Below, piece by piece: positions 1 to 64,000 of a stretch of 64,000 bases of DNA. A program made the position numbers and the translations under genes. The DNA lies in contig NW_024704742.1 of NCBI RefSeq assembly GCF_018977255.1, positions 115,260,001-115,324,000 on the forward strand, in the 5' to 3' direction. The first letter of the stretch is position 1. Each line of letters opens with the position of its first letter. Below the pieces are notes generated by a model. It was not told the origin of the DNA and ran no database searches. It worked only from the letters and a program-made list of their open reading frames with translations. The DNA is from Callorhinchus milii. Lineage: Eukaryota.

Positions 1-665
1 CTCAATTCACCTTTAAACCTTTCATCCGGGCTCTGATCAAGTCCACTTTCCTCTTTCTCCACAACATCACTGCCTATGTCACTAGCTCGCCCCCTCCCCC
101 ACCCACCCACACACAGCCAAAACTCTTATCCACACCTTTATCACCTACAAAGGCACCTTTTCCAATGCTCTGCTTGCCAACTTCTCTTGCACCACCCTGC
201 ACAATCCAGAACACCACAGCCTGTATCCTCTCCCATATCTACCTCACAAGCCCATCATCTCCATACTAGCCCAGATCCACTGGTTCACTCTCCCCCAGCA
301 GATCAACTTGAAGATCCTCGTCCTTATCCTCAAATGTCACTTGGTGATCTCCTATAACCCCACTCCCCCAGCCTTTCCCTCCACTGCACCAACTCTGGTC
401 TGTTTCGTGCCCAATCTGCCACACCATTGGTGGGTGACCTTTCAGCTACTTTGTTCCTGCTCTCACTACCCAAATCCCTTCGATTTGCCCCTTCCCACTC
501 AACTTTCAAAACCCTTCCCAAAACTCTTTGACTGCATTCAATCACCTACCCCCATAACCCTCCTATCTCACTCCCAGCTTGGGTTCCTTACTCAGCCTTT
601 GTAAAGTATTTTGAGAAATCCTTATACTATATGAAGGCTTCTATATACGTGCAAACTGTTGTTGG
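1..665 (+). mobile_element. Degenerate L2-clade LINE 3' fragment
   Basis: Decayed similarity to the L2 ORF2 C-terminus and 3' tail seen in younger copies. Confidence 0.65.
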
Positions 666-967
666 TTTGTGTAACTCCAGTAAGCAGGTACATTGCTGAA
701 TGCCTCAATCAGGAATTGAAAGCTAAAAATTTGCTACACCAAATTTCTGTAGCACTGTTATTGATAAACATTGATTTATCAAAAATGTAGAATTGGTACT
801 AATATTTGAGTTTCTAAGATGTTTTGCTAACTTTAACCACTGGCTGTATGAGTCTTTTGCTTTGTGAAAATGAGCCCTGCAAAGTACAGAGTATATACAC
901 ACAAGAAATTTAAGATTAGTGGAAGCAACATGGCAAATAGACCGAGCATTAGCAGAACATAAGACAT

Positions 968-1088
968 AAAATAATAATAATAATAAGCCTTGAATTTGAT
1001 ATAGTGCATTTCACGTCTTCTAGACGTCTCAAAGCGCTTCACAGAATGTGCTGTAAAGTGAATTGACTATATATTTGTGGGCGAATAC
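968..1088 (-). mobile_element. SINE 3' tail fragment
   Basis: Matches the tail of full SINEs (gagacgtctagaagacgtgaa...attattat). Confidence 0.8.
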
Positions 1089-1154
1089 AAAGAAACTTCT
1101 GTTTCAAAGGTGAGCTGAATGGATTAGTATGCTAATATGTTATTTCCTTTCCAG

Positions 1155-1227
1155 GTTATTGCCAGAGTAGTGGATGCCAGCAGATTTGATGAGTTCAAAG
1201 CCTTTTATGGAGACACATTAATCACAG
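1155..1227 (+). CDS. MCCC2: Methylcrotonoyl-CoA carboxylase beta chain, exon equivalent to human exon 11 (gene starts upstream of window)
   Basis: tttccag|GTTATT...ACAG|gtacag; 73 nt; [24 protein letters not shown](G), recognisable MCCC2 carboxyltransferase sequence. Confidence 0.95.
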
Positions 1228-1571
1228 GTACAGTTTCTGGGTGAATATGGATCTAATTATTAAAAGATTAAAAGATGTATTTCTCTTTCAGAAGTTTAAA
1301 GAAAATTGCATAGCGATTATACTGAAGGTTATCTCTTACCTTTCTTGTCCATAATAAGGAAGTATATATTTTGGACGCTAATTAGCAGCTGAAACACTAT
1401 GTTTTGTTTTTGCAATTCAATCATGCTGCTTAGTGCCACACAAGAAACCAACACTTGCTACTTTGCTTTAGAAAGTTAGAGCAAGTTTGAAAGAGTGATT
1501 GAACGGCAAAGTGATAGTACAAATAGTGATTGATGTTGGGAAAAGCACCTGGAATGTAAAATGTGTCTCAT

Positions 1572-2705
1572 ACAACAACAACAAAATTTCATTTATAGAG
1601 CGTCTTTCATGTCGGGAGGACGTCCCAAAGCGCTGGACAGTTGGGTCGAGAACCGAGCAGGGGGTAAATGGTCACGGTGAAGGGAGGGAAAGGAGGGAGC
1701 GAGGAGGGGGTAGAGAGTCGAGAGGGGAGCTGAAGGCACGATTGAAGAGAAAGGTCTTGAGACCGGCCTTGAAGGAGGAAAGGGAGGAGGCAAGGCGAAG
1801 GCACTGAGGGATGGAGTTCCAGAGCCTCGGGGCTGAGAGGCTGAAGGCCCGGCCACCGATGGTAGGGCGGTTGGGGCGGGGGATGTGGAGCAGACCGGAG
1901 CCAGAGGAACGGAGGGTACAGGCAGGTAAGTAGGGGGATAGTAGGTCAGAGAGGTAGGAGGGTGCAAGGCCATGAATAGCCTTGTAGGTGAGGGTGAGGA
2001 TTTTGAATTCGATCCTCTGGGGGATGGGGAGCCAGTGGAGGCGAGCGAGGGTGGGAGTGATGTGGTCCCGAAGCCTGGTGCGGGACAGTACACGAGCTGC
2101 AGAGTTCTGAATGACCTGCAGCTTGTGGAGGGAGGTGCCGGGAAGGCCGGCGAGGAGAGAGTTCCCATAGTCCAGCCTTGAGGTGACAAAGGCGTGAACC
2201 AGGGTTTCAGCAGCGTGAGGGGTGAGGTAGTGCTGTAGTCTGGCGACATTCCGGAGGTGGTGGAAGGCAGTGCCAGTTGTGGCGCGGATATGGGGAAGAA
2301 AGGACAGCTCAGGGTCGAACAGAACCCCGAGGTTCCTGACTGGCTTTGAGAGGTGGAGAGTGCAGCCTTGGATGCTGATGCTGTCAGCGCCTGAGGTGCG
2401 GAGGCGCTGACGTGAGCCAATCAGGAGGGCCTCAGTTTTGCGTACGTTGAGCTGGAGAAAGTTATCTCTCATCCAGGACTCGATGTCGGACAGGCAGCTG
2501 TCAGGACATCGGTGGTTGTGGAGGTGAGGGTAGAGGAGGAAAGGTAGAGTTGGGTGTCATCCGCATACATGTGGAAGTTAACCCCATGTCTGCGGATGAT
2601 GTCACCGAGGGGGAGCATATAGAGGGTGAAGAGGAGGGGACCGAGGACAGAGCCCTGAGGGACACTGCATGAGACAGTGCGGGGGCTGGAGGACAAGCCG
2701 TTTGT
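1572..2705 (-). mobile_element. L2-clade LINE, 5'-truncated, young
   Basis: [16 protein letters not shown] and NLGVLFD...LHWLPI motifs (ORFs 2469-2753, 1672-2472, frameshifted); (TTG)n tail. Confidence 0.92.
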
Positions 2706-3549
2706 GGAAACAAAATGAATACAAGGAACTCCATATATATTACACCGACTCATGAGACCTTTGTTCTGATCTGAGATGCTCTGTGGGTCGGCATGCCATA
2801 TGTGGCATTCCTGCGCTTTTCACCCAAGGTTATTTTTGGCGGTACAGTTGTGCCATTCACTCTGTGGGGATTGCCCTTTGAACACCATTTAACCCCAACA
2901 CTGCTCGCTGCAAAAGCAGAGCTCTAGACTGAGGTGATCTGGATTGTACCTTGTGAATCATCATGATACACATGAGATTTTGTGAGTAAAATGCAACTTG
3001 CACTTCAAGGTGGTGTTTCCAACTGTGAGATGTCAGTAACACTTTCACTTTCGTGAGCCGCAAATCTAAATCTGATACTGTATACCTTGGGATACTCAAG
3101 GCAAGTTAGAGTGATGGGCATGTATTACCCTCGCTTGTGAGAGTATGTTATTGACATTTAGTTGAACCCTTTCAGATACTGGATATTATTAATATGATAT
3201 TGAAGACTTATAGTTTTAATAAAGAAATGCCTCTGTCTGTATGCCCAGGTCAAGTTATTGTGACATGTATTTGGATTCTGCGATTTGCAAACATCTATCT
3301 GACTTTGGTACATTGAACAATTCATCTTCAGTGCCTCTGTCAATTATGATTGAATTTACAATATTGTTTGATTAAATATAATCTGTGTGACCTTAGGAAA
3401 CTGAATAATTAATGTCCTGAAAGCAATAGTTCAAGTCTCCTGTTTTAAAAAAACTCCATTCTGGGCACATCTCTTGTAACCTGAACCTCTGGCTTATTTC
3501 CTGATTTCATCTCTCTTTAATTAGCTTCTTTTTCTTCAAATATTGAGGC

Positions 3550-3998
3550 AACTATAGTTAAACACCATTTTATCAATTTTGTCCACAAAATAAAAACCTG
3601 TATATTTTGGGGGATTTTCAAAAATTGGTTTTGTCCAAAAATGGCAGAAACAAAAATTGACCCCCCAAAACCTAGTTAAATTCAGTGAAAATCTTTCTCT
3701 GTCTCACACACTCTCTCTCTGAGTTTCTCTCTCTCTCTCTCTCTCTCACTCACTCACTCACTGAATATCTTTAATTTTCTGTCTCTTTCTATCACTTTTT
3801 CTGTCTTGCTCTCTGCACAAAAGTACAGAAAATAGCCAATTATTCACATTAATTGGCTAATTAAATTAAGGTTAAATTAATTGCCAAAGTTAAATTAACA
3901 GATTTTTACTGATTTATTCTGATTGACTTTCACCAAAGAAGTGGTTATTTTTCAACGATTTTTGTTTAAAAAACTGTAATGGGTCCTTAACTCTAGTT
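3550..3998. mobile_element. Putative MITE / non-autonomous DNA transposon containing a CT microsatellite
   Basis: Imperfect terminal inverted repeats aactatagttaaacaccatt / aatgggtccttaactctagtt; no TSD found. Confidence 0.4.
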
Positions 3999-3999
3999 A

Positions 4000-5058
4000 A
4001 TTCGCAAAGAACATACCATTATCAGGAATCTGAGTCTCATAAGACAACAGAGCGTTGGACTTGGACCTCGAGAACTTCAAGGTGGCAGGCACATCACAAG
4101 TTGTCCTGTAAAGGTCCTTCCACCACACTGAAGGCGGATGCCTGCCAGATAGCTGATGAGGAAACTCTGAGGCTTGAGGTGACAGCTGCTGGGAGGTGCT
4201 ATCTGGAGTCGGAGTTTGTGAACACACGTTCGTATGTCCAGTGCCTGGAATCCACCTTGATTGTCCTGCAGAGAGGTCAGCAGCTGCTGCTTAATCTCCG
4301 TACCTCCAGTTGGTGGAACCATCACTCAATGGGAGGGTATGTGTGCCCGAGCTGTGGACAGATGGCAATGCTTTCATGCATTTCCTGCTGAGTTGTGTTG
4401 TCCACCGGGAAGCTCACAGGGAGTTCCTGGTACCTACCATCCACCTAGTAAGGGCTCAAATCAGCACTTGTCCATTGTCAAACGAACAACTAGTGACTAT
4501 CCTCCTTGTGGGGCGAGGTAAGCAGGGTCTCCTTGTAGCTAAACTGACTCCAAGGTGACATGCTTGGTAACGGAATGTCGGAATCAAACCAGCCCTTTGT
4601 GGAGGTCTTGGAAGTCCAGTTCCTGAGCCAAGCAGGTCCACAGTATTCCAGGGCACTGCGGATGACAGTACAACCAGCCTGGTTCATTGGCAAGATTCGG
4701 AAAGACAGACCAGTCACTGGGGAGAGGGAATCGTCCATCTCAGCTCCTGTTAACCCTGCAAGCCAAAGCCCGAATAGCTGGGGTAGTGCTGGCTGGACAA
4801 GCAGCGGGAAATCTTGTCAGATAATGCATCAATGGAAAGCTATTTGGTTTTAGCTGGTTAGACTCCAGCAGTACTTTCTGGAACTAGGTAAGCAGGATGC
4901 ATCCCTCCAGGGAGAGAGTGTGCTTTCCATTCCAATAATCTATCTGTGGGATTTCCATGTGTAGGTTGGATGCATGGAATTCTCAGCTTGATTTGAATAC
5001 TCTTAAGCATGGTGATGGGTTTCCCCATGTGTCAGTCACCCGGCTAACCAAAAAAAAA
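4000..5058 (+). mobile_element. 3' fragment of a poly(A)-tailed non-LTR retrotransposon with CCHC zinc knuckle (clade undetermined)
   Basis: CPSCG...HFLLSC (frameshifted, ~4340-4400), long 3' UTR, A-tail; further copies share this end. Confidence 0.65.
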
Positions 5059-5080
5059 CACGGGTTGAAATTTTTTGTGT

Positions 5081-5234
5081 CCCACCAATTGTATTATAAT
5101 GCGGCTATCCCTGTATCTCAGTCTTTATACTGGTTAATATGTTTGTATGTTTCTTACCCCACCAATTGTATTATAATGCGGCTATCACTGTATCTCAGTC
5201 TTTATACTGGTTAATATGTTTGTATGTTTCTTAC
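5081..5234. repeat. 77-bp tandem duplication (2 copies)
   Basis: cccaccaattgtattataatgcggc...gtttcttac repeated, one substitution seen. Confidence 0.92.
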
Positions 5235-5257
5235 CCCCCCCACTTCAATATGTTCAG

Positions 5258-5334
5258 GGTTTGCAAGAATCTTTGGCTATCCAGTAGGCATCATTGGGAA
5301 CAACGGAGTCCTTTTCTCAGAATCTGCAAAAAAG
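5258..5334 (+). CDS. MCCC2: MCCC2 exon (human exon 12 equivalent)
   Basis: ttcag|GG...AAG|gtctgt; 77 nt; (G)[25 protein letters not shown]; phase continues from previous exon. Confidence 0.96.
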
Positions 5335-7789
5335 GTCTGTACACAACATTGGTTAACAAGCTGCTGCCTGAAGCACACTCTAGACATGGTTAAATAAGCT
5401 CTACATGAGAGGACTCTGATGTAGAATAGCAATGGCTTTAAATTACAGCCTCTCACTGCAGGATACTAATGTTTTAAAAGCAGCTGTCTTAGCTGAATGG
5501 AAAGCAGAACAGTTCAGCTGCCTTCATAGAAAATGAATAATGATCGTTGGGGGAGGGTAGTCAGGGGGTAATACTGCAGCTTCTTTCTAGATCCAACAAT
5601 ACAATAACAACTTACATTAGTGCCCTTCACATGGGGTAGCGTCTCACAGTGCTTGTCAAGAATGTGGTGAATGCTACTTCTAGTAGCATAAAATTTACTA
5701 ATGGAAATAAGTAGTGTATGTATTCAGGTGAGTATTGTAGGGACTTTAGTGTACAAAATATAGGTTGGGCTTTATATTCACGGACCAACCATTTCAAATC
5801 TTGCTGTAGAAATGAGGCACACCATGGGTCACACTTCCTATTTAATCAGGGTGTGTGAATTTTACTCAGGGTGAGTAAAATTGTGAACTGATCGCTTATT
5901 CTGGGGTTTCAGCTTTACTCTGGGGTTTCAGCCTGATACCGTCAAACTGAAAAGTGTCACAATTGGTAGATCCCAGCTATCAGCGGCTTCTCACTTCAGG
6001 TTCAACTCATCAATACATCTGGTGAATAATTACCCACTTTAAGGTTAATGACTTTCGTGGTTGTTGATGGATGTTTTTATTAAAATCAGTAGTTGTCATG
6101 CATCCACTAGTGAGTCATTTGATTAAATTTTGAGAACCGTGGTCATTCATGTGTTTTTCTGCCTACTTTTTTCACCTCCTCTCCTGGTAGTGACCTGCGC
6201 AAAGGTATGTTTCCACAGGTGTAACCCACTGGTAGTCCGCTCTAACGGCTAGTGCAGACAGTGATTGATGGCAGGCTATTCAATCACAAGGAAGGGGGCA
6301 GAAATCAGAACACTGTGCATCAGTCAAACCCATAGTAACATTATTTCATCCACAAAATACACAGTCAATCCACTTCACAATATACAATACAAAATTACAT
6401 TTTTATAGCGCCTTTCACGTCGGGAAGATGTTTATTATTATTATTATTATGTGCATGACACAGTTTCCCAAAGGATATTTTTGCTGATAACTCGAAGGTA
6501 GGTGTTAGTGAACAGGTAGAGAGGAGGAGAAAATTGGAGAGAGAGAGAGAGACAGGACTGGAGGATTTTTATATGCGATGGAGAATACTGGTGAAGTGAT
6601 AACAACAACTTACATTTATATAGTGCCGCTCACGCAGAGTAGCGTCTCAGAATGCTTGACAGCGGTGAAGGCTGATGCCGAGCCAAAGGATGGGGAGGGG
6701 GAGCTGACCGTAAGCATGGTCGAAGAGGAAGGTCTTCAGGCCCGTTCTGAAGATGGGGAAGGAGGGGGCAAGGCAGAGGGATTGAGAGAGAACGTTCCAG
6801 ATTGTCAGGGCATAATGGGTAATAATACAATTTAACTTAGTTCTAATACAATTTAACTTAGTTCTAAGTGTATTTTTTAGTAAAAGGATATCAATGGCAG
6901 CATTTACATATTATCTACGCAAAATTCACTTTAAATAAGGTGATGCTTTTAACAGGCATCACAGTTTACCTTTTGTTCTCTGTTCAACGTGCAGCCTTTT
7001 ATGCTGAAAATGTCACATAGCTTGAGTCAAAGTGTATGATTCATCACTAAGGAAAATTGTATTCCATTAGATATTCAAAGGTAGAAGGTTCAGCCATTAG
7101 AAGAAAAGAAAAAAGCAATATAGAATTGAGAATGGGGAGCAACATTGATGATGTTCAGTGTTGTCAGTCACAGTATGCATATCCACAGAGATCAATTACC
7201 TTATTCCTAAACACATTCAGTTACGTATTAAAAAACGCATATTTTGAAATTACTACCCCCATGACTCCGACTCAGTGGTAGCCTGAAGATTTCAATGAAA
7301 CCTCAATTGCAGTTTGAATGTGGAAGGCGCCGTCTGGGTTTTTCACTCTGATTGAGTTGGGTCAGTATCCCCAGTATAAATTCAGAAAGCTGTTCTTTGG
7401 TGCTGAAAACAATGTTTGCCATTAATTAATCAAGCCTTGAAGCGGGGGTGATGTGCAGCAATTTCAAAACACATTTTAATGCCATTCCTTAAAGAAAGTA
7501 AATAAGTTTGGGAATACCACAGTTTGACATTATTCCATTGCAATTATTTATTTTGAATTTGGCTGTGTGATTAGTCCTCTGGTGATTGCATTTTGCAACT
7601 TGACTTTCAGTTCATTGATTTATCCTTTTACTAGTCAGCTAGCATTTTGTGATCACTTTTCAGGACTTTTCAGATGCCTTGGAAGCGTGTATATGTGTGT
7701 ATGGAGAGGGGAAGGCCTAGTTCGTAATAGTAACAAAAATAACAATCTATTCATTGTGACAAATGAACGCAAAAGATTGGGGTAAACAA

Positions 7790-8177
7790 CATAAGAACTC
7801 ATGCATTGAAGGAGGCAAGAGAGGAAGCAAAACGAAGGGATTGTGGGATGGAGTTCCAAAGAGTGGGGGCAGAGAGGCTGGAAGCCCGGCCGCCAATGGT
7901 AGGGCGGGTTGGGCAGCAGACCTGGAGCAGGCCGGAGCCTGCTGAGCGGAGGGAGTGGACAGGTTGATAGGGGCTCAGCAGGTCAGAGATGTAGAAGGGG
8001 ACGAAGCCGCGGAAGGCCTTAAAAGTGAGGAGGAGGATTTTGAATTCTATCCTCTGAGGGATGGGGAGCCTGGTGCGGGAGGACACAAGCTGCAGATTTC
8101 TGGATGATCTGCAGCTTGGGTAGGGAAGAGTTGGGGAGGCCGACAAGGAAGGAGTTTCCGTAGTCGAGCCTTGAAGA
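7790..8177 (-). mobile_element. L2-clade LINE fragment
   Basis: LPIPQRIEFKILLLTFKA...APTLWNSIP (ORF 7799-8146). Confidence 0.85.
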
Positions 8178-9300
8178 TATTAAGATATTGCTGAGCAGTG
8201 AGAGTCTTTTAGGAAAAACGCTGGGAGCCCTCCGCTGGGAAGGCTAAGTTTGAATCAGAGCTCCATTGATGCTTATATATCCCCACTTCCTCTTATACAG
8301 AAGCGAAAGGGATGTCTTGCACCTGAATTTACCTGACGTGTTCCGAGGTGAATCGCACTGACCTGATGTAAGGCAGTTACTAGGGGAGGTAGGGCGTGCA
8401 CAGGGAAGGTGTTCTATGACCTTTGTGTTTAAGCAAGCCTTCTGGTGATTTTATAACAGAGTTGCCGTTGATATGTTTGTCGGGGTGATCATTCCCTTGT
8501 TGAGCAGGACAGACCTTAGGATGCTAATTGGGACAGGGCAAGAGAAAATAAGAGCTCCCCTTTTGTTCCAAATAAGTTGATTCGAAGATTTAAAGAATTA
8601 AAAATATTGCCGAAGCCTAGTTCCAGTCCTTGGGCGTCTACATGTTTCATGAAGTAATTTGTATATACTATATATATAAGTGTGTATATGCCTGTTTTGG
8701 GGTTACATCAACGATAACTTAAATTTATTTAGCTCCCTTCATGGGGGGCAGTGCTTGAAGCACTTAACAATAATAATAATCCTTACATTTGATATAGCAA
8801 CTTTTCATGTCGTTGTGACGCCTCAAAGCGTTTCCCAGATTATATTGTAAAGTGTATTGACTGTATTTTATGGGTGAAATGCATAGTTTGATGCCAAGCC
8901 AAGGAGAAAGTGGAGGTGACCTTAGGTACAGTCAAAGAAGAAATTCATCAGGTGAGATCTGAAGATGGATAAAGAGGAGCCAAGGTGGAGGGATTGTGAG
9001 CGAGTGTTCCAGACGTTCATTCTTACACTGTAAATCGTTTTGTGCACAATTAATACCTAATAGATGCTGACTTTATAAGATTGTCGTCTCTAAACTGAGC
9101 CTCCTTCCCTATTTTGGATGTTGTTTCTGATTTGGTTATATTGTATTTGGAAAGTGAAAAATAAACATTGTTTTATTATTATTAATTAAATATATATATT
9201 AATTATACTATAAAGAGGATTGACTGTATATTTTGTTAAAAAAATGTTGCTAATCTGTATAAAACGCATTGAATATCAATAGCCTGTCTCTTAATTCCAG

Positions 9301-9367
9301 GGAACCCACTTTATTGAGTTGTGCTGCCAGCGAAACATCCCCCTCATCTTTCTCCAGAATATCACAG
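9301..9367 (+). CDS. MCCC2: MCCC2 exon (human exon 13 equivalent)
   Basis: ttccag|GGA...ACAG|gtaaga; 67 nt; [22 protein letters not shown](G). Confidence 0.96.
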
Positions 9368-10642
9368 GTAAGAAAGGAAAAAGTCACTTTCCCGTCTTTT
9401 TACCATCAGATTGTGGCTCCTCTGATCATTCTCGACTGCCTCTGACCTCACATGTTGAGCAGGACAAGAGAGCTTAAAATGCCAGAATGGGTAGTGAGGA
9501 GGGAGAAAAGGAAGAGCCCCCCCAATTTTTGATTCCAACTAAGTTGACTCAAAGATTTGAAGAAGAAAAGAAAAGGAGGGTGAACAAACAGTTCAAGAGC
9601 AATATCACTCTCGTCATTTTAGACAGCAACAACAACTTGGATTTATATAGCGCCCTCCACGCCGGAGAAGAGAAGTAAACCTGGCTAATGTAATATTAAG
9701 ACATCACCAAAGACAAAGACGCACAGCTAAGAAGAAAGATGAAATTAGTTTTTATTTCAATATATTTTAATTCACTTTTTTTAAATAGGACTTATTAAAA
9801 ACAATGTTCACAGGACACTTTTGTGCTATTTCCTGTGCTATGACTCTGAGCTCAAATTCCTGACGTGGGGCTTGAACCTTTTGAGTCGGAGCCGAGTGCA
9901 ACCAACTGAGCCAGAGTGATGCCTGTAGATATAACATAAAAAAGTTCATCAGATTTGACCAATAAATCCGCTGGGACAGCCGGAAATATTTTTTTCCAGC
10001 AGCTTCTAATAACTATTTTAATTGTTAATCAGGTTGAAGGATCGATACGTGCCCAGAGGAAATACTTAATCCTGCAGTTTCCACACAATTAGAAACCTGC
10101 TTGAAATAATTGATGGACATTGAGTGATAGTGTGATGTATTTACGTGTCACAGAGCTTGGAAGCGAATGATATTGTGTTGAAGGTAACGGGGAGAGATAC
10201 TGAGTGTCGCAGGCTTTGAAATCTAGCCCAGACTGACAACATGACATCTCCTCTCTGATAGTTGCCAGGGTCTTAAGTAAAATGACTGTGGGATAGTTCC
10301 AATACAGTTCTTATGGAGGTGCAGCACTGTTTACAATATGAAACTAACTTGGCCATTTTGTTCGTATTGTACATGTGTGACACGTTTATGCTTGTAGCTA
10401 CAATTGATTTGAAAATTATAGTATAGTATATGGAAGCTCCTTTGAGATCCAATCAAGGAAGTCAACTTCTGAGGTTCACACAGCACAGTTTCAGGTGCTA
10501 ATGAGCTTGCTATTGAAATTGGTGTGATTCTCTTACCCCCACCCTCCACCCCCCACCCCAGGAACTGGGGGAAACTTGGAATTCCATTATTGCAAACCAT
10601 GGCAAGTATATGCCTGCAAGAGTTTTGATAAATAAAAAAAAA

Positions 10643-12471
10643 TTATAAATATATAAAGAGGAAGAGGCTGTCAAAGGTAAATGTGGGTCCGCTACAGGCA
10701 GAGACGGGGGGAATTATAGTAGGGGACAAAGATGTGACAGAGTCATTAAACAAGTACTTTGCTACTGTCTTCACCTTAGAAGACACTGAAAACCTACCAA
10801 GAATAGAGGGGAACCAAGAAAAAAATGTTAGCGAGAAACTTGGGGGAATTAATATTATTAAAGAAATGGTTTTAGGTAAATTATCAGGTCTTAAAACTGA
10901 TAAATCTCCTGGACCCGATGGCCTACATCCTAGGGTTTTAAAAGAGGTGGCTACTGAGATAGTGGATGGCTTGTCTTTGATCTTCCAAAGTTCTCTGGAT
11001 TCTGGAATGGTTCCCATTGATTGGAAGATTGCAAACGTAACAACACTATGTAAGAAGGGTGGGAGAGAAAAGATGGGGAGCTATAGACCAGTTAGTCTGA
11101 CATCAGTGGTAGAGAAAATTCTTGCGTCCTAATTAAAGATGTCGTTATGGGATTCCTGGAAGACCATAACAAGTTTAGGCAGAGTCAATATGGTTTTACA
11201 AAAGGGAAGTCATGCTTAACTAGTCTTTTAGAGTTTTTTTTAAGATGTATCTAGCAGGTTAGATAAGGGGGAACCAGTAGATGTAGCATATTTAGATTTT
11301 AAAAAGGCATTTGACAAAGTGCCACACAAAAGGCTATTGGACAAGGTTAAGGCCCATGGGATTAATGGGAACATATTAGCATGGATTGAAGAGTAGCTAA
11401 CGGGTAGAAAACAGAGAGAGTAGGGATAAACGGGTCATTCTCGAATTGGCAGGATGTGACTAGTGGAATGCCACAAGGATCAGTGCTTGGGCCTCAGCTA
11501 TTTACAATTTACATCAATGATCTAGACGAGGACATTGAATGTAACGTATTTAAATTTGCAGATGACATTAAAATAGGTGGGAGAGTAAGCTCTGAGGATG
11601 ATGCAAAAAGATTGCAACGGCATATAGACAGGCTAGGGGAGTGGGCGAGTAGGTGGCAGATGGAATTTAATGTGGGGAAGTGTGAAGTTATTCACCTAGG
11701 TAGAAAAAATAGAAAAACAGATTATTTTCTAGAGGGGAAGAGGTTAGATAGTGTTAGTGTTCAGAGGGATTTGGGTGTCCTTGTACACCAGTCTCAAAAA
11801 GTTAAGTTTGCAGGTGCAGCAAGCAACTAAGAAGGCGAACGGCATGTTAGCATTCATTGCAAAAGGTTTAGAGTACAAGAGTGGGAAGTCTTGCTGCAAC
11901 TGTATAGGGCCTTGGTGAGACCGCACCTAGAATATTGTGTGCAGTTTTGGTTTCCTTATTTAAAAAAGGACATAGTTGCCCTAGAAGGGGTGCAGCGTAG
12001 ATTCACTCGGTTAGTTCCTGGGATGAGGGTCACTGACCTATGAGGATAGGCTGAATAAACTAGGGCTATATTCTCTAGAGTACAGAAGAATTAGGGGAGC
12101 TCTTATTACAACATATAAGATTCTTAAAGGGCTGGATAAAGTAGACACTGAGGGTCTGTTTCCCCTGGTAGGAGAATCTATAACCAGAGGTCACAGTCTT
12201 AAGAACAGAGTTGAGGAAACATTTCTTCACTCAGAGGGTAGTGAATTTATGGAATTCACTACCCCAGAAGGCTGTAGATGCTCAGTCCTTGAACATCTTC
12301 AAGGCTGAGACTGATAGATGTTTAAAAAATAGAGGGATTAGGGGATATGGGGATAGGGCAGGTAATTAGAGTTAGGTCTGAAGATCAGCCATGATCTTAT
12401 CGAATGGCGGGGCAGACTCGAGGGGCCGAATGGCTACTCCTGCTCCTAATTCTTATGTTCTTATGCTCTTA
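10643..12471 (+). mobile_element. CR1 LINE, 5'-truncated, disrupted ORF2
   Basis: [18 protein letters not shown] and FADD motifs with stops and frameshifts; (TTCTTATG)n tail; same family as 42525-45970. Confidence 0.95.
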
Positions 12472-12514
12472 TTTAGCAACCCTGGTCTGAGGAATAGCCC
12501 CAGTGTGTGTAGGA

Positions 12515-12660
12515 TTTTTTTTGTCAGCAGGGTGCCTTAGTACATGTGGAAACACATCCCTATGCTTAAGAATACACAAACCAGACAAAACTAGAATCCT
12601 ACCTTTTACCTATGGAAATGTCTCTGTCTGAGATGGAATGCGCACTCTCTCCCTGGAGGG
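12515..12660 (-). mobile_element. 3' end of the poly(A)-tailed LINE family
   Basis: Reverse-complement similarity to 4905-5058, preceded by a T-run. Confidence 0.65.
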
Positions 12661-12809
12661 AACCGAGTGAGAAGTCGAACCTGGTTTTATATGAAATATC
12701 TGTAAAGAAACATATTGTTCCCAGTGTGTGTAAAATTGAGGTATATTAAACTATTCTGCCTTTTATTTTGATCAGGCAGGTGTTAGACTCATGTAGAAAT
12801 GGAATCACC

Positions 12810-13915
12810 ATGCTTAAGATTGTGGAGTCAAGGGAAAAGTAGCAGAATGAATAGCAAACTGGCTACAAGACAGAAAGCAAAGATTAGGGGCAGAGGGTAG
12901 AGTGGCAGGGAGTGGGCAGTGGTGTTCCACAAGGATTAGTATTGGGACCACTGTTGTTCACAATTTACAATAATGATTTGGACTCGAGGATTGAAAGTAC
13001 AATTTCAAAATTTGCGGACGACACCAAATTGGGGGGTATAGTTAATGCTGAAGAGGACTGCAACAAATTACAGCAAGACATTAATAAACTTGCTGAATGG
13101 TCATTTGAATGGTAAATGCATCTCAATATAGTGAGGTGGTACATTTTGATAGGAGGAATAAGGAGGTCACGTACTGCCTGGAAAATAAAAGCCTAAATGG
13201 GGTAGAGGAGCAAAGGGACCCAGGGGTACACATACACAAATCACTAAAAGTAGCAATAAGGCCATGAAAAAGCAAACCAGGCACTGGGGTTCATTTCTAG
13301 AGGATAGAAATGATAAGCAGGGAAGTTATGGTAAACTTATATTGAACCTTGGTTTAGATATAAGTTTACCATAACTAGGAGTACTGTGTCCAATTCTGGT
13401 CCCCACATTTTAGAAAGGATATGGAGAAGGTGCAAAGGAGATTCACAGGATGATCCGGGAACTGAGAGATCATACCTATCAGGAAAGGCTGAACGTGCTT
13501 GGACTCTTCCTTTGAAAAGAGAAGGGTGAGGGGTGACCAAATAGAGGTCTTTAAAATTATGAAAGGTTTTGATAGGGTAGACATAGAGAAGATGTTTGCA
13601 CTTGTGGGGGAAACCAAAACCAGGGGCCATCAATATAAAATAGTCACCAATAAATCAAATAGAGAAGTCAAAAGTAACTTCTTTACCCAGAGAGTGGTGG
13701 GAATGTGGAACTTGCTACCACAAGGAGCAGTTGAGGTGAAAAGCATAGATGTATTTAAGAGGAAGCTAGATAAGTATACGCGGGAGAAAGGAATAGAAGG
13801 TTATGCTGATAGACTTAATTGAGGAAGAGCAGGAGGAGGCTCATTTGGAGCATAAACGCCGTCATAGACCAGTTGCGCCAAATGGCCTGTTTCTGTGCTG
13901 TATATTCTAATGTAT
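12810..13915 (+). mobile_element. CR1 LINE (second subfamily), 5'-truncated
   Basis: GVPQGLVLGP, FADDTKLGG and FFTQRVVGMWNLLP motifs; CR1-type 3' UTR. Confidence 0.9.
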
Positions 13916-15377
13916 TGTTTAAAACAAACTACTAAGACATCCACACATGTATGAACATTTCTATTAATTTGGTGTGGACTAACAATTCTTTCTCAGCCAT
14001 GTTATACTGGCTCCAAACAGCAGAGCTGCTTTCCCTTTCAAACAAGCATCTGTGCATGCCAGGAAATCATCCTTTTGTTTTATAGGTTATTTTTTGCTAC
14101 TGCTGCAAGTTCACTTAATAAACTTCTACATGCTGTATGAAATATCTACGAAGAAACCTATTGCCCCAAAGTATTTTGCACGACTGCCTTTTCAATAAAT
14201 GGCACAACAATGCCTTTGGTAATGTGATTATTCATAGCGCCACTGATTTGCTTGTGCTGATACAATTAAAACATCTTCATTTTTTTTAACTAAAAGGGTT
14301 ATTAAGATGTGAAACATGTTACCACAAATATCGGTTACGGGGAATCATTTGCCCCATTTGTAACGGGAATTAGATGAATTCTTGAATGAGAATATAAAAG
14401 GTATTGGGGAGGAACAAGGACATTGGATTAGAATAAGAATAATCCATCCATTTGTGATAGCACCTTATCGTGTTGTCAAACGTCTCAAAGCGGTGCACAG
14501 GATTTTACTGTAAAGCTCAGTGACAGTGTATTTGTCAGCAAAATGCAGCAGTCAATTTGCACACAGCAACTTATGAATATAGTTATAAGCGGATATTCAG
14601 AAAGATCAGGGTAATAGGATTAGAAGAATGAAGATATAAAAAAGTATTGGGAAAGAGATGGGACATGAAACTTGAGGAACAAAAGCATAACAAGATATTG
14701 GGAAAGAGCAGGCACATGGGACTAGAGTTGGTAGCTGCAGTTGCAATGAATCGCAGAAATCCCAATGTTTTTTTTCTAACGGCTTGCTGAATATCTTGAT
14801 TTACAAGCCACTTCTATCACCGGTGCAATGTTTCCTTCAGCTTGCTCACTCCAGAATGGGGATCTCTCAAAACTGGTTTTATAGAGATAGATTGCACCCA
14901 AAATTTCCGAGCTGTTTCCCCATTTTTCGTATCTCCTTTGCGTTCCTGATGACTGTTTCTACACGTATCCAATATTTGCTCGAGATTGTGGAAAGGGAAA
15001 GAAAAATGTGGTCATAGTCTATGGTCATAGTTTGCTCTATAAAACCAGCAAAAAGAGATGTGGAGGGCGCTATATAAATCCAAGTTGTTGTTGTTGTAAT
15101 TGGAAGGTTCTGTGAATACAGTGCGTCAATTTTTTTAACTCAAAGGGTTATTAGGATGTGAAACATGTTACCACAAATAACGGTTACCGGAATCATTTGC
15201 ACCATTTGCAAAGGGAATTAGATGAATATTTGAGGGAATTAGATGAATACTTGAACGAGGATATAAAAGGTATCAGGGAAGAGCAAGGACTTCCTGAAAA
15301 GGAAGTAGATTAATGTTGGATGTGACTTTTCATCAGATGTCGATCAATCTGCAGTACATTGCCAGAATTTTACTTCA

Positions 15378-15960
15378 ATAACAACAAATTACATTTATAG
15401 TCTTTCACGTCAGGAGGAGTTCCCAAGGTGCTGGAAGGTTAAGGGTTTGCACCTGACCTGGGGGTTTGAATCAAGAGGGATGGAGGGATAGAGGTGAGTG
15501 GTGATGGGAGGGTGGCCGAAGCCAAGGTCAAAGTGGAAGGTCTTGAGATGGGCCTTGAGGGCCTTGAGATGGGCCAAGGGAGGGAATGAGGCGAAGGAAT
15601 TCCGGGATGTAGTTCCAGAAGGTGGGGGCAGAAAAGCTGAAGGCCCGACAGTCAATGATGGGGTGGGTAGGGTGGTGGACATGGAGCAGGCCAGTACCTG
15701 CCGAGTGGAGGGAGCAGACAAGTTAATAGGTCACAGGGGTAGGGAACAGGATGACTGTGGAGCGCTTTAAAAGAGAGGATGAGGATTTTAAACTTGAACC
15801 TCTGAGGGATGGGGAGACGGAGTCAGGTGAGGATACGTGGTGATCAATTCATGGAGCTTAGTATGGGAGAGGACACGAGCTGTAGAGTTCTGAACAATCT
15901 GCAGTTTGTGAAGGGAAGAGTTGGGAAGTCCAGTGAGCAGGGAGTTAGTGTAGTCGAGCC
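15378..15960 (-). mobile_element. L2-clade LINE fragment
   Basis: Similarity to 1572-2180 including tail. Confidence 0.8.
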
Positions 15961-16264
15961 TACTTCAGATTATTTATTTTCTTGGCAAAAATGTTCTTGC
16001 AGTGGATTCCTGAAATGCTGGCAAGGACTGGTTGGGCCGAATGGCCTGTTTCCGTGGTGTACTGTCTGTGTAAATCTGTACAGTTTCTGTCAATGGAGGT
16101 TTGAGGTCTTCATGGAGATGTCTCACAAATTAAATAACCCGTTTTACAGCCTCCTTTGGTAACTAAACTTTGGTGGTCAGGCTTGTTACAGGCAGATGTA
16201 TGGATTGAATGCAACAATGACTTTATTAATGTGTTCTGAGAACTCACAGTCTGCTAATTTTTAA

Positions 16265-16423
<159 letters not shown>

Positions 16424-18042
16424 TAAGTACCTTGAATTCTGCCACCTGATCCTCTTTCTTCTGTTCCAGGACTTACACAGTTTAATGCAGGAAAATAAGA
16501 TTCTGCCCTTTGAGAAGAAATTTGTTCGGTTTGGGTTGAACAATGCAATGCTGATTTAAGACACCCATTCGGGAGATAGTTTAGGTTTTCTTAACACTTT
16601 ATTTGCAAAAGGAGCAGAGGACTCTGGGCTCTCAGCCCAGAGCTAGAAACACTGAAATTGACACATTTTTAGCCCATTGTTAAACAAGGGCATGTTGCAA
16701 AAATAAATGTACAGAAAGTGACATGAGATATGGATGAAGGTGAAAATAAAGAGAGGTAGGGGAACAAGGCGAGTCAAGTCGCGAAGATAAAGAAAGGATT
16801 GGGGGAGAGTTGGGTACCAATAAAGACTAGAGAAAGAGGCAAAACTTCTATAGTGGAAAAAGCAAAGTAAAGGGGAAGCGTGGCTGAATGGATAACATTG
16901 AACAAAATAAATAAATACTTATATACTCCATAGTGCTGCTGATGTGATGTTTTTTTATTTCAGAGACCAAGCAATCCAGTATAGATGTGGAGCACATTTT
17001 TGCATAATCCTAGGATGTCCTGTAACTATTAAAATAAATACTGTAGTTGTAAATATTCCTTCCTTCAAGGATTGTTTGTCACCGGGAACTTGTGCTAGTA
17101 ATGTCATTGACTTGTTGCAGAATCCTTCAACCATTAGGATCAAAGGCATTGATCTATAAAGCTTCTACACAGTTGATGCAGAGAAGTACAATATGTATGA
17201 ACAATGAGAAGGCTAAAGGATTTTACACGGCCTGTAAAATTACCCCAGAAGTACACCAATATAATTTTAACAGACCAAATTGGTGCCCTGTGAATCAGTA
17301 CTCTAAGGTGTCTGGGACGTCCTCCCGACGTGAAAGGCGCTCTATAAATGTAATTTTGTTGTTATTGTTGTCTGTAATACTGTAGCAAATTATATTATTC
17401 ATGCAGACTCTGATGATGTTGCATTGATCGATGTTAGAATAATTTTATTTATTACATTGTTTTAGTTTATTTTTATGATCTTCAAGGTGAGGAATGTTAG
17501 AGCTGGGAATGGAACACTTTCCTATTTTGAGAACCTAGTGTCCATGTCAAACATTCAGGTTAGTTATAGTGCAGATAGCTGTCTTAGTAACGTATCTTAG
17601 TTTCAACCTAAAACAAGCACTCTAGCTTGCTGTGGGGTGCCATTTCTGGTTTTACGCTGACCATCATCACTCTTGAGTGAGATTGTCAAATTAAGAGCAG
17701 TTTTTTTCATGTCCATTAGGTTGAGTCAACTCAAAGTAATTTGCATTAGATCCTTATTGCAGAGCAGAGAGGGGAGAAGCCTATCCTATTAGTCTGACAG
17801 AATTGAAACCCTGGGACTAGAGTTAAAAGCATAGTGTAATGGCTCATTGGATCAACAAGTTATTCCCCACCACCACACCCCTGCCATCAAGTTAAGCAAA
17901 ATTGAGGACCTGTTGCTTGAAACACATAGTTATTTAACAAAAAGTGATGTGTCTAAGTTTATTCTCTTGAGTGTTTTCAGATCTTTGGGGATTTCAACAA
18001 GAACACATCATTAATGTCTAATACGAGGCATTGTTTTCAAGT

Positions 18043-18660
18043 ATAATACCTCTTGTATTTGATATAGTGCCACTTCACATCAGAAGGATGTATCAAAATG
18101 CTTCACAGGATTTACTACTGTAAAGTGTAGTGACTGTGTATTTGTAGGTATAGGTAGCCAATTTGCTCACAGCAATGACCTACAAACAGCCGCAAAGTGA
18201 ATGATAATTTTATTTGAGGATCATCAAACAAAACAATAATAAATTGGTCATTTTCAATCCACGACTGTTTGTGGGACTTTGCTGTGTGCAATTGGCTGCC
18301 GCGTTCGCCCACAAATATACAGTCAATTCACTTTACAGTGTGTTCTGTGAAGCACTTTGGGACGTCCTCCCGACGTGAAAAGCGTTATATCAAATGCAAG
18401 GATTATTATTATTATTATTATCAGGACACTGGGAGAAACTCTTTTGGGTTTTCGAATAGTGCTGTAGAATCCTTAATGTTCACCTGAACAGGCAGACGGG
18501 TACCTCACTTTAATGTCTTGTCCGAAAGAAGGCACCTCTAACAATACAGTTCAACCCCAGTTTGGAGTGTCAGCCCAGACTGTGAATTTAATATGGGGCA
18601 TGAACCCAGAACCTTCTGAGTCAGAGGGGAAGAGTGCTACACTGAGCCAGACTGACACGT
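18043..18660 (-). mobile_element. DeuSINE-like (SacSINE1/AmnSINE1-related) SINE interrupted by a + strand SINE tail at ~18222-18421
   Basis: tRNA-like head plus Deu-domain-like core (rc: caggtgaacattaaggattctacagcactattcgaa). Confidence 0.7.
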
Positions 18661-19460
18661 GAATTTGAGAGATGCACAAAATATTTCTTGTTTTAAAATA
18701 TTCGTAAAGTAGCTCAAATAATCACATTTTTGTTTTCATTTTTTTTNCTCTCACAGAAATACTATTGTAATTTTCGAAGAGTTGGGAGCTACCACTTGTA
18801 GCAGAAACAGTACAATGAATTATTTTCTTTCAAAGAAAACTTTGCAGTTCTGTGTTGATTGATTCATTTGTCTCTTAACACAGCTGTGTATATCTTATAT
18901 GAAGTAAAATCCAAGTGAACGCTGCAAAATACAAATACCTCATACCAATATTCAGGATATTGAGGAATTTTATATAAATCATGAGCAGAAAGCAATGTCT
19001 TTAAATGAGCCCAGTGTAAGAAATCTGTCTGGAAGTAGAATGTGGTCAATGGGATTGACAGCCTCGTTAAAATGGAGCTGTCTAATGAAAATGTTTTTCC
19101 CAGCTCTGGGCTTTAAATCAGTGCAGGTTGTCTAAATATTCAACTCATTAATTATATTAAACCAGCTCGCTGTTGCTGCTAGCAAATGATGCTGTCAGTG
19201 ATTTGGGGTTATTTTTGTATGCTCCAAGATGACGACATTTGGGACAATGCAAAGCAAAAATTTTTGTGATAAATAATTTATTTTCACAATGAAGAGGAGC
19301 ACTGAGTTGCAAATGTGGCAGACCTTAAAGAATTCCATATTTATTATGCTCTTGAAATTTAAATTAACTGGTTTTCTGAGCTAATGTTTCTTAGGGGGAG
19401 GAAATGATGATTTTGCCTGAATTTGACTCATTGAATTTAACATCTCGCTTTTCCTTCCAG

Positions 19461-19575
19461 TCCAAGGTTCCTTTATATGTGGCCTAATGCACGCATCTCA
19501 GTGATGGGAGGTGAGCAAGCTGCTACTGTTCTGGCTACAATTACAAAGGACCAAAGAGGGAGGGAAGGAAAAGAG
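19461..19575 (+). CDS. MCCC2: MCCC2 exon (human exon 15 equivalent)
   Basis: ccttccag|T...GAG|gtaatt; 115 nt; (S)[38 protein letters not shown]. Confidence 0.97.
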
Positions 19576-20094
19576 GTAATTGTCACCTAAAACTACAGGA
19601 CCATTCAAACATGACGCATACCTCATAGAGCAAGCTTTGCCCAGCTTAAGATTCAAATAATAATCACCATTATGGTCATTTTTATTACAAACAATGAACT
19701 TACTCTGCTCCTGTATCCAAATTCTGGCTTCAGTAATGTATATATAGTACCACTTACAATACACTTCAGTTTACATTTGTACAGTAGCTTTGTATAGTCG
19801 GGAGGATGTCTTAAAATGCTTAAATACATCTGGAGAGAGCATGTTGATAGCAGAATGAGACGGCCTTACCTTACAATCCCAACTCCATGCCTTGCAGAAG
19901 CGTCCTTCTCAAACTGCCTCTGTGTACCTTTCTGATGCTGTTCTGTGACTCTGTTCTAACCAGCTGAAATGGTCCAGGGAAAGTTTGAGGAACTGGTTTT
20001 GCATCCGCCTCTTCTCTCCAACCTTCAACCCTACCAAACTGGCTGCTTCCTTTGCTCAGCAAACACGTTAATTCATATTAATATTTGGGGGGGG

Positions 20095-20471
20095 GTTAGC
20101 TTTCTGACACATGCGGAAACACATCACCATGCTTAAGAGTATCCAAACCAAACAGAGTTGCATGCATCCCACCTATACTTGGAAATTTGAGATGTTCATT
20201 GGAATGGAATGCTTACTGTTTCTCTGGAGAGACACATCCTGCTTACCTATTTGTGGAGACTATAACGTACCGATTGGCAAGAGACAAGGATTAGGGACTG
20301 CAGAATGTGTATTGGGGGTACTGCTGGAATCTTATCAGCTAAAACTTGCCATTGAGAGCCTTGTCTGCCAAGCTTTTCTGCTGTTTGTCCAGCTTGGACC
20401 ACCCTACCTGTTAAGGCTTTGACTTGCAGGGTTGAGTGAGAAGAGTCCTTAGTCCCAGAGACTGATCTGCC
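20095..20471 (-). mobile_element. 3' end of the poly(A)-tailed LINE family, abutting an MCCC2 acceptor
   Basis: Colinear with 51962-52365. Confidence 0.75.
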
Positions 20472-20484
20472 AATTTTTATGTAG

Positions 20485-20570
20485 TTCTCTGCAGCCGATG
20501 AAGCAGCATTGAAGGAGCCGATTATCAGGAGGTTTGAGGAGGAAGGCAACCCTTACTACTCCAGTGCCAG
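20485..20570 (+). CDS. MCCC2: MCCC2 exon (human exon 16 equivalent)
   Basis: tatgtag|TTC...GCCAG|gtaagg; 86 nt; FSAADEAALKEPIIRRFEEEGNPYYSSA(R). Confidence 0.95.
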
Positions 20571-20824
20571 GTAAGGAAGTATTCATATCAGTGCTTTGTA
20601 TATTGAAAAATGACAATAATGATAGGTGGACTGCCTCTCAAGCTATATAAACATTGACAAATATCATGATATATTTGATGAATCTTTGGTCATAATTGGC
20701 ATTGTCTACAGGTCCATTTCTAAAGAACAGCAGGTAATGAGATCTATCGTGCAAACCATGTGTAAACACGTATATATTATGCTTAACTTATAATCACGTG
20801 TATACAAAGGAAATTACAGATGAC

Positions 20825-22400
20825 CTTAATAATGTAATTAACAAAGTAAAGGATTGCAACTCCTCCAGTCATGCATTTACTTGTGGTTTACACATGGCAT
20901 ATAAACCCTAAAATCCTTTTTTCCACCACCCACTACCTCCTCCATGTCCCCCCTCAGGTCTCCTCGATCTTCACAGTAAATGCCAAGTGCGAGGAGGTCA
21001 TGAACTTCTTTTCATCTAAAATTCACAACATCTGCCAGGCAGCCTCATCCACCTGCCTCTTGTCACCCACCACCACGCCCTCTCTGTCCCCCTCACTCTC
21101 CCCATCATCTGCTCCTACCACCACCCCCATCCTACATTCCTTTCTCCCTCTCACCCACCATCACCTCCATGAAACTCACTACCTGCTGCCTCGACCCCCT
21201 CCCCACCAACTTGCTGGTCACCCAGCTCCCTCTCCTCTGCCCACTACTGGCTGATGTCATCAACCAGTCCCTCTCCTCCGGATCAGTTCCTGGCCCCCTC
21301 AAAACTGCTGTCAACATCCCCCTCCTCAAAAAACCTTCCCTAGATTCCTCAAACCCCAGCCACTACCGCCCCATTTCTAACCTGCCCTTCCTCGTAAAAG
21401 TCCTAGAGCACGTTGTTGCCAATCAATTTCGCGCACACCTCTCCTCCCACTCCCTATTCGAACCCTTCCAATCCGGCTTCCGCCCTACCCACAGTACAGA
21501 GGCTGCGCTTGTGAAAGTCAAGCGTCAGGCAACCTAGGCGTCAGGTTCGACCCCCAATTATCCTTCCTCCCCCACATCCGGTTCCTCACCTTCTTCCACC
21601 TCTGACACATCACCCGTCTCCGCCAATACCTCTCCGAAAGCCGCTGAAACCCTACTCCATGCCTTTGTCACCTCTCAGCTGGACTATTCTAACGCCCTCC
21701 TCGCCGGTCTCCCATCAACTACCATCCATAAAATCCAACTCATTCAAAACTCTGCCGCCCGCATTCTCACCCACACCAAACTCCGCTCTCCGATCACCCC
21801 AGTCCTTGCAAGACTGTACTGGATTCAAGATCCTCACCCTTGTATTCAAATCCCTTCACTCCTCTGCAGCCCCTACCTCTCTGACCTCCTCTCTTCAAAA
21901 CAGTACCCTTTGCCTTCGTTCCTCCGGGTCTGGCCTCCTCCTCATTCCTCGAGTCCTCCGCTCCACCCTCGGCGGCCGTGCCTTCAGCCGCTACGCCCCG
22001 AGGCTCTGGAATTCTCTTCCTCACTCCCTTTGTCTCACTCCATCGCTTCCTATTTTCAGGTCTCTGCTGAAGACTTTTCTCTTCGAGCGCGCCTTTGGTC
22101 ACCTTCTTCCCCCTCCCCCTGGCTCGGCCCTGGGATCCGTTACTGTAACGTTATCCGTTATGTTATATTCAAGACTGAGATAGATAGATTTCTTATTGCA
22201 AAAGGGATTAAGGGATATGGAAATAAGGCAGGGTCAGGTTATTAGTTGGAGTTAGATTAGAAGATCAGCCATGATTGAATGGCAGGGCAGGCTCGAAGGG
22301 CCGAATGGCCTACTCCTGCTCCTACATGTTATGTTATGTAAAATGCTCTGAGACGCTGTCCGGCGTGGAGGGCGCTATATAAATCCAAGTTGTTGTTGTT
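20825..22400 (+). mobile_element. L2-clade LINE with internal deletion, and a CR1 3' tail nested at 22149-22336
   Basis: YRPISNLPFL, FQSGFR and APRLWNSLP motifs; (TTG)n tail resumes after the CR1 insert. Confidence 0.88.
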
Positions 22401-25400
22401 ATAATACACCCTGCATTTATGCATGGCTTGTATAGATCTCCAAATCAATTACACTAAAACCAAAGATTGTATAAATCTGAACTGGTAGCATCAATTGTAC
22501 CATAATCTATATCGATGTTTAATAACTGGCAGTCTTAGAAATGAGGTGGGCTAATGTAAGCTGTGCAGAGCAGAAAGGTACCAAGTTCCAATCCCTGGCA
22601 GGTGCTGAGTTAGCTGAACTCATTTGGGATACTGCAGGTGGCCTCTGTGTCCTTGGGGTTAAAGAGCAAAAAATCAACAAGATTTACACACGTGAGGAAT
22701 GGCCACTTTGGGCGCAGTACCAATAAGTGTGTATGAAAACATTTGTGAAGCCTCCCAATAAAAGGCGTTGGAGCACTTTAACAAATGTGAAGTTGTGGTG
22801 TGTCTCAATCTGGCTGCTAAGACTGTGGTTGCCCTCGTAAACAAGAATCAATTTTGCTGTTCGATCAAGAAGCATTCACTAATAATCTAAGGCCTCACTG
22901 ATGTGAAGTTCTGTCAGTGGAGGCTTCATTCCAGTTGCTAGCAGCATAAATGAAAATGTCTTGTCCGATTCTGTGATGGAATTTTTTTGTCAATATCAAA
23001 GGTTTAGGTCCACAGCCAGATCCTGGCCATTGCTGGTGCTCCAACCATAGAAATTTACAGCACAGATTAAGACAATTGGGTCTATGTGTCTGTGCTGGCT
23101 CATTCAAGAGCAATCTTTTCAGTCCCATTTACCTGTCCTTTCCCCATATCCCTGCAGCTTATTCCTTTTTAGGTATTTGTCTAGACCCCTGTTGAGTACT
23201 AATATTGGAGAATCTTGAAGGACACGAAAGATCTTTAAGGAGATGTTATTTGGTTCAAGCAGCTACTTGATTACCTTTCACCTATCAACAGTGGTTCTCT
23301 TGAGTGGTTAGTTCATTGCATTTAACATTGCGTTTAGGAGTTTCCTTGGATATTGGCCAGCATGAAAGTAAAGCCTAATCTTGTGTCACATGGAAATACT
23401 CCTCTCGTTAAGCCTTCTTTTCAGGTTGTAATGCAAAAGCTACAAAATCCCCAGTATTGTACTTGTTTACAATTACTTGTCTGTTTGTGCTTTAGGGCTC
23501 TGGAACCCAGATGTGCTGGGTAATCGCTTTGCTTCTTTCCCTTTAACCATGCATCTAGCCACAGTGGAAGGAGAGGAGGATTATTGAGGCTTGCTTTATA
23601 TCCATCAATTGTTTTTAACCAACAAGCGACTAATAGCCTTTAGTTTTATCTAAAGGTTTTTTTTATCCATGATTTTATCCCTGGCATTACCAGTAAGAAT
23701 TACACACTAAAGTGGTTGAAATTGACCGTATCAGCCTGTTCACTTCAGTTCAGCTGCAGTGTGTTGATTTTTTATTCTTCTTGTAACTGTGAAAAAGGAA
23801 GAAGATGGGGTCAAACTTGCAATATTTGCACAGGTTGGGAAGTGCTATTTTGAACCTCCTCAGTCGACTTGAGCCATTTGATTATTGCTTGGCAATTTCC
23901 AAAATCCACTGATGTGTGAAAAAGGGTTAGAGTGAAATGCAGGTTTGTGACTTTTGGCAGCTTTTAGCACTTCCTACACCCACTGTGAATATTGCAGAAT
24001 GCCTTCTAAAACAACCCAGGAATGAACATATAAACCCATATGCGAATATTTCTTGTCAGGGAGTTGCATGTTGTATCCTTTGCCACAATCTCTCTCATCC
24101 TTGTAATTGAATTACACTCAATTTTGAGGCTTTTTTTTCTGCACAACCTAAATTATTACTTACAGTAATTGTTCTGGTGCTCAGGGACAGCAAGGTCATT
24201 GATGCATTTCCTCCTTTCAAATAACCATTGACCCTTTAACGTTTACCTTCAATTTTTCAATGGAGGTAGAGAGACTGGATTTTACAAGTGATTTGAGTCA
24301 TGTCCTATTCCACTGGATCTAGCCAGGCTATTAAATATTTACCTTGCTAGTTTGCCTGCTGACGTACTGTGAACTGTTGGATAAGACTAAAAAGCGAAGG
24401 AAAATGAATCACGTTTTAAAGTTAATGATAGTTCTTTGAATTCTCATAGAATAATAGAACGTTTACAGCCATTTGGCTCATCAGCTCTATGCTAGTGCTA
24501 CCTTCTGACTGAAAAACTGGGATGAAAATTGTGATGTGTTCATTAACACATTATTGGAAAAAAAATAATAATCATTCTTACATTTGGTATAGCACCTTTC
24601 ACTCTGTGAGGACTTCGCAAAACGCTTCACAAAATATAATGTAAAGTACAGTGACTGTGCTTTGTGGGCAAACTTACAAAAATGCAACCATTCAGTGTCA
24701 TGCAATGCAACCTTAATCTTTAACTGGTTTGTGGGTGTGACATACTCCATCCCACATGCACTGTCAAAAGGGTTAGGCTTAAAGCCAGTTGCACAATGCA
24801 TTTGGAGTGCCTGGTAGCAAGATATTGGTTTAGCAAAAATGAGTGTTAAACTGGTAATTCTATGGCTTGCCAATCCAACTTGTGTCTCAACAAAGACAGT
24901 CAGTGCATTTCTTCAGAGGTATTTAATCTGCAGATAGTCATGGAAACAAATTCAGAGACCAATTCAAGTGATATAATTGTTTTCACTTAAATTCATCATT
25001 GTGCTATAAAGTGCCTCATTTTTAACCACTAGTCATGCAGGAACCTAGGCAACATTTAAACACAACCCTCTGGACAAATTGTACAGAATTGTGGTTGCCA
25101 GCAGATTTTAATTAATATAAATATTTTAGAAAAATTGCACGGTGAGTAAAATAGCATGCGTCTCGGGAGCTCTGTGCACCCTTGCACTGGATTAATTACT
25201 ATCCACTGCCAGAAAAGGACAAATAGCTCTAGAGTACAAATTAGTCACAGCAATGGTGCTAATCCAGGTCATTTCTATTTAGTTTCCTGACAGGACTCCG
25301 GGTCATGTATAATTAATGATCCGAGAGCTAATTGATTCTATTGAGGAGCTTTTTGATGTTTTTAATAATTAACACAGTCACCTTCTCACCTTCTTAAGGA

Positions 25401-27046
25401 AGAAACGCAAAGCATCTGAATGGGTCACAACAGGCTCACTATTGTTCTAGTTTTATTAGATGCAAAAATCATTGACCTTTCCAAGCTGAAAGTTTACCTC
25501 AGTGGTTTGTGGAGTACTTTGAATAGGAAAAGTGTTTCAACAATTGAGTGATGCACTTAAACTTGCTTTGGCTTTTTTGAGGAAGGTGATGTATTTTTCG
25601 TTATGGCTTTGCCATCGCTGACAACCTGCAATGAATACAGTAAAACTTGCATAAGTCTGATCTGAATAAATCGTATAATTGCCGAAGTCGTACATCTTCC
25701 CAGGTCCCGTTGAATTTCCTATTATTTATAAGTTTCACGTAACTCATACTTTGCATTAGTGATTTTCAGTGTATGGTCTCAACTGATATGACTTATGTGA
25801 GGTTTACTGTAGAATGCAATTTCTCTGCTTATCTGAAGTTTCCTTAGCACCCGATCTCCGCTGTTTGTTGCCACCATTCAGCAACTGAAAAGACCAGCTG
25901 CAAGACGTGATGGTGTCATATATTTTACCTATTTGACAATTTGTGTTGCCTTTGAGACATTTATTTTTTCCCCCCAGTTTATCACTTCCTAAATAACTGC
26001 AGCAAAATTGCTTAATATTCAGGCACATCTCCCAGCTTTTGCTGCTGTTATTTTGGCATGAGTTGATCGGAGAAAAAACTTCTAAAGGCCTTGTGCATGG
26101 ATGGAGTGTTTCACATCATTGCACCACTTAAGCAATGATATCTTCACCATAAATTTGTTTTGTGGAAGAAAAATGTACAGTGGACTATGGAGAAAATTAA
26201 CATCCAGTTCATATTCTAACTTGATAACAAAGAGTTAAAATAGCCTTTCATTTAGCAGCCAGGATGGAGTATTATTAAAGACTACAGTTTTGTTTTTAAA
26301 AAATATATTGTATTTTGTATAATATACAATGTATAAAATCTGGCTTTTCTCCAGTACTTCATTGCTTTTCTCTCTTTTAGCTTCTTACTAATAGCTAAGC
26401 TGTATGTACAAAGGAGTAATTAACCTGTATTCCTTTCCATTTCACTATTAATTGCCAAACTAATTTATACCACCCAGTATGTGTACACTTCTTCCAGTTA
26501 GCTTTTGTTGAGAATAGATTTTGTGAGGCTTTTATTGGTCAGCCGAGTGTCGTTGACACATGTGGAAATCCATCACATGCTTAAGAATATACAAACCTGA
26601 CTAAGCTCCACACACTCAGTGATTTGTCTGCTAAATTGCCAAGAGTAACTACAAGAATTTGTTTATTCATAATACAAACACTGCTTTAAATGTCATTAAC
26701 GATTCTTAAGAATCTCAGTGCTATAGACTAACGTTGTACAGGATAATTGGGAAATTAAATCACAGCTGGCCTTAGTCTGTATGATTTGCCATCCACTTGC
26801 TAAGGCCACTATCCAATAAATCAGGAAATGTGCAGTGATAGATTGTGCTCGGTTCAGTAGCAGGTTTTTCCCATATCTCATACCAGATCTACAAATAAGT
26901 CATACCACACCATTGGATGAAAGCAGAGTTCCACAGTCTATATGACTGACTCATCTGAATAATTGTTTCTTAAGTGTACTTATTTCTTACCAAAGAAAAT
27001 TGGAATTTAGGTATGTGCAATAAACCATCCTCGTCAAATGTGTTTC

Positions 27047-27450
27047 CAGCCTGATGTAGTTGGAAGCACTCTCGCCTCCAAATCAAGGTTGTAGGTTCAA
27101 GCCCCATGTCGGGATTTGGAACTCATATTATCTAAGTTGACACTAATGTGGTCATGGGGGTGTGCTGCATTATTGGAGGTGCATCCTTTGAATGAGACTT
27201 AAATTGAGCCCCTGGCTGGTGGATGTTAAAGATCTCATGGCACTATTCGAAAAGTGAAGGGTGTTTCTCCAGGTATCCTTGTTAAAAATCCCCCAAACAA
27301 AATTATTCATTCATTTCATAGCTGTGCACAAGTTGGCTTTTGCGTTTATTCACAAAATATACACATCAACTGCACTTTGCAGTATATCCTGTGAAGTGTT
27401 TTGGCACGTCTTTCCGACCTGAAAGGCAAAATGTAAGGATTATTATTAAA
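27047..27450 (+). mobile_element. DeuSINE-like SINE, degenerate full-length
   Basis: A/B-box head, ggatgttaaagatctcatggcactattcgaa core, (ATT)n tail. Confidence 0.7.
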
Positions 27451-27839
27451 TTAATTATTAAATGAGCATTTGATGGGATTGTTTGCTTCTTTCTAGTTTA
27501 AATATTTAAATGAGAATCTCTGGCATAACATTGTCAATGCGTAGATTGCACGTAGGGGTTATATATGCAAGCCAAGGGCACAAAGCTATGTATTAGTATC
27601 CCTCTAATGGCGGTGCTAAAAAGAAGTCTAACAATCTTCATTAATTGCTTGCTTTGTTTACTGTCTGCTGTAACCTTTAAGGACATTGCTTTGCAATAAT
27701 CTAATTTGATTATTGCGCAGATTGTTAAGGATTCTATTGAAGGCTTTGTTAATTGTGTGACATTTTCAAGATTTGAATCTCACTAAAGTTTGCTTACTTT
27801 ACGTTATTTCTGACTTTCCCCCTCCCCTTGTCTTTGCAG

Positions 27840-27957
27840 ACTATGGGATGATGGTATCATTGACCCTGCTGATACCAGGTTGGTGCTGGGTCTGAGTCTC
27901 AGTGCTGCTCTCAACGCACCCACCAAGAGAACAAACTTCGGAATCTTCAGGATGTGA
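27840..27957 (+). CDS. MCCC2: MCCC2 terminal coding exon (human exon 17 equivalent)
   Basis: tctttgcag|A...TGA; 118 nt; (R)[38 protein letters not shown], with the conserved FGIFRM C-terminus. Confidence 0.97.
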
Positions 27958-28047
27958 CCTGGGCATTTATTTATTAACACCAAGATTTCCTGATTTGCAC
28001 ATATGTGATATGTGATATGGGAACTGAAAATTACTAACAAATTGTGA

Positions 28048-28053
28048 AATAAA
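28048..28053 (+). terminator. Candidate MCCC2 polyadenylation signal (alternative AATAAA at 28671)
   Basis: First AATAAA after the stop codon, about 90 nt downstream; usage not demonstrable from sequence. Confidence 0.45.
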
Positions 28054-29210
28054 ATGTGCATTTTTAATAGCGCTGGTTTGTTCATGTATTTAAATGATGA
28101 AAAATACCAGAAACTCTGGCAAAGAGAGAGAGAGGTAGGTCTAAGGGCACAGGTGTCAATGGGGAGATTCAGATCCATGTGTCAATCGGTGGGGTGGGGG
28201 GGGTGGTCTTTGTGCTCACTGAATATCACAAATGGCTCTTGATGCCAAGTCCATCCAAGCATTTAAAAACAAATTGGATAATTGTTTGAAGAGCAATACT
28301 ATTGTATATCAGAAAGGAGCAGGGGAATACAGGAAGAGCAAATAGAATTAGAGGGAAACTAGCACCAGCATTGACATGATGAGCTAAATGGCCTCCTCTG
28401 ATGTAAGACGTGGGATAATGTCAAACTACGGCATTATTCAGTGCTCCAAAACACTGTCCTGCATGAAGGGACTACATAAATGCAAGTTACTGTTCTCAGA
28501 TTCTACGTTCAGCTCACAGCATTTCACTCCAGTCTGATATGCTTTTTAATCTAGTTCTTTATCTTGTCATCAAACTAACATTAAGAAACAAAACATCTCT
28601 AATTGCCTAACTGTACAGGCTGTGTTAATATTGATTTGTGTAGGATAATATAGTTAAATATAATGGCAATAATAAATTAAAATTGAAATCATAGCACATT
28701 ATATAGTTTAGTAAATCCAAGGTTATCCAATCTGAACACAGTGAGTATTTTAGTTCATTTAAGAAAGACTTTCTGCTCATGTGAATGAGCTAGCAAAATA
28801 TAAATAGATTTGAGTTAAAATGGGATGATTTTCAATGCTACAATAGGCAAAACGCAGCTAGAAGGACAACAAAACATTTCTGCACACTTTGAGGTATGTT
28901 TAAAAAATAGTTTCAGAGTAAGATTGAGAGCATTTTGGATGCATTTTGGATCTATTTGATCATATTTGTGGGGTATTTTATTCATATCCGGTTACAAGAA
29001 AAAATCCTGAAGTATAATCAGTGAGGTGTTATACCATTTTAGATCTTAACCACTTGACTGATGAAGTCTCAGTGTTTTTTGATTTCTTATTTTCTTGGAA
29101 AGACTTTAATTAATCTTGTTAGAGAACCCTTAACTCCCAATAAAACCAATGACTTCCAGTTAGTCAATGACTTCCAGTTAGAGGCATAGAAAGTTTAAGA
29201 AACTTAAGAA

Positions 29211-29331
29211 ACTGAGCTACAGGACTCCACAACAGAGGATGAATCAACAGATACAATAGGTCATTGAAGGCGGCCATTTGACCTATTGTATCTGTTGATT
29301 CATCCTCTGTTGTGGAGTCCTGTAGCTCAGT
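29211..29331. repeat. Perfect inverted repeat, 53-bp arms with 15-nt spacer
   Basis: 29211-29263 is the exact reverse complement of 29279-29331. Confidence 0.95.
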
Positions 29332-29608
29332 GGTTAGAGCACTTGCCTTGCAAGCGAGACACCTCGGTTCAATTCCAGATAGGGTGAAACCTTGGGCAAG
29401 TTTCCTTACTCCACACGCCTAATAATAATCCCTCCAAAAGCAAAAACAATAATAAATTGGTCAGTTTGTGGGACACTGCTGCGCAATTGGCTTCTGCGTT
29501 TCACCCACAAATATACAATCAATTCACTTTACAGCATATTCTGTGAAGCGCTTTGAGACGTCTAGAAGACGTAAAAAGCGCTATATCAAATGCAAGGATT
29601 ATTATTAT
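29311..29608 (+). mobile_element. tRNA-Ala(TGC)-derived SINE, full-length
   Basis: A-box tagctcagtgg, cttgcaa loop, B-box ggttcaattcc, L2-like stem-loop tail and (ATT)n. Confidence 0.88.
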
Positions 29609-31814
29609 CCTCACATTTCAGGCCTTAACCAAGCATGCATTTCTTTCATATTGCTTTCCACTGCTCCATCTCACACTGAATACTGCCGAACCCCTCATTC
29701 ACAACTTTGTGACCTGCCACCGAGACTTCAGACACATTTCTCGCTAATTTCTCAAGTCCCACCATCCATAAGCTCCCAACGAATCCCAAACTCCGCTGTC
29801 TACATCTTCGCCCACCCCAAACTTCAGTCCTCACCTGGCTCGCTGGCTCCCAACTGATTGACTTCAAAGTACTCTCCGTCATCTACAAATCCCTTTATGC
29901 CCTAGCACCTCCCTATCTCTGATCTTCTACTCCATTCTCAGCTTCTTCTTCCACTTGGCTAATAATATTGTTCTCCACATTCTACCATCGATGACCAAGC
30001 CTTAAGCTACTACACCAAATGCACAATAAAACCTATTCTAGATCTTTGGTATAAATTACTTTCTGTGTACTTGTGCTTCCATGTTCCATGTACTTAATTT
30101 CATTGCATTCTCTCACGTGATACAATTTACTCATTCTTTAGCAGTGATTTTTGAAAATGTATTTCTAGGGCAGTGAAACAACAATTGGATTATTCCCCAA
30201 ACCAAATTGAGCTACTTATTGAACTGAAAAATGAATTTCAATGTGGATTCTAATTACTTTTCCTATTGTAAAACTGAATACCTTTTTGGGGTGGAAGTAT
30301 GGTCAAGCCACAACTTTCCTTAAAAGACCTTAAAGAATGCTACTCCTTCCAATTTCTAAGTCAATTGAGAGAGAATATCAAATCCCTTTTTCTCTGTAAT
30401 AAGTACAACTTTTAATACTATTTATTCTGTTATGTCTTTAAAGAGCCAAATCAATAAAACCACCATGATTGACTGATCAGTAAAGAACAGGTTAAGAATG
30501 AGTAGAAATAACAACAATAACTTGCATTTATATAGCGCCCTTCACACAGAGCAGCATCCTGGAGTGCTTGTATAATACTATATACAGTTGATTATACAAT
30601 GCACGTGAGTATTTTAGTAAGCTTAAATCTGTTATTCTGGAAGCCTGATGATGAAAGCTCCTATCTTTTGGGGATTTGAACGATATTCATATGTTCAATA
30701 GTCTTTCTGAGTATTTTAAATCAATTAAAATAGTCACAAATACTATTGTGTATTGAAATTCACCTGCACTCTCCTAGCCTTAAATATTCCATTAAACTAC
30801 TGGAATTTGAATAAACGTTAAAACTTTCTGTTCTTTCCCAGACGATGTTTTGACAATTCAGTTTCTTTGGAAACGATTCGAATTCCAAAGACTGACCACA
30901 TCAATTGTAATGAGTCAGAGTTAGCAAAGACATTTGGGAAAGTGCTGAATGGAGACAAGGTAGGGCAAAGCAAGCAATAGAAAAGTGAGTCAACCTGCAC
31001 CACGTTACCACATGATCACTACAATTATTATAAAGTCAGAATGCAAATCTTGAAAAGTTACGTTCTTGTTTTATCATTACTGGACTACCTTTATTTGGTA
31101 TTATTTTTATACTTCTGCCTAAGTATGCCCTCCCGACGTGAAAGGTGCTATACAAATGTAATTTTGTTGTTGTTGTTGTAAGTATTCATAACGTATGAAC
31201 ACAAAGTAAGCTTTGGTTAAAAAACAGCTTTATTGGGTACAAAAGTCAAATAAAGGGTGTTCAGAGTTTTTTTTTTGCTCTTAACAATTCCATTTATGTC
31301 CCTTTGTAACTTTTTGATAAATGATTTGAAATCATGAGATGCCAGGTGCCAATGAAGAAGAAAGGTGTAGTCAAATATTGCAATAGGCAGAGGTGTAGGA
31401 GGAACAAGTCATCTTTACATTCTCTTGGCAGAGAAATGAAGCATTCAATCATCCTGAGGAAATAGTTGCAATATGACTTGCAATAGAGGAAGACAACTTG
31501 AGCTGTTCACATATTAAAGTTTTTCCAGTTTGTGTGGAAAATTTGCCGAAAATAACAACAAGAAGTAAGAAAATAATAAGAAAGAAGATTGGATTAAAAT
31601 GACCCTAAAGATGACGTAAAAAGTTATCTTCCCCAAATAAAAGAGTGTAACAGCTTTATTGTTCAATACAATTGAATAATAGACCAATTATAAAAATATA
31701 ATTTCTATATTCATGTCCCGAGCATTCTTTAATAGTGGTAAAAGAAGAAAAAAATATAACCCCAGTGTCATTAATTCAAAGTTTAAGATGATTTGCTGTA
31801 ACTAAAAATTAAAA

Positions 31815-33012
31815 CATCATCAACCCCTCCCTGTCCACTGGCACTGTTCCATCCCCTTAAAAACAGCCATCATCATCACCCCTATCCTCAAAAAACCTTC
31901 CTTGGACCCATCCCTACTCTCAAATTACCACCCCATCTCCAACTTTTCTTTCCAAGCTCCTTGAACAAGTCGTTGCTTCCCAGCTTTACTCCAGGACTGA
32001 GCCCTGAAGAACATCATCCGCAGACATGGGGTCAATTTCCACATGTGGGGATGATACCCAACTCCATCTCTCTGCCCCCACCCTCGATTCCAGGACCACT
32101 GCTGTCCTGACAGAATGTCTGTCAGAAATCAAATCCTAAATGAGAGCTAACTTTCTACAGTTGAACATCAACAAGACCGAGCCCTGCTGAATGGCTCCCG
32201 TCAGCACCTCCACACCTCAGGCCCGACAGCATCACCATCCAGGGATGTACACTCCACCTCACTGAGCCAGTCCGGAACCTTGACATCTTGTTTAACTCTC
32301 AACTGTCCTTTCTACCTCACATCTATACCATGACCTGCTCTGCCTTCCCCCACCTCCACAACATCGCCTGGCTCCGCCACTGCCTCAGCCCTCAGGCCGC
32401 CAAAACTCTCATCCACACGTTCACCACATCTCGGCTCGACTATGCCATCTCCCTGCTTGTCGGCCTTCCCAACTCTTCCCTCCCCAAGCTGCAGATCATC
32501 CAGAACTCTGCAGCTCTTGTCCTCTCCTGCACCAGGCTCCGTGACCCCATCACCCCCATGCTCATCTGGCTCCACTGGCTCCCCATCCCCCAGAGGATAG
32601 AGTTCAAAATCCTTGTTCTCGCCTTCAAGATCCTCCATGGCCTTGCTCCTTCCTACCTCTGCGACCTGCTGACCCCATATAAATCTGTCCGCTCCCTCTG
32701 CTCAGCAGACCACAGCCTGCTCCACGTCTCTGCCCAGCCCTCCTCACCATCAGCAGTCCGGCTTTCAGCCTCTGCTCCCACCTTTTGGAACTCCATTCCA
32801 CATTCTCTTTGCTTCGCTCCCTCCTTTGCCTCCTTCAAGGCACGTCTCAAGACCCTCGTCTTTGACCATACCTTCAGCCACTTTCCTGCCCTCCACCCTC
32901 CTGATCCCAACCCCCTTGCTTGGATCCAAATCCCTGACTGTCCAGCGCCTTGTCACATCCTCTCTACATGAAAGGCGTTACACAAATATAGTTTTGTATT
33001 GCATTGTATTGT
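31815..33012 (+). mobile_element. L2-clade LINE fragment
   Basis: ORF 32288-32971 (SRLDY, LHWLPIPQRIEFK) with decayed RT upstream. Confidence 0.88.
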
Positions 33013-33689
33013 AAAATCAATGCAATATGAATTTCATCATTTTAAAAGATATAGAAGCAACGCTTCATTTCATTGATCAAAAATATTTATCTGTATCCTC
33101 ATTCTTTCTCAACGAAAAGCAACATAAGCAATGTTTGAGTACCAATTATTTTTACCATGAAAAACATATTTCACCCGAACAATGACCAGGGTCTTGTAAC
33201 AAGCAATTAATTTTTGTGCTGACGCATACAGTATTTAGCTGAACCCATGAGAGCTGTACAAAGGGCAGACAGGAATCACATCCAGAAACTATATCTATCT
33301 TGGACCTATTGTAAATATCAGCTGGCTGATCCCTTTGTCTAGACCTGTCTGCATACATGCTATGGACCTGCTACGATTTAAGGTTAAATAACTCTCACTT
33401 TATCCACCACAAAACAAAGTAACCAGACAACTATGCTGGATTATAGCAAGCTCGTTCAATTAGATCAGCCTCTGGGATTTTAATGTCTTCCCACAACAAT
33501 TTAGAAGTTTGTGTGATTGAACGTACTAAAAGCAGTGAGATGACTCAGGTATTTTCACAATGCTCTTTAGCACATTTATTCATATCCTGCAAAACAAGTG
33601 GCCCTGCATTGTCATGAGCAGACAATGTAAGAATGATCGAACGCTTTCCAATTACTAAGGTATTCCATTCAGACCTCTGTAGCACTAAT

Positions 33690-34402
33690 CTATGCGTTTA
33701 TCACATCCAGGCTTGACTACATCAACTCTCTGCTTGCTGGACCACTCAACAACAGCAAGAACAACAACCACCACAAATTACATTTGTATAGCACCTTTCA
33801 TGTCGGGAGGATGTACCAAAATGCTGGACCCAATTCCTCCCTACACAATCTGCAGATGGTTCAGAACTGTCTTTTCCCACACTAAGCTCTCTGAGTCTAT
33901 CACCACCATCCTCGCCCAGCTCCATTGTCTCCCCATACCCCAGCAGATTGTGTTGAAGATCCTTATTTCAAATCCCTCCACATTCTTGCCCCACCCTACT
34001 TGTGCAATCTCCTCAAACCATACCAATTTAACCACTCCCTTGTTTTAGCAGGCATCGGCCTGTTTTACGTCTCCTGCTCTAGCTACCCCATAATTGGTAG
34101 TCGGACAATCAGTTTATCCACCACAACTCTCTGGAATTCGATCCATCCCTCAACAACAACAACAAAATGACATTTATAAAGCACCTTTCACGTCGGGAGG
34201 ACGTCCCAAGGCACTGGACAGTCAGGAGTGGGGTTGGGTTGAGGGAAGGCAGAGAGACGGAAGGGCGACCAAAGGCATGATTGAAGAGGAGGGTCTTGAG
34301 ATCAGCCTTGAAGGAGGCAAGGGAGGAAACGAGGCGAAGGGACTGTGGGATGGAGTTCCAGAGTATGAGGGCAGAGAGGCTGAAAGCTCGGCCACCGATG
34401 GT
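33690..34402. mobile_element. Cluster of L2 fragments on both strands
   Basis: + strand decayed L2 interrupted by - strand L2 tails. Confidence 0.7.
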
Positions 34403-34651
34403 ATAAAAATAAAAAGAAGTTCTCCCCCCTTCCCCGCCCCCCCACACCGATAAAGGAAAATATCTCAAACAAATCCACTCACTACACTGCTGAACCACAC
34501 ATACATGTGTTAGGGTTTGATTTTGTCTTTATTATTTATAGAAAATAATAAAGCAAATCACTCATGACTTACGACTATAAGACTTGTATTACGACTTGTA
34601 TTCTATTTTTCTTCCTAGATAAGGATTTTGTTTTTAGCAAAATATACGACA

Positions 34652-35365
34652 CATTTACTGATCACTATTTGCTGATCACTATTTGGTGATCGCTATTTAC
34701 TAATCACTATTTGCTGATCACTATTTGCTGATCACTGTTTACTGATCACTATTTGCTGATCACTATTTACTGATCACTATTTGCTGATCACTGTTTACTG
34801 ATCACTATTTGCTGATCACTGTTTACTGATCACTGTTTACTGATCACTATTTGTTGATCACTATTTACTGATCACTATTTACTGATCACTATTTGCTGAT
34901 CACTATTTACTGATCACTATGTACTGATCACTATTTGCTGATCACTATTTGCTAATCACTGTTTACTGATCACTATTTACTGATCACTATTTGCTGATCA
35001 CTATTTACTGATCACTATTTACTGATCACTATTTACTGATCACTATTTGCTGATCACTGTTTACTGATCACTATTTGCTAATGAATGTTTACTGATCACT
35101 ATTTGCTGATCACTGTTTACTGATCACTATTTGCTGATCACTGTTTACTGATCACTATTTGCTGATCACTGTTTGCTGATCACTATTTACTGATCACTGT
35201 TTGCTGATCACTGTTTACTGATCACTATTTGCTGATCACTATTTGCTGATCACTGTTTGCTGATCACTGTTTACTGATCACTATTTGCTGATCACTATTT
35301 GCTGATCACTATTTGCTGATCACTGTTTACTGATCACTATTTGCTGATCACTATTTGCTGATCAC
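34652..35365. repeat. 14-bp minisatellite, about 51 units of T[A/G]TTT[A/G]CTGATCAC
   Basis: Directly visible tandem array, 714 bp = 51 x 14. Confidence 0.97.
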
Positions 35366-35670
35366 GATCATCGTTATTGTCAACCGTCGCAGGTCAGTGT
35401 CCCCCCAGTTGAGCACCAGCTGCTGCCTCTCTCTCCCTCTGACTGACCCACAGCCCTCCCCACACAGCTGCGTCCTGTGCCGCACAGGTCCTGAGCAGCA
35501 ATAAGCCGAGCGCTCCCTCTCGGCGCTTCCCTCGAGAGCTCCTCTCTGTCGCGAAGAATTAAAGCCATGGATTTTCCAGGAGCAAATTGGAAGTTTTTTT
35601 TTTTGGTGGTGTTGTTGTTTTTTTTTTTTTTCCTTTTCCTTCTTGGACTTGTCGAGCAATGCGCTCATCC

Positions 35671-35678
35671 TGACGTCA
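35671..35678. promoter_or_regulatory. cAMP response element (CRE) in CARTPT promoter
   Basis: Perfect palindrome TGACGTCA about 65 bp upstream of the TATA box; mammalian CART promoters have a functional proximal CRE. Confidence 0.85.
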
Positions 35679-35742
35679 ATGTGTCCGTGTCCCTGATTGA
35701 TTTCCGAGAGGGGCAGTCACTTATTGGAAAGGTGCCGTTCGC

Positions 35743-35750
35743 TATATAAA
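35743..35750 (+). promoter_or_regulatory. TATA box of CARTPT (inverted CCAAT at 35723-35727)
   Basis: TATATAAA about 65 bp upstream of the ATG, in a CpG-rich stretch (~35370-36080). Confidence 0.85.
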
Positions 35751-35804
35751 GCCCCAGTGTGGCGCTGGAGGGCGTGAAGCCCCGCGTCTGCCACCGGTTT
35801 GAGG

Positions 35805-35825
35805 TTCAGCACCATGGAGAGCTCC
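35805..35825 (+). promoter_or_regulatory. RE1/NRSE (REST binding site) overlapping CARTPT start codon
   Basis: TTCAGCACCATGGAGAGCTCC matches 18 of 21 positions of consensus TTCAGCACCACGGACAGCGCC with canonical half-site spacing. Confidence 0.8.
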
Positions 35826-35954
35826 CGCCTGTGTCTCCTCACTCTGCTGAGCGCCGCTCTGCTCCTGCACTCCCACTGCCAGGAATCGGACCTGGAATCC
35901 AGATCCCTGGACCACTCCTCAGCCAAAGAGGACTCCTCTCAGGAAAAGGAGCTG
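35814..35954 (+). CDS. CARTPT: CART prepropeptide exon 1 (signal peptide and pro-region)
   Basis: Kozak accATGG; MESSRLCLLTLLSAALLLHSHCQESDLESRSLDHSSAKEDSSQEKEL; donor gtgagt. Confidence 0.96.
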
Positions 35955-36481
35955 GTGAGTTCCGATCAGCCTTCTCCTCCTCTGCTGCCCTCACACCGTT
36001 TTCTCACCCTTACCCCACAGCAGACAACTGCTTTCCGTGTGAAAGCGCTGCAAATCCCTTTAACCGTTTCGGCTGTTTCGGGTTAACAAAACAAAATTGA
36101 ACAAATGCAAGTGATTTAGTATTGTCGTGGACACAAACTGAAAATAAGGTATTTTGTAAATGTTGCCCCCTCCCCCCCCCACCCCCCCCCCCCAAAAAAA
36201 CACAAAGTTATTATAACATTGAAGCACTCCATTCTGCCCAAATAGTTTTTTTTTCTAAATGGATGTTAGGAAATGAGAACAATAAACGGTAATCTCAGTG
36301 CGATCAGGTCAGTGGGAAACGAGGGCTGTGTGAAATGTGATCATCCTTTTCATGGAAACCTTTGGCGCAATGTAGGAAACTTTCTCGTTTTGCTGAGCAG
36401 GATTTGATCAATTCGCACTGCATACCCTTCCCACGGGCTTTGCACGATTGCACATTGTAAGAGGCTTTGGTTTTCACACAG

Positions 36482-36565
36482 ATTGAAGCTTTGCAGGAAG
36501 TTCTGGAGAAACTCAAAAGCAAGAGGATGCCAACCTATGAGAAAAAGTTCGGCATGGTCCCAATG
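36482..36565 (+). CDS. CARTPT: CART prepropeptide exon 2
   Basis: cacacag|ATT...ATG|gtaagt; IEALQEVLEKLKSKRMPTYEKKFGMVPM with KR and KK convertase sites. Confidence 0.97.
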
Positions 36566-37412
36566 GTAAGTTGTATCCAGTTAATGTAGGTAAGGTCATA
36601 TAAACAGCATTACAGTACTCTTACTTAACGTATTTTTTACATTTCCTGCACATATACAATTCTCTGTATTCTCTCTATATAACAAACTTCTTTTTCTCAA
36701 TACGAACAAAACTAATTTCATGAACCAAGTTATATTTCTAAATCACTCTACACAGACGCAGTGTGAGAAAACACCCAATAGATCTAAAATGATCACTAAT
36801 GTAATGTCACAATGCAGCTTTGGCTTATAATGGGTCTCGAGTCTTTCTGTCTCTCGCTCTGCTCTCTCTGTGCGAATGTTTGTTTCAATATTGTGCAAAC
36901 AGACTTTTTTAAGGTACGAGATTAAAATGAAGTGAAACCTTCTGAGCAAAGAGAATGATTATGATTTAATAATTTAGGAATTCATTGCAGTAAGCCTTTA
37001 TTTTGCATCCTTTATTATTATTTTCCTTTACAAACGTATCCAATTATTCAAGGTGGGAAAATATTTTACACCAAGAAGGAACACCTAAATATATCAGCAA
37101 ACATAATTTACAGTAACATTTAGTCACCAGCCACAAATGTATTAGAGACTGTCACGTTTTAAGTCGGAACAGGCTGAGGAAGATAGAACATTCATCTTTG
37201 TTTGACTCATCACTGATATATAACTACTGTTGAAACTAATGATACATGATAAAAATCCAGAGATAATGTCCAGAAAAAATAAACTGTTCTTAGTTTTGGC
37301 AGTAGCATTAAATTCAGATCAATTCATGCTTTCGTATTCACAGGTAAAATATTTTTGCTGGTGAGACACAAGGAAGGAATAACTAACATTTCTTTTTACT
37401 TTAAAAACACAG

Positions 37413-37520
37413 TGCGATGCTGGGGAACAGTGTGCAGTGAGGAAAGGAGCCAGAATTGGGAAACTCTGCGACTGCCCCAGAGGAACCTTCTGCAACTCAT
37501 TCCTTTTGAAATGTTTGTAG
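37413..37520 (+). CDS. CARTPT: CART prepropeptide exon 3 (six-cysteine domain)
   Basis: aacacag|TGC...[38 protein letters not shown], the CART signature. Confidence 0.98.
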
Positions 37521-37893
37521 AGAACAAAGATCACACACATAGGCACTCATAATAAAAACATTGCTTCAAGAACATCCGACTGCTTGAAATTAATCTCAAA
37601 CCAAACATATTCTACTTACCAAAAAAAAGGATGGTGTAAAAAAAAAGGTTATTTCTACTGCAATGTAGATCTAGTGTGGGAAATATGAAATAAGTAGGAG
37701 ATGATGTTTTCAGCATAACAATGTTGTGTACAGTTGCATTTTTGTTTCTTATTGGTGACAAGTGTTTCTGCCTGTATTAGTTAATGAGTTTGAGTTTACT
37801 CACAATATTCTAAGTGTTTAACTTCCTTGTCACAGAGGTGTGACCTGTATTTATAAAACTGTATTTTTGTATTTAGAATGCATTAAACCTACT

Positions 37894-37899
37894 AATAAA
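37894..37899 (+). terminator. Candidate CARTPT polyadenylation signal (proximal alternative at 37551-37556)
   Basis: AATAAA preceded by TGTA/U-rich elements and ATTAAA, followed by U/GU-rich sequence. Confidence 0.6.
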
Positions 37900-38171
37900 A
37901 TCAGTTATAGGCATCCCTTGCCTGTCAGAAGCTTGTTCATTTTGTATTGCCCACAAAGTATACAGTCAATTCACTTTATAGTATATTCTCTGAAGCGCTT
38001 TGAGACGTCTTGAAGACGTGATAAGGCGCTATATCAAATGCTAGTTTTTTTAATTTCAATCTCTTTAATGTAAAACTGCCCATAAAACAGACTAGTTAGA
38101 ATAACAGCTTTTCAAATCTTTATATTTAATAAAAATAGGCATTTAAACAATATAAAAATAATGACGACGAC

Positions 38172-40780
38172 AACAATAATAATCCTTTATTTGTTCTTGT
38201 TGGGAGGTCAAATCAAAGTGCCTCACAGAATTTTACTGTGAAGTGGAGTGACTGTGTGTTTGTAGGTGAATGGGGCAACCCTTTTAAACACAGCAATGTA
38301 CCACACACAGCCATGAAGTGAAGGACTAATTTTTGTTTGGGGAATTGTAGGTCAGGACACCAGGAGAAACTCTTTTCTTGTTTCAAGTAGTGTTATGGGA
38401 TCTTTAGCAGATGGGTTCTCGGATTAATGTCTCATTCGAAGGATGGCATCTCTGATGGTTCAATCCCCTCCCTCCACCACCCCAGAGCACTGCATTGAAG
38501 TGTCAACTTGGACCGTGTGAGTTCTAATCCCTATGTGGGCTTGAACCACATAGTTAGAGTCAGAGTTAGAGTGATATGTGTAAATGAGCTAGGGTAACAC
38601 CTAAGATGAACAAACTTAGACATTTGCAACATGATCAGACTTTGTATTGAATAAATAGCCTCCAAAATATTAAAAATACAAATTTCTACAGCAACATTTT
38701 GCCTAGAGCATTTTGAAATACCAAATTGACAAAAATGTACATATTAAAATGTAGTTATATATTTATTAATAAGGAACAACCAAAACAGCAACATAGATAG
38801 AAGGTATAAAAACAATACATACATGGTACTTCACTTAACAAAACGTATGGATTCATGTATACTTCAATCTTACTCAGTATTCATTAGATAAAAATATATT
38901 TCTTTTAACAAAAACCTTCCAGTTGTATCACTCCAATCTGAATCAGCTTTAAAGCTGCAGTCAGTAAATCTTACACAATAAATACGTAGAAGCTAAAGAG
39001 ATTCATTTGAAAGAGCTATCTTCTTGTGTTTCTTTGTGAGTATGTTACATTTCTGATAGTGGTTGGAGATCAAGTAACATATATTTACTTGCTATCAGTT
39101 TCGAGCTGTGATGTGCACCTTTCTGCTGGCTCTATGTTTATAATAATAATCATGATCCTTGCCTTTCACATCAAAAGGATACCTCAAAGAATTTCACAGG
39201 ATTCATGTTGGGAGTAAACACAATAGCCAATCTGAGCCATAAAATATAGCCATGAAATGAATGACCGATTTTACTTAGGAGATTGTTGGTCAGGACACTA
39301 GGAGAAATTTTATTTTCAAATAATGCCATGGTACTGATAACGTCCACCTGAACAGGCAGATGGGACCTTGGTTTAATACTTCTTCCAAAGCATGGCACCT
39401 CCAACAATACAGCACATCCCCAGCACTGGAATGTCACTCTACAGTTCAAAGTCCTGACATGGGGCTGTGAAGAACGGAAGTCACTGGTGTAAAATTGCAA
39501 AATGACCCGGCTACAAAGAGCTAAATAGTGTCTGAACAATTTTCCTAGGAATAATCCTAATCTCAATGAATGAATGAATGAAATTAAATCCTCATTTCAT
39601 CATACCTTACTCAAAAATATTCTTTAGCAAGGCTTCAAAACAGTTAAACTGGTTCACTCAGTTATCCCTTCCTTTTACAATTTGCCTGAAAGGGTGGTCG
39701 AGGCCGATTCGATAACTACTTTTAAAAACGCGGTGGACGGGTATTTGAGGAGGACGGGTTTGCAGGGTTATGGGGAAAGGGCTGGGGAGTGGGATTTACA
39801 TTAATTGCTCTATTCAAAGAGCCGGCACAAACTTGATGGGCCGAATGGCCTCTTTTTGTTCTGTACGATTCTATGATTCTAGGTTTTAAACCCTAAGCTT
39901 CATATCCTCCGAGTAGAACAACTACTGATGTATCTTGTCTTTTCTCTCATTCCTTGGAAACTCCATGCTATTAGTAATTATAATAATATAATCATAATAC
40001 CTCCATTTGATATAGTTCCTTTCATGTCAGTAAGATGTTTCAAAGCACTTACAGGATTTACTGTAAAGTGTAGTGACTTTGTTTTACGGGCTACCACAGC
40101 AACCAATTTGCACACAGCACTAACAATGCAATACTAAATTACATTTGTATAGTGCCTTTCACATTGGGAGAATGTCCCAAGGTACTGGACATTCAGGGGG
40201 TGAGAAGGGGTGCGAGGTTGAGATAAGGAAGGGTGTAAGGCAGGGAGGGTAGGAGGGTGGCCGAAGGCACGGTCGAAGAAGAAGGTATTGAGACATGCAT
40301 TGAAGGAGGCAAGGGAGGGAACGAGGTGAAGGGAATGTGGGATGGAGTTTCAAAGGGGGAAAGGTTGAAGGCCTGACTGCCAATGGTGGGGCAGGCTGAG
40401 CGGGGAACGTGGAGCAGGCCAGAAACTGCTGAGTGAAGGGAGCGGACAGGTTGTTAAGGAGTTAACAGATCACAGAGGTTTTAAGTGAATAACCAATTTT
40501 ATCTGGGAATTTGTTGGTATAGTAACACAAGAAGAAACTCTCTTCTCTTATTGAATAGTGCAGTGGGATCTTTAACATTCACCTGAACAGGCAGAGTTGG
40601 AGCCTTGGTTTAATATCTCATCTGATGGATGGGAATTCCACAATGTGGCGCTCCCCAGCACTGCACCGAGTATCAGCCCGGACTATGTGACTTTGAACTA
40701 TGTGACAGTGTGGGCTTGAACGCACAATCTTCTGATTCAGAGGCAAGAGTGCAACCAACTGAGCCAGGCTGACACTGCTG
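38172..40780 (-). mobile_element. Cluster of DeuSINE-like SINEs (38172-38570, 39138-39490, 39975-40778) with a CR1 tail (+, 39680-39880) and a nested L2 (40135-40478)
   Basis: Repeated Deu-like cores and tails; L2 splits the third SINE. Confidence 0.7.
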
Positions 40781-41243
40781 TGCGTTGCCCCTTCACCCTT
40801 CACCTATGCTCTTCAATAATAGAGCATTCATGAGAAAAATGTAATTAGGAGAAAACATTTAGACATTGCTGTTATAAATCACCTCTTTCTGGTGAAGTTC
40901 ATATGAGGATCTGCTCACAGAGAACGCCAATATATTATGAGATGTCAAGAAACTATTACCTTTCATCAATTGATGGAAAAGGAGCATTATTAGTCATTGT
41001 TTGAACCTAGGCAATAATAGGTGAAAGCTGTAAAGTACCAGAAAATGAGGTACTGACTTAAATGTTAGTTGAAAGTGCGACTGAATAATTATGATGACCA
41101 CAGGATAGCAGGCAGATTCAAAACATATACAAATTGTCAGATACACAGATCAATACGCCAAGTATAAATTTACAAATATTTTATAGTCGGAATGCATTAT
41201 TGTGCTTCACAGGATTTTTGGTATAGTAACTGTGCATTTGTGC

Positions 41244-41559
41244 ATAATAATAATAATAATCCTTGCATTTGATATAGGGCTTTTAACGTCTTCTAGGCAT
41301 CTCAAAGCACTTCACAGAATAGACTGTAAAGTGAATTGACTGTATATTTGTGGGTGTAATGGGGCAGCCAATTGCACAGAGCAGTGTCCCACAAACAGTC
41401 ATGGATAGAAATAACCAATTTATTATTGTTTTTTTTTGAGGGATTAATATCAGGCGTGTGGAGTAAGGAAACTTGCCCAAGGTTTCACCCTGCCGGGAAT
41501 CGAACCCAGGTCTCTCGCTTGCAAAGCGAGTGCTCCAACCACTGAGCTGCAGGACTCCA
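41244..41559 (-). mobile_element. tRNA-Ala-derived SINE, full-length
   Basis: Reverse complement of the 29311-29608 family. Confidence 0.88.
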
Positions 41560-41799
41560 GATAATCATGGAAACCGGTTTGTGCACAGTAATAATAATAA
41601 TCTTTGCATTTGATATAGCACCTTCACACATTGTTGAGTCATGTCAAAGCTCTTCACAGAATATACTGTAAATTGAATTGATTGTAGGTGAAACATGGCA
41701 GCCAACTGCGCACAGCACTGTCCCACAAACAGTCGTAGATTGTGTGACCAAATTATTATAATTTTTTTTGAAAGGTTTATTACACCCAGAAAGCAATCC

Positions 41800-42240
41800 C
41801 CCAATCGATTCAAGAATTCAAGATCCTCATCCTCACCTACAAGGCCATTCACGGCCTTGCTCCCTCCTACCTCTCCGACTTACTATCCCCCTACTTACCC
41901 GCCCGTACCCTCCGTTCCTCTGGCTCCGGTCTGCTCCACATTCCCCGCCTCGACCGCCCTACCATCGGTGGCCGGGCCTTCAGCCTCCCAGCCCCTAGGC
42001 TCTGGAACTCCATCCCCCAGTGCCTTTGCCTTGCTTCCTCCCTTTCCTCCTTCAAGGCCGGTCTCAAGACCTTTCTCTTTGACCGTGCCTTCAGCTCCCC
42101 TCTTGACTCTCTACCCCCTCCTCACTCCCTCCCTTCCTTCCCCCCTGCTCGGGTCCCGACCCAATTGTCCAGCGCCTTGGGACGTCCTCCCGACGTGAAC
42201 GGCGCCCTATAAATGAAATCTTGGTGTTGTTGTTGTTGTT
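41800..42240 (+). mobile_element. L2-clade LINE 3' end, young
   Basis: Near-identical to rc of 1572-2010 and to 63525-63963. Confidence 0.9.
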
Positions 42241-42524
42241 GATCCTACTTACTGCTTGGTAAACAGAGGCCTGTGGAGTAAGGAAACTTGTCCAATATTT
42301 TGCCTTGCTGGGAATCAAACCCAGGGCTCTCACTTGCGAGGCTAACCACTGAGCTGCAGGACTCCACATAGCCTTCTGAGTCAGGGGCAACTGAGCCAGG
42401 CTGACCCCTAAATAAGTTAGACGGACGTGTTACAATTTATAGTCACTTAAATACATTTAAAGTTTTCTAAAAACACAATAGCTTCATAGGGTAACTATGT
42501 CAATGAATGTTATAGATCTCTTGT

Positions 42525-45500
42525 TATTCACTCGAGCCGAGAGCCCAGAGTGAGCTACGTCCGGAGTGAGGCGAGGCCAGAGTGTGAGGGAATTTGGTGA
42601 GAGTGGGAATTAGGTGCAGGGGGGGAAGTGGGGGCAGGCTATATAAATTTGTATCTATATAAAGTTTGTGAAGATGATGTGGCAGGTAAACTGCGAGGTC
42701 TGTCACATATGGGAGTCAATGGAGGGCACCTTAAGTCCGGGCGACTTCTTCTGCCGCAATTGTCTGGAAATCAGAGAGCTCCAGCTGAGAGTAGCTGAGC
42801 TGGAGTCTCAGGTGGAGACACTGCGCAGCATTAGGGATGGAGAAAACTTCCTGGACAGCTTTATCCTGGAGCCGGACACTCCCCTGAGTCCAAGGAAGAA
42901 GAATGTAGCAGCGACGGACATGACTGGGTGACAGTCAGGCGGGCAGGCAAGCGTTCCAGAAAGAGAGGGGCTGAAGAATCCCAGACTTTAGCCTTGTCTG
43001 ACAGGTATGAAATATTGGCAACTTTTCCAAGGGAATGGGCTCCACCTAAATAGGGCTGGGACAAATATCCTGGCTACGCGAATAAATAGGGAGGTAGAAA
43101 GGACTTTAAACTACTAAGGGGGGGGGGGGGGGGGTAAAAACATAGTAAAGTATAGTCCACCACAGTTAAACTTGAGATCAACAAAAGCAAGAGAGCAGAT
43201 TAACAAGGGAGAAACGCAAAGTGTGTCAAGCAGGGAAAGGAAGTACAGTGATAGAGTGCTGGTGAATAGGGTTAATAGCCGGAAGTCAGAATTAAGGGCG
43301 CTATATCTGAATGCACAAAGCATTCGTAACAAGATAGATGAATTAGTTGCACAAATAGAGACAAACCGGTATGATCTAGTAGCCATCACCGAGACATGGT
43401 TACAGGGTGATCAGGGATGGGAACTGAATATTCCCGGCTACGTGGTATATAGGAAAGATAGGCGATGTGGTAAACGAGGAGGGGGAGTGGCCCTGCTAAT
43501 AAAGGATGGGATAAAAACAGTAGAGAGGAAAGATTTTAAATCTGAAAAGCAAGATGTAGAGTCAGTATGGGTAGAGATACGTAACTTCAAGGGGCAGAAA
43601 ACTATAGTGGGAGTAGTTTATAGACACCCAAACAGTGGTCAAAGTATCGCTCAAGGTATAAATCAAGAGATTAGTGGAGCATGTAGCAAAGGAAAGACAC
43701 TAATTGTGGGTGATTTTAACCTGCACATAGACTGGGACAACCAAATTGGGAAAGGTAACATAGAAGAGGAGTTTATAGAATGTATTAGAGATAATTTTCT
43801 AGATCAATATGCTGAGGAGCCGACCAGGGAACAAGCCATATTAGACCTTGTTTTGTGTAATGAAACAGGGCTGATCAGCAAACTGGAACTTAAGGCTCCT
43901 CTAGGGCAAAGCGATCATAATATGATGGAATTTAGCGTTAAGTTAGAGAGGGAAGTAGTTAAGTCTGAAGCAAAAGTCTTCAATTTAAATCGAGCCAACT
44001 TTGCTGGTATGAGAGAGGATTTAGCCAGAATAAACTGGGAGACTAAACTTAAAGATTTGACGGTAGACCAGCAATGGCAGACATTCAAGGAGATAGTGCA
44101 AAATTCCCAACGAGCACATATTCCTTTGAGGAATAAGAATGCCATGGGAAAGGTGGTGCAGCCATGGCTAACTAGAGCAGTTAGGGAAAGTATCAAATCA
44201 AAAGAAAAAGCCTATAAAAAAGCGAAGATGAGTAGTAAACACGAGGATTGGGAGAACTTTAGGGAACAACAGAGGAGGACCAAAAAATTGATCAAGAGGG
44301 AGAAAATAGATTACGAGGGCAAACTAGCAAAGAACATAAAAACAGACTCCAAGAGTTTTTACAAATATATAAAGAGGAAAAGGCTAGCGAGGGTGAATGT
44401 GGGTCCATTACAGGCAGAGACCGGAGGAATTATAATAGGGGACAAAGACATGGCAGAGTCATTAAACAAGTATTTTTCTACAGTCTTCACCGTAGAAGAC
44501 ACTGGAAACATACCAAAAATAGAGGACCAAGAAGACAATGTTAGCGAGCAACTTAGGGAGATTAACATTAGTAAAGAGATGGTTCTAGGTAAATTGTCGG
44601 GTCTTAAAACCGATAAATCCCCTGGACCGGATGGCCTGCATCCGAGAGTTTTAAAGGAGGTGGCTACTGAGATAGTGGATGGCATGTCTATAATCTTCCA
44701 AAAGTCTGTGGATACTGGAAAAGTTCCCATTGATTGGAAGATTGCAAACGTAACTCCACTATTTAAGAAGGGTGGGAGAGAAAATAGGGAAAACTATAGA
44801 CCAGTTAGTTTGACGTCAGTTGTAGGGAAAATTCTTGAGTCCTTAATAAAAGACGTAGTTATGGGATACCTGGAAGACCATAAAAAGATTAGGCAGAGTC
44901 AACATGGCTTTACAAAAGGGAAGTCATGCTTGACTAACCTTTTAGAATTTTTTGAGGATGTATCCAGCAGGTTGGATAAGGGGGAACCAGTAGATGTGGT
45001 ATATTTGGATTTTAGGAAGGCATTTGACAAGGTGCCACACAAAAGGCTGTTACTCAAGATCAAGGCCCACGGGATTAATGGGAAAATATTAACATGGATA
45101 GAAGAGTGGCTATCGGGTAGAAAGCAGAAAGTAGTGATAAACGGATCATTCTCGAATTGGCAGGATGTAACTAGTGGAGTGCCACAAGGATCAGTGCTTG
45201 GGCCTCAGCTATTTACCATTTACATCAATGATCTGGACGAGGACATTGAATGTAATGTGTCTAAATTCGCGGATGATACAAAACTAGGTAGAAGAGTGAG
45301 CTTTCAGGATGATGCAAAAAGATTGCAACAAGATATAGATAGGCTAGGGGAGTGGGCAAGTAGGTGGCAGATGGAATTCAATGTTAGCAAGTGTGAAATT
45401 ATTCACCTTGGTAGCAAGAATAAAAGAACAGATTATTTTCTGGAAGGGGAGACGTTAGAGGGGGTGCAGCGTAGATTCACTCGGTTAGTTCCTGGGATGA

Positions 45501-45970
45501 GGGGACTGACCTATGAGGATAGGCTGAATAAACTAGGGCTGTATTCTCTAGAGTACAGAAGAATTAGGGGTGATCTTATTGAAACTTATAAGATTCTTAA
45601 AGGGCTGGATAATGTAGACACTGAGGATCTGTTTCCCCTGGTAGGAGAATCTATAACCAGGGGTCACAGTCTTAAAATTAAGGGTCAGCCTCTTAGAACA
45701 GAGTTGAGGAAACATTTCTTCACTCAGAGGGTAGTGAACTTATGGAATTCACTACCCAGAAGGCTGTAGATGCTCAGTCCTTGAACATTTTCAAGGCTGA
45801 GACTGATAGATTCTTGAAAAATAGAGGGATTAGGGGATATGGGGATAGGGCAGGTAATCAGAGTTAGGTGAGAAGATCAGCCATGATCTTATTGAATGGC
45901 GGAGCATTCGAAGGGCCGAATGGCCTATTCCTGCTCCTAATTCTTATGTTCTTATGTTCTTATGTTCTTA
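42525..45970 (+). mobile_element. CR1 LINE with both ends present and two internal deletions
   Basis: 5' UTR, ORF1 remnant (CxxC...CxxC, leucine zipper, GLHLN), ORF2, (TTCTTATG)n tail at 45941-45970. Confidence 0.95.
43172..45769 (+). CDS. CR1 ORF2: APE endonuclease plus reverse transcriptase, open frame with in-frame C-terminal deletion
   Basis: ITETW, GDFN and SDH endonuclease motifs; [12 protein letters not shown] and FADD RT motifs; no stop over 865 codons; start codon uncertain. Confidence 0.85.
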   Translation: MRSTKAREQINKGETQSVSSRERKYSDRVLVNRVNSRKSELRALYLNAQSIRNKIDELVAQIETNRYDLVAITETWLQGDQGWELNIPGYVVYRKDRRCGKRGGGVALLIKDGIKTVERKDFKSEKQDVESVWVEIRNFKGQKTIVGVVYRHPNSGQSIAQGINQEISGACSKGKTLIVGDFNLHIDWDNQIGKGNIEEEFIECIRDNFLDQYAEEPTREQAILDLVLCNETGLISKLELKAPLGQSDHNMMEFSVKLEREVVKSEAKVFNLNRANFAGMREDLARINWETKLKDLTVDQQWQTFKEIVQNSQRAHIPLRNKNAMGKVVQPWLTRAVRESIKSKEKAYKKAKMSSKHEDWENFREQQRRTKKLIKREKIDYEGKLAKNIKTDSKSFYKYIKRKRLARVNVGPLQAETGGIIIGDKDMAESLNKYFSTVFTVEDTGNIPKIEDQEDNVSEQLREINISKEMVLGKLSGLKTDKSPGPDGLHPRVLKEVATEIVDGMSIIFQKSVDTGKVPIDWKIANVTPLFKKGGRENRENYRPVSLTSVVGKILESLIKDVVMGYLEDHKKIRQSQHGFTKGKSCLTNLLEFFEDVSSRLDKGEPVDVVYLDFRKAFDKVPHKRLLLKIKAHGINGKILTWIEEWLSGRKQKVVINGSFSNWQDVTSGVPQGSVLGPQLFTIYINDLDEDIECNVSKFADDTKLGRRVSFQDDAKRLQQDIDRLGEWASRWQMEFNVSKCEIIHLGSKNKRTDYFLEGETLEGVQRRFTRLVPGMRGLTYEDRLNKLGLYSLEYRRIRGDLIETYKILKGLDNVDTEDLFPLVGESITRGHSLKIKGQPLRTELRKHFFTQRVVNLWNSLPRRL

Positions 45971-47263
45971 ACATTCAGCCAAAAATGCCTGAAACCAGAC
46001 TTACGTATTCTGAGGATTTATTACTTTGCATAGTTTTACTCCCCTGTTTCCTGCACAATAAAACAATACACAAAACAAGTCAGGGGAACAGTAAAGAAGA
46101 AAAACAGCTGAAGAATAGGAAGAAATCTTCTCTTGTGGGTGCTAAACTTCGAAAGAGAACACATTTAGAATTTTTCTCATATTAAGGCAAGTCTGGAATT
46201 CACAAAAGCAGAAATGACAATCAACAGAATATTCTCCTATGAACTAATTGTATTTTTATAACACAATCCATTTTATATAGCATATCTTCCAGGATCTAAC
46301 TAATCTTTTACATTAAAAACATTCTTGTAGACTTCTGATGTGCTCCCAGATGTTAGCTTAGGTGAAAGGTGTTATACAATTACAAATTGTTGTTATTGTT
46401 GCTCCCAGTTTCTTTCCAGAGATGGTAGTATTCTGAGATGACAGTGCCTTTTTCCAATCAAATTAAAAATGGAGCAAATAAATAGAAGTAAATTACATAG
46501 CAGATGTACTTCAAGTAATAAAGGCTGGGAAAACTAAAATTCCCTGATTAATCTTTCAAAAAAAAGTCAAAAGGCTGATTTGAAATGTGGAATGATTGAA
46601 GTTGGGCGATCTTGACTCATGACCTGCCACATCATATTGAACCACTGTGCAACCAGAACTCACAAACTGTAGCCAGCCATTTGATTTTCTCCCAAAAGCT
46701 ACCACTAACTAAAGAATCTGAAATGTGGCCCCATATGTTAAAAACACTGTTTGTTGAACAGATGGTTCATTATATTTCAAACCCATCCTGATCTGGGCAA
46801 GGTTGTTCTAAAGTCTCCATTGTATGTTAGCAACCTGTTTGGTCACACCTTGATGATTGGTTTAAACAAGTTTTATGCAGACTGATGACTGACTGTTTCC
46901 TTCCCTCATGGAGTATGCAGATCACACCTATTCACAGTGTAGGCGCTGAAGCATTGCAATCTACAGGATGATTGCTTTTGAATGAACAGATTGGCTGTAG
47001 TGAAAGAGCCTTTTATTAACCTTTTTTTGCAATAAAGTCAGCACAAAATCCCTGATATTTGTCTTACAAGCATCTGTTTCATGGAGGAAGGCAAGACTTT
47101 CACAAGAGTTCTCTCTATCACCTTTCTCTCTTTTCTCTGCTTTCAAAACCTATCTAAAGATTTTTTTCTGACTGAACCTTTGGCAACCTTCCCCCTCCCC
47201 ATCTTCCAGCTTGGACTCCTGTTCTGCCTTTGAAAAGCGCTGAGAGATTTTCTCCCTATGTAT

Positions 47264-47571
47264 TAATAATAATAATAATCCTTGCATTTGATATAGCGCT
47301 CTTCACGTCTTCTAGACGTCTCACAGCGCTTCACAGAATATACTGTAAAGTGAATTGACTGTATATTTTGTGGGTGAAACGTGGCAGCCAATTGCGCTCA
47401 GCAGTGTCCCACAAACCGTCGTAGATTGAGTGACCAAATTATTATTATTTTTTTCTTGAGGAATTATTATCAGGCGTGTAGACTAAGGAAACTTGCCCAA
47501 GGTTTCACTCTGCCAGGAATCGAACCCAGGTCTCTTGCTTGCGTGCTCTAACCACTGAGCTACAGGACTCC
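47264..47571 (-). mobile_element. tRNA-Ala-derived SINE, full-length
   Basis: Same family as 29311-29608. Confidence 0.88.
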
Positions 47572-48334
47572 GCATGTAAAACTTGCTATAAGTGCAATTT
47601 ATTGCTGTTTCTGAAATCTGACATTTCTTTATTTTTACAAGATTTTACCAGGTTTTTACTTGGCCTGGCATACACAATCAGTGGATTTTACAAAGAAAGA
47701 TGACTAAAGACCTGAAGAGCAGAGCCAGCTCTCTGTAAATTTGTTCCACTATATTTAGCATATTTTTATCTTTCATAATGTACTTCTTCTTTGAAGCACA
47801 TTTCCCCCACAATTGATGCTATGTAATCATTTTCAAATCTTGTTCTGTTTAACAGTAAGTAAATTGAATGCGGACAGTTTCGAGCTGCGATTAATTTACT
47901 TTTTCATCGCTGTAATAAATTCTATTCAGAACAATTTAAAAAAGATTACTTCTGCTGCATATTTCTGATCACCATGTGTCAGCCTGATCCAGTTGATAGA
48001 ACTCTTGTCTGTTAATCAGAAAGTTGTAGGTTCAGATCCTATGTTTGGATTTTGAACTCACTATCCAAGCTGAGACATCCCAATCTTGTAAATACAAAAA
48101 AGTTGGATAAATGTGAATAAGATTTACTATTTAGTAATTGCTATCATTTTGTTAAGCAAATGAAGTCACTCGTAATTGAGTTTATCTAGTCACAAAGAGG
48201 AAAACAACAATAACAAATTGCATTTATATAATGCCTTTTCCAACGGGAGGATGTTCCTAGGTACTGGACAGTGAAGGGTTTGCACCCTTCAAAAATAGGA
48301 TAAAGAAAATATTCTGTTTTTAAACATGTATTCA

Positions 48335-48825
48335 CGATTATGGATTATGGTAGAATCTGATAGGGTCACTATTGATAGGTTGTTTTCACTTATCGTTGAG
48401 ACTTATCTGCCAATCGACAAACAACCAGGTTCCTACTTACTGCTAGGTAAACAGAGGTGTGTGGAGTAAGGAAACTTGCCCAACCTTTCACCCTGCCGGG
48501 AATCAAACCCAGGTCTCTCGCTTGCGAGACGAGTGCTCTAACCACTCCATTACAGGACATAAATATAAAATAGCCAGCGGTCGATCTAACAGTGAGTTTA
48601 GGAGGAACTTCTTCATGCAGAGAGTGGTGAGAATGTGAACTTCACTGACGGAAGCTGTGGTTGAAGCAACTACCATCAATGTATTGAAGAGAAAACTTGA
48701 TTCATTCATGAGGGAGAAGGGAACAGATTAGCCATAGGAAAGGGGAATTGGAGGGCGAAATGGGGAAACATGTGGAGTAGACATTAGAATAGATTAGTTT
48801 GGACGTATGACCTGTAACTCTGTGT
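48335..48825 (+). mobile_element. CR1 3' fragment with nested - strand SINE head (~48400-48548)
   Basis: RNFFMQRVVRM-type CR1 C-terminus split by a tRNA-derived head. Confidence 0.7.
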
Positions 48826-49749
48826 AACATGACTTTCAAATAAAATATAGACAAAATTTAAAATATTGGAACCAAGATCCTGAAATACTCAGATGGGCTG
48901 AAATTCCAGTAAGTCTTTCACATAGTGCCTTAATAATGCACAATTATTACTATACTAAATCCCATTTGTGGCCAAGATCACCAAAGCATTATACATAACA
49001 CCAACCAGAAATGTTTAGAGTGTTGAGGAATACTATAGTTTCGACCCCATTAAGTCTTATCACGGTAAGGATTTTGAAAATGTCAGATACCAAAGCAAAT
49101 CTTTTTATCAAGTACATGGTCTGAATTAACACTTGTGGAAGTCTGTAGGGAAGTGACACCAAATTTTAGAAAGCATTGGTTTGAAGATGTTAATTTACTG
49201 GAGTGTTAGTACAATCCGCTTCTGAACACAATAATTCATAACAATCTCATGATTCAATCTTACCGACAAAGTGGAACTTCAAGAATGTTAAGGAATTATT
49301 GTCAATGGTTTTTAAAAATGCGACATAGAGATGGGAAATAGGATTCTACACAAGGAGCATTAGGACACACACAGGTTTATTTTTCACTTGTCTGCAAAAT
49401 TTTCACCTTGCAGCTTGTACATGATGGAAAAAGTCTATTACAATATAATCCCACACTGCCAAGGTTAGTAAATTTACTAACCAAGAGAAAACTCACCCAT
49501 AAAGTTGAAATCACAACTATTTAACTGCAGCACACAACGCACTTACAATGTTTTCTTGCTAAATGCTTATCACCAACAAAAGAAACACACACACTGGCTA
49601 ATGTTTCTCTTGTTCACCAATTGTCTCTGGTTACGGTGCTTGTCCAATCAGTAAAATATTAACGAAATTTTTTGTCCTAAGGAAAGGAACGATTGCGCAC
49701 AAGTGTCTGTCTTCAAAAAAGACCATTGTGTGAAATCAATGCACAGATG

Positions 49750-50375
49750 ATATAAGAAATTCAAATGCTGTTTAAACTCTTTCTGTGGATCTTGCTGGCA
49801 GGACCAGCGTGAATTCTCGTCCTTGTGATGGATCTTTTCTTTAAACCATTGTGGTTCTTGCGATGATGGTTCTACCACACGTTTGTTAGTGAGATCAAGA
49901 ATTTTGACCCAGCAACAATGCATTTATGTTCAAGTCAGATTGCGTGTGAACTCGGATAGTGGAGGTCACAGGAATAGGAGGTGTTGTTGATGCATGGCTG
50001 ATCTATTGAGGTAGTGAGTTCTGTAGAAGGTATGAATTGTAGCCTCAGTGCATCTGTGGGAGAGAGAATGAATGATGAGCCTGGTGGCTTGGGTGTCTGT
50101 CAAGTGATTTTCTCTCCTGTGCAAGATGTTGAGCTTGTTGAGTGTTGTTCAGTTTGTACCCATTCAGATGAGTGGTGAGTATTCCATCACACTTCTGTCT
50201 AGAGCCTTGTATGAAGGACCGGCTTTGAAGAGTTTGGAAATGAGCTACTTGTCACAGAATACCCAACCTCTGCTCTGCTCGTGTATATGATACAGCTGGC
50301 CTGGTTAAACTTCTATCAATGGTGACCTCCCAAGGATGTTGATGAACAGGGTCTTATAATGGCTGTGCCGCTGGA
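49750..50375 (-). mobile_element. Degenerate CR1/L2-group LINE 3' fragment
   Basis: Decayed ILGVTID...QRLGIL RT C-terminal motifs on the minus strand. Confidence 0.55.
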
Positions 50376-51208
50376 AACATTGTTTGTTATCATTTTTCAT
50401 ACACCTAAATATTAGTTCAAGGCTAAGATTAATGTTTGTTGGTCACAGTAATCCAGTGTTTCACAATAAGTTTTGATGCAAGATTCTTGTACAAAGACTG
50501 GCATGAGCCAATCTCCATGACGTATATAATGAATATGATTTATGTCACTAAGGATTGGATAGGACACATTCCTAATCAATTCTGAAATCTTCCCTGTCCA
50601 CACCCTTAGGGAGAGAATTTATCTGCACTCTTGTCAGCTGATTCACCAGAAATCAATTTAATCTACAGACCAAAACGAGGGGGCTTCTGTCTAGGGATTC
50701 ATTTGATACTTATTGATTCATCACCCTTTAAATAACCAAAGTACTTACCATCAATAATCCCACAATGCTCATTACAATAAGTCTTATTGCTACATTCACA
50801 CAACAATCAGTAGTCTCCAAATCCCTCCAACGTACTATTCTGAATCCCAGGGTCCTGGCAGAAGAAAGACTATTATATTAGGTCAGCCTGGCTACATCAA
50901 TCAGATATACTATCAGATAATATGTCAGCATCCTATACAACAAAATGAGGCAATATGTTGACAAAAAATATTGCTTTAAGTTTACCAAGGAACTGTTTCG
51001 GAATAAGTTAAGCTTTAGAGTCCATCAAGGTGTGTGCTCTTACATACTTTTCCAGTACAGTAGAGGCTAAGACTCTGGACCTATTTAAGTAACAGTTTGA
51101 AACTGTCTTAGGATGATGGTAGGGTGGGTGTTCTGGAAGGATATCAATGGCTGAAGGGCCATTGTCTGTCTTCAAAGAAATGTTTTCTCGATCCACTTTT
51201 AACCAGCT

Positions 51209-51620
51209 TAATAATAATAAACCTTGCATTTGATATAATATATCACCTTGCTAATCAGGAGGATGTCCCAAAGAGCTTCACAGGATTTACTGGAAGTGGA
51301 GTGACTGTATTTGTGGGCGAAATGACAGTTTGCACAGAGCAGCATCCCACAAGCAGCTATGAACTGAATGACCAATTTTATTTGGGAGATTGTTGGCCAG
51401 GGCACCAGGAGAAGCTCCCCTCTCTTTTCAAGGGATCTTTAACGTCACCTGACCAGGAGATGGGACCTCGGCTCATCTGAAGGATGGCACCTCCAACAAT
51501 GCAAAACCTCACCCCAGCATTACATTGGAGTGTCAATGGAGATTATGTGGAGCTCAAATCCTGATGTGGGACTTGAACTCACAAGTTTCACCCAGAGACT
51601 AGAGTGTTACTACTGAGCTC
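51209..51620 (-). mobile_element. DeuSINE-like SINE
   Basis: Same architecture as 27047-27450. Confidence 0.7.
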
Positions 51621-51961
51621 TAATTTGAAGACTTATCAGTCATTTACCATTTGGTAGCCTTAAAAATGAACCAAACAAATGTGTGACACAGTAGGAAGCT
51701 TTTTATTTTCATGTTAGTTCTTGTTCACCCAAGAAGCCATCCAGCCTAATCTCAATTCTGTAATAGAGTTATAGAACATTGGAAACAGGACTTTTAGTTC
51801 AACTAGATATGTATCACATTAGTTCCCATGCCTCCCAGTTATCTCTCCTTTACTCTCCTATTACCTTCTCCCACCAAAATATGAATCCTGATTGATCACT
51901 TCAGCTCAGAGAGCCAGTTCTGGAATCTCCCATCTTTGAGATGCTCCCCTATGTAAAAATG

Positions 51962-52590
51962 TTTTGGTCAGCTGGATGTCTGAGACATGCAGAAACGCAT
52001 CCCCCTGCTTAAGAGTATCCAAACCAAACTGAGATTCCCATGCATCCCACCTACACATGGAAATCCCAGTGATAGATTGTTGGAGAGGAATTTGCACTCT
52101 CTCCCTGGAGGGATGCATCCTGCTTTCCTAATTCTGGAAGTATTAGGCACAGGTTGGCAAGAGCTAAGGCTTAGGGCTTAGGGATGTTGGGATACTGCTG
52201 GAGTCTAACCAGCTAAAACCGCATAGCTTGCTGTTGAGAACACTATCTGGTAGGCTTTCCTCCTGCTTGTTCAGCCAGGACCACCCTACCCATAAGGGCT
52301 TTGGTTTGCACGATTAATGGGAGCTGAGTGGGATGACTCCCTGCTCCCAGTGATTAGTCTGCCCTTCCAAGTTGTGCCGATCAGCAAGGCTGACTGTACT
52401 GTCAACAACAGTGCTCTGGAATACTGTGGATTCACCTGTAACCGGACTACTGAGACCTCCACGGAGGGCTGGCTCATTTCTGGCATTCCATTGCCAAAAC
52501 ATGTCACCTTGGAGCCAGCTCCCAGGAGACCCCACTTACCTCCCCCCAAGGAGAATAGTCATAGTTGATTGTTTGATAGCTAACAAGCGT
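51962..52590 (-). mobile_element. 3' end of the poly(A)-tailed LINE family
   Basis: Reverse-complement similarity to 4450-5055. Confidence 0.78.
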
Positions 52591-54319
52591 GGGTTTGAGC
52601 CCTCACGTATGTAAAGTTATACAAGTGCAAATTGTTGCAGTTTCATTGAGAGAAACAGTACATCCCTGCAGGTGAGAGCTGTGCTGTGTTAACTTTACCT
52701 TACTTTTGTTTGCAGTGACTTTCCTACCAGACTGGATCCATAACATGGCTATAATTAATGACACAATTCAGAAAGCCTGCAATATGTAGCCTGTCTATGG
52801 AATGATCAATGCTTTTCAAATATAGGTGTTTGTCTGATCCTGTTTTCCCATGAGACTAGGTGGGTTTTAAAGGTGGATTTAAATTGATTTCAAAAGATTG
52901 ATCTAAGACTGAAAAAAATAATATTCCATAAACTAATTCAGAAGGTGCAAGATTTCTGTAACAAACTCAGACAACTGCTGTAATCTTGAGAAAAGTTTTA
53001 CCATATAGAACTTTAAATGCCATTATGCCTTATCCGCTGCTACAGCCATATAAAACACTGTGGGTTCATTTGTTGTTCGCAGCTCTTATAATATGTTTAT
53101 CCCTTCTGTAAGAGGACACTGACTTCCTGTTGTGTGCAGGGAGGTAGAAGTATACCTCAACGCAACTTGAAAACATGAATTTTGAAATGGAACATTTTTA
53201 GGTTTCCTGAATATTGCCCAATTGATGCAATTTATATTCAGATCGTACGGCCATGGGTTTGGGAGTGGGAGGGAAAAGGCAATAAGGATTTCCACTGACA
53301 TATACTTGATGCTATCTGCCATCATCCACTTTCACTGGTGTTGGGTGTGCAACAGCATTGATGTGGGGAGTACTGAGCTGGGGACATAAAGCAGGATGGT
53401 TGTTTGCCGAGTGGAGGGGGCAGTCAGGACAGTAGGGTCACAGGATGTCACAGAGGTAGTGTGAGGTTAGGCCATCATGGGATTTGAAAGTGAGGATGAG
53501 GATGAGCAAGAGTCAGTGGAGTTGAGTGAGGGGAGGTGATGGGCTCACGGAGCCTGGTGTGGGAGAAGACATGGCCTGCAGAGTTCTGGATGAAATACCT
53601 GAATTAAAGACCTTTAGAATTAAATTCCAAACTCAACTAAATATAATTCTCAGATCCAGTGAGGGATTTACAATTACATAAGAAATATTAGTTGTTACAA
53701 TGGCTAAAAGAAGATGTTATATTTGCTGCATCATTTAATCCTTATTTTAGGGAGGTAACATTCTTGAGAATCTTTACATAATATGGACAAAAATCTGAGT
53801 TTTCTGTGGTGGTGGGGGTGGGGTGTGTGGTCAGAGTTGAAATAAATTCTAACGGGAGGAGAGGTTGTACAAAAAAAAAGCAAGACACAAAGGGATCTTG
53901 TAATTGCTCTGTACGTAGACTAGAAATCCATCCTCTCAGTCCACCAAAAAATTAATCATGCAGCAAGTAAGTTACTTCCTGTCCCTAATGGACAATTATT
54001 AATTATTGACAAAATGAATAACAAAATAAAACCTTTGTATTTATGTACCACAGCATTTCCTGTAATGATCCTTTGAGCGAACATCCAACTAGTGGTATTT
54101 CCAGCTTTGCTCTGTTTCCCTCCCTGGTCAGTTAATGAGCAACTTGTTATCTATGTGTTCCTACGTGCTCACCACAGCAATAAATGAAGTGGGACTTTTA
54201 TGAAAGATATAATGCCTTTTATCACATCAAAATGGCTCAAGGCACAGATAACTACCGTCAAAACATAGGGACTTCTTTCTTCTGGGCAAAAACAGCAGTA
54301 AAGTCCCACAAAATACAAA

Positions 54320-54972
54320 ATATAATACAAAATTACATTTGTAAAATGCCTTTAACATCGGGAGGACATCCCAAGGAACTGAACAGTGAGGGATTAGGAC
54401 CTGAGTGAGGGGGGGGAGGGGTTGAGAACAGGAAGGATGAAGGGCAGAGAGGGTAGGAGGGTGGCCGAAGAGGAGGGTCTTGAGGAGTGCCTTGAAGGAC
54501 GCAAGGGAGGGAGTGAGGTGAAGGGAATGTGCATGGAGTTTTAGAGGGTGGGGTAGAGAGGCTGAAGGCCACAAACACAACATTCAAACACACACACAAA
54601 TATTCAACACAACCACACACATCATTCACATGCACAACTTTCACATACATATATACTTTCACACACTCACACACATTTACACACAACTACACGCAACATT
54701 CACACATACAGCATTCAAACACGCATATTCACAAACACATTTATACATATTCACACCCACCATTCACATTCAACAGTCATCGTGCCTGTACACTGGGTGG
54801 GGGGCAGAGAGGCTGAAGGCTCGACCACCGATGATGGGGTGGGCCGGGCGGGTGACATGGAGCAGGCTACTGAGCGGAGGGAGGGGACAGGTTGATAAGA
54901 GGTCAGCAGGTCGGAGAGGTAGGAGGGAACAGGGCCATGGAGGGCCTTGAAAGTGAGGATGAGGATTTTGAA
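54320..54972 (-). mobile_element. L2 3' fragment interrupted by CA-rich low-complexity tract (54570-54790)
   Basis: FKILILTFKALHG motif, L2 tail, CA tract. Confidence 0.8.
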
Positions 54973-55419
54973 AATAGCCATTAACTATTTGGGACAGGAC
55001 TCCAGAAAAGATTTATTTTCTCATTGCACTGATCTCTAAAATATTGGCCCAACATCTGTCAAATTTCAATACTCATGACTAAGTTTGTTTGACATTTTAT
55101 CACAGGATGCAGACTTGCTGACTTGATGCCTTTGCAAGACTTGAGCCTGTAGAGATGAAGTGTGCTCTCCTCACATTTAACCTTAAAACCAGAAAAAAAT
55201 TAAACTTGTGATTTAAATCCACTGATTTTGGTGGTTCATTCACTCATTTATTCTATTGATGAGCCAGGCAGGCTGGATTGTTAACATTGGAACACAAAAT
55301 TGCTTTTAGTTAGATATCAAACATCTTCAAAAATTGGAGCAAACTCTTCAAATTGAGAGCCACACCTGATGGGAGCCAAACAGGAGAGTCTCTGTCTTTT
55401 CTACATTCAACTGGAGAAA

Positions 55420-55860
55420 GTTAGCTCTCATCCAGGACTTGATCTCCAACAATCAATGAGAACAGCAGTAGTCCTGGCATCCAGGTTGGAGACAGAGAGA
55501 TAGAATTGGGTGTCATCCGCATATGTGTGGAAGTTAACCCCATGCCTGCAGATGACACCGCATGTAGATATTAAAGAGAAGAGGCTCAAGGAGCCCTGAG
55601 GGATGTTGCATGCGATGGTGTGGGAGTTGGACGAAAAGCCCTTGGCAGATATGAATTGGCAACGTTGGAATAGGTAATAATGAAACCAGGTAAGGACAAA
55701 ACCGTGAAGGTGAAGCTGAGAGGAAAGGCAGTGGAGAACAATAGAATAGTCAACAGTTTTGAAGCAGACAGAGAGGTCAAGAAGGATGATGAAGCAGTGA
55801 GAGCCCCCGTCACAGACGGAGAGAATGTTATTTCTGACAGGGCAGTATTTACTCCAGGTA
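55420..55860 (-). mobile_element. Degenerate L2 RT fragment
   Basis: LLDLS, IPQGS and YADDTQFY motifs (ORF 55428-55880). Confidence 0.85.
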
Positions 55861-58800
55861 GAGTTTCCAGAATTTGCCAAATTGTTGAATTCAGTTTTAG
55901 CACTGAAGTCAGTTTTCTGTAATTCTTAAAATACAGACACTTATAAAAAGTTGGCTGAAAAACGGTAAATAGGGTCAATGTGCATCCAGGTGGAACTTAT
56001 CCCACCGGATATTTTGCCATACAACATTGAATGTTTGTGTAGAAACAAGCTGTCTCTGAAAATAGGATTTTATTTAAATATCTGAGTGTAAAAAATAAAA
56101 TCTAAATGTGGTTGTATACTTGTGCTATCAGAAGCCATGAGTAATCATTTCAAAAGGAAAATATGGGACAGTAAATTGTAAATTTCACAGTTATGAAATT
56201 CATTATAACATATCAAAGTACAGAATGTAGTGTAATACATCTTGGTAGATTACAATTATTAAATCAGCATTAAAAATCATTGTGGTGCAAAAATCCTTTG
56301 GACATTTACATACATAAAGTACTGTATATTTAATGTAAAATTTATTGCAATAGAGAACCAAGGGCCCAATGTTCGTCTTGACAATGGAAGTAAAGCATGT
56401 TTAATGTTTTTTGCAAACAAAGGTTAATGGAATCCTATCAGCACAGACCATTCCTAAATGCTGTTTATGAGCACAATATGTTTGCTGTAACAAACGTACA
56501 GCAACAAGTGATTATGCAGCTCCAGTCAATAGTTCACGCAGCTAAAGTAATGAACAAGCCAACAAGCCAACTAACAAGCCATGGTGTAGAATTTCAAACA
56601 TTGCAGCTGTAGAGTTTGAGATTCAATAGGAACATGACTGCTTATATCACACTCCCCTACCCGCTGCCTTTAAGCTGCAGCTCCCTACTCTGGCCTCCTC
56701 AGCTCCCTATTCCCCTCCGCTCCACCATCGGTATCTGTGCTTTCAGCTGCTATGCCCCAAAACTATGGAACTTTGTTCCTCAATCCCTCTGTCTTGCCTC
56801 TTTTTCCCAGTCTTCAGATCACACCTGAAGACTTTCCTCTTCGGCAATGCCTATTCACCTCCCCCCCCCCCTCTTCCTAGCCCGGTGTCAAGCTCTATTC
56901 CTGTTAAGAGCTCTGAGATGTTACCCAGGTGTAGTGCACTATATAAATAATAATAATAATCCTCCCATTTGATGAAGTGCCTTATCACATCACTGAGCCA
57001 TCTCAAAGCGCTTCACAGAACATATTGTAAAGTAAATTGACTGTGTATTTTGTGGGTGAAATGCAAGTTGTAGTTGTTGATGATTGTTCAGAAAATTTGG
57101 AAAACTGATTTCTGGGCAAGGAGCTGGTGGATACAGAGCCTGAGCAGCACCAGGACATCTTTGGTGGAGGAAAAGCCAAGAGCAATGGACAAAGGCCTGT
57201 CAGGCAATGTGTTAATCCATTTCACGAGAGATTCGGGTGAAGAAGATTTATTTGATCTCATCCTTTCACGATAGCAATCCTACGGTCTTCTCTTCACAGG
57301 ATTAAGCTGATTCATAAATAAATCCAGCCATTCTGACCTCTACCACCGTTCCTGAAACCTGTTTCCAACTGTTAATTGCCTTCTGTGTAAAGAAATACTT
57401 CCTGGCATCTGGTTCATTATCATTTACAATAGCGTTGATTGTTAATTTATGAAAAAAATAATAATACAAATTCTACTGCACTAATGAGATTACCACTTTG
57501 TAAAGTAGTTTGCTATTCAGGTAGCTCTAATTTACAGCAATAGTAACATTATTCAGACCTTTCACACAGCTGAATGATTTGCAGTCTTGATTTAACCAAA
57601 TTTGTTCCGGTTAATGTCATTTTCCCCGTTTGTCCTCAGTGAGCAAATTTTGTATTTATAGCTTTGTGTTGTAGTGTTCTATAATATTGTTCTACATTGT
57701 GTAGCTGTTAATCTTACTTAGTCCATTGTGTCATTTGTATATCGTCTTTCAAGTTGGGAGGATATCCCAAGGTGCTGGACAATCAGTGTTTCGGACCTGA
57801 GCTGGGGGTCGGGATCGAGGAGGGTGTGGGGGGGGAAGCAGGGTGATCGAAGCCATGATTGAAGAGGAGGTTCTTGAGATGAGTCTTGAAGGAGGCAAGG
57901 GAGGGGCGAGGCGGAGGGACTGCTGGATGGAGTTGTAGAGTGGCTGAAGGCCTGTTCACCAATGGCGGGGTGGGCGAGACGGGGGACAAGAAGCAGGCCG
58001 GAACCCGCTGAGCACTAGCACAATCCCAGCCTAGTTATATTTATAATTACATACCAATTGGTGCTGATGAATTAATTTTTCCATGCCAGAGGTTAAGGGA
58101 TGATTTCAATGAAGTATTTAAAATTTAAAATAATGAAAGCAACTGACAGGTTACACAGTGGATGACTCTTCCCTTTGGTAGAGGGATCCATTACAAGGGA
58201 CGTAGCCTGAAAATCAGAACCAAGACAATTAGAACTGAGGGTCAGAAAGTATTTCTGGGGTAATATTCCATGCCAGAGTACTGAAGAAACTACCTATCCT
58301 TCTCTCACCTCTGGACCTGGCATTTGATATAGCGCCTTATGTCATTTGGACGTCTCAAAAAGAACTTCACAGAATATATTATAAAGTGACTGTGAAACAT
58401 CCACAAAATAATAAAATGGTGGAAGAGCCTGAACACGCTGAATGTCCTCCTCTTGGTCCCATGTTGTTCTGTTCCTAAATACTGAAGTTCTGTGAGTTTT
58501 AAAAGTAATTCTGTATTCAGACAATTTAATCAGGTGTCTCTGGATTTCGTGGTTCTCCCACTTCCAATTAAAACACTGCCTATAGAAGGTGCCCCTATAC
58601 CACTGTGCTTGTCTTGCATAACAAGAATTGAAATGCCACCTTATTAGTCTCTACAGTTTGTGCCAATTATTCTCCATCACAATGAGCTGTCTGGGGAAAT
58701 CTACTTGTCACAATCGGAACAAGCTGTGAATAACAAAAGGAGCCTGAGCCACCAACATAAAACAGCTATTTGTAACAACGTAGACAGACAGCAATGACGT

Positions 58801-59799
58801 TGGTTAGGAACAAGGTGCTGGCGGCATAAACTTCTTAATGCAAAAGAATTATGGCAGAATGCCAAAATCTGATCTCTCCCATACTGACACTGAATTTAAA
58901 CCTGAGGTCCTTACATATCCATTTCCCTCAAACCACTTGCTAAACCAATGGTCGTCATAATATAGATCCTGAAAAGATTGATGTTCATTTTTAATATAAG
59001 CCGGAGTTTTAAAATTGGTACTGTATTAGCATTTGGGCAGATTTAATTCCACGTACAGGTCACTGAGGGCAGTCAGAATATTTATGGCCAATTTACTGCA
59101 GCTCAACGATGATTTTCTACTTACCATAAGAGTGATTAAACTTAATTGAGCTCATAATTAAAAGATGGCATTAACGGAAAAATATCCAGCAGCACTTGTC
59201 AATGAATAAACACTAGTAGCATTAGACAAGGGTAATATTTAATTCAAATTGCCCTATGGTTGAGTTTAATACTAATGTCTGTAAAAATGCTCCCGGAAGC
59301 ACATTCGTTTTTAATTGTTTGTTTGGGGGATGATACTCAGTTGTAAATTAATGGCAATTAATTCAGGAGGAAGACAAAGGCATCGCGAAGGCTTGTTGTT
59401 AGCAATTCTTAAGCCTGGATAGGATCAGCAGACAATTTCTAGACTTGATTCACTTGTGCATGGGAGCGCAAAATCACCATTGTTTCGGTTAACATGTCTG
59501 GTGCTCTGAAATTGACAGCAACCTACTCCCATTATGCTGACTTGAGAGGCAACAAACATTCCACTAGGCAATCACTTGGGAGGTCAAATCCTCTCATGTC
59601 TCTACAAAGCATTCATTGGATAGATTTATACATAGCTTCTTACTCTCACTGTCCAGATAAGCAGAGACTAAATTATTGATCCCATATAATCAGTCATGAG
59701 AAAAACTAGTTTGAAGCCTGCTTTTGATAGACTGAACTCTTTCTTACAGAGCAACAGAAAAGCCCATTCCAAAGATTGGATTCCCATTTGTGATATTCA

Positions 59800-60306
59800 C
59801 AAACTGGATAATCCAGAACTCTGTAGCCGGTGTCCTCTCCCGCACCAAACTCCGTGACCCCATCTCCCCACTCTCGCCCAACTCCATTGGCTCTTATCTT
59901 TCAGAGGATCCAGTTCAAGATCCTGGTCCTCACATACAAAGCCCCACCCTACCTTTGTGACCTCCTAACCCCCTACTAAGCCGCCCGTTCCCTCCGCTCA
60001 GCCGGCTCTGGCCTGCTCCACATCCCCTGACCCACCCGCCCCACCATTGGCGGGAGAGCCTTCAGCCACTCTGGCCTCAACCTCTGGAATTCTATCCCCC
60101 AGTCACTCCGCCTCGCCCCCTCCTTAGCCTCCTTCAAGTCCTGCCTCAAGACCCTCCTCTTTGTCCATGCCATCGGCCACCCCCCTTCCCTTCCTTCTCC
60201 CCCTCTGACCCCAGCTCGTATCTGAAATGCTGTACTCTGTCCAGCGCCTTGGGACGTCCTCCCAACTTGAAAGGCACTATACAAATGTAATCTTTTTGTT
60301 GTTGTT
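59800..60306 (+). mobile_element. L2-clade LINE 3' fragment
   Basis: Similarity to other L2 3' ends, with tail. Confidence 0.82.
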
Positions 60307-62319
60307 GGATCTGTTGCATAAATTGCAACTTCTAGTTAAGAGAAGTTTTAGCCTTTGAATCCCAACTCCATAAAATCAGAAAAATGAGATAGCCTTTTCA
60401 GGTGAAATTTTACTCACTGATCTTTTCTTAGACTTTGCTTTCTTGGGTTTCAGGACTTGGAATTTCACAAACTGAAAGTTAATACAAAAAATAATCCTTG
60501 CATTTGATATAGCACCTTTCATGTCAGGAGGACATCTCAAGGCACTTCACAGGATATACTGTAAAAATTAGTGACTGTATATTTGTGGGCAAACATAGCA
60601 GCCCCTTTGTGCACAACAATGTCCCACAAACAGTCATGAAATGAGCAGTGAATTTTGATAGTAATACTAATCCTTGCATTTGATATAGCGCCTTATCATA
60701 TCTTAGAAACGTCTCAAAGCGCTTCACAGAATATCTGGGAGATTGTTAACCAGAAGACTGAAAGAAACAATTTTAAATTTTTGAGTAATGTCATGGGATC
60801 TTTAACATTCACCTGAACAACAACAATTTGCATTTATATAGTGCCCTTCACGCGGGGTAGTGTCCTGGAGCGCTTGACAGTGGAGGAATCTGACCCCGAG
60901 CCAGGGGGAGAGGGAGGAGGGAGGTGACTGTGAGCACAATCAAAAAGGAAGTTCTTTAGGTGGGATTTGAAAGTGGGGAGGGAGGGTGCAAGGTGGCGGG
61001 ATTGAGGGAGAGAGTTCGAGAGCTTCGGGGCATAGTGGCTGAAGACACGGCCGCCGATGGTAGAGTGGAGGGGACGAGGGACAAACAGGAGGCCAGAGCC
61101 AGCCGAGCGGAGGCAGAGGGTAGTACCTCAGAACAGACAGATGGGACCTCAGTTTTAACCTCAGCTAAAGGACAACATACCCATTGTACTAGAGGGTCAG
61201 TCAGTTGCAATTTTATGCAACAAATGCAATTTTTGATTGTTACAAATTACTAATTGCAAAGTAGATCCCATTGCCGCCTAATCTGTCCATCTGATGATCC
61301 ACTTCTCATTGTTAGACACGAAATGCTCACACGATGATGACACTTATGTTACAATGCAATATTTCGGAATAATAATCAATATTATAGTCTTCAGTCACAT
61401 CAGCCTCACACAACATCCTGTCATTTATTCTGTTGCTGTTTGTGAGGCATTACTAGTAGAGATTAGCTGCCTTGTTTTCCTAAATAACACTGCACTATAA
61501 AGTAACTCAGACTTATGAAGACGTTTGAGATTTTTCAACCTGGTATCACTGTGGTTTTAATGTTTGGCTTCACCTGTGCTTCCTCACATATGAATGATGC
61601 AATAATAATAATAATAATCCTTGCATTTGATATAGCACCTCATTGCATCATTGAGACGTCTCAAAGCGCTTCACAGAATATATAACGGGTATTGACTGTG
61701 TATTTTGTTTGCGAAACTCGGCAGCCAATTGTGCACAACTGTATCCCAAATACAGTCAGGATTGAATGTGTGGAGTTTGAACAGAGGCTGAGGTTTGAAC
61801 TGAAGAGGAAGGTGCTTTGACTCAGCAGCCTCAGGTGGCTGATGCCCAACTTTATCAGAATATTGTCAATATTTCAGGCAGGAACAGCTCATCAGTCCTT
61901 GAACCCACCCATCCAATTTTCCACAAGCTATTTGAAATGCATCTATCTCAATATTTACCCTGGAGTTCCTCTGACTTCCTCCCTTACCTTGTTCGATGTA
62001 CTGTACATCTCAAAGTGTCCCTCTTTGGCTGCGCTTTTAGTCATCTTTCCCCACCCCCAATGTGAAAGGAGCTGTATAAATCTGTATTGTATTTTCTTAT
62101 AACCTTGATATCCTTTAGTTGACATGAACTTGTCAAATTACTTTTTGGAACCGAAGCTTGATCCTGTGGTCGATCAGAAAACATAGAAACAGGTGACGTA
62201 TTTGATTAGTTGTGATACACATGCAAACCAGGAATTATGGTGGATGGAACTTTCATTTCTGTAACAAAACTTCTCCCTTATCAACTAAATAGGGCAACAA
62301 GTTATTATCTCAGTACAGA

Positions 62320-62517
62320 GATAATAATCCCTCCAAAAAAAATAACAAATTGGACATTTCAATCCACGACTGTTTGTGGGACACTGCTGTGCACAATTGG
62401 CTGCCGCATTTCTCCCAAAAATATACAGTCAATTCACTTTACAGTATATTCTGTGAAGTGCTTTGAGACGTCTAGAAGACATGAAAAGTGTTATATCAAA
62501 TGCAAGGATTATTATTA
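62320..62517 (+). mobile_element. SINE body/tail, 5'-truncated
   Basis: Matches 29420-29608. Confidence 0.82.
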
Positions 62518-63366
62518 ATAAGAATGCATTGCGGTTATGTCCTGCAGCCAGAAATTCTACCCACAAAAATACAAAGTCACTGCGCTTTACAGTAAATCCT
62601 GCAAAGCCCTTGGAGATGTCCTCCTAATATGAAAGGCTCTATATATCAAATGTAAGCATTATTATGCTGATACAGGCGTGATGGGCCGAATGGCCTCCTC
62701 CTATTGCTGTAAATTTCTATGATTCTATTCTTATTATCATACATTTCAGGGCTGTTTGTCAGACATTGCTGTTTTCAAATTGGCTCCCACATTTATATAC
62801 TAATACACATTTACTGTATATAGCTTTACAGAAATGACATGAAGCACTACAGATTTTCTCAACATTATAGATGCTACATCAAATTCTAGGAGAATTAGTA
62901 TTATTTTCACTCTTGAATTTCAACAATATTTCCTGAAGTGATGTTATACTGTCATCTGCTGGCAGCAGCAGGAAGTGATCCATAAGTGTTCGGAATTCAC
63001 CCACAAGAAAATGTAATGAGAAAGAATTAAGAAGCAAAAAGAGAAGCAAGACAAGTTTACTTCTTCCACTATAATTTGAAGCTTTACTGTTAGATTTACT
63101 TGAAGCAAGATCTTTTGTTGGTTTGAAAAAGCCTTTCTGGAAATATTGCATCAAATCTGAAAGTCGACAACAACTTGCATTTATGTTACACCCTTTGCAC
63201 AGAATAGCATCTCAGAGCACTAGTTGTACAGTAGATGGAGATAGGATAGTTGACTTAATTTTACCTGGTATTAATGTTTGCCATTTATGTTCATTACTAG
63301 AAACTCTAAGCCCTCTGGGTTTGCAAATTCTAGTGTTGGTTTAACAGGATGGTTAATGTTTTACCT

Positions 63367-63963
63367 CAAGGCTGGACTCTCTCCTCGCCGGCCTTCCCGG
63401 CACCTCCCTCCACAAGCTGCAGGTCATTCAGAACCCTGCAGCTCATGTACTGTCCCGCACCAGGCTTCGGGACCACATCACTCCCACCCTCGCTCGCCTC
63501 CACTGGCTCCCCATCCCCAGAGGATCGAATTCAAGATCCTCATCCTCACCTACAAGGCCATTCACGGCCTTGCTCCCTCCTACCTCTCCGACCTACTATC
63601 CCCCTACTTACCTGCCCGTACCCTCCGTTCCTCTGGCCCCGGTCTGCTCCACATCCCCCGCCCCAACCGCCCTACCATCGGTGGCCGGGCCTTCAGCCTC
63701 TCAGCCTCTAGGCTCTGGAACTCCATCCCCCAGTGCCTTCGCCTTGTCTCCTCCCTTTCCTCCTTCAAGGCCGGTCTCAAGACCTTCCTCTTCAACCGTG
63801 CCTTCACCTCCCCTCTCGACTCTCTACTCCCTCCTTGCTCCCTCCCTTCCCTCCCCCTGACCATTTCCCCCCTACTCAGGTCCCGACCCAACTGTCCAGC
63901 GCCTTGGGACGTCCTCCCGACGTGAAAGGCGCTCTATAAATGCAATCATGTTGTTGTTGTTGT
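63367..63963 (+). mobile_element. L2-clade LINE 3' end, young
   Basis: Near-identical to rc of 1572-2180; (TTG)n tail. Confidence 0.92.
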
Positions 63964-64000
63964 TTACGCTTCGCTCACAGAATGCACTGTACAATATATT

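Follow-up and report, generated by a model that had tools for sequence, protein, structure and literature searches.

A 14-bp minisatellite with a forkhead-like core beside the CART promoter of Callorhinchus milii

The CART gene of Callorhinchus milii, the elephant shark, is preceded by 51 tandem copies of a 14-bp unit, most of them matching the forkhead consensus TRTTTRY, and the array ends at the upstream edge of the promoter. It lies in a window of 64,000 nucleotides, the whole stretch of DNA analysed, to which all positions refer. The best explanation of the observations is a locus-specific minisatellite, grown by slippage on the promoter side of the gene, in which the forkhead match is incidental; a probability of roughly 0.55 is attached to this reading. 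The alternatives, which allow the array an effect on CART or a history of selection, are weighed below against the variant map, the promoter and the nearest known systems.

The array and its units

The array runs from 34652 to 35365 on the plus strand as 51 units of T[A/G]TTT[A/G]CTGATCAC, each exactly 14 bp long, 714 bp in all with no insertion or deletion; the original prediction, which gave about 51 units, had the coordinates, the unit and the count right. TRF reports it with a period of 28 or 42 (score about 1090), and among the 10 TRF rows for the window it is the sole array with more than a few minisatellite units. Sequences within two mismatches of the unit occur 55 times in the 64 kb against 2.29 expected, 50 of them inside the array and 5 outside, and there is no second array of this unit within the window; the repeat is far beyond chance. 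Its composition is 34% GC with one CpG. Minisatellites are built of head-to-tail units of about 7–100 bp, extend over hundreds of bases to kilobases, and show interspersed variants, block structure and polarity; the array, at 51 x 14 bp, has each of these properties.

Variation is concentrated at unit positions 2 (A in 36 units, G in 15) and 6 (G in 27, A in 24). Only 10 substitutions fall elsewhere in the whole array, in keeping with the earlier remark that other changes are rare, and 44 of the 51 units are one of four exact 14-mers. Sorted by first heptamer, 22 units read TATTTGC, 12 TGTTTAC, 10 TATTTAC and 3 TGTTTGC, with four singletons; all four variants recur, as first noted, but the fourth is rare. 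TRTTTRY is matched by 48 units, always on the plus strand, and corresponds to the canonical forkhead site RYAAAYA as given in the available text of PMC8501956, so that the identification of the units as forkhead motifs stands. A second description splits the unit into two related heptamers, CT[A/G]TTT[A/G] and CTGATCA, which in TGTTTAC-type units are alike in 5 of 7 letters. The period of the array is nonetheless 14: self-identity rises from 0.53 at lag 7 to 0.89 at lag 14, and lies at 89–91% across lags 14, 28 and 42.

The map of unit types is typical of repeat turnover, being what the block copying of a few early variants leaves behind. TATTTGC-type and TGTTTAC-type units are adjacent 19 times, in either order, a number reached in 0.1% of 20,000 order shuffles (p about 0.001); the alternation of these two types as 28-bp dimers, noticed at the outset, is thus confirmed. 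Units with A at both variable positions are biased toward the 5' end (mean unit 18, p 0.036) and those with G at both toward the 3' end (mean unit 40, p 0.042), and the two positions are linked (Fisher p 0.005, for units that are not independent of one another). The lack of indels, together with the identity at lags 14, 28 and 42, suggests that turnover has been recent. Small local duplications, seen by eye, flank the array on both sides, at 34570–34602 (a partly repeated word of 11–13 bp) and at 35360–35372 (a 6-bp near-repeat), and hint at slippage-prone DNA. We infer a slippage origin, a young age and a lack of selection for the array.

The CART gene and its promoter

The placement of the array just upstream of a CART promoter, as first proposed, is borne out by the gene model. 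Coding exon 1 (35814–35954, plus strand) supplies 47 aa of signal peptide and pro-region; exon 2 (36482–36565, plus strand; 28 aa) and exon 3 (37413–37520, plus strand; 35 aa and the stop) both match the Pfam CART family PF06373, with E values of 3e-9 and 1.4e-20. The predicted protein is identical at 110/110 residues to the C. milii CART record, and at 97–103 of 110 to 20 other full-length chondrichthyan records, one further fused model failing to align in that register. The public Scyliorhinus torazame model GCB61876.1 fuses CART to a thiolase N-terminal domain; the fusion is probably an error of the gene model, the tail being missing from a second model of that species.

The proximal promoter and 5' leader (35366–35813, plus strand) are CpG-richer than the array, which abuts the upstream edge of the promoter: the counts per 200 bp are 9 and 12 at 35401–35800, against 0 at 34801–35200. 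A full palindrome, TGACGTCA, at 35671–35678 is taken here to be a cyclic-AMP-type element (CRE), and a TATA box (TATATAA, plus strand), called from sequence only, follows at 35743–35749. From the 3' end of the array it is 305 bp to the CRE, close to the 300 bp originally estimated, 377 bp to the TATA box and 448 bp to the ATG; by the latter two distances the array falls within the roughly 1 kb upstream of the start that defines a promoter VNTR. The window holds one other full CRE, at 44811–44818 inside a LINE reading frame, and that one is probably incidental.

An RE1/NRSE, the site for REST, overlaps the start codon at 35805–35821 on the plus strand and matches exactly the published degenerate consensus (taken from the relevant part of PMC4430910); the scan with this consensus gave one match against 0.05 expected, and 5 of 100 shuffles also reached one. 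The residues FST stand just before the initiating Met in this CART and in two other chondrichthyan models with upstream extensions (Hypanus and Scyliorhinus torazame), which suggests that the left half of the site is old; the RE1 at the CART start codon may be conserved across chondrichthyans. Mammalian CART is controlled by CREB and REST, the latter reported to repress CART against CREB (Zhang et al. 2012, as cited in PMC4596026), and the elephant-shark gene likewise combines a full CRE with an RE1 that fits the consensus exactly and overlaps the start codon. The passage on this control in PMC4596026 mentions no minisatellite. The CRE and RE1 layout beside the array is the better-supported regulatory feature of the locus.

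Other repeats lie farther off. Dispersed fragments of an L2-like LINE family are found upstream of the array at about 33750–33830 and 34150–34403, the last some 250 bp away. Further copies of that family lie at 1572–2184, 41814–42237 and 63363–63964, with many shorter pieces, some 92–95% alike. An 883-codon open frame with endonuclease and reverse-transcriptase domains, by our reading a CR1-like LINE, occupies 43118–45766, and a second copy, 87–90% identical, lies at about 10643–12472. For structured RNA, there was no Rfam match in 33000–39500.

The forkhead match: chance and constraint

Outside the array, TRTTTRY occurs 144 times in 63,200 bp, or once per 439 bp; the 48 matches within 714 bp are dense enough to resemble a homotypic cluster, as judged by consensus matching only. 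The optimal form TGTTTAC occurs 12 times in those 714 bp, against once per 5.7 kb outside. The match nevertheless arose once and was then copied 51 times; its 48 instances are not independent, and the null must be framed to suit. Random 14-mers (300,000) were drawn from the window, and a transition share of 0.67 was taken from repeat-pair alignments. The motif is present in 3.2% of such seeds, because TRTTTRY occurs once per 439 bp in this DNA. Once it is present, 42% of seeds keep it through two random variants; retention of the motif is therefore unremarkable.

The position of the variants is another matter. Both common variable sites of the array fall on the degenerate purines of TRTTTRY, and neither falls in the 7-bp spacer; among random motif-bearing 14-mers, 1.5% have both variable sites inside the motif and tolerated. 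When 50 synthetic motif classes of like shape were allowed, 24% of random arrays kept some motif in all four variants, and both variants were placed on tolerated positions at about 1% per array, a figure whose weight turns on how many arrays the genome contains. This placement is the best point of the original prediction, and it is mildly surprising.

Two neutral explanations of the placement failed or proved weak. If TpG and TpA were hypermutable, variants would be expected at such sites; the 12 repeat-pair alignments, which partly overlap, gave 55 changes at 911 sites (0.060), against 0.049–0.052 for A and G contexts, and this cause was rejected. Expansion driven by hairpin formation was rejected as well: a fold z-score of -3.5 vanished against arrays of shuffled units, 18–34% of them folding equally well. 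At positions 2 and 6, and nowhere else in the unit, all three substitutions leave the folding energy unchanged, a post hoc observation of little weight.

The rare substitutions speak to constraint in another way. Four of them fall among 255 fixed core positions (three motif-breaking, one tolerated) and 6 among 357 spacer positions; core and spacer decay alike, and nothing indicates that the core has been preserved the more strictly. If forkhead binding were all that was selected, the spacer would be free to change, but the core takes rare substitutions just as often.

On the slippage reading, a 14-bp seed bordering the CpG-richer CART promoter on its upstream side would have expanded by replication slippage or unequal exchange; two early A/G transitions would have been carried along and spread as blocks, which would account for the dimers of 28 bp and for the drift in unit types from 5' to 3'; and the seed, which by chance would have held a forkhead core, would thereby have had that core multiplied by copying. 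In open DNA, some units may well be occupied by forkhead proteins. The array would have been neither built nor kept for such binding, its effect on CART would be small or none, and CART would more likely be under the control of the CRE, TATA and RE1 elements. The original prediction carried its own caveat, that A/G transitions spread by slippage could give the same pattern neutrally, and this caveat fits at least as well as the insulin control it was meant to qualify.

Promoter-side repeats that act, and a possible effect of the array

A first alternative keeps the neutral origin and adds a real effect. The nearest known counterpart is the human INS VNTR (IDDM2), described in the accessible part of PMC3012191: like the shark array it repeats a variant unit tens of times in front of a gene for a metabolic peptide. 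Its unit is 14–15 bp long, its copy number runs from 26 to over 200, it lies about 365 bp upstream of the basal promoter, and it changes reporter output about 2–3-fold. The INS repeat is G-rich and quadruplex-forming and is bound by AIRE, and both its length alleles and its effect on reporters are proven; the shark array, in contrast, is AT-rich, nearly CpG-free and forkhead-like. More broadly, VNTRs of the human genome are over-represented in CpG islands and in the 1 kb upstream of genes, and a link to expression was reported for 187 genes (PMC8096271, available portion). The shark array is like that promoter-proximal class in having a unit of at least 7 bp, a position within 1 kb upstream, a CpG-richer neighbour and a factor consensus in the unit. 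By these anatomical tests it is a promoter-proximal minisatellite, a known kind of element.

On this first alternative, forkhead factors (FoxA, FoxG1, FoxK, FoxO or others) might bind the array and shift the level or tissue range of CART modestly, in a length-dependent manner like that of the INS VNTR, with no special link to insulin. The RYAAAYA match in nearly every unit favours this, as do the 12 units with the optimal core, a sequence to which FOXO3 binds largely irrespective of what flanks it (PMC4770209, in the part available), and the likeness in geometry (365 bp there, 377 bp here; units of 14–15 and 14 bp). The scarcity of CpG also favours it, because methylation cannot then block the forkhead sites directly. 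Twelve optimal sites 305 bp from a CRE could matter whatever their origin. Against this stands the base rate: the 187 genes with an expression link compare with common VNTRs in or near over 2,173 genes, in one cell type (PMC8096271, available portion). An effect of this kind is doubtful, though it is the strongest of the alternatives.

Among titles and abstract starts of open-access papers, no forkhead-site minisatellite at a promoter was found, nor any description of the shark CART array, the second being a weak claim. Vertebrate-type promoter methylation in C. milii is confirmed by PMC5437953, whose available text holds nothing on the CART locus, and the available text of PMC4362833 is without mention of CART.

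Possible selection for a forkhead array

A second alternative takes the placement of the variants at face value. The whole 14-bp unit would be constrained as a composite element, a forkhead core with a TGATCA partner, in which only two purines are free to vary; the mixture of strong (GTAAACA) and weak (GCAAATA) sites, together with copy number, would then determine the extent to which forkhead factors, possibly FoxO under IGF or insulin control, stimulate or damp an appetite neuropeptide. We regard this as improbable. Its more committed form, in which selection has built a FoxO or FoxA array, constrained over core and TGATCA partner alike and tuned by copy number, that makes CART responsive to insulin and feeding, is more improbable still. 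The confinement of variation to two degenerate purines is what constraint on the whole unit predicts, and the single orientation throughout points the same way; the lack of excess conservation in the core points the other.

The units differ in their fit to FoxO itself. In vivo ChIP for FOXO3 and FOXK2 gives a consensus whose second motif letter is T rather than C, with GTAAACA as its optimum (PMC4770209, in the part available). Measured against it, 22 of the 51 units fit (TRTTTAY), 12 of them optimally, and 26 (TRTTTGY) do not; the commonest unit is the poorest FoxO site, because it carries C where that consensus has T. FoxA factors accept the C variant more readily.

In a mouse POMC line IGF1 raised Cartpt mRNA, which favours the selected array, and insulin did not, which counts against it, as does the report from the same work (PMC11949690, accessible sections) that FOXO1 binding was shown at the Igf1r, Insr and Irs genes, not at Cartpt. 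Likewise, fasting lowers CART in many teleosts, whereas in the winter skate brain CART was unchanged after two weeks' fasting (both from the available part of PMC5126056). The proposal that the array gives CART an insulin- or nutrient-responsive control thus finds no support here: the majority unit lies outside the FOXO3/FOXK2 consensus, the core is no better kept than the spacer, and brain CART in the winter skate did not respond to two weeks of fasting.

Spacing is a further difficulty. FoxP3 and other FoxP proteins assemble as ladders on TnG microsatellites, which like the shark array are head-to-tail forkhead sites in a tandem repeat (10.1101/2023.07.12.548762, from the part available). 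The ladder needs 8-bp paired sites and tolerates 11–13 or 21–22 bp between rungs, not 14–19 bp, and in that source it is seen for the FoxP family and not in the ChIP sets of FoxA1, M1, J2, J3, Q1 or S1. The shark array presents a single site per 14 bp, outside the spacing that the ladder accepts, and was rejected as a repeat of that type; intolerance of 14–19 bp spacings in FoxP3 assembly also weighs against a selected FoxO or FoxA array.

Possible routes other than forkhead binding

The array might act, if at all, through a non-forkhead factor, through nucleosome positioning, or by spacing the promoter from the L2-like fragments. The hexamer TGCTGA, a putative Maf half-site, follows an AT-rich run in 23 units, and the TGATCA palindrome is present in 47; the dispersed fragments do end at about 34403, some 250 bp upstream. 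The position-6 variant, however, removes TGCTGA in about half of the units, and hairpin stability is not special. Such routes are very unlikely.

The same dimer in bacteria

One unit type of the shark array has a counterpart far outside animals. Bacterial genomes of several phyla gave 82 stretches that match two units in tandem, metagenomes gave at least 120, and two scrambled controls gave none; those controls lack the heptamer substructure, so that they show only that the 82 matches are not generic and do not speak to how prone the unit is to expand in vertebrates. The dimer TGTTTAC-TGATCAC accounts for all 82 bacterial and 117 of 120 metagenome matches listed, in short arrays with a 7-bp period. 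Exact two-unit matches occur in Microcystis, Bacteroidota, Chloroflexota, Lentisphaerae, Planctomycetota and others, Microcystis making up 32 of 80 bacterial-genome rows by hand count among the matches listed. The bacterial and metagenome arrays mix CTGTTTA, CTGATCA and CTGATTA and reach up to 46 heptamers. None of the 202 bacterial and metagenome loci among the matches listed contains the commonest unit of the shark array.

These bacterial arrays are likely kin of the TAACTGA family, to judge from a likeness within one or two letters. TAACTGA direct repeats are described in Beggiatoaceae, Cyanobacteria and Bacteroidetes (PMC4679880, available text), and polymerase slippage has been put forward as a hypothesis for the excess of heptamers in bacterial genomes (PMC4692102, available text). 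The TGTTTAC-TGATCAC unit of the shark consists of two heptamers found in such arrays; TAACTGA-type repeats, however, have a 7-bp period and mixed order, are short and prokaryotic, and are without the shark's commonest unit. The shark array was rejected as one of them on its low identity at lag 7 relative to lag 14 and on its junction with a chondrichthyan promoter. The resemblance is read as convergence. Bacteria are not known to have forkhead factors; the dimer in their genomes means that tandem optimal forkhead cores exist without any forkhead factor, and it says nothing direct on function in the shark.

The junction was sought in other sequencing runs. The search returned 13 rows, all under one organism label, of which 6 contained part of the stretch: four runs of one study held 0.45–0.58 of its words, and two further runs, at 0.10 and 0.04, were left uncounted. 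Runs X3 to X6 were compared over the promoter side and the last two units of the array. A contig of X4 (depth 7) joins those two units to the promoter without a difference and ends 5 letters past the compared stretch, close to 35336, where a 31-letter word graph must branch; the promoter parts covered in X4, X5 and X6 are likewise free of differences. Coverage of the junction is confined to this one run of four, X5 stopping 36 bp short of the array, X6 covering 12 of 30 bins and X3 giving no contig, gaps that count neither for nor against the junction. The contigs are short-word ones, that of X4 ending inside the array, and yield no length for it.

That the array is an artefact of assembly, contaminating bacterial DNA or a heptamer repeat acquired horizontally from bacteria, a reading which draws on the fact that one unit type equals two heptamers common in bacterial arrays, is largely refuted for the 3' junction by the X4 contig, and is extremely improbable overall given that the commonest shark unit is in none of the 120 metagenome and 82 genome loci listed, and that bacterial arrays mix their heptamers, with at most 8 consecutive 14-mers, whereas the shark array alternates strictly for 51 units.

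Implications

An ordinary array would join the known promoter-side minisatellites and be a candidate polymorphic marker beside CART. It would also be a caution, as a copied 14-mer easily mimics a designed factor array, the same dimer occurring in bacteria. If the array is functional, it would offer a clean natural test of the effect of site number and site strength on forkhead output, and would show a repeat altering the control of a neuropeptide gene in a vertebrate that evolves slowly. Should the composite-element account prove true, a chimaera would carry a natural 51-site forkhead titration on a single promoter.
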